A stretch of DNA of 64,000 nt from an uncultured Aminicenantes bacterium (GTDB taxonomy: Bacteria; Acidobacteriota; Aminicenantia; UBA2199). The notes under the pieces are model-generated. The model was not told the origin of the DNA. It searched no databases and worked only from the letters and a program-made list of their open reading frames with translations. Location of the stretch: contig CBDAFS010000062.1 of NCBI GenBank assembly GCA_965195285.1, positions 139,165-203,164 on the forward strand, given 5' to 3'. Position numbers and translations under genes: made by a program. The number at the start of each line of letters is the position of its first letter. Within the stretch, counting starts at the first letter, position 1. Below are positions 1 to 64,000 of the stretch, piece by piece.

Positions 1-4
1 TTTT

Positions 5-997
5 GTGAATTCCGGCAGTGAAGCCAACGAACTGGCCCTGCGCATCGCCAAGACCTGTACCGGACACAGAGATTTTGTGGTCATCGATCATGCCTATCAC
101 GGCAATACCAATGCGGTCATTGAGATCAGCCCCTATAAATTCGATGGGCCCGGCGGCACCGGCCAGTCCCCACATGTCCACAAGGTCCGGATGCCCGATA
201 CCTACCGGGGTGAATTCCGGGAGGATGATCCAAAAGCCGGATTAAAATACGGCCGGGATATCGACCAGGCCCTCAGGAAAATCAAACAGACCGGAAAGGG
301 CATTGCCGGGTTTATTGCCGAATCCATCAGCAGTGTCGGGGGTCAAATATTTCTGCCTGCCCATTATCTCGAATCTATTTACGAACAGGTGCGAAAAGCC
401 GGGGGCCTCTGTATCGCCGATGAAGTCCAGGTGGGGTTCGGACGGGTGGGCAGCCATTTCTGGGCCTTCGAATTACAGGATGTGGTACCGGATATAGTGA
501 CCATGGGCAAACCCATGGGCAACGGCCATCCGATAGCAGCCGTGGTAACCACTCCCGAGATCGATGCGGCCTTTAACAAGGGCATGGAATACTTCAATAC
601 CTTTGGAGGTAATCCCGTGGCCTGCACCATCGGCCTGTCGGTATTAGAGGTGATCCGGAGCGAAAATCTGCAACAACACGCTTCAGAGGTGGGAAAATAT
701 TTCCTCGAACAGCTAGAAGAATTAATGAAGGAGCACGATCTGATCGGCGATGTACGGGGATCGGGATTGTTTCTGGGTATCGAACTGGTCCTGGACCGCT
801 CCAGCCTGGAACCGGCTAAAGAACATGCCTATGATATTGCCAATCGAATGCGGGAGAACGGAATCCTTATCAGCATCGACGGTCCGCTTCACAATGTGAT
901 AAAAATCAAGCCCCCCCTGGTTTTCAATAAAAAGGATGCTGACCGCTATGTCGAACAGCTGGACCGGATACTCAACATAAAACGGACATTAGATTGA
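5..997 (+). CDS. Class III PLP aminotransferase / phospho-lyase (ETNPPL/PHYKPL-like); 5' end probably outside the window
   Basis: [20 protein letters not shown] and TMGKPMGNG (PLP Lys) motifs; FNTFGGNP. Confidence 0.85.
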
Positions 998-1018
998 ATC
1001 GGTTTTTATGACCCTCAT

Positions 1019-1867
1019 TTAAAATTCAACCCCGAAACGTTTTCTCAAGGCTAATACAATGATGATCACCAGGATCAGGTGATAGACCAACCAGTGGGTT
1101 TTCAATCCTAACAGGGAAACACTCTTGGCCGGATATCGGAGAGAAAGGGTGTCGACCGGACCGACATTTTTAATTAATTTTTCAGCCGGATAGATAAAAT
1201 GGTCGACAGAGGATTTTCCCATTTTTTTGTTCGAAAGGGATTCCGTATTTTTACCGATCACCAGGTTTTTACTGATTATCTGCTCATTGACCTGAACCCG
1301 AATATCAGTATGGCCCGGTTTCAGGCACTTCAACTTCCAGTTTACTTCACGGATGGGTCTGGTGCGTTCATCATCCTCATAGGCATTGATAAAAACCGGA
1401 TTCATCACCGGCTTAAAATGGTCGCTGTCCAGCAACCGGATTTTCATACCTTTCGGATCGGAATTCAACCGGGCCTTGAATACAAAAATATCGTCCGGTT
1501 CAAAGGGCCTCATCCCGTAGCGGATGTCCATTTGAACAAATATAGGGAAAAGAATGGGAATGATGATGAGCACGGGACCGATATTCAGCATGAAATACTT
1601 CAGGGTATAAAACAGACTTTTAAAAAAAGATCCGGTAATCACCCTCCAGAAATCTTTGTACAGCCTGATGGCTAATATGCTGGATTTTATTTTATTTTTG
1701 GTATCCTTGATCCGGGTCGGAGAAGATATATATTTGAAGATGACCAGTACGATCAGAGAGATCAAAATGCTCAGAAAGAGAATGGCCAAAAAATCCCCCA
1801 AAAATCCAAAAGGGTACAGTATCACATCAAATACTTTGGTAATGAAAAAATTAACCTGCTGTATCAT
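1019..1867 (-). CDS. Membrane protein with DUF106/EMC3/TMCO1 (Oxa1 superfamily)-like topology and an inserted extracytoplasmic beta-rich domain
   Basis: Amphipathic helix-TM1-basic helical hairpin-TM2-soluble domain-TM3 ending WLVYHLIL...LRKRFG; ATG directly abuts the upstream stop. Confidence 0.6.
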   Translation of the reverse strand: MIQQVNFFITKVFDVILYPFGFLGDFLAILFLSILISLIVLVIFKYISSPTRIKDTKNKIKSSILAIRLYKDFWRVITGSFFKSLFYTLKYFMLNIGPVLIIIPILFPIFVQMDIRYGMRPFEPDDIFVFKARLNSDPKGMKIRLLDSDHFKPVMNPVFINAYEDDERTRPIREVNWKLKCLKPGHTDIRVQVNEQIISKNLVIGKNTESLSNKKMGKSSVDHFIYPAEKLIKNVGPVDTLSLRYPAKSVSLLGLKTHWLVYHLILVIIIVLALRKRFGVEF

Positions 1868-2056
1868 TTAGGATATGTATCCCAGCCCGCTCAACTTGTC
1901 AGCCTGTTCCTCTTTGTTATCATCGGATTTAATGGTTTCATATTCCTTATTGATCAGATTATCAATGAGTTCTTCCACCGAAGAATATCCGTGAAAGGCC
2001 AGGATCTCATCCACTTTCTGGGCACTTTCATTGCTGAGTTTTACTTTTTTTGCCAT
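1868..2056 (-). CDS. Small ribbon-helix-helix (CopG-like) protein with C-terminal LxxLGY tail
   Basis: KVKL strand, GYSSVEELI turn, acidic linker, DKLSGLGYIS end; AGGAG SD. Confidence 0.7.
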   Translation of the reverse strand: MAKKVKLSNESAQKVDEILAFHGYSSVEELIDNLINKEYETIKSDDNKEEQADKLSGLGYIS

Positions 2057-2065
2057 TTCTTTCTC

Positions 2066-4036
2066 CTAAATTAGCGATCTTCCCTTTACCGTAGGAACAT
2101 TTTCGATCCCGAAATATTTCAGAATGGTCGGGGCAACATCCCGGATATGGGGGATTTTGGTATTGATCTTGAAATTTGAAACAAAACTGGCCGGTACATG
2201 AACCGGATCGATGAGATGATCTCCGGACCACCAGTCCATATTATCACTGAGCATCTCTTTGGAAAATCCGCCCAGGGCAGCTCCGTCACCACAGCGGTAT
2301 CCCTTATTGAATCCCATGATGATATCGGGTGCCCGGTCAATGAAATCCTTGGAAAAATAATCTTCGGATATATAAGCCTGGGAGATTACCTGTTGTCCGT
2401 TCTGAGGATCTTTGATCATTTCCAGCTTGGCCTTGATCTCTTCCAGAAGTTTTCTCCTTTCCTCCGGTTTTACAATACCCTGGGCTTCCCGTCCCTTTAA
2501 ATTCAAGTACAATCCGTTAAGCCCCATGAAATAGGCCTTGGTGTTGTTCCAATCCCCATACCCTAACAAATCAACATCTTCGGAGATACCATCGACAGTC
2601 AGCTTTTGATAACCCTCCTGGTATAACCAGTTGTTTATATTTACCTGTCGGCGATAGGGATTGAATCCATGGTCCGAGACTACCAGTATGGAAACATCTT
2701 CGGGGCATCTCTTGAGCACATCCCCGAGAATACGGTCATGCATGCGATAGAGCTCATGGTGGATGTAGCCATATTTCTTCTGGGCTTCGGGCTTATAAAA
2801 GGGATGATCCTTGTCATTCAAGGCCCAGCACATGTGCTGGCCCTGATCCGCCGCCGAAAAATAGAAAAACAGAAATCCGCTCTTCTTCTGAAGAAATCGA
2901 TCAAACTCATATTTAAAAATCTTCTTACTTTCCTCGAAAACCGACAGGGACTGAACGATATAGTTTTCCATAGAAAAAGTACCCTGACTCAGGGCTTTGG
3001 TATCAGCAGGCAAATTAATGGTATGAAAAAGGCCGCAGTGCTCAGCCAGTTCCTTGCTGTAAGAAGAAGGAGTGCTGATGGACAGGGCCGGATCCCGGGG
3101 ACTGATATGAATCGGTGACACATACAGCCTGAATTTTTCCCCCATCTCCATCAGGTAAAACCTGACCATCCCGGTGACGCTGCTGATGTTTGGAATCAGG
3201 GGAAATTTGATTTCCACCCATCCGGATAATTGTTTTTCGGATAACAATATTTCTTTGCCCTGAACATCTATTCTGGCGGTTTTGTGCTGGTAATCCAGAT
3301 AGGCGCGGAAGGGGATCTCCACATTTTCACCATCCTCCACCAGGTCATTTTTGGGGCCTTCAATAATCCCATTCTCCATCACATGATCATCGTTGATGTA
3401 AGCATAGTACATGTTGTTGGGTGAAATATCCTTTTCGGATTCCTCTTCATCCGAGGTAAATAGGGTATATATCCCGTAAGTCCCCATGATGTCCGGGGTA
3501 CCCATACCGGAAATGGTTCGCTGGTTACTATCCGAAGGGGGGTAATTATTGGGGATCTTAAAGATGGTGGCATCCACATCCCGTTCTTCGAGGTAATCCC
3601 AGAAGGCTTTCCCTTCCCGCTTTAAAACCACTTTTCCGGATTTCAGGGGTATTTTGTATTTCCCTAACTTTACAATCCATTCGGAGGGAAAGGTCTCGGC
3701 CCAGGATGGGATGGGGAAATAATTGTTAGGATCCCGGTGTACCCAGTCAAAAATACCGAAAGTTCCGGGATCTGATCCGGTGATGAAACTCCCCCAGGCA
3801 ACCGGGCTGTGGGGAGGGATGGTGGTCCTCATCATGGTAAAAGTCCCTCTCTGGGCCAGTTTCTTCATATTGGGCATCTGCCCCTGTTGCATCAACCGAT
3901 AGGTGATCATCGGATCCATGCCATCGATACCCAGAACAATCATTTTTTTTGATCCGGGTCCGGCGGAGGCAAAGTTCATGAATGGTGTTGCCGCCAATAC
4001 CATTCCCGTATTTCGAATAAATTCTCGTCGTCTCAT
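2066..4036 (-). CDS. Alkaline phosphatase superfamily phosphodiesterase/nucleotide pyrophosphatase-like protein with twin-arginine signal
   Basis: MRRREFIR Tat motif; GIDGMD, PPHSPVAW, DQGQH, SDHGF, GDH metal/nucleophile motifs. Confidence 0.85.
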   Translation of the reverse strand: MRRREFIRNTGMVLAATPFMNFASAGPGSKKMIVLGIDGMDPMITYRLMQQGQMPNMKKLAQRGTFTMMRTTIPPHSPVAWGSFITGSDPGTFGIFDWVHRDPNNYFPIPSWAETFPSEWIVKLGKYKIPLKSGKVVLKREGKAFWDYLEERDVDATIFKIPNNYPPSDSNQRTISGMGTPDIMGTYGIYTLFTSDEEESEKDISPNNMYYAYINDDHVMENGIIEGPKNDLVEDGENVEIPFRAYLDYQHKTARIDVQGKEILLSEKQLSGWVEIKFPLIPNISSVTGMVRFYLMEMGEKFRLYVSPIHISPRDPALSISTPSSYSKELAEHCGLFHTINLPADTKALSQGTFSMENYIVQSLSVFEESKKIFKYEFDRFLQKKSGFLFFYFSAADQGQHMCWALNDKDHPFYKPEAQKKYGYIHHELYRMHDRILGDVLKRCPEDVSILVVSDHGFNPYRRQVNINNWLYQEGYQKLTVDGISEDVDLLGYGDWNNTKAYFMGLNGLYLNLKGREAQGIVKPEERRKLLEEIKAKLEMIKDPQNGQQVISQAYISEDYFSKDFIDRAPDIIMGFNKGYRCGDGAALGGFSKEMLSDNMDWWSGDHLIDPVHVPASFVSNFKINTKIPHIRDVAPTILKYFGIENVPTVKGRSLI

Positions 4037-4069
4037 TTCAAATCCCCTTTGTTTTCATTCCATGACTCT

Positions 4070-6157
4070 TCATTGAACCTTCAGGTTTTTTCCTTCAATA
4101 AAGGACGGTGGTTCAATGCCAAAAACAGATAACACCGTGGGCGAGATATCAAGCAGAGAAGGATCTGCCTCCGATATTTTTTTATTACTGAAAAATATCC
4201 CGGGCACCTGTTCTCTGGTCAGGGCATGATCCCCGCTCCACATCTTCAGGTTATCGGAAAAACACCGATCACCCACATAATTCACGGTGGATTCCCAGGA
4301 TACCCGGTGGCCGATATTATAGCCCACGACAATATCCGGTGCATTATCCACATAGGGCCCGCGGTATATTTCTTCCCGCTTGTAAACCGATTTTAAAACC
4401 CGGGTACGGGTCTTGTCATCGATCACCTTGAGTAATTTATCTTTAATTTCACTTTTGATTTTTTCTGCTTCCGGGCCTCTATTCACGATTCCCTGTTTTT
4501 CCCTTCCCTTCATATTGAGGAAAATTCCGTTGAGCCCCTGGCCATAAGCCCTGGATTTTGACCAGTCAACATCGGCATACCATTTACCGCTTTCCTTTTT
4601 ACCGTCCTTCAATACCAGATAGCCCTGCTGGTGAAGCCAGGTATTCAAGTGAAATTCGCGATTGAAGGCATTAAATCCATGGTCGGAAACAATCATCAGC
4701 AGGTCATTTTTATTGATGCGGGGTAATAGTTTCCCCAAAAAATCATCCATGGCCCGGTAGGATTCATAGATGGCATTCACAATATGGCTGTCTTTGGAAG
4801 GTTTATCGGCCGGGGAACCGGAATGCTTCAGATACCTCCAGAACATGTGCTGGATTCGATCGGTTGCCTCAAAAACCTGAACCAGCAGCCCCTGCTTGAA
4901 TTTCCCGAACGTATTAAAAAATATCTTCTCCCGTTCTTGCTGGGTATTGTATACCTGCTGAAGAAAAACGTCCTCTGACAGAATCCCTTCGTTTACCGCC
5001 CAGGTGTCCTCGGCCTGGCCCAGTGTGGCAAAGGCCCCCAGTAATTTTGACAGATAAACCGAAAAGATTTTGGGATGGGATACGGGCATGGAAGGTTTTT
5101 CCGGGTCAATGTTGATGGGAGACAGATACAGTTTGATGGGATCGGTGTCTTCCAAAACCCACTGGGCAATCCCGGATATTTTAATCAATCCGGCCTTAAA
5201 TTCCAGGGGAATCCAGATTGAGAGTTTTTTGCTCTCGATCCGGTACTTATCCTTGCCTATCTCAATCTCCCCCGAACCATTGCCCTTATTCAGGGTAAAT
5301 TTAAAATCCAGCTCCAGGGGGGGATTGCCCCGTACAAAGGGATTGGCAGGACCTTTGATCGTTCCGGCATAGCAATTTTCATCAGTTTTTTCCAGCTTTT
5401 CGTAGATTCCTTCCGAAATATCGAAATCCTTGTCTTTGCCGTCAGAATAAAAACTAAAACTGCCCTGGGATCCTCTCAAATCAGGAGTACTGAGACCGGA
5501 AAGCATGCAACCGTAGAACTTTTCGGCCGGAAAGGTAAAAGGCACCCGTAAAACAGCTGAATATATCCCCTTGCTGCTGACAATTTTCCAGAAACTTTTG
5601 CTCTTGCGCTTCCATTCGATCTTGGGCTTGGAAATGGGTATGGTCAGCTTTCCGATATTTAACACCCGCTTGGGGGGAAGGATATCGGAACTGGCCAGTT
5701 TGGGCATGTAGGTATTCCGGTCCGTGGTTAAAAAATCAAAAATATTGTGTTTTCCGGGATTCACCCCGGTAGAAAAGGTCGACCAGGCCACCGGAGAAAT
5801 GGGGGGTTCCGTACTCCATAATGGAGTGAAGGTGCCGGATTCGGAAACACGGTCAAAATTCGGGAATGATTTTCCTTCTTTTTTGAACCGCTTCATAAGA
5901 TTGTAATCCATTCCATCAAAACCCACAACGATCACCCTTTTATATTTGGCTTTTTTTAAGGTTCGGATCCTTTTCAAGAATTTAAAGAAGGTTCTGACCG
6001 GAAAGGTCAGCAGGTTAAAAAAGGCTAAGAAAAAGGCCACAAATATAAAGAAAAAAGATCCCACAAAAGCAAAACCCGCTCCGGGCCCCACATAGGAAAA
6101 TATAGGACAGACCAGAAATAAAAGCGAGAGGAATACGATAACCTTTACTTTTCTCAT
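4070..6157 (-). CDS. Alkaline phosphatase superfamily phosphodiesterase-like protein with N-terminal signal + YxGPG motif + TM anchor
   Basis: GFDGMD, PPISPVAW, DRIQH, SDHGF, GDH; start reassigned to ATG 6157 (MRKVKV) because the ORF-track start at 6301 overlaps the Fur gene. Confidence 0.85.
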   Translation of the reverse strand: MRKVKVIVFLSLLFLVCPIFSYVGPGAGFAFVGSFFFIFVAFFLAFFNLLTFPVRTFFKFLKRIRTLKKAKYKRVIVVGFDGMDYNLMKRFKKEGKSFPNFDRVSESGTFTPLWSTEPPISPVAWSTFSTGVNPGKHNIFDFLTTDRNTYMPKLASSDILPPKRVLNIGKLTIPISKPKIEWKRKSKSFWKIVSSKGIYSAVLRVPFTFPAEKFYGCMLSGLSTPDLRGSQGSFSFYSDGKDKDFDISEGIYEKLEKTDENCYAGTIKGPANPFVRGNPPLELDFKFTLNKGNGSGEIEIGKDKYRIESKKLSIWIPLEFKAGLIKISGIAQWVLEDTDPIKLYLSPINIDPEKPSMPVSHPKIFSVYLSKLLGAFATLGQAEDTWAVNEGILSEDVFLQQVYNTQQEREKIFFNTFGKFKQGLLVQVFEATDRIQHMFWRYLKHSGSPADKPSKDSHIVNAIYESYRAMDDFLGKLLPRINKNDLLMIVSDHGFNAFNREFHLNTWLHQQGYLVLKDGKKESGKWYADVDWSKSRAYGQGLNGIFLNMKGREKQGIVNRGPEAEKIKSEIKDKLLKVIDDKTRTRVLKSVYKREEIYRGPYVDNAPDIVVGYNIGHRVSWESTVNYVGDRCFSDNLKMWSGDHALTREQVPGIFFSNKKISEADPSLLDISPTVLSVFGIEPPSFIEGKNLKVQ

Positions 6158-6162
6158 CAATA

Positions 6163-6191
6163 ATGTTAACACAGTTTTACTCAAGCGTCCA
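6163..6191 (-). promoter_or_regulatory. Putative sigma-70 promoter, leaderless transcript for the AlkP operon
   Basis: TGGACG-N17-TAACAT with extended TG; ATG 5 nt downstream; no SD. Confidence 0.45.
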
Positions 6192-6267
6192 TCATGAAAC
6201 ATGTTCAAATCCCCATTTGTAATTTCCATCTTCAATGGCACCATACCGTCTTTCATATGATGGTTGT

Positions 6268-6726
6268 CTATCTTGTTTGGTGTTTCTGACATTGGTTGCA
6301 AAACCCTTCTAAAATTACCTTCTTGCTCAACACCCGGTATTGTTTTTTCAGAACCGGGGGAATCTTCAGGTTATCATAGGCCGGATGGTAGATATCAATG
6401 ATGTCATCGCAGCGAAGACATCTGAAATGGTGATGATCCGACAGATTGGGATCAAAACGGCGCGGATTGCCATAACCTTCCACGACTCTCACGATTCCGA
6501 CTTTTGAAAAAGTCAACAGGGTTCGGTTCACCGTGTCAAATGAAATATTGGGAAAAATCTTTTTGGCCCTTTTAAACAGTTTTTCCGCACTGGGATGTTC
6601 TCTGGATTCGACCAGTTCCCGGTATAACATCAACCGCTGCGGGGTCAATTTCAGCTTATGCTGTTTACACTTCTCGATAAAACGATCCATATCAAGATCC
6701 CGGTCACCAAATTCATCTTTTTTCAT
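6268..6726 (-). CDS. perR: Fur-family transcriptional repressor, PerR-like
   Basis: LTPQR, HPSAE, SFDTVNRTL, HHHFRCLRC and GFCNQC Zn motifs. Confidence 0.85.
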   Translation of the reverse strand: MKKDEFGDRDLDMDRFIEKCKQHKLKLTPQRLMLYRELVESREHPSAEKLFKRAKKIFPNISFDTVNRTLLTFSKVGIVRVVEGYGNPRRFDPNLSDHHHFRCLRCDDIIDIYHPAYDNLKIPPVLKKQYRVLSKKVILEGFCNQCQKHQTR

Positions 6727-6732
6727 CTCATT

Positions 6733-6761
6733 ACTATATAGTATTCGTTCCTATTTGTCAA
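6733..6761 (-). promoter_or_regulatory. Sigma-70 promoter of perR with PerR-box-like spacer
   Basis: TTGACA-N17-TATAGT, ATG 6 nt downstream; spacer AATAGGAACGAATACTA is an imperfect palindrome. Confidence 0.6.
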
Positions 6762-6814
6762 CATGTTTGAAAAAAAAGAAAGGTCGGAAAAATTATCTTA
6801 AAAATGCCGTTTAT

Positions 6815-7216
6815 CTAAAAGTGATAGAGGTCAAAGAGGGTTAAAATTCCGTAAACCACTCCGATCAGCAACATCACGCTTAAAATGATCAACACCCATC
6901 CATATTCAAATTGTCCCCTGGAATCCCAGGACAGGGTATCTAAAAACTGATGATATTCTTGAGACGGATTGGGAATCCGGACGCCCAGTTCGGTTGAACG
7001 CTTCCGCGGACCCTGGTTGCGAACCCATTGAATGATACCCTGAAAGTTCAGGTTTTTATTCTCCGCTTTCAGGGCGATATCGATATCGCGGGGAGTTTTG
7101 GAAAGTGGGGTGGACACCCTGAGACCATTCCGGGAAATATCAACCAGGGTGCCGGGCTTATTATTGACCTTTAGAATCATGTTTTTTTTGATTCGTTTGT
7201 ATTTACGTCTATCCAT
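6815..7216 (-). CDS. PilZ-domain protein with C-terminal TM helix
   Basis: RRKYKR (RxxxR) and DISRNG (DxSxxG) c-di-GMP motifs; GGAG SD before ATG 7216. Confidence 0.8.
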   Translation of the reverse strand: MDRRKYKRIKKNMILKVNNKPGTLVDISRNGLRVSTPLSKTPRDIDIALKAENKNLNFQGIIQWVRNQGPRKRSTELGVRIPNPSQEYHQFLDTLSWDSRGQFEYGWVLIILSVMLLIGVVYGILTLFDLYHF

Positions 7217-7315
7217 ATCTGTCGACTCCAAATATTTTATATCATAATAAAATCAAAAATCAACAGAAATAGTGTTAAAAATTATTTTTATTTATATCCG
7301 GACAATCGGAATCAA

Positions 7316-8494
7316 TTAAAAAAACTTTTTAATATTGATCAGGACAACTATTAAAAATACGATTAAAAAAATAATATTCTGGAGCAGATTGTTCCGATAT
7401 TTGCCTACTTCCTTTTTGTTGAGCAGATAAAAAATAAAAACGGATACCAGCGGAAGCAGCAGGGCGTTGGTCACCTGGGCCAGCACAATCAGCTGCAGCG
7501 GTTTCAGGGAAGTCATACTGACCAGCATGCCAAAACCAATCACGGTCAAAAATACCAGAGAAAACCGCCAATCTTTCTCTTTCCAGCCGAATAATCCCGC
7601 CGCTGTCCAGGCGGCTGCATAGGGGGCGGTAATTGCTGAGGAGAGTCCGGCCGAAAAAAACCCAATCCCCAAGAATACCTTAGCCAGTTCTCCTCCGTAT
7701 AAGGGGGCTAACTGAAGGGAAAGATCAACCGGACTTTGAATCACCAGGCTCTTGGAGTAATAGGCAACCGAAGCGGTGACAATAACCGAAATGGTAATCG
7801 CCCCCCCCAGCCCGATGGACAGCAGGGTGTCTTTTCTCATCCAGGAAATGTCCTGATGATCTTTCCACTTCTTTAAAATGACGGCGGAATGAAGAAAAAG
7901 ATTGTAGGGAACCACAGTGGTTCCCAGTAAAGCCAGAATCAAGATCAGGGAATTATCCGGAATCCGGGGAATAAAACCTTTCAATATTTCACCGAAATCA
8001 GGTCTGACAATCATGGCAGAAATAAAAAAACTCAGACCCATCAATACCACCAGGGCAATCAACAACCTTTCAATGAGAATGTAATTTTTCCATATCAACA
8101 GAAATACCGCCATAAAACTGATCAAAATAGACCAGATCGTCACATCTATATGGGTTAACATATTCAATCCCAGACTGCCGCCGATAATATTGCCGGCTTC
8201 ATAGGCCGCACAGCCCACAATAATGGCGGTAAAGGCCAGGATTTGAAAGGTATATTTCAATATTTTCCTTTCACTGAGCTTCACCAGAGCAGAGGCCACA
8301 TCCATCCCGGTTGAAAGTGAAAACCGCCCCACCATTTCCTGAAGAACAATGGCTGCCAGGGTGGCAATGACCACCACCCAGATCAATCCGAATCCAAACC
8401 GGGCCCCGGCCAGGGTTGAGGAGGTTATGGTCCCAGGACCGATAAAAGCAGCCGCTACCAAAAAACCGGGCCCAAACCTATTCTTTTTTCCCAT
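7316..8494 (-). CDS. NRAMP-family (YcsG-like) transporter
   Basis: GPGFLVAAAFIGPGT, GTTVVPYNLFLH, ~11 TM; GGAGG SD inside hyuB. Confidence 0.8.
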   Translation of the reverse strand: MGKKNRFGPGFLVAAAFIGPGTITSSTLAGARFGFGLIWVVVIATLAAIVLQEMVGRFSLSTGMDVASALVKLSERKILKYTFQILAFTAIIVGCAAYEAGNIIGGSLGLNMLTHIDVTIWSILISFMAVFLLIWKNYILIERLLIALVVLMGLSFFISAMIVRPDFGEILKGFIPRIPDNSLILILALLGTTVVPYNLFLHSAVILKKWKDHQDISWMRKDTLLSIGLGGAITISVIVTASVAYYSKSLVIQSPVDLSLQLAPLYGGELAKVFLGIGFFSAGLSSAITAPYAAAWTAAGLFGWKEKDWRFSLVFLTVIGFGMLVSMTSLKPLQLIVLAQVTNALLLPLVSVFIFYLLNKKEVGKYRNNLLQNIIFLIVFLIVVLINIKKFF

Positions 8495-10025
8495 ACCCGC
8501 CTCCTCCCGGGGTTTCAATCACCAACAGGTCGCCGGCTTTGATAGCAATATTCAATTTTGAATTCAACTGTTGCTTTTTCCCTTCCCGGATCATGGTGTT
8601 TTTTCCCCTGCGGCCGGACCGGCCTCCGTTCAATCCATAGGGTCCCCGGGTTCTTCGTTCGGAAAGGATACTGGCCTGACCCGCTGTCAAAAACCGGTAT
8701 GACCTCAGCAGGCCGTTCCCGCCATTAAACTTGCCCTTTCCCCCCGAGTTTTTCCGCAAAGAATATTGTTCGATCCGGACCGGAAAATCCCTTTCCATGG
8801 CTTCGATCGGCGTATTCAGGGAATTGGTCATATGAGAATGAACCCCGGACTCACCATGAAAACCGGGCCCGGCCCCGGTTCCGCCTCCCAAGGTTTCATA
8901 ATAGGTAAAACCCTTTCCTCCAAATGAAATGTTATTCATGGTTCCCTGGGAAGCTGCCGGAATTTTATCCGGAACTGCCCCGGCTAGAGCACCCAGCAAC
9001 ACATCAACGATTCTCTGGGAGGTCTCCACATTGCCGCCGGCCAGACCTGCCGGTCTGGAGGCATTGACCAGGGTATTTTCAGGTAAAATGAGTTGAACCG
9101 CCCGCATTAAACCTGAATTGATCGGGATATCCTCCTCCAGAAGCGTGGTCAGAACATACAAGACTGCGGAATAAGTAACCGCACGGTTGGTATTTATACC
9201 TCCGGTCACCTGGGGAGCGGTTCCGCTAAAATCAATGACCATTTTTTCCTTCTCAACTTTTATTTTCACCGAAATCAAAATATCTTTTTCACTAAAGCCA
9301 TCATCATCCATAAAATCCCTGAATCCATATTCTCCATCCGGTATTTCTCGAATAACCGACTCAAAAACCCGTTCCGTATAATCAATTAAAAACCGGGAAT
9401 ACCTTGATAACTGTTTGAATCCATATTTTTCGATGTTGGCCATGATACGGGCTATTCCTCTTCTATTGGAAGCAATCTGGGCCAGCAAATCCCCTTTCCG
9501 TTCAAAGGGACTTCGGACATTTGACAGTATGAACTGTAGAATTTCCGGATCAATCTGATCCCGCTTTAGAATTTTGAGCGGAGGGATAATGATACCTTCC
9601 TGAAAGATCTCCGAGGAAAGCGGCATGGAACCGGCCTGCATTCCACCCACATCACTGTGATGAGCCCGGTTGGCCACAAAAAACACCAAATTGTTTTTAT
9701 AAAAAACAGGCGCAATCAGGGTGATATCCGGTAGATGGGTCCCACCCCGAAAGGGATCATTGAGAATGACCATGTCTCCGGGTAGAAATTGTATTTCTTT
9801 GAGGGCAGCTTCCACTGAAAGCGGCATGGCTCCCAGATGGACCGGAATATGGGACCCAAAGGCAAAACTTTCCCCGGAGCCGGTAAACAGGGCGCAGGAA
9901 AAATCTTTACGCTCTTTGATATTCGGTGAAAAGGCCGAGTACTGAAGAATCTTTCCCATTTCCTCTGATATGGACTGGAAAATATTCTTGAAAATGGTGA
10001 TCCGAATCACATCCATTTCAGTCAT
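8478..10025 (-). CDS. hyuB: Hydantoinase B / 5-oxoprolinase subunit
   Basis: SPNIKERKDFS, NDPFRGGTHLPD, HHSDVGG, TPGGGGYG. Confidence 0.9.
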   Translation of the reverse strand: MTEMDVIRITIFKNIFQSISEEMGKILQYSAFSPNIKERKDFSCALFTGSGESFAFGSHIPVHLGAMPLSVEAALKEIQFLPGDMVILNDPFRGGTHLPDITLIAPVFYKNNLVFFVANRAHHSDVGGMQAGSMPLSSEIFQEGIIIPPLKILKRDQIDPEILQFILSNVRSPFERKGDLLAQIASNRRGIARIMANIEKYGFKQLSRYSRFLIDYTERVFESVIREIPDGEYGFRDFMDDDGFSEKDILISVKIKVEKEKMVIDFSGTAPQVTGGINTNRAVTYSAVLYVLTTLLEEDIPINSGLMRAVQLILPENTLVNASRPAGLAGGNVETSQRIVDVLLGALAGAVPDKIPAASQGTMNNISFGGKGFTYYETLGGGTGAGPGFHGESGVHSHMTNSLNTPIEAMERDFPVRIEQYSLRKNSGGKGKFNGGNGLLRSYRFLTAGQASILSERRTRGPYGLNGGRSGRRGKNTMIREGKKQQLNSKLNIAIKAGDLLVIETPGGGGYGKKE

Positions 10026-11995
10026 CCAGCCACCCCCTTTCTGGTCAATATCAGGTTGGTGTATTCATCCACCCGCACTTTAAAATCCCGTTCCACAACC
10101 ACTGTTGAAGTATCGGAAACCACAATGGCCGGAACCCGGATATCCTGTCCCGGTTGAATAGCGTCCCGGTGATACACATAAAATGCCTGGAAATCTCCGT
10201 TAAAATAAATCCGTTTTTTATCCAGAAAGGGTGCTTGGCCGGACTGTTTTCTCTTCTTCCTGATCCTGATTTCCGAAGTTCTCCCCAGAGCCATCACTCT
10301 CAAATTCACAATTTCACAATCCGGATCATCCAGCCTGTATGAATACAACCTGTTGTGTTTTCGATGAAAATCCTGAATAAAATCGGGACCGAAGGGAACC
10401 GTCAGCTCAAAGGATTGGCCCCGGTAGCGTATATCCAGTTCCCGCTGAATAACAGAATTTTCTTCTGAAAACCCGTCCTGCATCAACACCCGGTTTGCTT
10501 CCCGGATGATTTTGGAAAAACCCCTCTCAATTTCCCGGCTAATTCCCGGTCCAAAAGGTTTTAAAAATGAGTGGGAAAATTCCTTCTGAAAATCTGCCAC
10601 CAGCATCCCCAGAGCGGAAAAAATCCCCTGATACGGGGGAATTAAAATCCGGTTTATGCCCAGTCTGTCAGCCAATAATGTGGCCACCATTCCTCCCGCA
10701 CCCCCGAAAGGCAAAAGCGTATAGAACCGGGGATCTTCACCTTTTTCAAGGGTGACCGCTCGCAGGGCCTTTTCTATAGCTGAAACGGAAATCATGATTA
10801 TTCCCTCAGCGGTTTCATGCAGCGTCTTACCCACACTGCGGGCAATTCTATTCACTGCCTGAATACTTTTTTGGGGGAAGATTTTCATATTCCCGCCCAG
10901 GAATAACTCCGGTTGAATAATTCCGTTTACCACAAAAGCATCGGTCACAGTGGGAAGCTGAGATTTTCCATAACAGGCCGGCCCGGGATCCGCGCCGGCA
11001 CTCTCCGGCCCCACCTGCAGCACCCCTCCACGGTCAATTTTAGCAATGGACCCCCCACCGGCACCCACAGTGGCAATGTCAATAATGGGAATTCGCAGGG
11101 GAAGGTTCTCCATATATCCATCCCGGGTCAGCAGCAGCTGCCCGCTTTTTATGATGGAGACATCGGTTGAAGTGCCTCCCATATCCAGGGTAATGATATT
11201 GGGATTCCGGGTCAACCCGGAAAACCGCCTGGCGGCAATCACACCTCCGGCAGGACCGGACATGATGGTTCTGACCGGTTCTTCGATTATTCTTTCGGGT
11301 GGTAATACCCCTCCGTTTGACTGCATAATATAAAATCTATTCCGCTCCAGTTTGCTTTTGAGACTGTTGACATATGTGGCAATTATGGGTTTCAGGCTTG
11401 AGTTCAATATGGTGACCACTGCCCGCTCATATTCACGGTATTCGGGCATGATTTCCGAACTGGCCGTTACCTGAAAACCATGATTTCTAAAAATCTCGGC
11501 GACCTTGTTTTCATTTTCAGGGTTCTGATAGGAATGCAGAAAAACAATTCCAACGGCCACAATTCCCTGTTTTTTCATTCTGTCGATGAGTTTGGGAAGA
11601 CCGGAAGTGACAGCCGGTTTCAAAAGGGTTCCATCGGCCAGGGTTCTCTCTTCAAGGCCGTAGCAACGGGAAAGGGGAATGAGTTGAAAAGGTTTTTTCA
11701 CCTGAAATGAAAACAGGCTGGTCCGGTTCTGACGCCCAATAACCAGCAGGTGCTCAAACCCCCGGGTGGCTACAAAAGCGACCCGGGCCATTTTTTTCTG
11801 CAAAAAGGCATTGGTGGCTACGGTGGTACCGTGGACCAGTTCAAACGATGATCCCCCTACCGAATCCAGTCCCCTCTGAATTGAATTTGCAGGGTTTTCC
11901 GGAGTGGAGGGCAACTTTGAAGTTTTAATATTTTTCCCGTCAAAAAAAACAAAGTCGGTAAAAGTACCTCCGGTATCAACACCAATTCTCAACAT
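10022..11995 (-). CDS. hyuA: Hydantoinase A / 5-oxoprolinase ATP-binding subunit
   Basis: GVDTGGTFTD, HGTTVATN, SGPAGG, DMGGTSTD, GAGGGS, PGPACY. Confidence 0.9.
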   Translation of the reverse strand: MLRIGVDTGGTFTDFVFFDGKNIKTSKLPSTPENPANSIQRGLDSVGGSSFELVHGTTVATNAFLQKKMARVAFVATRGFEHLLVIGRQNRTSLFSFQVKKPFQLIPLSRCYGLEERTLADGTLLKPAVTSGLPKLIDRMKKQGIVAVGIVFLHSYQNPENENKVAEIFRNHGFQVTASSEIMPEYREYERAVVTILNSSLKPIIATYVNSLKSKLERNRFYIMQSNGGVLPPERIIEEPVRTIMSGPAGGVIAARRFSGLTRNPNIITLDMGGTSTDVSIIKSGQLLLTRDGYMENLPLRIPIIDIATVGAGGGSIAKIDRGGVLQVGPESAGADPGPACYGKSQLPTVTDAFVVNGIIQPELFLGGNMKIFPQKSIQAVNRIARSVGKTLHETAEGIIMISVSAIEKALRAVTLEKGEDPRFYTLLPFGGAGGMVATLLADRLGINRILIPPYQGIFSALGMLVADFQKEFSHSFLKPFGPGISREIERGFSKIIREANRVLMQDGFSEENSVIQRELDIRYRGQSFELTVPFGPDFIQDFHRKHNRLYSYRLDDPDCEIVNLRVMALGRTSEIRIRKKRKQSGQAPFLDKKRIYFNGDFQAFYVYHRDAIQPGQDIRVPAIVVSDTSTVVVERDFKVRVDEYTNLILTRKGVAG

Positions 11996-12014
11996 TTTCT
12001 CCCAATCGGATTAT

Positions 12015-13484
12015 TCAAATTTTTATATTCAGCTTTTTAAATAATTTTAACCCATCTTCACGGGTGTCAAATTCACCATCCAGCTGAAGTTCATACAGTT
12101 TCTTCAATAGTTCACCCATTTTTTTCCCCGGGGGAACACCCATGTCCAGCAAATCCCGGCCCAGAATCAGCGGTTTTATGGTCTCCTTGCTGATATTCAG
12201 TTCTTCTTTTTTCCCAAAAAACCATTTGGTAACTCTATCCAGCCGGGTAAAGGCCAGGGGTCTGGATCGCCGGGACTGGCGATCCGAAAAATCAAGCAAT
12301 GCCAGTAGAAAATCATGGCCATTTAAATCCTTCACGATTCGGGAAATGGCCTTGAAGCCGATCTCCTCTTTGTTTCGGTACAAATCATAGATCCGGTGAT
12401 GGTTTTTAATCAAATCAAGGATGGTTGCTTTCAGCGGAAAATGGCTCCGGGTTTCAATTTTTAGTTCAGACAAAAACGAATCCGCAATCCTGCCTCCCCT
12501 GGAATCATGTGACAGGGAGGTAACGGTCATCCGGTTTCGCTTGAATTCCCACTTGGTGGTGGCCGGTTTGCCAATGTCATGAAGCAGGGCTGCCAGGAGC
12601 AGGGCCAGGGAATTTTCTTCATCCAATTCAAACATCCGGCTGACTTTCCGGGCAATATCAACCGTAATCAAGGTATGGGCCCACACACTGTGATGACCGT
12701 ATTCATCCCTTTCCGGATGAAAAATCGAGTCTTGAATGGTCATGGTGAGCTTAAAAAGTGCCGGAAATATTTTTTCCAGGACCGATAATTTAAAATACTC
12801 ATTCAATCCCAGGGAAGGCTGATCCGATTCCAGCAACAAGCGATACAACTCTTCCTGAATCCTCTCTTTGCTTAATTCATTAAGGTTGACATTCTTGGCA
12901 TTGGAATAGATATCTGGATCAACTGAAAAATGGTGAACCGAACTGAACCGGGCACACCTGAGAATCCGGAGCGGATCATCAAAAAAGGTGTCGGGTCCGG
13001 TCATTGTTATTTTTTTTTCCCGGATGGACTTAACCCCATCGAATGGATCGACCAGCTTGTGGTCAATCAAACGCAGGGCCAGGGAATTGCAAGTAAAATC
13101 CCTCCGCTTCAGATCTTCTTCGAGTTTTATATGGGGTCCGTACTCGATGATGAAATTTTTATGTGAATGCGACTCTTTTTCCTTTTTTACATCTCTCCTG
13201 GGTATGGATATATCAAAACTATGCCCCTCTCTGGTAAATTTCACCACAGCAAAACTTTTCCCTACCGTATTGGTCTTTCCGTATCCGGATAATTTTTTTT
13301 CGATTTCATCATAGCCGTGATCAATGACCACCAGGTCTATATCCTGATTCAAATTGATTTCTTTATAAAGCAGGTAATCCCTGATGGTCCCCCCCACCAG
13401 ATACACCTTGTCTTCAAATATTTTTATAAATAAATCTTTTAGAGGGAAATCAATTTTTTTTAGAATCATGGGTAAGAAATTCAT
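12015..13484 (-). CDS. cca: tRNA nucleotidyltransferase (CCA/A-adding, class II) with HD domain
   Basis: LVGGTIRD, DIDL, EDLKRRDFT, DDPLRILR, LLHDIGK; start may be 13469. Confidence 0.85.
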   Translation of the reverse strand: MNFLPMILKKIDFPLKDLFIKIFEDKVYLVGGTIRDYLLYKEINLNQDIDLVVIDHGYDEIEKKLSGYGKTNTVGKSFAVVKFTREGHSFDISIPRRDVKKEKESHSHKNFIIEYGPHIKLEEDLKRRDFTCNSLALRLIDHKLVDPFDGVKSIREKKITMTGPDTFFDDPLRILRCARFSSVHHFSVDPDIYSNAKNVNLNELSKERIQEELYRLLLESDQPSLGLNEYFKLSVLEKIFPALFKLTMTIQDSIFHPERDEYGHHSVWAHTLITVDIARKVSRMFELDEENSLALLLAALLHDIGKPATTKWEFKRNRMTVTSLSHDSRGGRIADSFLSELKIETRSHFPLKATILDLIKNHHRIYDLYRNKEEIGFKAISRIVKDLNGHDFLLALLDFSDRQSRRSRPLAFTRLDRVTKWFFGKKEELNISKETIKPLILGRDLLDMGVPPGKKMGELLKKLYELQLDGEFDTREDGLKLFKKLNIKI

Positions 13485-13971
13485 CCAGATATTTTAAAAA
13501 AACCTTCAGTTCTTCAAACTGATCCTCATGAATATGCTCAATAAAAAAGGCCAAGAAATTATTCTTGATTCGATGTTCTTTCCTGACCAGTTTCAACTCG
13601 GCAACCCGAAATTGGTTGATGGGAGTAACCACCAGCACCTGTTTCAAAACCACATTTAACGGTAGTTTTTTCAAGGGGAATCGGGACTCTGCCAAAATTC
13701 CGGTCAGCGATATGTCAATGACCGATGCCTTCAGCCGGGGAAAAGGTTCTCCGGAAAAATTCAGAAAAACATCTATTGAATCCGGAATCAGAATCCGGGG
13801 GATTGTCCTCAGGTTATTTTTTTCCAGATCATGTTCCGACCGGAAGGTTTTGAATTTTTCCTTTATTTCCTTTTTTTTCCTTTTTTCCTGAATCCGGAAA
13901 AAGACCATCAACAAAATCAGCAATCCGAGAAATAAAACCGAAAAAACCAGTACACTGTCCAATCTTTCCAT
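13450..13971 (-). CDS. Membrane-anchored PilZ-like protein
   Basis: N-terminal TM, RTIPR and DISLTG motifs; upstream TTGACA-N17-TATTAT. Confidence 0.65.
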   Translation of the reverse strand: MERLDSVLVFSVLFLGLLILLMVFFRIQEKRKKKEIKEKFKTFRSEHDLEKNNLRTIPRILIPDSIDVFLNFSGEPFPRLKASVIDISLTGILAESRFPLKKLPLNVVLKQVLVVTPINQFRVAELKLVRKEHRIKNNFLAFFIEHIHEDQFEELKVFLKYLDEFLTHDSKKN

Positions 13972-14094
13972 GTTCGGTCAACCCATACTGGGAATAATAA
14001 AGATTTTTTTCTGAAGTGTCAAACCAAAACCGGGATTTTTCCAATCATAAAACCCGTCCGGACCGAAAAATTCCACCCGGAGATCGTTCATCTA

Positions 14095-14123
14095 TTGAAC
14101 TTTTTAGATTAAAGTTGTATATT
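14095..14123 (+). promoter_or_regulatory. Putative sigma-70 promoter, leaderless transcript
   Basis: TTGAAC-N17-TATATT, ATG 5 nt downstream, no SD. Confidence 0.5.
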
Positions 14124-14128
14124 TAAAT

Positions 14129-15532
14129 ATGGATATTTCTTTTTATTCACACGGAGCCTGCCGGGAAGTCACCGGATCAAAACATTTTATCCGGACCGAA
14201 TCGGATATCATTCAGATCGACAGTGGCATGTTCCAGGGAAAACGCAAACAGTCTTACCTGAAGAACAGGGAATTGAAATTTTCTCCATCCCAGGTTAAAT
14301 CGGTTCTGCTCACTCATGGTCATTTTGACCATTCGGGTGCCCTGCCCATATTGATCAACAATGGTTTTTCCGGCTCTATTTTTTCAACCCCGGCCACCCG
14401 GGATATCGCTAATATTATTCTCCTGGACAGCGCTTACATTCAAAAAAAGGACTACGAGTACATCCAGGATAAAATATCCAAACAACCGGAGAGGAAACTG
14501 AAATTGTACGAACCGCTTTATTCAATTCAGGATGTGGTGAACACCATGCATCATTTTGTCACCCTGGATTATCACAAACTATTTTCCCCCGCCCCCGGAA
14601 TTGAAGCCACATTCTATGATGCCGGGCATATTCTTGGCAGTTCTATGATCTATTTGAATATTCGTGATCAATTGAAGGTTGGTTTTTCCGGAGACCTGGG
14701 AAGGCAGGACCTGCCCATTATCAGGGATCCCGAAATAATGCCCCCAATGGATTATCTGATATTAGAAGGCACCTACGGAGATCGATTACACCAGTCCATC
14801 GGCATGGGTCAGGAGGAGTTAGGAGAAATGATTAACCAGACTGTCCGGAAGAAAGGTAAAATAATCATTCCGGCTTTTACCATAGAAAGAACCCAGGAAC
14901 TCATATATTTTATTCATTCATTGCTTTTAAACGACCAGATCCCGCCCATACCCATCTATATTGATTCACCCATGGCCGTTAATGCAACCGCCATTTTTGC
15001 CACCCATCCGGAATGTTTCGATCAAGAAACCTATGAGAATTTTACCTCCCTGAATATCAATCCATTCGGTTTCGACAACATCAAATATATTGTCTCCACC
15101 CAAGAATCCATTGCCCTGAATTCACAAAAAGGCCCCGCCATTATCATTTCAGCCAGCGGTATGGCTGAAAACGGGCGGATACTCCATCATTTAAAGAACA
15201 ATATCGAGGACCCTTCAAACACCATTGCCATTGTGGGTTTTATGGCTGAAAACACTTTGGGTCGAAAATTAGTGGAACAACACAAGCAAATTAAAATTTT
15301 CGGAAAAACATACCCGGTAAAGGCCAAAATCCGGACCCTGAATGCATTCTCCGGTCATGCCGACTATGAAGAAATCATCAACTGGCTGGGAAGACACGAT
15401 TTATCCCGAATGAAGAAAATATTCCTGGTTCACGGCGAGGAAAAGGCGTTGAAGAGCCTGAAATCAAAGCTGCTTTCCTTTGGAATCAAACAGGTTGAAA
15501 TTGCCGAGTATGACCAGGTATATGGATTGTGA
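14129..15532 (+). CDS. MBL-fold beta-CASP ribonuclease
   Basis: THGHFDHSG, AGHILGS, SGDLG, ISASGM, FSGHAD, LVHGE. Confidence 0.9.
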   Translation: MDISFYSHGACREVTGSKHFIRTESDIIQIDSGMFQGKRKQSYLKNRELKFSPSQVKSVLLTHGHFDHSGALPILINNGFSGSIFSTPATRDIANIILLDSAYIQKKDYEYIQDKISKQPERKLKLYEPLYSIQDVVNTMHHFVTLDYHKLFSPAPGIEATFYDAGHILGSSMIYLNIRDQLKVGFSGDLGRQDLPIIRDPEIMPPMDYLILEGTYGDRLHQSIGMGQEELGEMINQTVRKKGKIIIPAFTIERTQELIYFIHSLLLNDQIPPIPIYIDSPMAVNATAIFATHPECFDQETYENFTSLNINPFGFDNIKYIVSTQESIALNSQKGPAIIISASGMAENGRILHHLKNNIEDPSNTIAIVGFMAENTLGRKLVEQHKQIKIFGKTYPVKAKIRTLNAFSGHADYEEIINWLGRHDLSRMKKIFLVHGEEKALKSLKSKLLSFGIKQVEIAEYDQVYGL

Positions 15533-15631
15533 GGCCTAATTGACCGGCCAGGCCAGGCCATAGTTCCCTGAAAACTTGATATTTAATAGATTATATAATA
15601 TATTATATATGAGAATATCTGGAGATACAGC

Positions 15632-16828
15632 ATGAATATTGATGACCTCCTAAAAATTTCAGTGGAAAGAGGGGCATCGGATTTGCATCTGAAAGTCGGA
15701 AACCATCCGGTTTTAAGAATAAGCGGATTATTGCATCCCCTCGTTGAACTCAAACGATTGATGCAGGAAGACACCATTGCCATGTCTTTCTCAATCATGA
15801 ATGCCGAGCAAAAGGATCGATTTAAAAAAGAACATGAAATCGATATGGCTCACAGTGTCCCGGGACTGGGGCGGTTTCGTTGCAATGTGTTTCATCAGAG
15901 GGGTGCCATCGGAATGGTAATGAGGGTGATCCCCACCCAGGTCAAAGCCATTTCCGATCTAAACCTGCCTCTGGTTCTGGAAAAAATTGCCGATGAGCGA
16001 AGGGGAATGGTGCTGGTAACCGGAACCACGGGAAGCGGGAAATCCACAACCCTGGCAGCCATGATCGATCACATCAATACCCATCGAATCGAACATATGA
16101 TCACCATTGAAGATCCCATTGAATACCTGCACCGGGATAAAAAAAGTATTCTCAACCAGAGGGAAGTCGGTCAGGACACCAATAGTTTCTCCACCGCCTT
16201 GAGAAGCGCTTTGAGAGAAGACCCGGATGTTATTCTGGTCGGCGAAATGAGGGATCTGGAAACCATCGAAACCGCATTGTTGGCTGCAGAAACCGGCCAC
16301 ATGTTGCTATCCACGCTTCATACTCTGGATGCTCCCGAAACCATAAACCGAATCATCTCCATGTTCCCCCCCCACCACCAGAAGCAAATCAGAATACAGT
16401 TAGCATCGGTTTTAAAGGCCATTATATCCATGCGCCTGATCCCCAGAGCAGACCAGAAAGGCCGGGTTCCAGCAGTTGAAATACTGGTCAATACCCCCTT
16501 TATCCAGGACTGTATTACGGTACCGGAAAAAACCAAACTCATCAGAGAAGCCATTTCCACCGGAGTTTCTCAATATGGCATGCAAACCTTTGACCAATCA
16601 CTGTTTTTCCTCTATGAAAAAAAATTCATTAGTTATGAGGAGGCCTTGAAATGGGCTTCCAATCCGGATGAATTCAAACTCAAAAAAATCGGAATCCAAT
16701 CCACCAAAGATATGTCCCAGCAAGAAATTGAAAAACGGATGTCCGATATCGGTCAGGCCGAAGGACCGGAAAGTAAAACGGATTCGGATTTCGAAGATCA
16801 CCACCTTCTGGATATTGACAATATATGA
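15632..16828 (+). CDS. pilT: Type IV pilus retraction ATPase PilT/PilU
   Basis: ASDLHL, GTTGSGKST, TIEDPIE, ALREDPD, GEMRD, STLHT, GMQT. Confidence 0.9.
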   Translation: MNIDDLLKISVERGASDLHLKVGNHPVLRISGLLHPLVELKRLMQEDTIAMSFSIMNAEQKDRFKKEHEIDMAHSVPGLGRFRCNVFHQRGAIGMVMRVIPTQVKAISDLNLPLVLEKIADERRGMVLVTGTTGSGKSTTLAAMIDHINTHRIEHMITIEDPIEYLHRDKKSILNQREVGQDTNSFSTALRSALREDPDVILVGEMRDLETIETALLAAETGHMLLSTLHTLDAPETINRIISMFPPHHQKQIRIQLASVLKAIISMRLIPRADQKGRVPAVEILVNTPFIQDCITVPEKTKLIREAISTGVSQYGMQTFDQSLFFLYEKKFISYEEALKWASNPDEFKLKKIGIQSTKDMSQQEIEKRMSDIGQAEGPESKTDSDFEDHHLLDIDNI

Positions 16829-19473
16829 GAAATTCAGAAATCAGAGAAATATTTTTCTCGTTTTTTGACCAAAACAAACATTACCGGGTGTTTTCTTCTC
16901 CCCTGATCCCAGCCAAAGACCCGACCCTTTTATTCACCAACGCCGGCATGAATCAATTCAAAGATGTCTTTCTCGGCCTGGAAACCCGGGATTACAAGCG
17001 AGCAATCAGCATCCAGAAATGCATGCGGGTTTCCGGGAAGCACAATGATTTCAACGAGGTGGGAAAAACCGAATATCACCATACTTTTTTTGAAATGCTG
17101 GGAAATTTCTCTTTTGGGAATTACTTCAAAGAAAAAGCCATTGAATACGCCTGGGAATTGCTCACCCAGCATTATCACTTCAATCCTGACGATTTATGGG
17201 TTTCAATTTTCAAACAGGATGATGAGGCATTTAAAATCTGGGAGCAACAGATCGGGGTTCCGTCCCGTAAAATAATCAGACTTGACGAAAAAGATAACTT
17301 CTGGCAGATGGGAGAAACCGGACCCTGCGGTCCCTGCTCCGAAATTCATTTTGACAAGGGAGAGCAGCATGGCCCGGTTAATTCTCTTGAAAACGGAAAT
17401 CGTTTTGTTGAAATCTGGAACCTGGTCTTCATGCAATACAACCGGAACAAAGACGGAAAACTCAATCCCCTTTCGGCCCCGTCAATTGATACCGGAATGG
17501 GAATGGAACGGCTGACCTCTTTGCTTCAAAATGTCGACAGCAATTACCAGACAGATCTGTTTAAACCCATCATCGATTTTACAGCTGAAATGTGCGGCAT
17601 TCATCCGGATGACAAAACCAGTCAAGTAGACTTTAAAGTCATTGCCGATCATATCCGGGCCCTTTCATTTCTCATTTCCGATGGCGTGCTTCCTGCCAAC
17701 ACCGGCCGGGGATATGTGTTGAGACGGTTGCTCAGAAGAGCCTCCAAACATGGAAAATTACTGGGATTTTCCAAACCGTTTCTCTATAAAATCAGCCTCA
17801 GCGTCATCGAAACCATGAAGGCATTTTATCCCGAACTGGAATACAACCGGGGTTTTATTTCTGAAGTCATTCTGGCCGAAGAAGAGAGGTTTAACCAAAC
17901 CCTGTTAAATGGCCTCAAGAAATTCGAAGAATGCCTGGAAAAGGCCCTGGCCAGCAAACAGAAAACCATCTCCGGTACCGAGCTATTCAAACTCTCCGAC
18001 ACCTATGGATTTCCCCTGGATTTCGCCATTGACTTGGCCACGGAACGGGATGTGTTGATCGACTTCCCCGGTTTTCAGCAAGAACTGGAAAACCAGAGAA
18101 AAAAATCCAGACTGGATTTGGATCAAAAGAAAAAATCCGGAAAGACTTTTGAGAATGTCGAAAAATTCAAATCGATTTTCACCGGCTACTCCGGTTTAAT
18201 TGACCAGGGAACCTTACTGGCAATCTATACGGCATCCGAAAATCCGAACCACTATCAGGCAATATCCCAGATTGAAAAAAGTAAAACCCCTTCCGACCCC
18301 GGAGATATCCTGCTGATATTTGACCGAACCCCATTCTACCCCGAATCGGGCGGACAGGTCGGGGACACCGGAAATGGAAAAAATGAGAATGTGTATATCG
18401 AAATAAATGACACCCAGAAACTCGACCGAGGAACCATCGTCCATTTTGCCAGAATAAAAAAGGGGAAATTAAAATCGGGGGACAGACTCATGCTGTCGGT
18501 ACACCCGGGGAAACGGAAGCATACTGCTATCCACCACTCTGCCACCCATTTGCTCCACTATTCACTGAGGGAAGTTCTGGGACTTCATGTCAGGCAAGCC
18601 GGATCCTATGTGGGCCCGGACAAGTTACGATTCGATTTTACCCATTTTAAACCGGTATCGCAGGCAGAGTTAAAAAAAGTTGAGGTCATTGTCAACCAGA
18701 AGATCAGGGAGAATTTACCATTGGAAACCGAAGACATGAAATATGAAATGGCTATTGAAAAAGGCGCAATTGCCCTATTTGAAGAAAAATATTCGGATTC
18801 CGTAAGGGTAATATCCATCGGAGACACCTCCATGGAGTTGTGCGGGGGTACCCACATTCAGAATACGGGAGAAATCGGTTTATTTAAAATAATTTCCGAA
18901 TCATCCATTTCCTCGGGAATCAGAAGGATTGAAGCCATCGGAGGTGATACCGCTTTCTTATTTATACAGGAAAGTTTGGAAACCCTCAACAAAATCCAAC
19001 ATCATTTCAACCAGCGCCAGGAAAACCTATTGGATTTCCTGATTCAGACGGATAAGACTTTAAAGGAAAAGGATAAACAATTGCAAAAAATGGATAAAGT
19101 CGACCGGGAAAAAGAATCGGGAAAAATCATCGGCCAACCCCAGTCAATCAATAACATAAAGACGATCGTGGAATATGTGGAAGACATCAATCACCAGCAG
19201 CTTCGCTCTTTGGCCGATAAAGTCAAAACAAAAAACAAAGGGATATCAATTCTTTTATCCAACATCAACGGTAAATCGGCAATCATCGTATCCATATTTG
19301 AAAACCTGACCCGGAAAGCGGATGCCCGGATGCTCATCAAGGAAATCGCCAGCCTGGTGGACGGGGATGGGGGTGGCCGGGTAGATTTTGCCCAGGCCGG
19401 TGGAAAGCCCATAGAAAACATTCCCAAACTAAAAAAGAATATCTCCGATATATTAAAAAAACACCTGACATGA
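16825..19473 (+). CDS. alaS: Alanine-tRNA ligase
   Basis: LLFTNAGM, HHTFFEMLGN, GPCGPCSE, HSATHLL, ELCGGTH, GGG...AQAGG. Confidence 0.97.
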   Translation: MRNSEIREIFFSFFDQNKHYRVFSSPLIPAKDPTLLFTNAGMNQFKDVFLGLETRDYKRAISIQKCMRVSGKHNDFNEVGKTEYHHTFFEMLGNFSFGNYFKEKAIEYAWELLTQHYHFNPDDLWVSIFKQDDEAFKIWEQQIGVPSRKIIRLDEKDNFWQMGETGPCGPCSEIHFDKGEQHGPVNSLENGNRFVEIWNLVFMQYNRNKDGKLNPLSAPSIDTGMGMERLTSLLQNVDSNYQTDLFKPIIDFTAEMCGIHPDDKTSQVDFKVIADHIRALSFLISDGVLPANTGRGYVLRRLLRRASKHGKLLGFSKPFLYKISLSVIETMKAFYPELEYNRGFISEVILAEEERFNQTLLNGLKKFEECLEKALASKQKTISGTELFKLSDTYGFPLDFAIDLATERDVLIDFPGFQQELENQRKKSRLDLDQKKKSGKTFENVEKFKSIFTGYSGLIDQGTLLAIYTASENPNHYQAISQIEKSKTPSDPGDILLIFDRTPFYPESGGQVGDTGNGKNENVYIEINDTQKLDRGTIVHFARIKKGKLKSGDRLMLSVHPGKRKHTAIHHSATHLLHYSLREVLGLHVRQAGSYVGPDKLRFDFTHFKPVSQAELKKVEVIVNQKIRENLPLETEDMKYEMAIEKGAIALFEEKYSDSVRVISIGDTSMELCGGTHIQNTGEIGLFKIISESSISSGIRRIEAIGGDTAFLFIQESLETLNKIQHHFNQRQENLLDFLIQTDKTLKEKDKQLQKMDKVDREKESGKIIGQPQSINNIKTIVEYVEDINHQQLRSLADKVKTKNKGISILLSNINGKSAIIVSIFENLTRKADARMLIKEIASLVDGDGGGRVDFAQAGGKPIENIPKLKKNISDILKKHLT

Positions 19474-20144
19474 AAACCAAGACGATCTCGATTCTACTTT
19501 TTTTTGTCGCCATATCTCTCTGTGCAGAAATAGTCGTCAAATATGACAAGGATGGGAAAATTGTTGTTTCCAACAGACTGTCCAAATATGACAGCCGGAA
19601 TCAAGTCAATTTTAAAAATTCATTCTACTCGCCTTCGATTCCCTCTTCGTATCTCCTGAAAATCAAAACGCTGTCCAAGGAGCATAAATTGCGAGAAGAT
19701 TTAATCATTGCAGTGATAAAGGCCGAATCCAGTTTTAACCCCTATGCAGTCTCTAAAAAGGGCGCCATCGGTCTCATGCAACTCATGCCGGATACAGCCA
19801 GACAGTACGGAGTTACAAACAGATTTGATGTCAATCAAAATCTGAAGGGTGGTATCACCCACCTGAAATACCTGTACCGAAAATACAATAAAAATCTCCC
19901 GCTCACCCTGGCCGCCTACAATGCCGGTGAGAAAGCAGTCAAAAACCACAACGGAATCCCTCCTTACCGGGAAACCCATAATTATATAAAGCGAACCATG
20001 AAATATATGGGATTACATTACAGCGGTTACTTGAAACCCAGACCGAGAAAAAAATTATTCAAATATATCACCAAAGAAGGGAGGATTGTCATAACCGACT
20101 TATTCCCCGCCAAATTCGACGGGAATGTGGAAATAATCGAATAG
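19470..20144 (+). CDS. Lytic transglycosylase (SLT domain)
   Basis: AES, GAIGLMQL, AAYNAG motifs; signal peptide. Confidence 0.9.
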   Translation: MKTKTISILLFFVAISLCAEIVVKYDKDGKIVVSNRLSKYDSRNQVNFKNSFYSPSIPSSYLLKIKTLSKEHKLREDLIIAVIKAESSFNPYAVSKKGAIGLMQLMPDTARQYGVTNRFDVNQNLKGGITHLKYLYRKYNKNLPLTLAAYNAGEKAVKNHNGIPPYRETHNYIKRTMKYMGLHYSGYLKPRPRKKLFKYITKEGRIVITDLFPAKFDGNVEIIE

Positions 20145-20156
20145 GAATCTCCGATA

Positions 20157-20642
20157 ATGATAAAATTAAGATCTGCCAGAAAGAGTATTCTGCTAGGAGG
20201 GTTGCTTTCAGGAATACTATCCGTCATTCCCATCATCAACTTATTCAATATCTTTTTCATGCTATGGATGGGAGTGGGAGGTCTGATCAGCATCTACCTG
20301 CTGAAAAAGGATACGCCTGCAATTCAAACCGCTGATGCTGCTCTGGTCGGGGCCGCCAGCGGATTGACCGGTGGGATCATTTTCGTTTTGTTTTCTACCA
20401 TCATGGTATTCAACATTTCAGAAGAGAAAATCGAAAATGCATTGGCTAAAGTGGGTTCCCTGGCCTCACTGGTCGAAGAGGATATCCTGTCCCTGGTTCA
20501 AAATACAAATTTTAGAATGATGTTTTTCGGCGTGATTGCCATTGGTTTTTGCTTCGCCATTATTTCCGGTTTAACCGGCGGACTGATCGGTAAATCCATT
20601 TTTTTCTCCAATAAAGACATAAAAAAGGAGGAACAGCCATGA
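20157..20642 (+). CDS. Hypothetical 4-TM membrane protein
   Basis: Gly-rich hydrophobic helices; in operon. Confidence 0.65.
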   Translation: MIKLRSARKSILLGGLLSGILSVIPIINLFNIFFMLWMGVGGLISIYLLKKDTPAIQTADAALVGAASGLTGGIIFVLFSTIMVFNISEEKIENALAKVGSLASLVEEDILSLVQNTNFRMMFFGVIAIGFCFAIISGLTGGLIGKSIFFSNKDIKKEEQP

Positions 20643-21571
20643 TAGCAGATAAAGTCCACATCATCGTCAATCCCTTTTCCGCCCGGGGGAAAACAGGGCA
20701 GCGCTGGAACACCATAAAAGATATTGTGAAAAACTATTTCAAAGAATTCAAATACATCTTCACTGAAAAACCCCGGCAGGCCACCCAGATTGCCCGAGAA
20801 ATACTCAAAGATGGTTTTGACCTGATTATCGGGGTGGGTGGAGATGGAACCCTGAATGAAATCACCAATGGCTTTTTCCAGCGCAATTCAAAGGCCACCA
20901 TTAACGAAAACGCCTCACTGGGCATCATCCCTTCGGGAACAGGGTCCGATTTTATCCGTTTCATGAAAATCCCCCGGGATCTGAAAGAATCGGTGGAATT
21001 GATAAAAAATTCAAAATCCAAAAAAATTGATATCGGACGAATCACCTACAATCCGGACACCACCCTTCAGAACCATCAATTTTTCATCAATATCGCTGAT
21101 TTCGGATTGGGAGCCGAAGTGATTAAGAAACTAGCGGGTATTCCCTCGCTAAAACGGGGACCCCTTGCCTACTACAAGGGACTGTTGAAAACACTCGGGA
21201 CCTACTCCAGCAAAATGGTAAAAGTTGTAATTGATGATTCCAAAACCATTAAGGACAAATTTCTGATCGGCGCCATTGCCAACGGAGGGATATTCGGGGG
21301 GGGTATGATAATTGCCCCCGGGGCAGAACCCGATGATGGATTTTTTGATCTGGTCCTGATCCAGGACATGAAAAAACTTGAAATCATTTCCAACACTCCT
21401 CATCTCTATCGAGGTACCATTGAAAAACATCCCAAGGCGATTATCCAGAGGGCAAAAAAAATTGAAATCACTTCTGATGAAACCGTTCATATTGAATATG
21501 ACGGAGAAATGGGCAAAACACTCCCGGCCATATTTGAAATCATTGAAAGAAAGATCAATCTCAGAATTTGA
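20639..21571 (+). CDS. Diacylglycerol/lipid kinase family (YegS/DgkB-like)
   Basis: NPFS, GGDGT, PSGTGSDF, DGE motifs. Confidence 0.9.
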   Translation: MIADKVHIIVNPFSARGKTGQRWNTIKDIVKNYFKEFKYIFTEKPRQATQIAREILKDGFDLIIGVGGDGTLNEITNGFFQRNSKATINENASLGIIPSGTGSDFIRFMKIPRDLKESVELIKNSKSKKIDIGRITYNPDTTLQNHQFFINIADFGLGAEVIKKLAGIPSLKRGPLAYYKGLLKTLGTYSSKMVKVVIDDSKTIKDKFLIGAIANGGIFGGGMIIAPGAEPDDGFFDLVLIQDMKKLEIISNTPHLYRGTIEKHPKAIIQRAKKIEITSDETVHIEYDGEMGKTLPAIFEIIERKINLRI

Positions 21572-21615
21572 ACACGGTACCGGTTATGGAGTAACATAAA
21601 CATTTAGGAGGAACA

Positions 21616-22797
21616 ATGACAACCAAATTGACTACCGCCATTGTCTTCATCAGTTTATTGATTTCCTGTCACCCTTCACAGGAAAAAATCGACTTTGAAA
21701 CTTTCTCCAAAAGATTTTCGGATATTCAACAGAAATATAAGCAAAAAACCAAGCAGGTTCGTTCTCAAGATGAATATCAAGCATTGATTAAGGAAAAAAA
21801 TAAAGAACTGGAAAAATTATTAGGTGCTGCCGAATCAGTCTCCACCAGCCATGAACGGGATATCCTGACCGCAAAAATATACCTTCAACTGAAAAGATTC
21901 AATGAGGCCGAACAACTGATCAATCCCCTGCTCACCCTAAAATCAAAATTTTCCAGCCAGATAAAAATGGCCCGTGTCCAGATTCTGATATCTCTGGATA
22001 AAAGTACCGACGCATTGAAAGTGTTCCGAGAGATCGAACCCCGCCTCAAGCGGGACCATGATTTCTTTTCTGCCAGCCTCTTTTTTGCCCTGAAAGCAAA
22101 AGAAACCGAAGTCCGTGAACAATATAGCACCAAATTGCTGGAATCAAAGGATATGCCGGATGAATTCAATGTATTCAAGGGTAGAATGTATTCCAGTTTG
22201 GCTGGAGCAGCCTATAAAAAAGGCAAACTCCCCGAAACCAAAATGTATATGGAAAAGGCCCTGCAGGCAGCAAACCACCCCATGGAAAAACACTTTTTTC
22301 AAGCCCGCCTGTCCCAGCTCAATCTCATCGGTTCAGAGGCCCCTTCAATATCAGCAGAAACCTGGATCAATTCCCGCCCACTGACCCTGACCGGACTTCG
22401 GGGTAAAATCATTTTGATTGATTTCTGGGCCCCCTGGTGCACACCCTGCAGAAAAACCCTGCCCATGTTGACCGATCTTTATCAATCGTACCGAAAAAAA
22501 AATCTGGTCATCATCGGGTATACCAAATTATACGGAATGTACCGGGATGATGTGGAGGAAAGGAATAAAGTCGATAAAGCAGAAGAATTGGCATTGATAG
22601 AAAAATTTATCAGGCGAAACAAAATCCCCTACCCCATATCCATCTCTCATGAAGGCCAGGATTATGCAAAATATTTTGTGGCCGGAATCCCGGCCATTAT
22701 ATTGATCGATAAATCGGGCCGGGTCAATCATATTCAAATGGGAGCCGGCCAGGCCCCTTTTGTCAGAGAAAGAATCCTCCAATTATTGCAAAACTGA
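21616..22797 (+). CDS. TlpA/redoxin-domain lipoprotein with N-terminal TPR-like helices
   Basis: LISC lipobox; DFWAPWCTPC; GIP cis-Pro loop. Confidence 0.85.
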   Translation: MTTKLTTAIVFISLLISCHPSQEKIDFETFSKRFSDIQQKYKQKTKQVRSQDEYQALIKEKNKELEKLLGAAESVSTSHERDILTAKIYLQLKRFNEAEQLINPLLTLKSKFSSQIKMARVQILISLDKSTDALKVFREIEPRLKRDHDFFSASLFFALKAKETEVREQYSTKLLESKDMPDEFNVFKGRMYSSLAGAAYKKGKLPETKMYMEKALQAANHPMEKHFFQARLSQLNLIGSEAPSISAETWINSRPLTLTGLRGKIILIDFWAPWCTPCRKTLPMLTDLYQSYRKKNLVIIGYTKLYGMYRDDVEERNKVDKAEELALIEKFIRRNKIPYPISISHEGQDYAKYFVAGIPAIILIDKSGRVNHIQMGAGQAPFVRERILQLLQN

Positions 22798-22815
22798 AAA
22801 ACAAGGAAAAATAAA

Positions 22816-23124
22816 ATGGAAACATTAAAATCGAATGAGCTGGAAGGAAAGCTGCAAGCCTCGGAATTTGTCATCATCGATTTCAGTTCGCCCGGATGCG
22901 CCCCCTGTAAAAAAATCCCCCCCCTGATAGCTGAAGTACTGACCCGGATGGAAGGAGTGGATATCAACGCCTTTGAAGTCAATGTTGCCGATGAACCCGA
23001 AGCGGGTCAAAAAAACTTCATCCTGGGAGTGCCGACTATTATTATTTTTAAAAACGGACAGGAGATTAGCCGTTTCAATTCGGTTCCCAAAATTGAAAAG
23101 ATTATCCGGGCCATAAAGCCCTGA
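22816..23124 (+). CDS. Thioredoxin-family protein
   Basis: CAPC active site, GVPT. Confidence 0.85.
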   Translation: METLKSNELEGKLQASEFVIIDFSSPGCAPCKKIPPLIAEVLTRMEGVDINAFEVNVADEPEAGQKNFILGVPTIIIFKNGQEISRFNSVPKIEKIIRAIKP

Positions 23125-23213
23125 ACCCGGCCTGGTCAATCAATCCGAACCCTCCATGACATCATGATGTCCTCTTATCAGGACGTTTCAAGGGAAATCT
23201 CCCGGATTTCAAA

Positions 23214-23229
23214 TGGCAATAAAATTGCA
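23214..23229 (+). promoter_or_regulatory. Sigma-54 (-24/-12) promoter
   Basis: TGGCAA-N5-TTGCA with exact consensus spacing, 21 bp upstream of the OMP start. Confidence 0.65.
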
Positions 23230-23250
23230 TTCTGAACTTCAGGAGATAAA

Positions 23251-23922
23251 ATGAAAAAAATAAATCTATGCATATTGATCATGCTAATCTTGTCGGGAAT
23301 ATCATCAGCTGACCAGGCCTTCAGTTTAAAAATTGGCTTGTTTCAACCCTCTCTCAGTTCTGATCTTTGGGATGTCAATGTGGAAAATCTCGCCTTCGGC
23401 AAACAGGACATGCTCGATCTGTATTACGGAGCCGAATACGAGTTTTTTCTGGGTTCACGTTTTTCCATCTCTTTTAACGGCGGAACTTATAATAAAACCA
23501 TATACAGTCAGTACAAGGATTGGGAATACGAGGACGGAAACCCGATTCTGCAAAACCTTTCACTCCGAATCACTTCTCTGGAGGCAAATCTGAAATTATA
23601 TCCGGCCGGCCACAGGGGAAAGCTATACCCGTTTATCGGGATCGGAGCCGGAATTTTTGCCTGGAGATATGCCCAGTGGGGCGATTTTATCAACTTCGAG
23701 GACTTGAGCGTCCAGGAAGGCTATGCGGAAACCAGCACCTATACCCTGGGATTCAATGCCCTGGCCGGAATTGGTTTCAGGTTCAATCGTTCTTTCGGAC
23801 TTTTTTTTGAAGCCAAGTACCAGTATTTAAAAGGCAAGCTATCCTCGTTCTTCGAAGGATTTGAAAAGCTGGATCTGAGCGGGTTGAAATACAACCTGGG
23901 ATTTACATTCTTTTTTTGGTAA
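23251..23922 (+). CDS. Outer membrane beta-barrel protein (8-stranded OmpW/OmpA-like)
   Basis: Signal peptide, alternating aromatic/Gly strands, C-terminal aromatic residue (FFFW). Confidence 0.8.
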   Translation: MKKINLCILIMLILSGISSADQAFSLKIGLFQPSLSSDLWDVNVENLAFGKQDMLDLYYGAEYEFFLGSRFSISFNGGTYNKTIYSQYKDWEYEDGNPILQNLSLRITSLEANLKLYPAGHRGKLYPFIGIGAGIFAWRYAQWGDFINFEDLSVQEGYAETSTYTLGFNALAGIGFRFNRSFGLFFEAKYQYLKGKLSSFFEGFEKLDLSGLKYNLGFTFFFW

Positions 23923-24028
23923 GTTCCTTTCAGCCGGCCTGAAATGATTTTTTTGGAAAATAAAACAATATAGGCTATAATTTAAAAAGACGATTTTCCG
24001 AAAAAATGAATTCGCCCAAGGAGGAGCA

Positions 24029-24952
24029 ATGAAAAAGATATTAATCAGTTTATCCATCGCTATTTCGATTTTGATGATAGCCGGATGTAGCCCCAAAAAA
24101 AATATAAATCAGGACACACGCTTTGATTCCTTTTTTGAAAAGGCAAGGTTAATCATGTCCAAAGAGGAACTGAGCATTTATAAACATCTGCCCGATCAGG
24201 TATCCAAAGAAGAATTCATAAAAGAATTCTGGGAGAAAAGGGACCCCACTCCGGAAACCGAAGAAAATGAAAACAAAATGGAATTCGAGGAACGAATTAA
24301 GTATGCCAATCGCTGGTTCAAAGAGGGGAAAGCAAACAATTCCGGCTGGGATACAGAGAGAGGCAGAATCCTTCTCCAGCTGGGTTTCCCTGACCGGAGG
24401 GAATTCGGTGATTACACCCGCACCCATCCCATGACAGGAGCCCTGATCGGAACCAAAAGATACCCCATGGAGAGATGGTACTACTATCGGTATCAGTTGG
24501 GTTTGGTGTTTGTTGACATGGATGGCTTCGGAAAGTTGAGGTTATCCAGGGTTCCGGCTACACTGCTGACCGCCCTGGATATGGCCAAATTCACTCTGGA
24601 CTTGAGAAACAAATCCGAACTTAAACGGGCCTTCAAGTTTGATGCGGATTTTAAGGACGAAAACATTATCATCGAGATCCCCGTGAAGAAACTCAGTTTT
24701 GAAGAGAATGAGGATCAGATGACTGTCAGATTCAAAATCGATGTATATGTGTATCACAACTATCAAAAAATTGAAAAACTCACAGAAAATAAAACCGTAA
24801 CCCGACCCAGGAAAGACGTATTGAAGACCAAAACCCTGGATTTCAAGATCGCCTACAAACCAGAGAAGAAAGGCACCTATTACTTTGACATTATTATAGA
24901 AGAGGTTCTCACTTTCTCAAAATACAGAAATTTTTGCAAATACAAGAAATAA
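24029..24952 (+). CDS. GWxTD-domain lipoprotein
   Basis: IAGC lipobox; FWEKRDPTP..NE; GWDTERGRI; TTGGAA-N17-TATAAT promoter upstream. Confidence 0.85.
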   Translation: MKKILISLSIAISILMIAGCSPKKNINQDTRFDSFFEKARLIMSKEELSIYKHLPDQVSKEEFIKEFWEKRDPTPETEENENKMEFEERIKYANRWFKEGKANNSGWDTERGRILLQLGFPDRREFGDYTRTHPMTGALIGTKRYPMERWYYYRYQLGLVFVDMDGFGKLRLSRVPATLLTALDMAKFTLDLRNKSELKRAFKFDADFKDENIIIEIPVKKLSFEENEDQMTVRFKIDVYVYHNYQKIEKLTENKTVTRPRKDVLKTKTLDFKIAYKPEKKGTYYFDIIIEEVLTFSKYRNFCKYKK

Positions 24953-24989
24953 GAAAGCAGGTGGTTTTCAGCTTTCTCAGGAGAAGTTC

Positions 24990-26177
24990 ATGAAGAGGAC
25001 CAACATCAACCTTTTTTTAATTTTAATTTACTTGATTTCATTCAACGCTTGTTTACAGAACGAAAATGAAAACCGGGAAAGAGGGGATATAATCAGCTCC
25101 AACATGATCAATGCCTATTCCATAGCTGAAATCAGGCAGTTGTGGTCGAATTTAGGTATAGAATACGTAATTGGTCTTCGCTATCCCGTGGATGCTATTC
25201 GAATTGTTTATCAAACCGTGGATGTTAATGGCAATCCGGTCCAGGCATCGGGCGCATTTATGGTACCCGATGCAAACCTGAGTTTTCCCCTATTGAGCCT
25301 GCAACACGGCACGGAATCAAAGCGAAACCTGGTGGCTTCGGAAAGCCCCCTTAATTCAGTGGAAGGTGTTGCCGGGTTGTACATGTCTTCACTGGGATAT
25401 TTAAGCTGCATCCCGGATTACCTGGGATTCGGAATATCCACCCTCATGCATCCCTACTGTCACGCCCGGTCAAATGCCATCACTGCCATTGATTTCATTC
25501 GGGCCGCCCGGCAATATTGCAATGAAAATGGAATTGAATATAACAACCAGTTGTTTTTAACCGGATATTCCGAGGGTGGATATGTCACCCTGGCCCTGCA
25601 AAAAGAAATCGAACAAAATTATGCCGACGAAATCAATATTACCGCGGTGGCTCCGATGGCCGGCCCATACGATCTATACGGCATGATTCGTGATGTGTTC
25701 AATAAATCCTCCTATATTGACCTGGGATATATCGGGTACCTTTTTACCGCCTATGATGAAATATATGACTGGAACCGCCTGAATGATTTCTTCAACTCTC
25801 CTTATGGGGATATGATGCCCAATTTGTATAATGGCTCACTGACCTGGGGACAAATTGTCAGCCAGCTCCCGGACCAATTCAATCAGCTGGTCAAAACCAG
25901 TTTCCGGAATGATTTTTTAAACGACAATGAACCAGAAATCAGCTCTGCATTCCAGCAAAACACACTCTTAAACTGGACACCCCGTGCTCCTATCCGCTTC
26001 TATCATGGCAATGCCGACCAGGTGGTTCCCTACCAAAATGCCCTGACAACGGTGAATAATTTAAGGAACAACGGAGGCACAAACATTTCCCTGATTACCA
26101 TTCCCGGGGGAACACATGAAACAGCGGCTGCCGACTGTTTTATTGGAATGATACTCTGGTTTGATCAATTCAATTGA
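24990..26177 (+). CDS. Secreted alpha/beta hydrolase (secretory lipase family), probable lipoprotein
   Basis: HGT, PDYLG, GYSEGG nucleophile elbow, D (HGNADQ) and H (GTH). Confidence 0.85.
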   Translation: MKRTNINLFLILIYLISFNACLQNENENRERGDIISSNMINAYSIAEIRQLWSNLGIEYVIGLRYPVDAIRIVYQTVDVNGNPVQASGAFMVPDANLSFPLLSLQHGTESKRNLVASESPLNSVEGVAGLYMSSLGYLSCIPDYLGFGISTLMHPYCHARSNAITAIDFIRAARQYCNENGIEYNNQLFLTGYSEGGYVTLALQKEIEQNYADEINITAVAPMAGPYDLYGMIRDVFNKSSYIDLGYIGYLFTAYDEIYDWNRLNDFFNSPYGDMMPNLYNGSLTWGQIVSQLPDQFNQLVKTSFRNDFLNDNEPEISSAFQQNTLLNWTPRAPIRFYHGNADQVVPYQNALTTVNNLRNNGGTNISLITIPGGTHETAAADCFIGMILWFDQFN

Positions 26178-26204
26178 AACAGTTAATCATCCCGGGCCTC
26201 TCCA

Positions 26205-27983
26205 TCAGTAATTGGCCAGCTCAAAGGCCATCAAATAGGTCAGCCGTGAATATTTCTGAATCAATTTCAGATCCACTTTTTCCATACTATCACTGGGTTC
26301 ATGGTAGTCCTCAGTGGTAGCGGCAAAACAGAAAACCCAGGGGACTCCCATTCCGGCAAAAGGGGCATGGTCTGATCCCCCACCCATGCGTGTTGATTTT
26401 CGACAGTAGATGGTCAGGCCCATATGCCGGTTACTGGCTTCAATGGCCTGGTTAAGTAGCATTGAATTAGCATCCATGACCAGGCTGATAAAGTTGTCCA
26501 AATTGATTTTTCCCAGAACCGATTCCGGGATTCCCAGTCTCCACATTTTATTTATTCTTTTGAGATTGCTTAGGGTCCAGGTGTGGCTGATCATATCCAG
26601 GTTCAGGCAGGCAACGGTTTTTTTCATGGAAAAGTAAGGATTCTGGACATAATAACGCGATCCTAACAATCCGGATTCCTCCCCGGTCCAGAGTGCAAAT
26701 AATACGGATCTCCGGGGCTTTATTTTATTTCTTGAAAAGGCCTCTGCAATCTCCATGACTGCCACCGAACCGGAACCATTGTCATCGGCTCCATTAAAAA
26801 TGTAATCTCCCTTCCGGCCCAGGTGATCCAGGTGGGCACCTATCACCACCACTTCATTCTTCAGTACAGGGTCAGAACCTTTAATAAAACCCAGAACATT
26901 GCGGCTTCTGACCAGGCGGATTTCTGCCCGATTTTCCAGTTTGACCGAAACCCCGACCAATTCTTGGGATTGAGGTATTAAGTGTTTTTCCATTCTGACT
27001 TTAACCTGATCCAGCTTCAATTTGCCAAATTCCAGGATAGCCTCTGCCATTTCCTGTGAAATTCGCACATAGGGCAGGGTCTCCCAGGGCATGGGGGTTG
27101 AAGACTGAATCAGGGAAAGTCGCTTACGGGTCCGTGAAAAAATTGGTTTTTCATCATCTTTTTTTCGGGAATCGATCACCTTTTTGGCCACATCACCGTT
27201 CTTCCGGGGGGAATTCTCCACCAGCAAAACAGCCAGGGCCCCTTTCTCCTTGGCCAGGGAAACCTTGGGTGACAACCGGTGCATTCGCCTCCTGGGCATG
27301 TATTTTTCCTTGTATTCAGCCTGATTGAACGGAGAATTCGAATCATTCACCCCGGGCATTTCGGTAAACATCATCACAATTTTCCCCCTGACATCGATGC
27401 CCCGGTATTCATCATACTTCAGTTTCTTTTCACTGATACCATACCCCACGAATACCACGGGGGCAGACAGGCTCCGGTTGTCCCTGGCATAATAGGAGTA
27501 ATCAACATCAGGCTGGAAAGTTCTGGTCTGGATTACGGACCCATCGGAATATCCGACCATCAATTGACTTGTGCTTTTTATAATTTCTTTCATCTGGATT
27601 TCCTGAAAATAACTTCTGCCCGGTTTGGGATTTCCAGCGCCGGAAAAAGAAACAGAAAGTCGATTGGCTGACACCGGATCCCCAGCCGGTTTGATACCCC
27701 AGAGCCTGAAAAAGGTGGCTGCAAATTCTGCTGCAATATCAAAACTGGCAGTGGCGGTTTCTCTGCCCTGTAAAAGATCCGAAGCCAGAAACCTCAGATA
27801 TGCCGCTGCCTCATCCAACCGAATGGAATTAAAACCCTCAAGCCGGTCATTGGGTACCGGCAATGGTTTTTCTATCACACAGAAATCCTGCCACATATCG
27901 GTTTTCTCCTTTTGCTGCTTTTCAATCGCGGGAATCCTCCCACTCAAGACCAAAATCAGGATAATCATCAACATTTTTTTCAT
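26205..27983 (-). CDS. M28 family metallopeptidase with PA domain
   Basis: GAHLDHLG, GADDNGSG, GEE, NLDM, SDH, DYH; GGAGG SD before ATG 27983. Confidence 0.9.
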   Translation of the reverse strand: MKKMLMIILILVLSGRIPAIEKQQKEKTDMWQDFCVIEKPLPVPNDRLEGFNSIRLDEAAAYLRFLASDLLQGRETATASFDIAAEFAATFFRLWGIKPAGDPVSANRLSVSFSGAGNPKPGRSYFQEIQMKEIIKSTSQLMVGYSDGSVIQTRTFQPDVDYSYYARDNRSLSAPVVFVGYGISEKKLKYDEYRGIDVRGKIVMMFTEMPGVNDSNSPFNQAEYKEKYMPRRRMHRLSPKVSLAKEKGALAVLLVENSPRKNGDVAKKVIDSRKKDDEKPIFSRTRKRLSLIQSSTPMPWETLPYVRISQEMAEAILEFGKLKLDQVKVRMEKHLIPQSQELVGVSVKLENRAEIRLVRSRNVLGFIKGSDPVLKNEVVVIGAHLDHLGRKGDYIFNGADDNGSGSVAVMEIAEAFSRNKIKPRRSVLFALWTGEESGLLGSRYYVQNPYFSMKKTVACLNLDMISHTWTLSNLKRINKMWRLGIPESVLGKINLDNFISLVMDANSMLLNQAIEASNRHMGLTIYCRKSTRMGGGSDHAPFAGMGVPWVFCFAATTEDYHEPSDSMEKVDLKLIQKYSRLTYLMAFELANY

Positions 27984-28071
27984 TAACTGCCTCCAGATAT
28001 GATTATACCTCAACCATCAAAATCTGCCAACAGGTCGATACCGATCACCACTGCCAAAAAAAACAAATGAT

Positions 28072-28100
28072 TTGACTTAAGACCCCATATCGATTATACT
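28072..28100 (+). promoter_or_regulatory. Sigma-70 promoter of the arcE-arcC operon
   Basis: TTGACT-N17-TATACT. Confidence 0.6.
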
Positions 28101-28147
28101 CATAATTTACGATCAAAAGTTCTTATTTGCCATAACAGGAGGAAAAC

Positions 28148-29461
28148 ATGCGTAACGCCTTGATAATGGGTGCAGCCGGACGTGACTTTCATAATTTTAA
28201 CACCTATTTCAGGAAAAACACAGAAATTAAGGTTGTCGCCTTTACAGCGACTCAAATTCCCAATATTGAAGGAAGAAAATATCCAAAAGAGCTGGCCGGG
28301 GAATTATATCCAGAGGGTATTGATATTTATCCGGAATCTGAATTGTTTGAATTGATTGAGAAATTTGATATTCAGGACGTTTATTTCTCCTACAGTGATG
28401 TTCCCTATTCCTATATTATGAATAAAGCGGCAGATGTGAATAAAGGCAGAACCAATTTTATTTTGTTGGGGTCTGAGGAAACCATGATAAAAAGTATCAA
28501 GCCGGTGGTTTCTGTTTGTGCAGTCAGAACCGGATGCGGAAAAAGCCAGACCACCCGAAAGGTTGGAGCCATACTGCAGGAAATGGGATACCGGGTGGCC
28601 GCTATCAGGCACCCCATGCCTTATGGAGATCTGGTCAAGCAAAAAGTTCAAAAATTCGAAACCGTTGCAGATCTGAAAAAACACAATTGTACCATCGAAG
28701 AAATGGAAGAATACGAGCCCCATATTGAAAAAGGCATCATTGTTTTTGCCGGGGTTGACTACGAAGCAATACTCAGAGAGGCCGAACAGGTCGCTGATAT
28801 TATCCTCTGGGATGGCGGGAATAATGATTTCCCCTTTTATAAACCCGACCTGGAAATCGTGGTGGTTGATCCCCATCGACCGGGACATGAGCTGTCTTAT
28901 TATCCGGGCGAAGTGAATTTCAAGCGGGCAGATATCATTGTAATCAATAAAATCGACACCGCCGATTTGGATAATATCCTTATCGTCAGAGAAAATATTC
29001 GCAATCACAATCCCGAAGCTGTTGTTGTGGATGCAGCCTCACCGGTATTCGTTAATCAGAGCGAAAAGATCAGAGGAAAAAGAGTGCTGGTCATAGAGGA
29101 CGGTCCAACCCTCACCCACGGGGAAATGAAATACGGAGCCGGAGTTATGGCCGCCTATAAATACGGGGCAGCCGAACTGATTGACCCGCGGCCTTTTGCA
29201 GTCGGATCCATTGCAGATACTTTTGTAAAATACCCTGAAATTGGCCCCTTACTTCCGGCCATGGGTTACGGCAGCCAGCAAATGCAAGATCTTGAAGCCA
29301 CCATTCACAAAGTGGAAGCGGATCTGGTAATCATTGCCACACCGATTGACCTGGGCCGTATTGTACAGTTCAAGAAACCCACAGTACGGGTTACCTATGA
29401 ACTGGATGAGATAGGTACCCCGAACTTAACAGAAATTCTATATAAAAAATTTAACAAATAA
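28148..29461 (+). CDS. arcE: cDPG-synthetase-like P-loop protein (COG2403), probable arginine synthetase
   Basis: MGAAGRDFHNFN, AVRTGCGKS P-loop, RHPMPYG, WDGGNND, EDGPT, PAMGY; adjacent to carbamate kinase. Confidence 0.7.
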   Translation: MRNALIMGAAGRDFHNFNTYFRKNTEIKVVAFTATQIPNIEGRKYPKELAGELYPEGIDIYPESELFELIEKFDIQDVYFSYSDVPYSYIMNKAADVNKGRTNFILLGSEETMIKSIKPVVSVCAVRTGCGKSQTTRKVGAILQEMGYRVAAIRHPMPYGDLVKQKVQKFETVADLKKHNCTIEEMEEYEPHIEKGIIVFAGVDYEAILREAEQVADIILWDGGNNDFPFYKPDLEIVVVDPHRPGHELSYYPGEVNFKRADIIVINKIDTADLDNILIVRENIRNHNPEAVVVDAASPVFVNQSEKIRGKRVLVIEDGPTLTHGEMKYGAGVMAAYKYGAAELIDPRPFAVGSIADTFVKYPEIGPLLPAMGYGSQQMQDLEATIHKVEADLVIIATPIDLGRIVQFKKPTVRVTYELDEIGTPNLTEILYKKFNK

Positions 29462-29516
29462 TCTGAATATTCCCACTAAGAAATTTTTTCTTGGATATTT
29501 AATAAGGAGATGGATA

Positions 29517-30464
29517 TTGAAAAACAAACTGGCTTTAATTGCTTTTGGCGGTAATGTCATGCTTCCTGCTCATAGCAGGGGCAGTGCCAGAGAGCAGTAT
29601 CAAAATGCCAAAAAAGCAGCCAGACTGATGGTCAATATCATCAACAAGGGATACGAACTCATTATCGTGCACGGAAACGGACCACAGGTGGGTAATATCC
29701 TGATTCAGATGGAATCAGCTTCCAATATCATCCCCCCTTTTCCAATTGATGTTTGTGATGCCATGACCGAAGGCAGCATGGGATACCTGCTGGAAAAAGC
29801 CATACTGAATGAACTTAGAAAGCATTCCATTGACAAAGAGGTGGTCACCATTCTGACCCAGGTCATTGTTTCCAAGGAAGATAAAGCATTTGAAAAAGCC
29901 TCGAAACCTGTTGGCCCCTTTTATAATCCCTTCAGATCCCAGCAGCTCATCAAAGAGCGAAAGTGGGAAATGCAAGAAGATGCAGGCAGGGGGTTTAGAA
30001 GGGTTGTCTCCTCTCCCAAGCCAATTGATATCGTTCCCAAAAAATCCATTCGAACCATGGTTGAAAACGGTATCGTGGTCATTGCAGCGGGAGGGGGCGG
30101 TATCCCCGTCTATATCAATTCGATGGGGTATATTGACGGCGTGGAGGCAGTTATTGACAAAGACCATGCCTCTTCCCTTATCGCCAGGGAGGCCGGGGTT
30201 GATCTTTTCATCATTCTAACCGGGGTAGACCGGGTATTCAGGAATTTCGGAGAAAAAAACCAGGAACCCATTAAAACAATGGATATTCATGAAGCAACCA
30301 GAATGCTGGATGCGGGTCAATTCCCCCCTGGCTCAATGGGACCCAAAATTCAGGCTGCTATCGATTATATCAAAGGAGGAGGCAAAGAAGTCATCATCAC
30401 TACCACAGAAAAGTTGAAAGCAGCATTAATTGGCCGATCAGGCACCAGAATTGTACAGGCTTAG
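29517..30464 (+). CDS. arcC: Carbamate kinase
   Basis: FGGN, HGNGPQVG, GGGGIPV, EAVIDKD, GSMGPK; TTG start with AGGAG SD. Confidence 0.95.
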   Translation: MKNKLALIAFGGNVMLPAHSRGSAREQYQNAKKAARLMVNIINKGYELIIVHGNGPQVGNILIQMESASNIIPPFPIDVCDAMTEGSMGYLLEKAILNELRKHSIDKEVVTILTQVIVSKEDKAFEKASKPVGPFYNPFRSQQLIKERKWEMQEDAGRGFRRVVSSPKPIDIVPKKSIRTMVENGIVVIAAGGGGIPVYINSMGYIDGVEAVIDKDHASSLIAREAGVDLFIILTGVDRVFRNFGEKNQEPIKTMDIHEATRMLDAGQFPPGSMGPKIQAAIDYIKGGGKEVIITTTEKLKAALIGRSGTRIVQA

Positions 30465-30485
30465 GTGCGATGTAAGGAGTATAAT

Positions 30486-32729
30486 GTGGACGTAAATCTA
30501 AACATTGAAAAAAAAGATATTGATTTTATCAGAGATTTTTTGAAGGGTAAATTAAAACCGGTTGAAATGGATGAGGCTGTCCATAAACTCGCCTTATATA
30601 AAACTCGGGACAAAAGAGAAAATATCGTCAAAATATACAATCCCAACTGTGAATACCAGGTAGGTGATCTGATATATAAAGAATATCCGGGTAAAATCCC
30701 CATTGGTTCAAAAAAATGCATTGAAATGGACCGAGGTGTGGTTTTAAAAGTAACCGCGGTATGGAACCGTTTTGGAATTGAGGAGATCAAACTGGGTTAT
30801 GAAGGGACATCGGATTTCAAAAAGTACACCGATTATCTGCAGAGACAAAAAATTGAACTTCTATTACCCCACAAACAGAGCAAACCCTGTGAAAAAGTTG
30901 AATGTCTAGAGTCAGAATTGGACCCCAGGAAAACACTGGATCCCCTGGTAAAAAAAGACTCCATAGTTCTGAAGAAGAAAGTGCTGACCGCCATTCATAA
31001 AGAAAATGACATCTCCCTGATTTGTGAAAAGATGCTGCTTTCTAAAAACATGATTGATATAAAGCCTGAAGTATTCAACAAGGTAAAAGATTTTTTAAAG
31101 GAAAGTAAAAAATCCGAAAGTACGGAATTTTTGGTAGAACATTTTTTGAATATAAAAACTGCCGACCCGAAATTCGATTCCTATTGCTTCGCCCTGAATT
31201 TCCGCATGAAACAGGATTATAAAATCGATTTTCAGCAAACCACATCAAAGGGCTGGGGGAAATGGAATCTCATCTCAGTCATATATTATCTGAAAAAAAA
31301 TTCCGTGGTCAGTGAAGAAAATCCATTGGTAGAAACGGTATCCTTCGAAAACAAGAAGAACCTGAGCCAGAGAAGAAAAAAATTCGAAGATCATATTTTT
31401 GATAATGACAGCAAAAAACACTACCTGACCCAGAGAGAAATCTATTCAGGGGCATTGAAATTGAAATCCGGTATTTACCACTTCAGAGATTCCATAGAGA
31501 TAGAGGTGTTGGATTCCCAGACAAAAAAATCCCACCTCCTTTATTATTACCATGATGTAAATCTGATTCTGGGATTCAAAGAAGTATATGACAGTTACAA
31601 AGCAGTCCAGGGAATGAACCTGTCATTTGAGCAAATAGGTGAGGATAAATTCCAATTTAATATTCGGACCACCAAAAAGGGAACCATTGCCAACAATATC
31701 ACCTATTCGCTTGTGAATAAAACCTTTCAGGCAACCGAAGAAAAAATTGCCTCCCCGGTTTTTGCAAATAAGTCATTGTTTCTGGAATCCGATGTATTCA
31801 ATACCATAGAATTGAAGATAGATGAGTACAAAAATATCGCAACTTTGAATAAATTGATCCATAAAATATTCCTTGACTTCGGCCACAAGGAAAAAAATTA
31901 TGAAATTCACATTCTCAGGCTTTACCATATTCTGGATTTGATTTATCCCATAAACCTGAAACTTGTCGAAGAGGTTATCCTGAGCAATCCGGAATTCATT
32001 CAATCGGAAAAAATCGTGGACATCTTTTATCTGGATTCAGATGCGGTTATTGAAATCGAAGAGGAGGAGCACCAGAGACGTGAGATTTTAATTGAAGAAG
32101 CTCAGAAAAAACGCGAATCGATCAGACAAGATAAAATGAAAGAAGATCAGCAAGTCCAGGAAGAAATCAGACTGAAGCGAGAAGAACACCGGCAGAAGAG
32201 AGAAGGTGAAATGTGGATGAAGGAAAAACTGAAGGAAGAGAAGGAGAAGATAAAAGCACGAGAAATCCGGGATAAAACGAAACCAAAAAGCAAGGGAACT
32301 CAGAGAAAACCGGAAAGCGAATACCATCGCGACGATATAAGGAAAAAATCCCCAGCCGCCTTCAGACCCAAGGCAGCCCCGACTGATCATTTATCGGATC
32401 TGGATTCGGAAAAAAAACCCAGCGGGAAAAAGGGTTATTCTAAAAAATACAAGAAAAAGATCGATATTGAAAAGCCACTCCTATCCAAAAAGAAAATTGA
32501 TAAAAAATCCAAAGATGACCAGATGGATATTGATGAGATCAAAAGTGAAATCAAGCTGGAAGAATTGAAGGAAAAAGTTCTGGACAAAAAGGATACCAAG
32601 AAAAAGAGAAAAAAGGAAAAAGAAATTGCCTATAAAGACAATGGTGGCTTTGAGGGAATCCTGGCTTCAAAACTGGATAAGATTGTTCAGAAAGAGAAAA
32701 AAACAAAAACCAAGAAAAAATCCAAATGA
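30486..32729 (+). CDS. Large hypothetical multidomain protein with charged C-terminal tail
   Basis: ~750-aa ORF; AAGGAG SD before GTG 30486; ATGA overlap with nnr. Confidence 0.75.
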   Translation: MDVNLNIEKKDIDFIRDFLKGKLKPVEMDEAVHKLALYKTRDKRENIVKIYNPNCEYQVGDLIYKEYPGKIPIGSKKCIEMDRGVVLKVTAVWNRFGIEEIKLGYEGTSDFKKYTDYLQRQKIELLLPHKQSKPCEKVECLESELDPRKTLDPLVKKDSIVLKKKVLTAIHKENDISLICEKMLLSKNMIDIKPEVFNKVKDFLKESKKSESTEFLVEHFLNIKTADPKFDSYCFALNFRMKQDYKIDFQQTTSKGWGKWNLISVIYYLKKNSVVSEENPLVETVSFENKKNLSQRRKKFEDHIFDNDSKKHYLTQREIYSGALKLKSGIYHFRDSIEIEVLDSQTKKSHLLYYYHDVNLILGFKEVYDSYKAVQGMNLSFEQIGEDKFQFNIRTTKKGTIANNITYSLVNKTFQATEEKIASPVFANKSLFLESDVFNTIELKIDEYKNIATLNKLIHKIFLDFGHKEKNYEIHILRLYHILDLIYPINLKLVEEVILSNPEFIQSEKIVDIFYLDSDAVIEIEEEEHQRREILIEEAQKKRESIRQDKMKEDQQVQEEIRLKREEHRQKREGEMWMKEKLKEEKEKIKAREIRDKTKPKSKGTQRKPESEYHRDDIRKKSPAAFRPKAAPTDHLSDLDSEKKPSGKKGYSKKYKKKIDIEKPLLSKKKIDKKSKDDQMDIDEIKSEIKLEELKEKVLDKKDTKKKRKKEKEIAYKDNGGFEGILASKLDKIVQKEKKTKTKKKSK

Positions 32730-34291
32730 AGATATTATATGCCGAATGGATGAAGGAGCTGGATACCCGGGCCATCCATGAGATTGGAATACCATCAATC
32801 GTTTTAATGGAAAATGCCTCACAAGCAGCCGCTCGGGTAATTGCCAGAACCTTTCCCCAACCTGAATATAAAAATGCCCTTATCATTGTCGGTAAGGGAA
32901 ACAACGGGGGGGATGGGATTGCCTGCGGGCGAATACTATGGCAAAAGGGCTATGGAGTGGAGTTTATTCTGCTTTCCGCTCCCGGTCAATTGAATCCAGA
33001 TCCAAAAACTAATTTTCAGATCATCAAAAATTTAAACCTCACATTTCGGATACTGAAAACAGATGATGATCTCCGAAAACGGCTTGAACAGTACAACCCG
33101 CAAGATACATTTATTATCGATTCCATTTTCGGAACCGGTATCAATCAACCAATTAACGATGATTTTTATTCCCCGCTGATCCGCCTGGTCAATGAATCCG
33201 GATTCAAAACCGTTTCAATTGATGTTCCTTCCGGTCTGTCAGAGAATTTTCTTCCCGATCAGAGTGATCATATTCGGGCCGCTCATACGATAACCTTCCT
33301 GTGCCCCAAAATATCCCATTTCTATCCGGATGGGAACAAGTACTGCGGCAATCTGGAGATTGTGGATATCGGGATTCCCCGTTCCCTACTGGAAAATGAA
33401 AAATATTATATCCAATTGATTCAACCAGAAGATTTCAAGGCATTACTCAAAACCAGAGAAATTGATTCTCACAAAGGTCATTATGGTCACTGTCTGAACA
33501 TATCCGGTTCCCTGGAAAAACCCGGTGCCGGTATATTGAGCTCCTATGCCATCCTCAGAGCCGGAGCCGGGCTGTGTACCATCGCCACCGATGAGCAAAA
33601 TCGGACCCTGGCCGTACAGGCCCATCCCGAAATAATGACATTGCTGTATAAAAAGTTGGATGACATCATCAAGAGATTGGATGAATTCAACTGTATCCTG
33701 ATGGGACCCGGCCTGGGAAACACCAAACAAACCTATGACATGACCACCCGGTTTATCCAGTATGCCAAGGTTCCCATTATCCTGGACGCTGATTCTATCA
33801 ACATTTTTCAGATGGGTAAAGATTTTTTAAAAGTCAAAAGGGACTTCCCGATTATTCTTACCCCTCATCCGGGTGAATTTTCCAGGTTGACCGGAATTTC
33901 AATCAAGGAGATCCAGAAAAACAGAATCCGGCTAAGCCGGGAATTCGCCGCAGACTATAATGTGGTTGTAATATTAAAGGGACACCACACGGTTATCGCC
34001 ACCCCCCAGGGACGTGTATTCATCAATGAAACCGGCAATGCCGGAATGGCCAGCGCAGGCAGCGGAGATGTTCTGGCCGGATTGATATCGGGAATGATCG
34101 CCCAGTTCTACAACCATCATGACCTGGATACCATACTCCAGGCTGCAGTGTTTCTACACGGATTTGCCGCGGACCTGGCAACCAGGCAAACCGGTGAGAT
34201 AGGATTGACCGCTACGGATATTTTAAATTTCATTCCCCGGGCATTCATAAACCTCGATGAATTTAAAACTCAATTCCCCTTCTCCGGATAA
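32726..34291 (+). CDS. nnr: Bifunctional NAD(P)H-hydrate epimerase/dehydratase
   Basis: LMENA, GKGNNGGDG, DVPSG, SHKG, GPGLG, TPHPGE, AGSGDVL. Confidence 0.93.
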   Translation: MKILYAEWMKELDTRAIHEIGIPSIVLMENASQAAARVIARTFPQPEYKNALIIVGKGNNGGDGIACGRILWQKGYGVEFILLSAPGQLNPDPKTNFQIIKNLNLTFRILKTDDDLRKRLEQYNPQDTFIIDSIFGTGINQPINDDFYSPLIRLVNESGFKTVSIDVPSGLSENFLPDQSDHIRAAHTITFLCPKISHFYPDGNKYCGNLEIVDIGIPRSLLENEKYYIQLIQPEDFKALLKTREIDSHKGHYGHCLNISGSLEKPGAGILSSYAILRAGAGLCTIATDEQNRTLAVQAHPEIMTLLYKKLDDIIKRLDEFNCILMGPGLGNTKQTYDMTTRFIQYAKVPIILDADSINIFQMGKDFLKVKRDFPIILTPHPGEFSRLTGISIKEIQKNRIRLSREFAADYNVVVILKGHHTVIATPQGRVFINETGNAGMASAGSGDVLAGLISGMIAQFYNHHDLDTILQAAVFLHGFAADLATRQTGEIGLTATDILNFIPRAFINLDEFKTQFPFSG

Positions 34292-34754
34292 TACGTTTGA
34301 TATCGGAAAAAAACTTGGCCTCCAATTAAGGGGAAAGGAATTGATTCTCCTGATCGGTGAGCTGGGAGCCGGGAAAACCCTGATGACCAAGGGCATTGCC
34401 AGCTCTCTGGGGGTCAATCCCAATGAAATCGTCAGCCCTACCTTCACCCTGATGAATCAGTTTGAATATTCTTCGGAAACCCAAAAGGAGAGAGAGGGAT
34501 CAATCGCCTATTTTATTCATTTCGATTGTTACCGGTTTGCCGACCGGGGCAATACCGGGGAAAAACCCCGGGGGCCGGGACTCATTGTTCCGGAGATCGA
34601 CGAATGGATCGATGAAGCCATTGTGGCAGTAGAGTGGGCCCAGTATTTGCATCCCAGCTATTTTTCCCTGCCCCGGTCCATCCGGGTATCCATTGAAATC
34701 AAAACCCACCAGACTCGCAACATCACCATCGAATCCGCCCTGGATTACCTTTAA
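34257..34754 (+). CDS. tsaE: tRNA threonylcarbamoyladenosine ATPase TsaE
   Basis: GELGAGKT, SPTF, HFDCYR, VEW; follows nnr as usual. Confidence 0.9.
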   Translation: MNLKLNSPSPDNTFDIGKKLGLQLRGKELILLIGELGAGKTLMTKGIASSLGVNPNEIVSPTFTLMNQFEYSSETQKEREGSIAYFIHFDCYRFADRGNTGEKPRGPGLIVPEIDEWIDEAIVAVEWAQYLHPSYFSLPRSIRVSIEIKTHQTRNITIESALDYL

Positions 34755-35386
34755 TAGGTTTCCAGGATTTCACCCCTTGCTTTTCGATTTGTTTTGGATA
34801 CCGAATAAGCGGCATGGGTTTTAAAAAGCCATTGATGCAGTTCTTTCAGGGAGTGAATCTTTTTCTGGGTTTTCAGAAATTGAGCCAGGCTCTTCTTCTC
34901 TTTTTCCTGTCTGGCCCGGAGGGCATCCCGGGGAATTCCCCTGTCAGGTACCGAATCAAAAAAAAGCTGATAGGCGTGAACGCCAGTATCCAGGCTGAAT
35001 ATCCAGCGGAAAATGGATTCCGTTCTGGGCATGTGAAAATTTGAAGTGATGACTAATATCCGTTTGAAATTTGCCGGATCCACGTGAATTACCCGGGCAA
35101 AGTAGGCATTGCCTATGGTATCGTAGGAACAGGTTTCGGTGAAAATTCTCCGGGGATCCATTCCCTTGCCGATCAAGTATCGGGAAGCAGCCAGGGATTC
35201 AAAAACCGGAAAGCCCTCTTCATTCAAAGGCGGAGGCCGATGTACGGTACCGGCACTCAGTGCAATGACCGGCTCATTTTTACTAATTTGAACTGCACGG
35301 TCGAGTCTCACCTTTGTCCAGGGGGGAACTTCTCCGCCTGCCCTTACACCCCCGCCCGGAACCAATATCACATCAAATTTTGTCAT
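34751..35386 (-). CDS. YdcF/DUF218 family protein
   Basis: VPGGG, RLD, ETCSYDTIGNA, TSNFHMPR. Confidence 0.8.
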   Translation of the reverse strand: MTKFDVILVPGGGVRAGGEVPPWTKVRLDRAVQISKNEPVIALSAGTVHRPPPLNEEGFPVFESLAASRYLIGKGMDPRRIFTETCSYDTIGNAYFARVIHVDPANFKRILVITSNFHMPRTESIFRWIFSLDTGVHAYQLFFDSVPDRGIPRDALRARQEKEKKSLAQFLKTQKKIHSLKELHQWLFKTHAAYSVSKTNRKARGEILETY

Positions 35387-35584
35387 TTCTACTTTCCCTT
35401 TTAATCATTTTACTTTCAGGTTAAAACCTGATCGATCCATAAAACCATATGATACCCGATCACCATTATTTTTTCCATTTGAAACATTGACACAATTTCA
35501 TGATTTCTTTTGATTTTTAAGTAAAAATGGTATACAATTCAACAATCATATTTTATTTTATTTAAATTTTAAGGAGCTATTCAC

Positions 35585-36601
35585 ATGAAAAAAATCATTA
35601 TTATATTAATACTATTACTACTGGTTGTCGCCGTTTATGCCAAAAAAATCGCTCAACTGCCCGAGCTGATGAAACCCGATCAGATAGATGTGGGTAAAGA
35701 CCAGTTGTTTGTGTCCGAAGGGACAACGATTTATATCTATTCGCTCAAAGATTTTTCCCTGTTAAAAAAGTTCGGAAAGGCCGGTGAAGGACCGCGGGAA
35801 TTCAAGGTGAATCCATTTGGGCCACCAATGGTAATTGCAGTAATAAACGATAAATTCTGGGTGTCCAGCGACACCAAACTGAGTACCTGGACCCTGGATG
35901 GTGATTTTATCAAAGAAATAAAGGTCCCTCCCTTTCAGGTTTTTTTTCCAGCCAAAGACAAATATGTTGCCAGCGGTTCATCCGAGGGAAAGAATGGAAA
36001 AACCTATTTGAACATTGGTCTCTACGATCAGAAAATGAAAATAATCAAGGAGCTTTATCAATCAGATATGGAAGTCGGCCCGAATTTTTCCTGGAATTTT
36101 CCCATGGGTGCTTTCAGCTTCCAGTTTTTCAAAAATAATGTTTATCTCGTTGCCACTAAGGAAGGCTTTGTCATTTACATTTTTGATTTGCAGGGTAAAA
36201 AAATTCATGAGATAAAAAAGAAATATCAGCTGCTGAAGGTACCTTCTTCTTACAAAACTGAAATACTGAACTGGTTTCAAACCAATCCCAATTTCAAACA
36301 ATTTTACGAATTCTTCAAACAGCGACTTTCTTTTCGAGGCCATTTCCCAGCCATTCAATGGGTGCTGGTGAATGATGACAGAATTTATGTCATGACCTTT
36401 AAACAAAAAGATGGGCAAACAGAATGTATAATCCTGGATTTAAAGGGCAAAGAATTAAAGAGAACATATGTACCGCTGACTGGTATCAGGGGAAATACAT
36501 TTGATTTCCCGGCTTTCACAATTGTTAATCAAACCTTCTATACCCTTATTGAAAATGAAGATGAAGAGATCTGGGAACTTCATCGGGTGGACCTGAAATA
36601 A
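35585..36601 (+). CDS. Secreted beta-propeller-like hypothetical protein
   Basis: Signal peptide; FGKAGEGPREF motif; repeated D-L-x-G blades; TTGATT-N17-TACAAT promoter. Confidence 0.7.
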   Translation: MKKIIIILILLLLVVAVYAKKIAQLPELMKPDQIDVGKDQLFVSEGTTIYIYSLKDFSLLKKFGKAGEGPREFKVNPFGPPMVIAVINDKFWVSSDTKLSTWTLDGDFIKEIKVPPFQVFFPAKDKYVASGSSEGKNGKTYLNIGLYDQKMKIIKELYQSDMEVGPNFSWNFPMGAFSFQFFKNNVYLVATKEGFVIYIFDLQGKKIHEIKKKYQLLKVPSSYKTEILNWFQTNPNFKQFYEFFKQRLSFRGHFPAIQWVLVNDDRIYVMTFKQKDGQTECIILDLKGKELKRTYVPLTGIRGNTFDFPAFTIVNQTFYTLIENEDEEIWELHRVDLK

Positions 36602-36620
36602 CCTTGAATTCCCCTCGATG

Positions 36621-37775
36621 TTACCGGCCGGGCCAGAAGGGAGAGATTTTTCTCAACTTCTCCGCCACACGGGGTAAAATATCGATCAGCACATCAATAT
36701 CATCATCGGTGTTGAATTTACCCAGGCTGATTCTTAAACTGCTGTGGGCATCCTCATGAGACATTCCAATAGCCAGCAAAACATGAGAGGGATCCGGGGA
36801 TTTTGATGAACAGGCCGAGCCTGAGGACAGGGCAATTTCATCCTGATCCAGCAAGGCCAGTATGGATTCGCCTTCGATAAACCTGATGGAAATATTCAGG
36901 GTATTGTAGAGCCTGGGTTCCTGGCCACCATTTATCAGAATTTCCGGAATTCTTTCCATCAATTCCCTTTGAAGCCTATCCCGCATCGGCCGGAGTCTTT
37001 TTTCCTCAATTTCTCTCTCAGCCAAGACCAGTTCAGCTGCCTTTCCAAGTCCCACAATACCGGGAACATTCTCGGTTCCTGCCCGTAATCCCTTTTCATG
37101 GTCACCTCCGAAAATGAGAGGCTCGATATCAACCGATCCCTTTTTAAATAAAACCCCGACTCCCTTGGGACCATAAATCTTGTGTGAAGATAAACTTAAC
37201 AGGTCAATGTCGAGATCCCTGACATCCAGAAGTATTTTGCCTGCCGCTTGAACCGCATCGGTATGAAATAAAACACCGTTCTGATGAGCGATCTCTACCA
37301 ACTCCTTTATGGGTTGGATGGTACCGATTTCATTATTGGCATGCATGATCGAGACCAGTATTGTTTCAGAGGTGATATTCTTTTTAAGTTCATCCGGATC
37401 CACCAGGCCATTGTGATCAACCGGCAGATAAGAAATGCGGTAGCCTTTCTTTTCCAGGTATTTACAGGTGTGTAATACTGCCGGATGTTCAATGGATGAG
37501 GTAATGATATGATTTCCTTTATTGGCAACTCCCATAATGGCCATGGTGTCGGATTCGGTTCCGCCTGAAGTGAAATAAATTTCATCTGGCCGGCCATTTA
37601 TCAGCTCCGCAACCTTCACCCGGCATTTCTCGATTCTGTATCTTGCCTCACCGGCAAGACGGTAAAAAGAAGAGGGATTATGGAAGATTTCGGAAAAAAA
37701 AGGAGTCATCACTTTAACCACCCGGGGATCAACCGGGGTTGTGGCATTATAATCAAAATAGTATTTCATTTTCAT
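36621..37775 (-). CDS. nifS: Cysteine desulfurase (NifS/IscS)
   Basis: DYNATT, FTSGGTE, SSHKIYGPKG, SSGSACS. Confidence 0.93.
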   Translation of the reverse strand: MKMKYYFDYNATTPVDPRVVKVMTPFFSEIFHNPSSFYRLAGEARYRIEKCRVKVAELINGRPDEIYFTSGGTESDTMAIMGVANKGNHIITSSIEHPAVLHTCKYLEKKGYRISYLPVDHNGLVDPDELKKNITSETILVSIMHANNEIGTIQPIKELVEIAHQNGVLFHTDAVQAAGKILLDVRDLDIDLLSLSSHKIYGPKGVGVLFKKGSVDIEPLIFGGDHEKGLRAGTENVPGIVGLGKAAELVLAEREIEEKRLRPMRDRLQRELMERIPEILINGGQEPRLYNTLNISIRFIEGESILALLDQDEIALSSGSACSSKSPDPSHVLLAIGMSHEDAHSSLRISLGKFNTDDDIDVLIDILPRVAEKLRKISPFWPGR

Positions 37776-37864
37776 GTTAATATTCTGATTTAAAGATAAC
37801 TCAAGCAGTCATATTAGTCAAGGACAGAATCTACACGTATTGAAGAAACCAGTGGTATTTAAAA

Positions 37865-37893
37865 TGGACTTTTTTTCTCCAAGTTGGTAAAAT
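37865..37893 (+). promoter_or_regulatory. Putative extended -10 promoter, near-leaderless
   Basis: TGGACT-N17-TAAAAT with TG extension; ATG 7 nt downstream. Confidence 0.5.
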
Positions 37894-37900
37894 AAGAAGG

Positions 37901-38422
37901 ATGGTAAAAAGACCCAACAAAGATGAATATTATCTGAACATTGCCCGGGTGGTTTCCACCCGCTCCACCTGCCTGAAAGTCCTGATCGGGGCCATAATAG
38001 TGAAAGAAGACCAGATTATTGCCGCGGGTTATGTGGGCGCTCCCCGCCAGACCACCAGTTCTCTGGAGCACGGCTTTTGTTTAAGAAAAAAACTGGATAT
38101 TCCTTCCGGGACCCAGTATGAATTGTGCCGGTCGATACATGCCGAACAAAACGCCATTATTAACGCTGCTCGAGCCGGAGTCAGTGTGCTGGGAGGGGAC
38201 ATGTATATTTTCGGTGAAAATCGGGAAACCGGAGACACATTAAACGCTTATCCCTGTTTCATATGTAAAAAGATGCTCATCAATGCCGGCCTGAACCGGG
38301 TGATCACCTCGGTCCAGGGCAAGACATATTTAAAAACTTTCAAAGTTGAAACCTGGGTCAATGAATGGCAAAAGCATGATATAATCGAAGACAAATATCA
38401 GTATGGAAAGAAAAATTCTTAG
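37901..38422 (+). CDS. dCMP deaminase (ComEB family)
   Basis: RSTC, HAEQNA, PCFIC Zn motifs. Confidence 0.9.
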   Translation: MVKRPNKDEYYLNIARVVSTRSTCLKVLIGAIIVKEDQIIAAGYVGAPRQTTSSLEHGFCLRKKLDIPSGTQYELCRSIHAEQNAIINAARAGVSVLGGDMYIFGENRETGDTLNAYPCFICKKMLINAGLNRVITSVQGKTYLKTFKVETWVNEWQKHDIIEDKYQYGKKNS

Positions 38423-39029
38423 GACTGCCAGATCCAGGCAAAAGGAATTCCGACATCTTCATATCGGACTGACCGGAAGCATGGCATCCGGAAAAGGTGA
38501 ACTGGCCCGATTTTTAAAAGGACTGAATTTTTCCTATATATCACTCTCAGACATGGTCAGGGAAGCAGCCAGTCAAAAAGGTCAAAAAAATATCAGCCGT
38601 CAGGACATGCAAAATATCGGCAATCAACTTCGCCAGCAAGGCGGCCCAGGAATTCTTGCCAAACGGGTTCGTGAGAAAATCAATTCAACCAAGAAAAAAA
38701 CCTGGATAATCGACGGAATCAGAAACCCGGAAGAAGTTGTTGAACTGAAAAAATTGCCCCATTTTTACCTGATCGGGGTTAAATCGGATTTGGAAGTGCT
38801 GCTTAAAAGATTGAACTCCAGGAACCGGGAAACAGACCAGGCTCAACCCTCGGAATTGAAACAGGTGCTCCGTCGGGAATGGGGAAATGGCGAACCCGCG
38901 GGAGGTCAGCAGGTGGGCCAATGTATGGAAATGGCTGATTTTACTATTGAAAACAATGGGTCTCTCATAGAACTAAAAAAAAAATGCCAAAAAATTCTAC
39001 GTTTGATCGAGGATAAATATGTCCGATAA
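38403..39029 (+). CDS. P-loop nucleotide kinase (archaeal-type dephospho-CoA kinase-like / dNMP kinase)
   Basis: IGLTGSMASGKG, SLSD, IDGIR..EE, ADFTIENNG. Confidence 0.75.
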   Translation: MERKILRTARSRQKEFRHLHIGLTGSMASGKGELARFLKGLNFSYISLSDMVREAASQKGQKNISRQDMQNIGNQLRQQGGPGILAKRVREKINSTKKKTWIIDGIRNPEEVVELKKLPHFYLIGVKSDLEVLLKRLNSRNRETDQAQPSELKQVLRREWGNGEPAGGQQVGQCMEMADFTIENNGSLIELKKKCQKILRLIEDKYVR

Positions 39030-39528
39030 AATTGCTGTCTACCCGGGATCCTATGATCCCCTGACCAACGGTCACATCGATATCATCGAGCGGGGTCTTA
39101 AAATATTTGACAGAATTACAGTTGCTGCATTGAAAAACCCCTCAAAAACCTACCTGTTGTCTCTGGATGAACGTCTGGAAATCATCAGAGAAACCTTTGC
39201 CCAAAACAACCGGATCAATGTGGATTATTTTGAAGGTTTGCTTGTGGATTATCTGAAAAAACAAAAGCTCACCACTGTGGTCAGGGGGCTGAGGGCCATA
39301 TCCGATTTTGACATCGAGTTTCAGATGGCCCTAATCAACCGCAGTATTGCTCCTCAAATCGAAACCATTTTTTTCGTCCCCTCAGTAGCTTACTCTTTTT
39401 TGAGCTCAAAATTGGTAAAAGAAATCTATCTGCTGGGAGGGGAAATAAAGCAAATGGTACCGGCCATTGTTGATAAAAAGCTGAAACAAAAATTCAAACA
39501 AAAACCCTTATCAATATCTCAAATATGA
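39019..39528 (+). CDS. coaD: Pantetheine-phosphate adenylyltransferase
   Basis: YPGSYDPLTNGH, VRGLR, LSS. Confidence 0.95.
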   Translation: MSDKIAVYPGSYDPLTNGHIDIIERGLKIFDRITVAALKNPSKTYLLSLDERLEIIRETFAQNNRINVDYFEGLLVDYLKKQKLTTVVRGLRAISDFDIEFQMALINRSIAPQIETIFFVPSVAYSFLSSKLVKEIYLLGGEIKQMVPAIVDKKLKQKFKQKPLSISQI

Positions 39529-39579
39529 TGAAAAAGAAGCAAATTTATTCTACTATAAATATATTGGAAGTGAGTGAGA

Positions 39580-41544
39580 ATGAATTGTACTAAATGTGGC
39601 CAAGATATATCAGAGGGAATGAAGGTCTGCCCGGCCTGCGGAACTGAAGTAAACGATCAGACCAAGCAAAAATTTGCCCTTGAGCTGAAAGAAAAAATAA
39701 AAAAAATGATCCGGGAAGAAAACAATTTTAATGAGGCCAATAATTATATTGATTTATATTTTTCCATGATCGGTATGGATGCTGAAATAATCGAATTCCA
39801 GGAAGAAATTATGAAAATGACCCGTCTGGAAAAAGAACAGACCGAAATACCCTCAGCAACCAGTTCTGATACCCAGCTCCAAGCTGACACATCCGAACCA
39901 AAGGCAGAGAAGGGTGGTTTCCCCGAACTGGAAATCGAAATCAATAAGGTTCCCGAACAATCTTCGGAACCACCAGCCGATCAGCAGCCGCCCGGTGATG
40001 ATGAAATTTTATTTCCTGAAAGCAAGGGAGATTTGCTGAACCTTGAAGATGAAATATCTTTCGAAGATATATCCGATTTAAAAATAGAGGAAACCCAGCC
40101 TGACCGGCAAGGAGAACCTCAGGCTGAGGAAGATTTGGAGCTTTCCGATGAATCCGATGATGAACTGCTGGTACTGGAAGCCGATGATGAAATACTGGAA
40201 CTGGAAGAGGACATGAGAGAACCCCAGACGGAAAAAAAGGATGCACCTGAAAATAAAGATATTATGTCCCAAATCGAAAATGAGATCGATCGGGAAAGCA
40301 AAGAGCAGGAAAAGGCTCTGGCCACTCCCGACACAAGACTGTCCGGATTTGACCAGGATATTCTGGCTATACCGGATGATTCCCTGAGCCCGGGGGTGGG
40401 AAAAAGCCCGGATGCTCCGATTGCCATCACCGTCAATGGGTTGAATACCTCGGAACCGGTTGAATCCATACTGAATGATTTGAAGGAAAGGAAAAAGAAA
40501 TTTAAACGCTGGCTGTTCATTTTTCTGGCCATAATCGCCTTTATCGCCTTAATCATCACCCTCTATTATTTAAGCACTCGAAAAGGTGACAACCATCAAA
40601 TCACCGATACTCCGTTAACCACCCGTCAAGCCTTCCGAAAATCACCGGCTACCCAAGAAATCAAAACAGACCAAAACCAGTCGATGCAGGAAAAAAGTTA
40701 TCTTGATATCCTGGCCAGGGCCAAAGGTTACCTGGAAAAAGGTGATATTCAAAATACTGAAAAAATGATTGCTCGGGCAAAAAAAATAAAGACCTCAGAC
40801 ACGTTGACCGGTCTTGAACTGGAAGTGAAGAAAAAAAAGGCAGAGCAAGATGTTTTCAAAAATATTGAAGTCCGGAAAAATCCCGAGCAAACCTCTGATT
40901 CAGAAGAAAGAGCCTACAATAGGGCATTGTCATCTTCCAGCCCCATTCTCTACCAAGAATACTTAAAAAACTATCCTTACGGAAAATATGCCATTGAAAT
41001 CCGAAAAAAAATAAAAGAACTGGAAAAGAAAAACCGGGAAAATTTTGATCAGCAATTCTTCCAGAAAGTTAAACTCCACCAGAAAATTCAATGCCGGGAT
41101 TATTTTCAAAATTTATCCGATAAAGAAATCGAAATCCTGAAATCGAAAAAGAACCAAATTTCCCAAAAGGTTGAAATTCAGACCATTGATGGCAATAAGG
41201 TCATCATCAGCTTTTCCACCGGATTGATGTGGCATCAGTGGAAAGAAACCATGGATTTTAAAAAAGCCAAGTGGTGGGCCAGGCGGGGACATGCCGGTTA
41301 CTTTGACTGGAGATTGCCCACTGCCGAAGAAGCAGCCACATTATCCATAAAGGACATTCAAAATTTGTTACCAGGCAATATTTCCAATTATGAAATCTGG
41401 ACCGGTGATACCGATATCAAGGATTCGCTGAAAGCCTGGGTTTATTCGCTCTCTCGGAGTACATTCAAATCAGTTCTTGGGCATCAACACAAAAATATCT
41501 GGTCAGTACGGATGATAAAAGGAACCAAGAAAAAAAGGTTTTAA
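39580..41544 (+). CDS. Zinc-ribbon / acidic linker / TM / periplasmic protein with C-terminal DUF1566-like domain
   Basis: CTKC..CPAC; D/E-rich linker; TM after KKKFKR; TGLMW, DWRLPT..E. Confidence 0.7.
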   Translation: MNCTKCGQDISEGMKVCPACGTEVNDQTKQKFALELKEKIKKMIREENNFNEANNYIDLYFSMIGMDAEIIEFQEEIMKMTRLEKEQTEIPSATSSDTQLQADTSEPKAEKGGFPELEIEINKVPEQSSEPPADQQPPGDDEILFPESKGDLLNLEDEISFEDISDLKIEETQPDRQGEPQAEEDLELSDESDDELLVLEADDEILELEEDMREPQTEKKDAPENKDIMSQIENEIDRESKEQEKALATPDTRLSGFDQDILAIPDDSLSPGVGKSPDAPIAITVNGLNTSEPVESILNDLKERKKKFKRWLFIFLAIIAFIALIITLYYLSTRKGDNHQITDTPLTTRQAFRKSPATQEIKTDQNQSMQEKSYLDILARAKGYLEKGDIQNTEKMIARAKKIKTSDTLTGLELEVKKKKAEQDVFKNIEVRKNPEQTSDSEERAYNRALSSSSPILYQEYLKNYPYGKYAIEIRKKIKELEKKNRENFDQQFFQKVKLHQKIQCRDYFQNLSDKEIEILKSKKNQISQKVEIQTIDGNKVIISFSTGLMWHQWKETMDFKKAKWWARRGHAGYFDWRLPTAEEAATLSIKDIQNLLPGNISNYEIWTGDTDIKDSLKAWVYSLSRSTFKSVLGHQHKNIWSVRMIKGTKKKRF

Positions 41545-42044
41545 TATCCGGTATTTTTTTGGGGGATCAGTTTTTCTCTGATAAAGATCTGAGTGATATA
41601 ATAATCACCGTTATTATTGCGGATCACGCCCACACCGGCTAGATTGAAATCACTTTCTAAATTGACCCGGTGCTCCTCGGAATTCAACCATTCATTGAAA
41701 GCCAATACCGCAGGGTTTGAATAACCGGAAACAAAGGCAACATTTTCCCCGGCAATGGAAAAAGAAATAAATCCCAGGAGTTTTTTGATTCGCTCATCAA
41801 ACCCGGAATGCCCGACCTGTACAATTCCGGTTGACATATTTTTGCTATGTTCCCGACACTGTTCAGCAATGTTTTCATTCCAGCCCAATTCATCAAACCC
41901 GATACTCGCGCGATGTTCATTGACCAGCTGAAAAACCTTCTGTTCGACTTCACTGGCAGGAATATCAGGCTTGTTCATACAATGGTGCAGAAGAATAGCA
42001 AAAACAATAATTAAGGCTATTATTTGCAGTTTTTTAGGCTTCAT
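41541..42044 (-). CDS. CAP/SCP-domain lipoprotein
   Basis: NEHR, HS..M, GENVA, WLNSEEHR, TQIF; TTGACA-N17-TAGAAT upstream. Confidence 0.85.
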   Translation of the reverse strand: MKPKKLQIIALIIVFAILLHHCMNKPDIPASEVEQKVFQLVNEHRASIGFDELGWNENIAEQCREHSKNMSTGIVQVGHSGFDERIKKLLGFISFSIAGENVAFVSGYSNPAVLAFNEWLNSEEHRVNLESDFNLAGVGVIRNNNGDYYITQIFIREKLIPQKNTGY

Positions 42045-42087
42045 ATTTCCCAGTTCTGCTTTATTCTATAGTCAATCTTCAGGTTTG

Positions 42088-42870
42088 TCAAGTCTGCCGG
42101 CTGCGGGAGATCTTCTGATTGATCAAGGTGGCCTGGTAGGCCGCTCCGAAGCCATTGTCAATATTCACCACACTCACTCCACCCGGACAGGAATTTAACA
42201 TCGAGAGCAAAGCGGCCAATCCATGAAAACTGGCACCGTAGCCAATGGAAGTGGGCACCGCGATTAGTGGAGTAGCGGTTAGTCCGGCCACCACCGATGG
42301 AAGTGCTCCCTCCATTCCGGCTATAACAATAATCACCGCATAATCGTTGAGTTTCTCTCTCAGATCCAAAACCCTGGATATGCAGGCAACCCCCACATCA
42401 TATTCCCTTTCAACTGGGTTACCCAGGTATCGGGCAGTAACATAAGCTTCCTCGGCTACCTCCTCATCAGAGGAACCTGCCGAAAGCACCAGTACCGACT
42501 GGTCATATTTAATTTCGGTCTTCCGGTCAAAAGTTACAATCCTGGCTTTTTGGTAATATTTCAAGTTTGAAAAAGATTTTTTCAAGTGGTCATATTTATC
42601 AGAAGAAACCCGGGTAATCAGAATATTCTCTCCGAGTCTGGTTATTTCTTCAATAATTTTTCCCAGCTGTGAAATGTCCTTATCCTTTCCGTATATCATT
42701 TCCGGCAGCCCCCGCCGCTGCTGGCGGTGCAAATCCAGCTTGATATTGCCCATGTTCATATAGGGATAGTTTTCAAGAAAGTTTAAAAATCCTGTTTCTG
42801 ACAATTTCCCGGACTTCAACTGGCGAATTCGCTGTTCAAGCAATGATTTCCCGCTTTTGCTTCGGATCAT
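42088..42870 (-). CDS. larB: Nickel pincer cofactor biosynthesis protein LarB
   Basis: DVGVA, AGMEGALPSV, PTSIGYG, NSC, NIDNGFGAA. Confidence 0.9.
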   Translation of the reverse strand: MIRSKSGKSLLEQRIRQLKSGKLSETGFLNFLENYPYMNMGNIKLDLHRQQRRGLPEMIYGKDKDISQLGKIIEEITRLGENILITRVSSDKYDHLKKSFSNLKYYQKARIVTFDRKTEIKYDQSVLVLSAGSSDEEVAEEAYVTARYLGNPVEREYDVGVACISRVLDLREKLNDYAVIIVIAGMEGALPSVVAGLTATPLIAVPTSIGYGASFHGLAALLSMLNSCPGGVSVVNIDNGFGAAYQATLINQKISRSRQT

Positions 42871-43841
42871 CTTTCCGGTTTCCTGGTATGATTCTGGTGT
42901 TTTTTAGGTCCCTCTCTCCAGTGTTTCTGTCGGGGATAAAGCGAATGCGGGCGATAGGGAAATTTTACCTGGATAGGATCAACCCCAATAACATTGTTCC
43001 AGCGATTATTGCCCAGCCCCTCTTTATAGGCAAAATCAATATAGGAAACTTCATTAACATCAAACCCCATGACATAGGTGGCCAGGGAATCGGCCAGAAC
43101 CACATCCTCGGAGGCAATGGCAAAACCGTGAAATACAGGACTTCCCTTTATCGGACCCTTCCCCTCCATACCGTATAATCCATCAATAATGACCAGGGAA
43201 GGGTGAACTTTTTTTAATAAACGGACAAAGTTTTTACCTCCGTATTCAATTAATTTAAAAAAATTGTCATTATTGGAGAAATTGATTTTTTTCATCTCTG
43301 AACTTGAGGCACCAAATAAAAACACCCGCTGCGCCGGTTTTACAAAACCGATTGTATTGGGAATGGATAGAAAAACCGGAAAAATATTGTGGGTTTTGGG
43401 CGGAACCACGGTGATCATGTAGTCACAATCAAACTGGGTATATTTAATCTCCCTCTTTCCCGAAATGGTATCCACATCCATGATCTGGTTGTGGGGCAAA
43501 TCATCCAGATTGACCAGCTTGGCCCCTTTCAGTTCGACCTCTTTGTATCTGAATTTATAAAAGATATCCCAGGTGGATTTTCCAGAAAAATAAGCACCAT
43601 CCGATCCCTCTATAACGGAAATATCAGAAACCGCAAAATGATCCTTCAAATAGAGTATCAATGATTCAACGGTTTCATAGTGGGTATTGGCATAAATTTC
43701 CCGGGAGCCTGACAGATTTATTTTTATCGCCACTTTGTCAGAAGGCTTCAAATCCAGATGGGGTGCAATGGTATCCATGATACGGATAACAAAATCTTTT
43801 TGCCTGGTTTCCTTTACCAAGGCTATTTCTTTACGTTTCAT
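42867..43841 (-). CDS. DUF362 domain protein
   Basis: IKIN, EGS, PKTH, IIDG..GMEG.GP..G, D...D motifs. Confidence 0.75.
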   Translation of the reverse strand: MKRKEIALVKETRQKDFVIRIMDTIAPHLDLKPSDKVAIKINLSGSREIYANTHYETVESLILYLKDHFAVSDISVIEGSDGAYFSGKSTWDIFYKFRYKEVELKGAKLVNLDDLPHNQIMDVDTISGKREIKYTQFDCDYMITVVPPKTHNIFPVFLSIPNTIGFVKPAQRVFLFGASSSEMKKINFSNNDNFFKLIEYGGKNFVRLLKKVHPSLVIIDGLYGMEGKGPIKGSPVFHGFAIASEDVVLADSLATYVMGFDVNEVSYIDFAYKEGLGNNRWNNVIGVDPIQVKFPYRPHSLYPRQKHWREGPKKHQNHTRKPER

Positions 43842-43935
43842 TTGTTCAAGAACAGGTTAACCGGGCCAGGGAACCCCCGGAGCCCGTAGAGCAACTCTTT
43901 CCTATTCAATTTTTAGCAAACAAACAGATGACTAT

Positions 43936-45072
43936 CTAACCGCTTATTTTAAAAGGAACTTCAATTTTTCCTTTCTTTCCTTTGTGATTGTTGTCGTTCA
44001 GTTCAACATGCAGGGTATAGTCGCCGGCAGGCAGCAACTTATCTCCTCTCTTGAATTCCAGCTTCTGGAAAAAGTACGGAGCTTTCAACAGGTCTGTTTT
44101 AAAGATAACGATTTTCTTTTTTCCCTGCTTGATTTCAATCCGGGGGGTAATATTCCACTGGGGCTGATTGTTCTGCATTTTAGCGGCTCCGGTCACAAAA
44201 AAAGTGAGAATCGGTGTGTCAGTTGCTTTGAAAACAATCTCCTTTCCCACAACCGGCTCAAAAATCTGTTGTCCCACCTGGTACTGGTTTTTCAGCACGG
44301 TAAAACGCTTTTCAACTGAAGTGGCGGTTTTCATTGTTTTATAAAAAATGGGTGCTGAGTTTTCGATATTTTTGAGGGGTTTGACCAAATCCATTAAAGT
44401 CAACTGCGGGACATTCAATTCGATGAGCAAGGTCCCGTCCTGACTATTATCAAAACGGTTTATATTGATCAGAATATCATACTTACCGGGTTCCAGAATG
44501 AGTCCGAAAGAAAAATATTCACTCTTTTTCTTATCATAGGGAACCGGGGATTTGAATTTGTGAATGGTATTTCCATCTTTAACCACCCTCAGGTAAAGAT
44601 TGTGAAAGTGAGAGTATTCTTTCTTTTCAGGTGCGGGAGGTTGCTCCCAGGTTTTCAAGGGACTTTTTTTGCTTTTTTGTTTTGCCTCGTTGGCAATTTC
44701 AATTTTTTTATTTTCCTCTTCTATTTCTTTCTTTTTCTGTTCAACAAACTTATGGTATTTTTCCAAAGCCTGCTTATACTTCTCATCGGTCATTTTTTTT
44801 AATTCCAGTGCATCATCATCCAGTGAAGTAGAAAATAAAACGCTGGCATATACCTTCTGGGAAGCACTCTGAAGAGCAAAATAAAAATCATTGAGAAATT
44901 CCATATTGAAAACCTGATTTGAAGTTCTGGTTTTCAGCAGGGCATCCAGGCTGATTTCAACATTATCCGGAACATCGGAATCCTGCTGCTGGGAATCTGA
45001 GACTTCCTGGGCAACAGCAACGGACAAAACAAAAATGAACATCAACACCAATAAAAAAATCTTTTTCATCAT
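43936..45072 (-). CDS. Secreted hypothetical protein (Ig-like domains with coiled-coil insert)
   Basis: Signal peptide, GGAGG SD, PGKY/AGDY Ig-like motifs. Confidence 0.7.
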   Translation of the reverse strand: MMKKIFLLVLMFIFVLSVAVAQEVSDSQQQDSDVPDNVEISLDALLKTRTSNQVFNMEFLNDFYFALQSASQKVYASVLFSTSLDDDALELKKMTDEKYKQALEKYHKFVEQKKKEIEEENKKIEIANEAKQKSKKSPLKTWEQPPAPEKKEYSHFHNLYLRVVKDGNTIHKFKSPVPYDKKKSEYFSFGLILEPGKYDILININRFDNSQDGTLLIELNVPQLTLMDLVKPLKNIENSAPIFYKTMKTATSVEKRFTVLKNQYQVGQQIFEPVVGKEIVFKATDTPILTFFVTGAAKMQNNQPQWNITPRIEIKQGKKKIVIFKTDLLKAPYFFQKLEFKRGDKLLPAGDYTLHVELNDNNHKGKKGKIEVPFKISG

Positions 45073-45138
45073 ACTACCTCCTGATAAGAACCATAATTAT
45101 ATATGAATCTTGTTTATTTATCCAGTTTTTTTTCCTAT

Positions 45139-47310
45139 TCAATGACTGACCTCGCTGATCAAGCGATCCAGTCGATTCCGATCACCGGGGGACAATCTAC
45201 GGTATAATCTTTTTTTACACCGGGAAAAATAATGAAGGGCCAAATCTTTATCTCCGGATTTCAGATATGAGACACCAATATTGAAATAGGAATCTGCAAA
45301 ATCCGGATTGCTATTAATGGCTTTCTTCCAATCCTCCTGAGCCAGGCTCAGGTTATTCTTGAAAAAATAGGCCGATGCCCTTCCATTCAACGCCGAATAG
45401 AGAACCGGATCTATCTCCAGAGCCTTATTAAAATTCCGCATGGCCATCTCGTATGCCCTTTCATCACGATTTTTTTGATAGACCACCAGGTAAAGGGAAC
45501 CCATGTTGTTGTACCCCGGGGCATAGTTATGATCCAGCTCCAGGACTTGACGGTACCGGGCCAGCGCGGATTTAAAATCACCCTTTTTAAAGTAGGCCAC
45601 TCCCAGGTAATTAAACACCTCGGGATCATATTGGTCTTCCTTAACACACAGCTCCAACAGGGATATGGCTTCATCGATGATACCGGCCTCGGTCAGCATA
45701 ATCCCCAGTTTGGACATGAGGTTCACATTGCCGGGGTTTTTTTCCAGGCCCTGTCTTAAAATTTTTACCGCGTTTTTCACCTGGCCAATATTTTTATATA
45801 TGCTTGCCATATTCCGGTAAACCAGTATAAAAGAGGGACTCTTCTCCACCACTTCCATCAATCCTTTCAGGGCATCGCTGTATTTTCCCCTCTGGTAGGC
45901 ATCCAGGGCATCCAGCATTTTATTCTGAAGGGGCAGCAGGGTTTTAAGATCATCGGCCCGGGTAAAATTCTTTTTCCGGGTTGATGATCTTCCTGAAAGG
46001 TAGCCCAGGGTTTCCAGTTTCTTACGGGTGTCCGGATCTATTTTTTTGGATCGGTTCAGCCTCAAATCGCCTTCCAATTGATTCCGAAGCTTTTTCAAGT
46101 CCGCCTTGAATTTTTTTATTTCGATCTCAGCAGCCAGGTTGGAATTTTCCTGAATATCCTGGCGCAGGTCATAAACCTCTTCGATGGGTAAGTTAATGAA
46201 CTTGATATCTTCCTGAATGAAACCCCGGAGCGGTGCCCATCCACGATTCAAGTAAGGGGTCATGGACTCAAAATATATTTTTTTCTGCTGGCGCTTGCCG
46301 CCTCTGATGATAGGCAACAATGATTCCCCCTGCAGGTGGGCGGGGATTTTATAGTCGAGAAGGTCGCAAATGGTGGGAAATATGTCTGTATGGCACACAT
46401 TCTCCTCAATGAATCCCCCGCTGGTCTCGGGAATATGAATGATCAGGGGAATCAGAATGGTGTTATTGTAGGCAAAATAGGCATGGGTTTTTTCTCCTTT
46501 TTCTCCCAGGGCCTCGCCATGATCACCGGTTATGATGATTAGGGTATCGGAATTCAACTTCCGGTCCGAAAGAAAATCAAAAAGTATTCCCAGCTGAGTG
46601 TCCACATAGGCCACTTCTCCGGAATACAAATCATGTTCATACTGTTTATCATAGGGAGCCGGGGGCAGGTAGGGTTGATGGGGATCAAACAGATGAATCC
46701 AGGCAAACCATTTTGACTGTTGCCCGGAGATCCAGTTAACCGACCGTTCGATTACTTCTTCGGCCCTTCTCTCCACAAAGAAGAAATCCATGCTGCTGTG
46801 GGTACCGTAATCATCATCATACAAATCAAAACCCTGAGCCAGACCAAAACGGGAATCCAGGGGAAAAGCACCGATAAAGGCCGCTGTTTCATACTTTTTC
46901 TCTTTCAGGTATTCAGCCACGGATAAAAATTTATCTTCCAATATAAACCCGGAATTGTCTGCGATACCGTGATAAAGGGGAGTGGTTCCGGTTAAAATAT
47001 TGACATGGGAAGGCAACGTAACCGGATTGTGGGAAAAGGCCCGTTTGAACACAAAGGATTTTCGGGCAATCCCATCTAAATGGGGAGTTTTCACATATTG
47101 AGAATTCACAATGCCCAGGCGGTCATATCGCCAGGTATCAATTGTAATCAGTAATACGTTGTAATTGTTTTTACGGACAAAATTGATTTTTTTGCTCCCG
47201 GAAACTTTTCCGGTTACCCCGGCAGCGGTATTACTGTCCCGGCAGCAGAAAAAAGATACAGCAAAAAAAACGATAGCCAGGAATTTAAAAATTTTCATCA
47301 ACAAATTCAA
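45139..47310 (-). CDS. Sulfatase-like hydrolase/transferase lipoprotein with C-terminal TPRs
   Basis: ITIDTWRYD, TLPSH, FDPH, GDHGE, LETLGYL, then TPR repeats. Confidence 0.85.
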   Translation of the reverse strand: MNLLMKIFKFLAIVFFAVSFFCCRDSNTAAGVTGKVSGSKKINFVRKNNYNVLLITIDTWRYDRLGIVNSQYVKTPHLDGIARKSFVFKRAFSHNPVTLPSHVNILTGTTPLYHGIADNSGFILEDKFLSVAEYLKEKKYETAAFIGAFPLDSRFGLAQGFDLYDDDYGTHSSMDFFFVERRAEEVIERSVNWISGQQSKWFAWIHLFDPHQPYLPPAPYDKQYEHDLYSGEVAYVDTQLGILFDFLSDRKLNSDTLIIITGDHGEALGEKGEKTHAYFAYNNTILIPLIIHIPETSGGFIEENVCHTDIFPTICDLLDYKIPAHLQGESLLPIIRGGKRQQKKIYFESMTPYLNRGWAPLRGFIQEDIKFINLPIEEVYDLRQDIQENSNLAAEIEIKKFKADLKKLRNQLEGDLRLNRSKKIDPDTRKKLETLGYLSGRSSTRKKNFTRADDLKTLLPLQNKMLDALDAYQRGKYSDALKGLMEVVEKSPSFILVYRNMASIYKNIGQVKNAVKILRQGLEKNPGNVNLMSKLGIMLTEAGIIDEAISLLELCVKEDQYDPEVFNYLGVAYFKKGDFKSALARYRQVLELDHNYAPGYNNMGSLYLVVYQKNRDERAYEMAMRNFNKALEIDPVLYSALNGRASAYFFKNNLSLAQEDWKKAINSNPDFADSYFNIGVSYLKSGDKDLALHYFSRCKKRLYRRLSPGDRNRLDRLISEVSH

Positions 47311-47313
47311 TTA

Positions 47314-48252
47314 TTACTTGGAAAAGGCCTCAACAATGGCTTTAGCCGTTTCAAAGTTTGGCGACTCGGGATCCAGTTCCATAAACTTTTTCAGGGCTAT
47401 CAGGGCTTCCGGAATCTTATTGAGAGCCGTGTAGGTCATGCCCAATTGATAGAAACCATCAGCAAACTCATCAAATACCTGGGTTGATTTTTGAAAATAC
47501 TTGATGGCATTATCGTACTGGGCTTTGTTGTAGAGAATAACCCCGATGTTATACAAGGTATCGATATTATCAATATCTTCAAACGACACCTTTTTGAACC
47601 ATGTCATGGCATCATCAAATTTATTCATATTGTTGTAGGCATTTCCGATTGAAATCAGAAGCTCTTTGTTTTTCGGGTATTTTTCAACCGCTTTGATATA
47701 GAATTCAATGGCCTTGGGATAATTTTCCTCCATGGCAAAACTGTTCCCGACATACAGGTTGACAATGGCTATCCCCTCGCTGTCTTTGTTCTTTTCCAGT
47801 ATGGTAAAGAATTTTTCGCGGGCTTCGCTGAACTTTTTCTCAGCCACCAGTTTATTGGCCGCATCAATCTCTCTGAGAATAATTTCTTCCAGGGCAGGGC
47901 CTTCAACCTTTTTCAATTTGATATCAATACTTGGTTTTTTGACTCCCGGAGTGGTTTGCACAGTGAAACTGATTTTTTTGGTTTCATAACCCGCTTTTTC
48001 AAAATCAATATTCCAAAGCCCCCCTCTCAGGTACATGGCCTTCCAATATCCCTCTTTATTTGTTTTGGGTGAAATCCGATGAAATGCCTTGGCTCTGATA
48101 CAAAACAGCTTTAGGGTGACTCCTTCAATCGGCTGTCCGGTTTCTTCATCAACCACGGTACCCGTCATCTTCCCCTTGCCAGACGTTGCCTGAGAGAACA
48201 GAGAAAAAACCAGACCAAAAGCCAGCACACCCACGATGATTGTTTTTTTCAT
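47314..48252 (-). CDS. Carboxypeptidase-regulatory-like domain + TPR protein
   Basis: Signal peptide, GTVVDEETGQPIEG, TPR repeats. Confidence 0.8.
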   Translation of the reverse strand: MKKTIIVGVLAFGLVFSLFSQATSGKGKMTGTVVDEETGQPIEGVTLKLFCIRAKAFHRISPKTNKEGYWKAMYLRGGLWNIDFEKAGYETKKISFTVQTTPGVKKPSIDIKLKKVEGPALEEIILREIDAANKLVAEKKFSEAREKFFTILEKNKDSEGIAIVNLYVGNSFAMEENYPKAIEFYIKAVEKYPKNKELLISIGNAYNNMNKFDDAMTWFKKVSFEDIDNIDTLYNIGVILYNKAQYDNAIKYFQKSTQVFDEFADGFYQLGMTYTALNKIPEALIALKKFMELDPESPNFETAKAIVEAFSK

Positions 48253-48397
48253 GAATACCTCCTTGGAATTAAGTTGACAAAAATCGTGTCACTAATTTTC
48301 AAGTGAAATTATACCACCATATGGGTTAAAATCAAAACAATTTTTATGAAAAAACCGTTAACAGAAAAACCGACATAATGGTAGAGATTGCCTGATT

Positions 48398-49273
48398 TCA
48401 GGATTGAAAAATTGTACTTCGAAAGGCAAAAACCAGATCCCCTTTCTCTAAGCCGGTATACCGGGCCACCACATCACATTTAACCTTGAAGGCAAAAAGG
48501 ATGTTTTCAGCTTCGGCTTCCATGGTTTCAAAATTTCCCTGGCCCTTGGAGATGATCAAATCAGCAGCATGATAAACCGCTTTGAAATCACTACTGGATT
48601 TTACCACCCGGGTTCCGGCAAAGGTGGATCCGGTTTCCATAATGGTTGCATATTGATTGATGCCGATAAATTCAGCATCCTCCTTCAATACATCATTAAT
48701 GGCCGGTTTTGACCTCACCCCGTAAAAAAAAACCGCCTGGGGGTTGACCTTTTTCATCTGTTCCAGAAACAGGAGATCAAACACTGCCTCACCCGCATTA
48801 TCTGCCAGTACAAGAATTTGTTTGCCGGACAGCAGCCGGTCCCTGAATACGGAAAAATCATTGAGCGTCAACTGCAGGGATTGATATTTCTTAAACAGGT
48901 CATCATCATCATACAATTCCACCCCGCCATAATCAATCATATTACCGATGAGGGCATAGAACACAGCGGTAAACAGCGGATCATTCGAACGCGTGATCTC
49001 ATCCCGGAAATACCCTATTTTATTCATGACCATCATATTCTGTTCTTTTCTCAGGCCTTTATAGGGGTCTTGTACCCCGCTCACTTTTATGAATATATCG
49101 TATATATGTTCGGCAAATTCGGGAGCAGTCATGGACAGGAAGTCCATCCGGGGAATTTTATCCAGAGCCTGGTGGAAAATGTCATTGGTTATGGCCTCAC
49201 TGCAATTTAAAAAAGCGGACACCCTCAATATTTGATTCAACACACACAACACACAGGGATTTTTCATATTCAT
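48398..49273 (-). CDS. DUF89/ARMT1-like damage-control phosphatase
   Basis: CVLC, DPY, GNMID, DNAGE, INDV, SKGQGNFE, KC. Confidence 0.85.
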   Translation of the reverse strand: MNMKNPCVLCVLNQILRVSAFLNCSEAITNDIFHQALDKIPRMDFLSMTAPEFAEHIYDIFIKVSGVQDPYKGLRKEQNMMVMNKIGYFRDEITRSNDPLFTAVFYALIGNMIDYGGVELYDDDDLFKKYQSLQLTLNDFSVFRDRLLSGKQILVLADNAGEAVFDLLFLEQMKKVNPQAVFFYGVRSKPAINDVLKEDAEFIGINQYATIMETGSTFAGTRVVKSSSDFKAVYHAADLIISKGQGNFETMEAEAENILFAFKVKCDVVARYTGLEKGDLVFAFRSTIFQS

Positions 49274-49348
49274 TTTTCTATTCCAGCCATTATACCACAA
49301 AACACATCAAATAAATTCGAACCTGTATAAACATTGAACCCGATGAGA

Positions 49349-49395
49349 TCACCATACTTAGGTGGTATTTGGAGTCGAGCCACTATATATTGTGT
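49349..49395. promoter_or_regulatory. Tandem NrdR-box-like operators
   Basis: cCACTATATATTGTGt (49380-49395) matches the acaCwAtATaTwGtg consensus; degenerate copy tCACCATACTTAGGTg 31 bp upstream. Confidence 0.6.
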
Positions 49396-49526
49396 GTAAA
49401 ATAAAAAAAATGTGCAAAAAGCCTTGACAACCGGGAAGCAAAAATAATACAATACAATCAAAAGTCAGCTGGGAACTGATGAACAAATTGATCTATGAGC
49501 GGGTGAATTTTTTCAAGGAGAAATAA

Positions 49527-49847
49527 ATGAAAGAATTAATTGATGCCAATGATTCTAACTTTAATCAATTTTTGGATGATCCGAAAACCATTATCGTCGA
49601 TTTCTGGGCACCCTCCTGTGTGCCCTGTAAATTGCTGGAACCGGAATTGAAAAAAATTGCCTCATCTTACGATTCCCAGGTTAAAATCATTAAAATCAAT
49701 GTCAATGAAAATCCAAGAACCTCATCCAAATATATGATCAGAGGACTCCCTACCCTGCTTTTTATCCGAGATGGAAGTGTGAAGTCCCAGCTCATCGGTG
49801 CCGTAAATCCTAGAGAAATCGAACAGAAACTTCAGGAATTCATCTAA
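49527..49847 (+). CDS. trxA: Thioredoxin
   Basis: DFWAPSCVPC, GLPT; TTGACA-N18-TACAAT promoter. Confidence 0.85.
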   Translation: MKELIDANDSNFNQFLDDPKTIIVDFWAPSCVPCKLLEPELKKIASSYDSQVKIIKINVNENPRTSSKYMIRGLPTLLFIRDGSVKSQLIGAVNPREIEQKLQEFI

Positions 49848-49864
49848 ATCCTTTTCCTCCGGTT

Positions 49865-50872
49865 ATGAAAAAAGCGTTGTTGTGGATACCCCTTTCAAAC
49901 CACCGGGTCAAATGCAACCTGTGTCCCCATTCCTGCAGTTTGAAAGAGGGACAGCTGGGTCTATGCATGGTCAGGAAGAATATCAAAGGTGAATTGATTT
50001 CCCTGAACTATGATAAAATTGCAGCTATCCATTCGGATCCAATTGAAAAAAAACCCCTGTACCATTTCCTTCCCGCATCCCAATCCTTATCCATTGCCAC
50101 CATGGGATGTAATTTCAAATGTAAATTCTGCCAGAACCATTCGCTTTCAATGGTCAGTGACCAGAACCAGATATCCGGCGAGAAAAAATCACCCCGGGAA
50201 TTGATCGATCTGGCCCTGGAATCCGGTTCACATTCCATTTCCTACACCTATACCGAGCCAACTATTTTTTTTGAACTCATGCTGGAAACCGCCAAACTGG
50301 CCAAACAGGAGGGTCTGAAAAACGTCATGGTCACCAATGGCTATATGAGCCGGGAAGCCCTTTCCATGATCGCCCCCTACCTGGATGCAGCCAATATAGA
50401 TTTAAAAGCATTTACCGATGCTTTCTACCAGAAATATTGCCATGCCCACCTGGACCCGGTGCTTGATACCATCAAACGGATGAGAGAACTCGGAATCTGG
50501 ATCGAAGTCACCACCCTCCTGATTCCCGGATTAAACGATGACCAAACCGAAGTCGGACAATTGATACGTTTTCTTCATGATCTGGATGTAAATATCCCAT
50601 GGCATGTATCCCGTTTTTTTCCCCATTACCAGCTCATGGACACATCGCCGACCAATGTCTCGGATATCACCGCATTTCTGGAATCCGCCAGAAGCAGGGG
50701 GCTGAAATATCTCTATGGCGGAAATTTTATGTCCAAGGAATGGGCCAACACCCATTGTCCTGAGTGCGGGGCCCTCTTGATTGAGAGAAATGGCTATTCC
50801 ACCTTGATCCAAAACCTGTCAGCGGGAAATTGCACCGGTTGTGGAAATCCCATTCCCGGTATCTGGGAATAG
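49865..50872 (+). CDS. amrS: AmmeMemoRadiSam system radical SAM enzyme
   Basis: CNLCPHSC..C, DPIEKKPLYHF, CNFKCKFCQN, YTYTEP, C-terminal Zn knuckles. Confidence 0.9.
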   Translation: MKKALLWIPLSNHRVKCNLCPHSCSLKEGQLGLCMVRKNIKGELISLNYDKIAAIHSDPIEKKPLYHFLPASQSLSIATMGCNFKCKFCQNHSLSMVSDQNQISGEKKSPRELIDLALESGSHSISYTYTEPTIFFELMLETAKLAKQEGLKNVMVTNGYMSREALSMIAPYLDAANIDLKAFTDAFYQKYCHAHLDPVLDTIKRMRELGIWIEVTTLLIPGLNDDQTEVGQLIRFLHDLDVNIPWHVSRFFPHYQLMDTSPTNVSDITAFLESARSRGLKYLYGGNFMSKEWANTHCPECGALLIERNGYSTLIQNLSAGNCTGCGNPIPGIWE

Positions 50873-50884
50873 AAGCGAGCGAAT

Positions 50885-51856
50885 TCACTTTTTTAACAGA
50901 TCTGAAAATATTAGCTTAATGTAAAAACCCACATCCGGAGTCGTATCCATCGGAGGTAAATCTTCAACAATTCCGATCTCGATCTTTTTCGAAAACCGGT
51001 AACCGATATAAAGCTGGTGGGCATTACTGGAAAAATAACCGGACTTGAAGGGCGATGTTTTTAAAATCAATCCGGCCAGGAAACCCCGAAATCCCAATTC
51101 GAGGTTGTAAATAAAGATTACGGATTTTAGACTCTCTCCATTCAGCCACTCGGGAGTATTTATAAATGAAGTATAAACGGAAGCCTCCACCCTGAAATGG
51201 TTCCGGGCAAACGTTCCCAGTATACCCCCCCCCCAGAACATCCGGTCAGAGACAAAACCGGGTTTGGATAAAAGGGGAATACCCAGAAATAACCGCCCGG
51301 ACAGGTTGAAATTACGGCTGTGGCCCAGACTCTTGAAAACCGAAAAAACCAGCGGTGAACTGGTCCCGGTTGAATGATTATATAAAAAATATTCTTGAAA
51401 AAAATAATTCACCGTATTGGACGGATAGTTGTCTCTTCGGGCAGAGGGAAGGTTAAAAAAATCATGAAAAGCCTCAATCCCTCCATCCAGAAAACCGCCG
51501 CAGACTGCAAGATAGCGGTAATACAATTCAAGTGCGAATCCCTCCGATATCCCGTACCGAAAGGAAAGGGTGAAACTGGAGATTTCAAAATCAGTGATCC
51601 CGGTTTCATTAAAATCTAAAGAATAAATATTCGAATAATCGGCCTTCAAACCGATTGATAATTGCTTCTGTTTCAAGAGCGAGCTGTCGGAGTAGGGGAA
51701 AAGAGCCAGAGATTGTACCAGGGGGAATTCCACATCGCTTTTCAATCCAACAGTAAACACAATGAGAATCAGGAAAACAAAAGTAATTCCTTTTCCATGG
51801 GTCGCCATGGCAGCTATTTCTCCTCTTGATTTAAGGCACAACCTTAGCATATTCAA
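50885..51856 (-). CDS. DUF3187-like outer membrane protein (start uncertain)
   Basis: GGFLD..IE.FH..F.LP...R and ED.....TPD motifs; beta-strand pattern. Confidence 0.65.
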   Translation of the reverse strand: MNMLRLCLKSRGEIAAMATHGKGITFVFLILIVFTVGLKSDVEFPLVQSLALFPYSDSSLLKQKQLSIGLKADYSNIYSLDFNETGITDFEISSFTLSFRYGISEGFALELYYRYLAVCGGFLDGGIEAFHDFFNLPSARRDNYPSNTVNYFFQEYFLYNHSTGTSSPLVFSVFKSLGHSRNFNLSGRLFLGIPLLSKPGFVSDRMFWGGGILGTFARNHFRVEASVYTSFINTPEWLNGESLKSVIFIYNLELGFRGFLAGLILKTSPFKSGYFSSNAHQLYIGYRFSKKIEIGIVEDLPPMDTTPDVGFYIKLIFSDLLKK

Positions 51857-51961
51857 ATATCCAATTCAAGTCTCCTTTTCATTTCCGATCAGGACTATTG
51901 TTTTCCAACATCAATTACTTGATTTTATAATGATAAATCGATAATATCCAGGGGGAATCAC

Positions 51962-54349
51962 ATGAAAGGAAATTCCAGAATCTATCTCATTGTCTTTTCT
52001 GCTTCCGTGTGCAGCCTGGCGTTTGAAATCACCCTGACCCGGATCTTTTCCATCTCGCTCTGGTACCACTTTGCCTTCATGGCAATCAGTATTGCCATGT
52101 TAGGGCTGGGGCTCAGCGGTACCGTTCTGTCTCTTTTCCCCCGGGCCAGGCAAATTTCCAGAATCGATATTTACTTGATTTTGCAGGGTATTTCCATGGT
52201 CCTCGGCTACTTATTGATCAATCAGATTCCCTTTGATCCGGTCCGGTTTCAGTGGGCGAAAATTCAGTTTCTTTATGTCGGATGTTACTACCTTATCCTG
52301 TTACTGCCATTTTTTTTCACCGGCCTGATCATAGCCACGGCATTCCATTCCCTGAGTAACAAATCAGGGATTCTATATGCAGCCGATCTACTGGGGGCAG
52401 GAATCGGATCAGTCGGGATATTGTTCCTGCTGCACCATCTTTCTCCGGAATACAGCCTGTTCCTACTCTCCCTGTCAATTTTTTTTCTATCCCTCTGGCT
52501 GGGAAGAAAAAAACAGAAAATAATAGCCGCGGCCGGAATTCTGTTCTTAGCCACTTTGATTTTCCTGGCACCGGATTTCATGAAAATCAGAATTTCTCCC
52601 TATAAAGAATTATCCCTGGCACTCCGGTATCCGGGAGCCCTTCACCTGAACACATTTCATAATGCCTTTTCAAGAGTAGATATATTCAAGAGCCCTGCCA
52701 TTCGGTATGCCCCGGGATTAAGCTTGAAATATCAGCAGGCGCTCCCCGAGCAGATCGGGTGTTCCACCGACGGTGACCAGCTGGTTGCCCTAACCGGAAT
52801 TCAGGACAAATCAAAGTTCGATTTTCTTTCTTTTCTGCCTTCGGCACTGGTATATGAAATCGGACACCCGGGAGATGTCCTTATCATTGATCCCCGGGGG
52901 GGACTTCCGGTTTTGATGGCCCGCCATTACCATGCCAATCACATCCAAAAAGTCGAATCCAATAGCCTGCTGGTGGAGCTGATACAAAACCATTACAATG
53001 ATTACTCGGGCCACATCTATGCCCAAAATACCAGCAAGGGACTGGGCAGAACCTGGCTGAAATCCCATTCCTGCAAATATGATATCATTGATATTTCCCT
53101 GATGAACAGTATTCCGTCCGGCGTTGCCGGTCTGTCTGAAGACTACCGCTTCACGGTGGAAGCATTTCGGGAATACTGGTCGCATCTTAAAAAGGACGGA
53201 TTCCTGAGTATGAACCTGTATATCCTGCCTCCACCCAGGCATGCACTCCGCCTGCTGGCCACTCTGGTTGAAGCCCTTAGAGAGTCGGGCATCAACCGGC
53301 CTGATCAGCACCTGATGGCCATCCGCAGCTGGGGAAGCATTTCTCTGGTGGTCAAGCGAAGTCCCCTAAAATCCGGGGACATAAATCGGGCAAAGGATTT
53401 TACCGGCCACCAAATGTTTGATATGATCGCCTATCCGGGAATCACCTCATCTGACAGCAATATCTTTATCAAATCAGCAGAAAATATTTATTTTAATGCC
53501 TTCAGCCAAATTATGGATTCATCCCAAAGAAACAACTTCATTGAAACTTACATTTTCGATATTTCACCGGTATACGATGATCAACCTTTTTTTCATTATT
53601 TTCTGAAATTCAAAAATATCAAGGATGTTTACCGGGTGACCGGGCAAAAATGGGACTTTTTCATTCGCGAGGGATACCTTCTCCCCATTATTCTCATCCA
53701 GGTCGTTTTTCTCAGCTTGATTCTGATAGCCCTTCCGGCCCTAATCCGAACCAGAAAAGAACCTAAATCCGGGTCGCAAAAAAATAAAATGCCCATACTG
53801 ATATATTTTTCTTTGTTAGGAATGGGGTTCATGTTCGTTGAAATTGTGCTGATTCAAAAACTGATGCTCCTGCTAACCGATCCCCTGATGGCCATTTCCG
53901 CCGGCCTGGCCTCGGTGCTGATCGGGGCCGGCATCGGAGGTTTTTTGAGTTCTAAATTCAAACATCTGCAGAAACCCTATTCCATTCTGGTCCTGCCCCC
54001 GCTCATTATCCTTTATGTGTATCTATTGCCGATCATCTCTAAAACCTTTGTACACTGGCCCCTGGCCCTTAAATTCCCGCTGATCGCATTGATCATCCTG
54101 CCCATCGGGATTTTCCTGGGAATTCCATTCCCGTCAGGAATGAAAATCCTCGGAGAGACTCATCAAAATCTGATACCCTGGGCCTGGACGGTAAACGGCT
54201 GCCTGGCCGTGGCCACACCCATTTTAACCATGTTGATCAGCCTGAGTTACGGATTCAACTCCATACTCTGGATCGGTGCGGTCATCTATTTTTTAGCCTT
54301 TGTTTCCATTTTTGTCTATCAAAAACGAATAAAAATCCCCGCACGCTAA
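51962..54349 (+). CDS. Polytopic membrane protein with central spermidine-synthase-like SAM-binding domain
   Basis: FEITLTRIFS, YAADLLGAG, TVEAF, WAWTVNG; TM blocks at both ends. Confidence 0.8.
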   Translation: MKGNSRIYLIVFSASVCSLAFEITLTRIFSISLWYHFAFMAISIAMLGLGLSGTVLSLFPRARQISRIDIYLILQGISMVLGYLLINQIPFDPVRFQWAKIQFLYVGCYYLILLLPFFFTGLIIATAFHSLSNKSGILYAADLLGAGIGSVGILFLLHHLSPEYSLFLLSLSIFFLSLWLGRKKQKIIAAAGILFLATLIFLAPDFMKIRISPYKELSLALRYPGALHLNTFHNAFSRVDIFKSPAIRYAPGLSLKYQQALPEQIGCSTDGDQLVALTGIQDKSKFDFLSFLPSALVYEIGHPGDVLIIDPRGGLPVLMARHYHANHIQKVESNSLLVELIQNHYNDYSGHIYAQNTSKGLGRTWLKSHSCKYDIIDISLMNSIPSGVAGLSEDYRFTVEAFREYWSHLKKDGFLSMNLYILPPPRHALRLLATLVEALRESGINRPDQHLMAIRSWGSISLVVKRSPLKSGDINRAKDFTGHQMFDMIAYPGITSSDSNIFIKSAENIYFNAFSQIMDSSQRNNFIETYIFDISPVYDDQPFFHYFLKFKNIKDVYRVTGQKWDFFIREGYLLPIILIQVVFLSLILIALPALIRTRKEPKSGSQKNKMPILIYFSLLGMGFMFVEIVLIQKLMLLLTDPLMAISAGLASVLIGAGIGGFLSSKFKHLQKPYSILVLPPLIILYVYLLPIISKTFVHWPLALKFPLIALIILPIGIFLGIPFPSGMKILGETHQNLIPWAWTVNGCLAVATPILTMLISLSYGFNSILWIGAVIYFLAFVSIFVYQKRIKIPAR

Positions 54350-54360
54350 TAAATTCGGAT

Positions 54361-57300
54361 TCAGTTCAGGGATTTCAGGTTCTGATTGACCAGCTCCAGC
54401 TGGGATTTGATTTCCATGATTCGTTTCTGCTCATTCTCTACCACCCGGGCAGGGGCCTTCCGGATAAAATTGGAATTGGATAATTTCCGCTTGATGTTTT
54501 CCAGATTAGCCTCCAGCTGGGTTTTCTGTTTTTCCAGCTTGGCCTTTTCTTTAGCCGGATCCAGTATGCCGACCAGATAGATTTCCATATCCCCTTCCAC
54601 CTGAAGGGCTGAGAGAGCCGGGCGGTCCACATCCGATCCCACCTTCAATGATTTCAGGGCCGCCAGGTTCTGGATCAAATCATGCATCTTCCTGATACCA
54701 TCTGCTTGCAGTTTTCTGGCTTTAATAACCGCTTCGATCTTTTTCGAGGGAGAAACCTGGTAACGGACTCTCAAATTGCGAATGGAGCGAATCACCTGCT
54801 GTACCTGCTTGAATTCCCCTTCTATTTTTTCATTTTGGAAATGTTCATGGGATCCCGGCCAGGATGAAGAGATCAACAAATCTTCCCTGACCAGCTCTTC
54901 TTCCAGGCCACGCACCGGGGCCAGCTCATTCAGCATCTCCCACAAGGCTTCGGTAATGAAAGGTACAAAGGGATGCAACAGCCTCAATACCTGGTCAATG
55001 GCAAAAGCCAGAACCGTCCGAGCAACGCGGGCGCTCTCCGGGTTCCAGAGGCGGGATTTAATGAACTCGAGGTACCAGTCACACAGTTCGGCCCAGAAAA
55101 ATTCACGGGCTATACCGATGGCAGCCGAAGGATTGTACTGCTGGAGCTGGCGGGTTACCGCTTCAATGGCTCTTGACAACCTGGACAGTATCCATTGGTC
55201 CTCGGGCTCGAGATCCCCGGATTTTATTTTATGGTACTCATACTGATCCAGGTTCATCAGGGCAAAACGGGTTGCGTTCCACAGCTTGGTGCAGAAAGCA
55301 CGACCGACATTAATTCGGTCACTGGTGACCCTGGACTTGGGTAATTCCTTTATGGTGCCCAACACATCGAATTCCTTTTGAGTCTCCGGACAGATATAGG
55401 TGAATATGGTTCGGCCATGACTGGCTGTGGTCAGATCCACCCGGTTTCCGGTAAAAGGTGAAATGGCCTGGACCGGGAGCCGAATATCCTGGATTCCGGT
55501 CTGCATATCGCAAAGCACATAGCGCATGGCATCAGCACCGTATTCTTCGACAATATCATTGGGATCAATGCCATTGCCTTTGCTCTTGCTCATCCTTTCT
55601 CCCTTGCCATCCTGAATGGTGGCATGAATAAAACAATCGGTAAAAGGAACATCCCCTATGAGATAAAGTCCCATGATCAGCATCCGGACCACCCAGAGTG
55701 TGATGATACCCCGGTCAGTAACCAGACAGGAACCGGGATAATAATAATCCAAGTAATCCGGTTTTCCCTCACGCTTTCCCAGGGGCCTTTTCCCCGGCCC
55801 CACTTCTGCATTTTCCGGGTCGGGCCATCCCAGAGTACTGAATGGCCACAGGGCGCTGGAAAACCAGGTGTCCAGCACATCAGGATCCCGGATCAACCCT
55901 TCGGCCTCGAGAAGCGGTCCCAGCTCGGCCTCAGCTTCCCGGCTTCGTATACATACCAGTATATTAAACGGACCGGTTCCCTCTATCTGTCCGGGAGATT
56001 TCAAGATTTCTTCCTCATCGATAATCCAGCTCCAGAGCCGGTCCTCGGTTTCCTGAAACATCAAGCTATTCAATTTATCCAGCTGGTCTCGGTTTATGCT
56101 TCCCTGCCATATCGGGATTTGATGCCCCCACCACAACTGACGACTGATACACCAGTCTCTCTTCTCAGCCAACCAGTTTTTATAAGTGCTGGCATATCGC
56201 TCCGGATCGGGGTGAAAGGTCAGATGTCGACCGCCGGGAGACTTCCATTCCGGGTTCACCGCATCAATGGCCGCCTGGGCCAGGCCCGGGGAAGTGAATT
56301 CATTGTTGGTTCCGACCCCGAACCGAAGGCCCCCGTTTATATCACCCATTTTGATGAACCACTGCTTGGACAAATACAATTCAATGGGGGTTTTGGAACG
56401 GTCCGAATGCCCGATTTCAATTTCCCGGTCCTCAATATTATCCAGTAAATTCCGGTTTTTCAAATCCTTTAAAACCCGCTCCCGAACCAGAAACCGATCC
56501 AGTCCGTTATAGGGTCCGGCATTTTCATTATAGGTGCCGTCCGGGTTAAGCAGGTTGATAATATCGATCTCCTGGCAGTGCCTGAGCCATACCTCATAAT
56601 CATTGGCATCATGGGCAGGGGTGATTTTTACACACCCGGATCCCAGTTCAGGTTTGGCCCATTCATCCAGTATCAGGGGGATTTTGCGTTCCAAAAGAGG
56701 CAACATAACCATCCGCTGTTGTCTGGCCATTTCCACCAGTTTCAACAATCGGGGCAGGTGGATCTTAAAACGGTTTTTTAGCTGCTCCAGTTCCAGCTCG
56801 ATTCCCGGCCGGTCCTTCTTGGAAGCCAGGTTCAACTTCTCCTCGATCTCCTTTACGACCTCATTCAAAGCCCTTTCAGGATCCGGATGCACCGCAACCG
56901 CCGTATCACCTAACATGGTTTCCGGCCGGGTGGTGGCCACAACCACAAACGCCGGCTCATCTGGTTTGGCATCGGCTATTGGATAGCGAATATGCCAAAA
57001 ATGCCCGTTGATGGTTTCATGCACAATCTCATCATCGGATATGGCGGTTTGCAAATGACAATCCCAGTTTACCAGACGGTTGCCCCGAAAAATCAGGCCG
57101 TCCTTGAAGAATCGGAAAAATGCCTCCCTCACTGCCCGGGTACAGACCTCATCCATGGTAAAGCGGTGCAATTTCCAATCACAGGAACAACCCATACCCT
57201 GCTGCTGGTTGATGATTCGGGTTAAATACTCGTCCTTCCAGGCCAAGATTCTATCAATCAAACCCTGCCGCCCGATATCGTGCCGGGTTTTGCCCTCGAG

Positions 57301-57600
57301 TTCAAATAAGCGTTTTTCCACAACGGCCTGGGTGGCAATTCCGGCATGATCGGCCCCGGGCATCCACAGCGTATTATCCCCTAACATCCGATGCCAGCGG
57401 ATCAACAGGTCCTGCATCACATTATCAATGGCATGGCCCATATGCAGGGCACCGGTTATATTGGGCAAGGGCATCATGATGACATAACGATTCTGACGTT
57501 TATCCGGAATAGCTGACATGGAATCCTTTTTCAGCCAGCGTTTATAGACGCTCTTCTGGACTTTGGAAAAATCATAGTGTTTAGACAATTTTTTGGTCAT
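54361..57600 (-). CDS. valS: Valine-tRNA ligase with extra insertions
   Basis: HMGH, DHAGIATQ, TTRPET, DWCISRQLWWGH, RMSKSKGN, C-terminal coiled coil. Confidence 0.96.
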   Translation of the reverse strand: MTKKLSKHYDFSKVQKSVYKRWLKKDSMSAIPDKRQNRYVIMMPLPNITGALHMGHAIDNVMQDLLIRWHRMLGDNTLWMPGADHAGIATQAVVEKRLFELEGKTRHDIGRQGLIDRILAWKDEYLTRIINQQQGMGCSCDWKLHRFTMDEVCTRAVREAFFRFFKDGLIFRGNRLVNWDCHLQTAISDDEIVHETINGHFWHIRYPIADAKPDEPAFVVVATTRPETMLGDTAVAVHPDPERALNEVVKEIEEKLNLASKKDRPGIELELEQLKNRFKIHLPRLLKLVEMARQQRMVMLPLLERKIPLILDEWAKPELGSGCVKITPAHDANDYEVWLRHCQEIDIINLLNPDGTYNENAGPYNGLDRFLVRERVLKDLKNRNLLDNIEDREIEIGHSDRSKTPIELYLSKQWFIKMGDINGGLRFGVGTNNEFTSPGLAQAAIDAVNPEWKSPGGRHLTFHPDPERYASTYKNWLAEKRDWCISRQLWWGHQIPIWQGSINRDQLDKLNSLMFQETEDRLWSWIIDEEEILKSPGQIEGTGPFNILVCIRSREAEAELGPLLEAEGLIRDPDVLDTWFSSALWPFSTLGWPDPENAEVGPGKRPLGKREGKPDYLDYYYPGSCLVTDRGIITLWVVRMLIMGLYLIGDVPFTDCFIHATIQDGKGERMSKSKGNGIDPNDIVEEYGADAMRYVLCDMQTGIQDIRLPVQAISPFTGNRVDLTTASHGRTIFTYICPETQKEFDVLGTIKELPKSRVTSDRINVGRAFCTKLWNATRFALMNLDQYEYHKIKSGDLEPEDQWILSRLSRAIEAVTRQLQQYNPSAAIGIAREFFWAELCDWYLEFIKSRLWNPESARVARTVLAFAIDQVLRLLHPFVPFITEALWEMLNELAPVRGLEEELVREDLLISSSWPGSHEHFQNEKIEGEFKQVQQVIRSIRNLRVRYQVSPSKKIEAVIKARKLQADGIRKMHDLIQNLAALKSLKVGSDVDRPALSALQVEGDMEIYLVGILDPAKEKAKLEKQKTQLEANLENIKRKLSNSNFIRKAPARVVENEQKRIMEIKSQLELVNQNLKSLN

Positions 57601-57712
57601 TTTACATTCTCAATTTTCGAATATATCACCCGGTATTAATATCAACGCAACGTGTTCTGGAGATAAACCCAAAAGGTATTTTAAATGAAACTACCATTTA
57701 TTGCAAGCAGTC

Positions 57713-57757
57713 GGGGACGGTCTTTGTTTTCATCCCTGGCCAAAACACCCGCCCTAC
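57713..57757 (+). repeat. REP-like GGGGACGG element
   Basis: GGGGACGGTCTTT is the exact reverse complement of 63705-63717; imperfect hairpin with downstream AAAACACCCGCCC. Confidence 0.45.
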
Positions 57758-57801
57758 CCGGTTGACAAACAGGCCAAAACCGAATAGCCAAGACCATCGG
57801 A

Positions 57802-58206
57802 TTATTTTCGGAAAATATCAAGAAATACTGCAGGTGAAACAATCCTAATATTCAAATAGTTTTTTATTTCTTTTAAAACGTTATCTCCGGTAATTATGTA
57901 TTCGGTTTTTAATTTTACCCCGCACTCGATGAATTTATTATCATCCGGATCTTTTTCAACAACATGTAAAATAGGCGTAGTTCTGGTAAACAGGATATGC
58001 ACTCCTCCTGATAAAAGCCCTAACAGATCTTCAACCTCGGGAACCTCCGGGCCCAGCAACCGGTATAATACCTCAATATACTCGTCGATTATTTCAGCGC
58101 TCAGACAAAGACTGATCTCCCCGTGTTTCCACAGATCAATGATTCTTCCGGGCTTTCCTCCGAAAAAAGATGATACAAAAACATTGGTATCAATCACCAC
58201 TCTCAT
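57802..58206 (-). CDS. PIN-domain toxin (PIN_3/VapC-like)
   Basis: MRVVIDTNV, DPDDNKF, ITGD; ATGA overlap with antitoxin. Confidence 0.9.
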   Translation of the reverse strand: MRVVIDTNVFVSSFFGGKPGRIIDLWKHGEISLCLSAEIIDEYIEVLYRLLGPEVPEVEDLLGLLSGGVHILFTRTTPILHVVEKDPDDNKFIECGVKLKTEYIITGDNVLKEIKNYLNIRIVSPAVFLDIFRK

Positions 58207-58454
58207 GATTTTTTGCTTCTCACCTGCTTGATGGCTGTTTTTATATCGCCGGGTTTTATATTTTTTTTCTTGAGTTTCTGACCGATTCGATTCCACAAAT
58301 CATCAATATAACCGGATATATCCCGGTCCCTAATATAATCCTCAATGATCTCCCTCAACATTTGACTGGTGTTTTTACCCTGATTCCGGGCCAATTGATT
58401 CAGTTTATTCTTTATTTCCGGATCGATCCGTATCAGCATTTGAATCGACATCAT
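58203..58454 (-). CDS. Ribbon-helix-helix antitoxin
   Basis: QMLIRIDPE..SQMLREII; GGAGG SD; upstream of PIN gene. Confidence 0.85.
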   Translation of the reverse strand: MMSIQMLIRIDPEIKNKLNQLARNQGKNTSQMLREIIEDYIRDRDISGYIDDLWNRIGQKLKKKNIKPGDIKTAIKQVRSKKS

Positions 58455-58467
58455 TCACCTCCGATAC

Positions 58468-58501
58468 ATATCATATATATTATATATATCATTTCTGTCA
58501 A
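58468..58501 (-). promoter_or_regulatory. TA promoter with AT-rich operator-like repeats
   Basis: TTGACA followed by TGATATATATAATATATATGATAT. Confidence 0.5.
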
Positions 58502-58640
58502 CATGTCAACTTTAAAAAATTACCCCACCTTACAAAACCATATTTTTCAACAAATGTAGGGTAAAATTTTCCTTAGAAATGCAGGATGATGTTGTGAAGG
58601 AACGTAAATGGGGGCATGGGCATCATCACCCGCCATTAAA

Positions 58641-58665
58641 GGAACAGGCATGCCTGCTCCCTACA
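58641..58665 (-). repeat. GTAG-type REP-like palindrome
   Basis: GGAACAGGCA/TGCCTGCTCC inverted repeat followed by CTACA. Confidence 0.5.
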
Positions 58666-58740
58666 TAAAATATCTCTATTGACATATCTTTACTGTTTCT
58701 TTAAAATTTGATTTAAATAACAGGAGAGATTCCCATAACT

Positions 58741-61644
58741 ATGGAAAACCAGAACATCACCGGACTCAGACAATTAATCGACCTTTTTCAACACAACCTC
58801 AAGCAGTACAAGGGAAAACACTACGATGAGGCCAAAGCCCGGGCCGATTTTATCGACAAATTCTTCGAGCTCTTGGGCTGGGATGTTTACAACAAGAACG
58901 GGTATTCCGAGCAGTACCGGGATGTGGTGAGGGAAGATAAGGTTGAAATCAAAGGAAAAGTTAAAGCACCGGATTATTGTTTCCGTATCGGTGGGGTACG
59001 CAAGTTTTTTGTGGAGGCGAAGAAACCGGCCATTGACATCAAACACGATATCGAACCGGCCTTCCAGCTGAGACGCTATGCCTATACGGCTAGGCTTCCC
59101 CTGTCCATCCTCACCGACTTTGAGGAGTTTGCGGTTTACGACACCCGCATCAAGCCGGATAAACGCGACCGGGCCTCGACGGCCCGGATTTTTTACTGCA
59201 CCCATGAAGAATATGAAAAGGAGTTTGATTTCATCTCCAAAACCTTTTCCCGGGAAGCCATATTAAAAGGAAGTTTTGATCAATACATCGAAGATACCAA
59301 ACGAAAAAGGGGTACTTCAGAGGTTGATAAAGAATTTCTGAAACTGATCGAACAGTGGCGGGAAAATTTAGCTAAAAATATTGCTTTAAGAAATAAAAAA
59401 TTATCAATTTATGAACTTAATTATGCGGTTCAGAAGATCATTGACCGGATCATATTTTTGAGAATTGCCGAAGACCGGCAAATCGAAGATTACGGTCGGA
59501 TTCAAAAACTGAGTGAAAGCAAAACAACAATTTATCCGGAATTAGTCAAATTATTTCTGCAGGCGGATGTGAAATACGATTCCGGTCTCTTTGATTTCCA
59601 GGCCGATCAGATCACCCCCGGTCTCAAAATTGACGATAAAATTTTGAAAGACATCTTCAAATCACTGTACTATCCGGACTCTCCCTACGAGTTTTCGGTT
59701 TTTGATGTGGAGATATTGGGAAATATCTATGAACAGTTCTTAGGCAAAACCATCCGATTGACCCCCGGCCACCAGGCCAAGGTTGAAGATAAACCGGAAG
59801 TGAAAAAGGCCGGAGGCGTTTATTACACTCCCAAGTACATTGTGGATTACATTGTAAAAAATACAGTTGGAGAAAAGATAAAAAACAAAATACCTGACCA
59901 AATTTCTAAATTAAAAATATGTGATCCGGCCTGCGGCAGCGGTTCCTTTTTATTGGGTGCTTACCAGACCCTGATGGATCATCACCTGGACTATTACACC
60001 AAAGAGAAGAATCTAAAAAAGGCTTTAAAAGAAAATAAGATATATCAACTAAAAGAGAATGAATACCGGCTGACCATCGAAGAAAAACATGGTATTTTAT
60101 TGAACAATATTTTCGGAGTGGACATCGATTCCCAGGCGGTAGAAGTTACTAAACTTTCTCTGCTTCTGAAACTCATGGAAGGCGAATCCCAGGAATCCAC
60201 CGGTTTGCTTTTCAAATTTTCAGACATCAAACTCCTTCCCGATCTTTCCGACAACATCAAGTGTGGCAATTCCTTAATTGGTTCCGACTTTTACGAAACC
60301 GGCCAGATGAATCTCTTCCAGGACGAAGAAACCACCCGCCGCATCAATGTCTTCGACTGGCCCCAAGAATTCCCCGACATCTTCAAATCCGGCGGCTTCG
60401 ACATAATAATCGGAAATCCACCGTATACATTAATAGGCTCAGATAGAAAAGAAGAACAGTTATATTTTTTAAAATTGTATAAAATGACTTCTTATAAAAT
60501 AAATTCTTATTTATTATTTTTAGAAAAAGGTTTAAGTGTATTAAATGATAATAATTCATATTTAGGATATATAATTACCAAATCTCTTATTTTTAATACA
60601 TATTTTGCAAAAACTCGAAAAATGTTACTAGAAAATTACGTAATCAATGAAATAATTGAAATTAAAGATAAAGTATTTACTAATGCTGAGGTTGGGGATA
60701 GCATTTTGTTTTTTGTAGGGAAATCAAAAAAATTAAGAACTCAAAAATTCCTTTATTATAAAGTCAAGAACATCTTTCCTAAGTTTAGAATTTTAAATAA
60801 ATATGAGAGTTATCAAAATGATTTACTTGACTCAAAAAATATTTCTTTTTATAACGATATTGTTAAATTTGAAGCCAAAACAATTCAATTAAATGAAATC
60901 TGTAAAATATCAAATGGATTGAATCCTGGCAATGTAAGACATATTCTTTTTTCAAACAAACAAATCAACGAAAATTATAAAAAATTATTACTAGGAAGAG
61001 ATATTAATAAATACTCAATAAGTTGGTCTGGAACTTGGGTTAACTATGATACAAATTTGAAACAAAAAATATCAATAAAAGATATCAAATCAAAAAAAGG
61101 TATGAATCCTCAAAAAAAAATTGATTTTGCATTAAGAGATCCAAAAATTTTTAAATCCGATAAAATTCTTATAAGAAAGACTGCTGATAAAATAATTACA
61201 TGTTATGACAGTTATGGATATTATTTTGATTCACTTTCATATGGAATTCAACTAAATGAAAATATATATTATTCTATACTCTATATTTTAGCTTTATTAA
61301 ATTCAAAGTTGATAAATAGTATTCACGCAGGGATTTCAAAGAACAAAGAAAAAGTCTTTGCAAAAGTGTTAGCTACAAATTTAAAATTAATTCCAATAAG
61401 AGAGATAGATTTTTCAAATAAAAAAGATGTTTATAATCATAATAAAATCGTCTCAATGGTTGAACAAATGCTTAAAATTCAGAAAAAATATCATAATGCC
61501 AAAACAGAAAATGAAATAAAGATGTTTAAAAAACAAATTGATATACTAGATAATCAAATAGACCAATTGGTTTATAAATTGTATGGATTGACGGAGGAAG
61601 AGATAAGAGTCGTTGAGGATTCATTAAAAAGTAATAAGGAGTAA
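58741..61644 (+). CDS. Type IIG restriction-modification enzyme (Eco57I-like: REase-MTase-TRD fusion)
   Basis: PDY..VEAKK nuclease, GGVYYTP, DPACGSGSFL (motif I), GNPPY (motif IV), TaqI_C-like TRD, IDQLVYKLYGLTEEEI end; TTGACA-N17-TAAAAT promoter. Confidence 0.92.
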   Translation: MENQNITGLRQLIDLFQHNLKQYKGKHYDEAKARADFIDKFFELLGWDVYNKNGYSEQYRDVVREDKVEIKGKVKAPDYCFRIGGVRKFFVEAKKPAIDIKHDIEPAFQLRRYAYTARLPLSILTDFEEFAVYDTRIKPDKRDRASTARIFYCTHEEYEKEFDFISKTFSREAILKGSFDQYIEDTKRKRGTSEVDKEFLKLIEQWRENLAKNIALRNKKLSIYELNYAVQKIIDRIIFLRIAEDRQIEDYGRIQKLSESKTTIYPELVKLFLQADVKYDSGLFDFQADQITPGLKIDDKILKDIFKSLYYPDSPYEFSVFDVEILGNIYEQFLGKTIRLTPGHQAKVEDKPEVKKAGGVYYTPKYIVDYIVKNTVGEKIKNKIPDQISKLKICDPACGSGSFLLGAYQTLMDHHLDYYTKEKNLKKALKENKIYQLKENEYRLTIEEKHGILLNNIFGVDIDSQAVEVTKLSLLLKLMEGESQESTGLLFKFSDIKLLPDLSDNIKCGNSLIGSDFYETGQMNLFQDEETTRRINVFDWPQEFPDIFKSGGFDIIIGNPPYTLIGSDRKEEQLYFLKLYKMTSYKINSYLLFLEKGLSVLNDNNSYLGYIITKSLIFNTYFAKTRKMLLENYVINEIIEIKDKVFTNAEVGDSILFFVGKSKKLRTQKFLYYKVKNIFPKFRILNKYESYQNDLLDSKNISFYNDIVKFEAKTIQLNEICKISNGLNPGNVRHILFSNKQINENYKKLLLGRDINKYSISWSGTWVNYDTNLKQKISIKDIKSKKGMNPQKKIDFALRDPKIFKSDKILIRKTADKIITCYDSYGYYFDSLSYGIQLNENIYYSILYILALLNSKLINSIHAGISKNKEKVFAKVLATNLKLIPIREIDFSNKKDVYNHNKIVSMVEQMLKIQKKYHNAKTENEIKMFKKQIDILDNQIDQLVYKLYGLTEEEIRVVEDSLKSNKE

Positions 61645-61646
61645 TT

Positions 61647-63362
61647 TTGGGTATTATAGAAAGTATAATTGGCGCATTAATAGTTATAATAATCGGTGCA
61701 ATATCTAAAAAATTAATACTTCCAAAACGTTGGCTAGCTGTTTTTTTGGCTGCCTTAGGAATTCTGTTAATTGTTATCTTCAAAGCAAATGTCTATTTTA
61801 TTCTATTGATACCTATTGCTTTATGGTTAGTATTAATCCTATTTGAAGTGGTTGGCGACGAAGCTTGGTTTGAAGGAAAAGTATGGGGCGGCAAACTGAA
61901 ACTGGGAGGCACTATTGCTGTATTCATACTAATTATGGTTATGGGCATTAAATTGATTCCAGATTTTTGGCAGGCTCAAGATGCTGTTTTAAAAGGGATA
62001 GTTACTATGCAAAATACTGGAAATTCTATACAAGGAGCAAATGTAAATTCAGTTTCAGTAGCAAATCCTGATACAACAGGTGAGTTTGGAAAATTTGAAT
62101 TGAATTTTTTAAACAAAAATATAGGTGATATGGTGAAATTGATCGCTGTAAAGAAGGGTTTGGAAATGGTTGATCCAGATAAATTGCGATTTGCTATTAG
62201 GAAGAATCCGGATGAATATGTACGGATTGTCATGCGTAGAGAAGGATATGGAAAAAAATATGAGAAGGCATATATCTCTATTGCTATCCAGAATATCAAA
62301 AGAAATTATGAAATTGCAAAAAAGGAAAAAAGTAAAGACATTGCAATTTTGACAAAACAGAGAGATGCTGCTTTAGTCCAGGTCAAAAATACGGCTAAAA
62401 CTTTTGCGAATATAGATCTTTCCCAAGCATCTGAACTTTACAATAAAGCGTTTAATCTTTTTAGAAATGGAAAAACCGATGAAGCATTAAATATTTTGGA
62501 TGATGCCAGAATTGATAAAGAAGTCAATGAAATTGAGGATCGTAAAAGGCAAATTACAGAAATTTATATACTAAAAGCTCAATTATATACAACCAAACTG
62601 AAATTCAAGAAAGCATTAGAAAGCTATATGGAAGCTGAAGCTCTTAACCCTGAAAATATATTTATTTTAATTAATATTGGAAATGTATATGATATTCTTG
62701 GTAGATATAAAGAAGCGAAGGATTATAAAGAGAGAGCTTTACCCATAGCTCAAAAATTATATGGGGAAAAAAATCCATTAGTAGCAATAATACATAACAA
62801 CATTGGTGTATCTTGGCAATATTTAGGAGATTCTACAAAAGCACTTCTTGAATTTTCAAAATCCTTTGCCATAGATTTGAAAGAATATGGAAAAGACCAT
62901 CCTTCTGTTGCCAGGGATTTGAACAACTTGGGTGAAGTCTGGATTACTCTTGGAAATTCTACTAGAGCGATAGAATATTTTGAGAAAGCTTTACCTATAG
63001 CTCAAAAATTTTATTATCATCGGATAGTAACTGCAATATATAACAACCTAGGTAAAGCTTGGAGGAATCTTGATGATAATAAAAAAGCAATATATTATTA
63101 TGATAAAGCTTTATCTATAGCACAGAGGATATATAGTGAAGAACATTTTTTAATTGCAACATACATGAATAACTTAGGTGATTTGTATGTATATGTTGGT
63201 GAATATGACAGAGGAATTGAATATTTGAAGAAAGCATTAACAACATGTGAAAGGATATTGGGAGAAGACCATCCAGAAACAAAAATTGTGAGAAAGAATT
63301 TTTTTAGAGCAAATTTTGCTAAATTTTTGCATTCAAAAAAAAAGAAGGGGGACGGTGGCTGA
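61647..63362 (+). CDS. Membrane-anchored TPR protein (N-terminal TMs, Ig-like domain, 42-aa TPRs)
   Basis: Hydrophobic N-terminus; NNLG..GEDHP-type repeats; TTG start with AAGGAG SD. Confidence 0.8.
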   Translation: MGIIESIIGALIVIIIGAISKKLILPKRWLAVFLAALGILLIVIFKANVYFILLIPIALWLVLILFEVVGDEAWFEGKVWGGKLKLGGTIAVFILIMVMGIKLIPDFWQAQDAVLKGIVTMQNTGNSIQGANVNSVSVANPDTTGEFGKFELNFLNKNIGDMVKLIAVKKGLEMVDPDKLRFAIRKNPDEYVRIVMRREGYGKKYEKAYISIAIQNIKRNYEIAKKEKSKDIAILTKQRDAALVQVKNTAKTFANIDLSQASELYNKAFNLFRNGKTDEALNILDDARIDKEVNEIEDRKRQITEIYILKAQLYTTKLKFKKALESYMEAEALNPENIFILINIGNVYDILGRYKEAKDYKERALPIAQKLYGEKNPLVAIIHNNIGVSWQYLGDSTKALLEFSKSFAIDLKEYGKDHPSVARDLNNLGEVWITLGNSTRAIEYFEKALPIAQKFYYHRIVTAIYNNLGKAWRNLDDNKKAIYYYDKALSIAQRIYSEEHFLIATYMNNLGDLYVYVGEYDRGIEYLKKALTTCERILGEDHPETKIVRKNFFRANFAKFLHSKKKKGDGG

Positions 63363-63549
63363 AATCTTGAAAACTTTTTTGAAAAAGTGTATCTGTGCTT
63401 GACAGTGTGACAATTTAAAGAAAAACCGTACTCGGTGTGTAGAAACGTAGAAATAGATTCTTTAAAGGAGTGGGGATGGAGCATTGAAACCTGGAAATTT
63501 GATTAAAATAAAAAAAAGGCCTGTTTGCATATTGGCACCCACTGTCCCC
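63348..63549. repeat. REP doublet / MITE-like element bounded by inverted GGGGACRGTGG
   Basis: GGGGACGGTGG (63348-63358) and CCACTGTCCCC (63539-63549), 10/11 inverted match. Confidence 0.45.
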
Positions 63550-63647
63550 AATTTTTCTGGTTTTACCCCCAAGAGAATAAATAAATAATCCAATCCTCTG
63601 TCTTCCAATCATTAACTAAGGAATCAGAATGGATTGGGAGAAAGGTT

Positions 63648-64000
63648 TCATTGAACAATGTCACACTGGATTACTACAAACAATAGAAAAAAATCAAAAA
63701 TCCAAAAGACCGTCCCCCAACCATTGCCCGCTTCCCCATTTAGGAAATTATTTTTTTCTGCCCCTTTATCCTTAAATTTTAGGGATTGATAGAAATTCTT
63801 TGCATCTAAATTAATAATAAGCTTCATCCCTTTTGACAAGAAGATATCGGCTTCATTGACATGAATCAGCTTATGGTATCCTTCATATCCAACATGTATA
63901 ACTTGGTTAAAACTCCCCTTTGAATCCAAGGTAATATCATTATCTGCTATTCTGATTGAATCATAAATGGGGTTTACAACTGTCCCGGAAACCTTTATAT
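63648..64000 (-). pseudogene. Truncated gene fragment resembling the N-terminal domain of TlpA-type lipoproteins; runs off the window
   Basis: Frame open to window end (IKVSGTVVNP...FKDKGAEKNNFL), then reads into a REP-like GGGGACGG sequence and stops. Confidence 0.4.

Follow-up and report, generated by a model that had tools for sequence, protein, structure and literature searches.

A divergent bacterial DUF106/Ylp1-like membrane protein with a predicted periplasmic Ig-like domain belongs to a conserved four-gene module with two phosphodiesterase-like enzymes

The window, the whole stretch of 64,000 nucleotides that was analysed, carries a conserved four-gene module on its minus strand, encoding a membrane-anchored phosphodiesterase-like enzyme, a paralogue of this enzyme with a twin-arginine (Tat) signal, a 62-aa protein and a 282-aa membrane protein. 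The gene for the 282-aa protein (1019..1867), described here as Oxa1-superfamily (DUF106/Ylp1-like) from its ORF, family profiles and an AlphaFold2 model, is a single ORF with an ATG start. A preliminary description of the segment 1019-1867 had named no strand, and the strand is minus. The strings quoted in that description were all found in the translation, at residues 13-20 (FDVILYPF), 44-49 (FKYISS), 96-102 (IGPVLII), 259-266 (WLVYHLIL) and 274-279 (LRKRFG). The gene is real and conserved, with 312 near-length relatives at E ≤ 0.001, a family size of 1844 clusters at 50% identity and identities across the family of 21-56%. Contigs from RNA libraries (runs X1 and X2, from one study that is also the source of the DNA) overlie parts of all three large genes, covering 1175-1600 of the 282-aa gene and, in one contig, the junction of the two enzyme genes (3685-4192), and such libraries can contain DNA. 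A diversity-generating retroelement was considered for a 111-nt diverged segment and rejected, as no template-like repeat was found in the window.

Directly upstream lies the gene for the 62-aa protein (1868..2056, minus strand), whose stop codon runs directly into the start codon of the 282-aa gene (TAAATG). This protein is ribbon-helix-helix-like by weak matches to the NikR N-terminal domain (E 0.04-0.09) and ends in an invariant L-x-G-L-G-Y-I tail; across 54 sequences, residues G23, Y24, S26, E29, L55, G57, L58, G59, Y60 and I61 are invariant. A complex prediction for the 282-aa and 62-aa proteins, run without controls, gave no verdict on contact in either direction (score 0.00 against a mark of 0.32).

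The two enzymes are 34-36% identical to each other. The first (2066..4036, minus strand; PF01663, E 1.6e-33) is a 656-aa type I phosphodiesterase/nucleotide pyrophosphatase-like protein that begins with a twin-arginine signal (MRRREFI...). The RR motif was present in 98 of 100 homologues, the other two being cut off, and the homologue at one locus (L100) also matched the Pfam TAT_signal model. No solved relative of the 656-aa enzyme was found at E ≤ 0.01. Its paralogue is encoded by a 743-aa ORF on the same strand (4070..6157, with the ORF extending to 6301; PF01663, E 7.4e-28), with a likely start at M49 (position 6157). The N-terminus of this protein consists of a hydrophobic segment, the motif AY[VI]GPGAGFAF and a second TM helix followed by a basic stretch, and the anchor pattern (GPGAG) was found in 43 of 45 homologues. 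Because the anchor is followed by a basic stretch, the catalytic domain of the 743-aa-ORF enzyme is predicted to be cytoplasmic; since the 656-aa enzyme carries a Tat signal, the two enzymes are predicted to lie on opposite faces of the membrane. A Fur-family regulator (6268..6726, minus strand; PF01475, E 1.4e-22) is encoded directly upstream of the four genes. It is not a conserved part of the module, being found upstream in one of 70 genome loci (L050) and absent from that position in the closest relative (L008).

The 282-aa protein was found in 120 of the 401 genomes sampled from the phylum, and the 62-aa protein was present in every one of these 120. In 117 of them the 62-aa gene lies at most 232 nt upstream on the same strand, and it is directly upstream in 69/70 genome loci and in 73/80 metagenome loci, the latter scanned with a narrower alignment (A5). 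Among loci with 4.5 kb or more of DNA upstream, both enzyme paralogues were present in 29/48 genome loci and 25/25 metagenome loci. Of the two, the Tat-type enzyme accompanies the 282-aa gene more regularly (65 of the 70 genome loci). At some loci it alone adjoins the 282-aa gene and the anchored paralogue is not adjacent; in three of four such genomes checked the anchored paralogue was found elsewhere, and in the fourth (G403, genome completeness not given) none was found. Among the genomes that carry the module are several made of a single contig. Loci from records titled Omnitrophota, Deferrimicrobium and Chrysiogenia (L044, L021, L024) all belong to the phylum sample that also includes the genome of the window, so that a spread over further phyla was not confirmed. 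No sulfation gene was found among 54 flanking ORFs of six long loci or beside the module in the window. Among ESM Atlas clusters, look-alikes (to be taken as leads only) came from Planctomycetota for the 282-aa protein and from Myxococcota and Bdellovibrionota for the enzyme. No description of this module was found in the published literature, and the invariable neighbours of the 282-aa protein suggest a membrane machine that has not been described before.

An AlphaFold2 model of the 282-aa protein (mean pLDDT 88.3, pTM 0.76) has helices at residues 2-16, 18-21, 25-47, 50-69, 74-117 and 259-274, with 11 or more strands in the region from residue 127 to 257. A Kyte-Doolittle scan marked three segments as hydrophobic, at about 25-47, 90-115 and 257-277. 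The order of parts read earlier from the sequence (amphipathic helix, TM1, helical hairpin, TM2, beta-rich insert of about 140 aa, TM3) agrees with this model. All parts are encoded on the minus strand. The N-terminal amphipathic helix (residues 2-21; 1805..1864), equivalent to H0/EH1, is formed by helices 2-16 and 18-21 and is predicted to lie on the membrane on the periplasmic side. TM1 (residues 25-47; 1727..1795), placed by hydropathy, has polar positions at S33 (122/139 sequences) and at 36, where 97/139 have Thr or Ser. It is followed by a predicted cytoplasmic helical hairpin (residues 48-89; 1601..1726) made of helix 50-69 and the first part of helix 74-117, the latter continuing into TM2; the hairpin is basic, with a mean of 7.6 Lys/Arg residues and a net charge of +4.06 over 139 sequences. 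TM2 (residues 90-115; 1523..1600), likewise placed by hydropathy, contains Y91 (135/139), P98 (130/139), P104/105 and Q112 (113/139). The predicted periplasmic beta domain (residues 116-256; 1100..1522), defined by a domain model and fold matches, includes an Ig-like sandwich at residues 120-208. TM3 (residues 257-274; 1046..1099) begins with H258 (99/139) and W259 (134/139). Position 267 within it is Ser or Thr in 122/139 sequences and Val in the window protein and its own clade. The protein ends in a short basic tail predicted to be cytoplasmic (residues 275-282; 1019..1045 with the stop codon), with Lys or Arg at 275 (125/139), V280 (122/139) and E281 (95/139) in a conserved F-G-V-E-[IFLV] end; F278, E281 and F282 are invariant within a narrow alignment of 37 sequences (A1). 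Over the 139 sequences, the mean net charge is -0.08 for the N-tail, +0.05 for the beta domain and +1.05 for the C-tail. We thus predict, from model and sequence, a three-TM core with the N-terminus outside and the C-terminus inside, and a cytoplasmic helical hairpin between TM1 and TM2. Polar residues of TM1 and TM3 would line the lipid-exposed hydrophilic groove expected of such a core; candidates, read from sequence conservation, are S33, T/S36 and S/T267.

The beta domain modelled by itself (143 residues) reached a pLDDT of 90.4. The best VIA-align match of this domain was 3m86_A (Z 6.2, 87 residues aligned), followed by the invasin-type Big domains of InvD and InvE (Z 5.7) and by filamin (Z about 5). 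These matches cover residues 5-93 of the 143 and no single Ig-like family stands out, and in the model the insert is best described as a generic Ig-like sandwich. It sits in the TM2-TM3 loop, where bacterial YidC has an extra transmembrane hairpin. For the complete model, the two longest alignments among 50 VIA-align rows both ran from TM1 to TM3. One was to Bacillus halodurans YidC (YidC2, 3wo7_A; 148 residues aligned, Z 7.2, rmsd 5.8) and the other to chain 7tut_8 of the multipass translocon (177 residues long; 136 residues aligned, Z 8.0, rmsd 4.4), which from its size may be TMCO1; both Z scores are below the level that the tool considers safe for helical bundles, and hairpin-only matches reached the same Z. 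A Foldseek comparison of the full model with the PDB returned weak Ig-like rows alone (E 0.02-0.1) and no membrane-fold match.

A family profile (A2) searched against 177,635 PDB sequences found the archaeal DUF106 protein MJ0480 (5c8j) at E 1e-06 over profile positions 4-120, with a second weak stretch on TM3 (MJ0480 171-197), and the remaining four rows all had E ≥ 0.27. A second profile (A8), made from the N-terminal 120 aa of 54 loci and built from other sequences than A2, found MJ0480 at E 4.4e-06 and no other PDB match at E ≤ 10. The N-terminal helix of the family lines up with the MJ0480 N-terminus in both profiles. A single family fragment (P0279) ranked MJ0480 first (E 4.8e-05) and matched PF01956 (EMC3_TMCO1) at E 3.5e-05; it also matched an unrelated transporter at E 0.008. 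PF01956 was the most frequent Pfam match in the family (23 of 139 relatives at E ≤ 1, best E 4.8e-08), the runner-up being LapA_dom (8 of 139, best E 0.037), and a separate Pfam scan of 16 members gave PF01956 in three. Two family fragments carry the JGI name 'DUF106 family', and the 44 proteins returned in a search with A8 were all fragments of the same 282-aa family.

The window protein by itself had no Pfam or NCBIfam match and no PF01956 match at E ≤ 1, it was not picked up in a search of its genome with PF01956, and the narrow profile (A1) found nothing in the PDB but a chance PvuII row (E 1.1). The homology therefore rests on the family profiles and on more PF01956-like relatives; since the window protein does not reach the curated PF01956 cut-off (27.1 bits), we file it as a divergent relative and not as a Pfam-defined member. 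A chance likeness, in which three helices and a basic hairpin arose independently and the profile matches reflect a shared transmembrane and lysine-rich composition, would account for the lone protein matching nothing, for the modest E-values (1e-06 to 5e-05), for the transporter match of the single fragment and for structural Z scores within the range of chance helical matches. It fits poorly, however, with MJ0480 leading each of three separate searches against 177,635 sequences, with an alignment of about 115 residues that starts at the peripheral helix and keeps its register until TM2 ends, with TM3 aligning as a separate stretch in the correct order, and with PF01956 appearing in 23/139 members against 8/139 for the next family. 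We regard such a likeness without kinship as very improbable, and descent from a common Oxa1-superfamily ancestor as highly probable. At the level of the family, the profile searches put the 282-aa protein in the DUF106/Ylp1 branch of the Oxa1 superfamily, as a divergent member from bacteria.

The preliminary description had proposed a bacterial DUF106/EMC3/TMCO1-like protein of the Oxa1 superfamily with an added periplasmic domain, and had made this depend on a three-TM Oxa1 core in a predicted structure and on profile similarity to PF01956. The AlphaFold2 model has the amphipathic helix, TM1, hairpin, TM2 and TM3 of such a core, PF01956 similarity is present among the relatives as given above, and the proposal is supported at family level. 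Its statement that bacteria normally use YidC agrees with this genome, which carries an ordinary YidC (PF02096, E 4.5e-62) elsewhere (contig C9). It had also taken the W-x-x-Y...L-R-K end as typical of archaeal DUF106 and eukaryotic EMC3, TMCO1 and Get1 proteins; this end aligns with TM3 of MJ0480, in the weak second stretch, and the likeness was seen for MJ0480 only.

At the level of function, the leading idea for the 282-aa protein, which we infer, is a module-specific insertase or assembly subunit. In this scheme the protein would be the membrane subunit of the four-gene module and its own insertase or assembly factor. The three-helix core has polar residues at S33, T/S36 and S/T267 and would accept the anchor helix of the membrane-bound paralogue together with its short N-out tail, which would make a simple client of the type handled by Oxa1-type insertases. 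The periplasmic Ig-like domain may keep the Tat-exported paralogue in the same place, the 62-aa protein could act through its invariant GLGYI tail as an adaptor or regulator on the cytoplasmic side, and the housekeeping YidC would keep the general work of insertion. Several observations count against an insertase: position 267 is Val in the clade of the window protein, the C-tail is only 8 residues long, and at some loci the Tat-type enzyme alone is adjacent, with no anchored paralogue found in one of four such genomes. Some YidC/Oxa1 proteins have long basic ribosome-binding tails. We hold a role in the insertion or assembly of the module partners as a tentative proposal, and the full statement, that an Oxa1-type member acts as the insertase or assembly subunit of its own module, comes close to an even chance.

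The conserved neighbourhood fits the client-specific insertase, chaperone or scramblase suggested earlier, and fits equally a scaffold or a substrate conduit. As a conduit, the groove would scramble or pass a lipid or lipid-linked phosphoester between leaflets and insert no protein, while a single membrane-bound substrate would be processed successively by the two phosphodiesterase-like enzymes, one on the cytoplasmic and one on the periplasmic side. Two paralogous enzymes predicted on opposite faces and kept together with a membrane protein would suit this reading, as would the polar residues conserved in TM1 and TM3, and a link between the two activities is named in the title 'Lipid scrambling is a general feature of protein insertases' (PMC11047089). 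No lipid-metabolism gene was found, however, among the 54 flanking ORFs of six loci, and no solved relative at E ≤ 0.01 was found for the 656-aa enzyme; we consider a conduit unlikely. A passive scaffold, in which the core is a mere anchor, the Ig-like domain keeps the Tat-exported enzyme attached to the inner membrane on its outer side and the 62-aa protein is an ordinary ribbon-helix-helix repressor of the operon, is similarly improbable. Ig-like sandwiches are common protein-binding modules and this domain is the distinguishing addition of the family, the Tat-type enzyme is the more constant neighbour (65/70 genome loci), and the 62-aa protein resembles DNA-binding ribbon-helix-helix proteins through its weak NikR N-terminal matches. 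Yet a plain anchor would need no peripheral helix, basic hairpin, proline and polar positions or invariant C-terminal FGVE motif conserved through a family with identities of 21-56%, and the invariant GLGYI tail and the adjacency in 117/120 genomes exceed the needs of a local repressor.

A bolder version would make the four genes a two-sided machine, in which a DUF106-type groove couples the cytoplasmic and periplasmic enzymes and passes or scrambles a lipid-linked or polymeric phosphoester. Here the invariant tyrosine of the GLGYI tail would have the role of gate, of inhibitor or even of covalent acceptor. We think this version unlikely too; if true, an insertase of the three-helix 'archaeal/eukaryotic' form would have persisted in bacteria next to YidC, which would bear on the ancestral number of helices. 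The module may represent a new membrane-associated phosphoester pathway, and it possibly offers a tractable bacterial system for a minimal Oxa1-type protein with genetically linked likely partners.

Insertases of the DUF106/Ylp1 type are treated in the literature as archaeal and eukaryotic, with bacteria as users of YidC (PMC5868721, PMC8887752, 10.1101/2020.12.20.422553, PMC7618853), and one of these sources (PMC7618853) calls it unclear if the ancestral insertase was a three-helix or a five-helix protein. A large bacterial family has the three-helix form (1844 clusters, 120 of 401 sampled genomes of one phylum), and is thus a new data point on the three- versus five-helix ancestral insertase.

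The sole significant solved match of the family profiles, MJ0480/Ylp1 from Methanocaldococcus jannaschii (5c8j), shares the order of parts from the peripheral N-terminal helix to the short basic C-end, and in both proteins TM3 opens with a Trp and is followed by a basic residue. Identity to MJ0480 is low. MJ0480 has 207 residues and no folded domain between TM2 and TM3, whereas the 282-aa protein has about 140 residues with an Ig-like sandwich there and a conserved FGVE[IFLV] C-terminus. Unlike MJ0480, the 282-aa protein comes from a bacterium that also has YidC, and its gene is firmly linked, within one module, to the genes for the phosphodiesterase-like enzymes and the tailed 62-aa protein. 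EMC3, TMCO1 and GET1 are described as having a core of three TM helices in which a cytoplasmic hairpin joins TM1 to TM2 (PMC5868721, 10.1101/2020.12.20.422553), and in the passages of these sources the N-terminus outside and C-terminus inside are features of the core (PMC5868721) and a peripheral N-terminal helix before TM1 is a feature of the three-TM branch (10.1101/2020.12.20.422553). Three-TM core and hairpin are shared with the 282-aa protein, and the Pfam model matched by its relatives bears the names of two of these proteins (EMC3_TMCO1). EMC3, TMCO1 and GET1 are described as working in multi-subunit ER complexes with EMC6-, GET2- or C20orf24-type partners (10.1101/2020.12.20.422553), and the source passages describe no lumenal Ig-like insert in this loop for any of the three. 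YidC (PF02096), which gave the longest fold alignment, has the common superfamily core, and is described with five core helices that include a transmembrane hairpin in the loop equivalent to TM2-TM3 (PMC8887752, 10.1101/2020.12.20.422553). The 282-aa protein, in contrast to YidC, has three hydrophobic segments only and no PF02096 match. YidC of the Escherichia coli type carries a periplasmic beta-sandwich domain as well, and that domain sits before the core and not inside it.

The open reading frame proposed in the preliminary description (1019-1867) was confirmed and lies on the minus strand, encoding a 282-aa protein in which all of the quoted sequence strings are present, and a hydropathy scan bore out the three hydrophobic segments, at about residues 25-47, 90-115 and 257-277. 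The gene is real and conserved, and is closely packed in its operon: its ATG abuts the stop of the 62-aa gene upstream (junction TAAATG). An AlphaFold2 model with 37 relatives as input (mean pLDDT 88.3, pTM 0.76) consisted of N-terminal helices (2-16 and 18-21), TM1 (25-47), a hairpin continuing into TM2 (50-69 and 74-117), at least 11 strands between residues 127 and 257, and TM3 (259-274), from which we predict an Oxa1-type topology carrying an Ig-like insert in the periplasm. The predicted N-out, C-in orientation fits the charge pattern across 139 sequences (the window protein and 138 full-length representatives with 21-56% identity to it), in which mean net charge was +4.06 for the loop after TM1, +1.05 for the eight-residue C-tail and approximately zero for the N-tail and beta domain. 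Polar residues within the helices were conserved at S33 (122/139) and T/S36 (97/139); position 267 was polar (S/T) in 122/139 and is Val in the window protein, and W259 at the start of TM3 was found in 134/139.

The DUF106/EMC3/TMCO1-like homology put forward in the preliminary description was supported by family profiles. PF01956 (EMC3_TMCO1) was the commonest Pfam family among the 139 sequences (23 matches, best E 4.8e-08), followed by LapA_dom (8/139, best E 0.037). Three matches to PF01956 were returned from the first 16 members scanned, all covering residues ~14-116 against profile positions 1-113, an in-register match from TM1 through the hairpin to TM2. When the 139-sequence profile was searched against 177,635 distinct PDB sequences, five rows were obtained at E<=10, headed by the archaeal DUF106 protein MJ0480 (PDB 5c8j; E 1e-06, profile positions 4-120), with a weak second stretch aligning the family TM3 to MJ0480 171-197; the remaining four rows (E 0.27 to 2.7) were Ig-like proteins aligned to the insert. 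A profile of the first 120 residues from 54 loci, made from different sequences, gave MJ0480 as the sole PDB row at E<=10 (E 4.4e-06), and a single family fragment (P0279) also placed MJ0480 at the top (E 4.8e-05), ahead of a transporter (E 0.008). Two family fragments are labelled 'DUF106 family' in JGI annotation. Neither the window protein alone nor the narrow 37-sequence profile matched DUF106 or PF01956; the window protein had no Pfam or NCBIfam match and by Pfam's own threshold is not a PF01956 member. At the level of sequence profiles, these results establish homology of the family to DUF106, and we place the window protein with the three-helix branch on the basis of the profile evidence, the order of its parts and its predicted topology.

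Structural comparison was less specific. Foldseek, the check named in the preliminary description, matched only the Ig-like part of the model. VIA-align against 48,161 chains returned numerous helical hairpins (Z 7-8.4), and the two longest alignments both extend from TM1 to TM3: the B. halodurans YidC (3wo7_A; Z 7.2, rmsd 5.8, 148 aligned) and a multipass translocon chain (7tut chain 8; Z 8.0, rmsd 4.4, 136/177 residues aligned). Both Z values fall in the tool's unsafe range for helical proteins, and the modelled fold match is therefore taken as no more than supportive.

Relatives of similar length numbered 312 in a word-indexed search; the 120 best of them (51-92% identity) came from Aminicenantes or Acidobacteriota assemblies and were mostly named 'hypothetical protein'. 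Searched against 1.84 billion cluster representatives, the 37-sequence profile matched 1844 (E<=0.001), of which 1151 remained at E<=1e-10 and 217 at E<=1e-30. Among the 150 clusters listed, nearly all gave end-to-end matches at 265-300 aa, so the insert-bearing architecture is the family norm. Folded alone, the insert (pLDDT 90.4) formed an Ig-like sandwich at residues 120-208, for which the best-matching structures were a chagasin-type inhibitor (Z 6.2), Big domains of the invasin type (Z 5.7) and repeats from filamin (Z ~5); no particular Ig-like family was prominent in this search and the final 50 residues had no match. The domain is located in the TM2-TM3 loop, which in the available parts of two sources carries an extra transmembrane hairpin in bacterial YidC and is one of two hypervariable regions of the superfamily (PMC8887752, 10.1101/2020.12.20.422553). 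Within the Ig-like domain, a 111-nt segment (1218-1328, residues ~180-217) was diverged, without any change in length, from contigs of two runs, one of DNA (X4) and one of an RNA library (X1), with flanks 99-100% identical to both. A diversity-generating retroelement is unlikely, since no template-like repeat for this segment was found within the window; the segment may represent strain-level mosaicism in an exposed domain.

Upstream on the same strand lie the 62-aa gene (1868-2056), a gene for a 656-aa PF01663 phosphodiesterase-like enzyme (2066-4036) whose N-terminus carries the twin-arginine sequence RRREFI, and a gene for an anchored paralogue of that enzyme (4070-6157, open reading frame to 6301). 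The N-terminal region of the paralogue contains a hydrophobic segment, the motif YVGPGAGFAF and a second helix followed by basic residues; these suggest a cytoplasmic orientation for the anchored enzyme. The module gene set is strictly conserved. The small gene was adjacent upstream in 69/70 genome loci (the one exception has <200 nt of sequence on that side). A phosphodiesterase-like gene was upstream in 67/70, and 29 of the 48 loci whose upstream sequence reaches at least 4.5 kb have both paralogues. Four genomes without an adjacent anchored paralogue were checked, and three of them have a full-length copy (67-69% identical) elsewhere. In a distant clade of 80 metagenome loci, with membrane-protein identity of just 25-34%, the small gene was adjacent in 73 and both paralogues were present in all 25 loci with enough upstream DNA. 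The RR motif was found in 98/100 homologues of the 656-aa gene, the other two being cut off, and the GPGAG anchor pattern in 43/45 homologues of the anchored paralogue.

The 62-aa protein gave weak matches to the NikR N-terminal (ribbon-helix-helix) domain and has a G-Y-S-S...E motif, which is typical of that fold. Its C-terminal L-x-G-L-G-Y-I was invariant in 54 small proteins from both clades, with membrane-protein identity down to 24%. Among 401 genomes of the phylum (tallies include G049, a genome flagged as unpublished), the membrane protein was present in 120, including 11/11 of the same family and 23/27 others of the same class, and a small-protein match in 123. All 120 carriers also have the small protein; in 117 of them, all but G039, G288 and G361, its gene has the same orientation and lies <=232 nt upstream. 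Three genomes have a small-protein match only, and in two of these the match is weak (E about 1e-6). Outside the window, the window's own genome has two further weak matches (G000:C49:24371-24556, E 3.6e-07; G000:C62:62435-62620, E 1.9e-06), which span positions 5-60, seem to be without the complete tail and probably represent different small ribbon-helix-helix proteins.

Around the module, a Fur-family regulator (6268-6726, minus strand) sits between a PilZ gene and the enzymes, with a good promoter-like site immediately upstream (6761-6733, 11/12 matches). At locus L008 (membrane protein 93% identical), the PilZ gene is followed after ~66 nt by the first enzyme gene, without a Fur gene. The convergent gene at 2-997 (plus strand) is the end of a 783-aa APH-type kinase and class-III aminotransferase fusion (L158:3811-6162) that matches NCBIfam PRK06148 below cut-off and is retained in no loci but L008 and L009, the two closest. 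Such fusions resemble the kinase and phospho-lyase pairs that act on amino alcohols. Among six long loci of the distant clade, a third, smaller PF01663 gene (434-449 aa) precedes the module in three, Pfam identifies a HemL/GntE-like class-III aminotransferase upstream in three, and a PRK07324/GntC/VioD-like class I/II aminotransferase lies directly downstream on the same strand in four (L085, L100, L116, L130). PLP enzymes differing in kind therefore recur beside the module. No sulfation genes were seen among the module neighbours examined. A gene some 2.7 kb ahead of the window encodes a 260-aa TIR-domain protein (L158:2672-3454; TIR_2 E 1.3e-11, ThsB_TIR E 2.1e-05) and is possibly a defence gene. 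Loci L021, L024 and L044, titled Deferrimicrobium, Chrysiogenia and Omnitrophota, belong, by the taxonomy used, to the phylum sample that includes the window's genome, and record titles therefore give no basis for a multi-phylum spread.

We tentatively propose, at somewhat short of an even chance, that the 282-aa protein is a module-specific insertase or assembly subunit; it would receive the membrane-bound enzyme's anchor and short N-out tail, and its Ig-like domain would hold the Tat-exported paralogue. The genome also encodes a second, canonical YidC. It is unlikely that the protein is instead a conduit for a lipid or lipid-linked substrate between the two enzymes, a reading in keeping with scrambling being reported as a general property of insertases (PMC11047089). 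A purely passive scaffold is similarly improbable. That the resemblance to DUF106 is a chance look-alike is very improbable indeed, with MJ0480 recovered by profile and fragment searches alike.

The nearest comparisons for the 282-aa protein are within the Oxa1 superfamily. In the portion available of Lewis and Hegde (10.1101/2020.12.20.422553), the first helix of archaeal YidC contains a conserved polar residue, the last has polar positions, and an interfacial tryptophan is also conserved; S33, T/S36, S/T267 and W259 resemble these in a qualitative sense only. DUF106 is treated as archaeal and eukaryotic in the accessible text of four sources (PMC5868721, PMC8887752, 10.1101/2020.12.20.422553, PMC7618853). 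No description of a bacterial DUF106-type family was found in the available text of the literature on DUF106, Ylp1, the Oxa1 superfamily and PF01956, whose supplements could list bacterial PF01956 matches. Of known proteins, MJ0480/Ylp1 comes nearest and EMC3, TMCO1 and GET1 come next; YidC is the more distant bacterial cousin.
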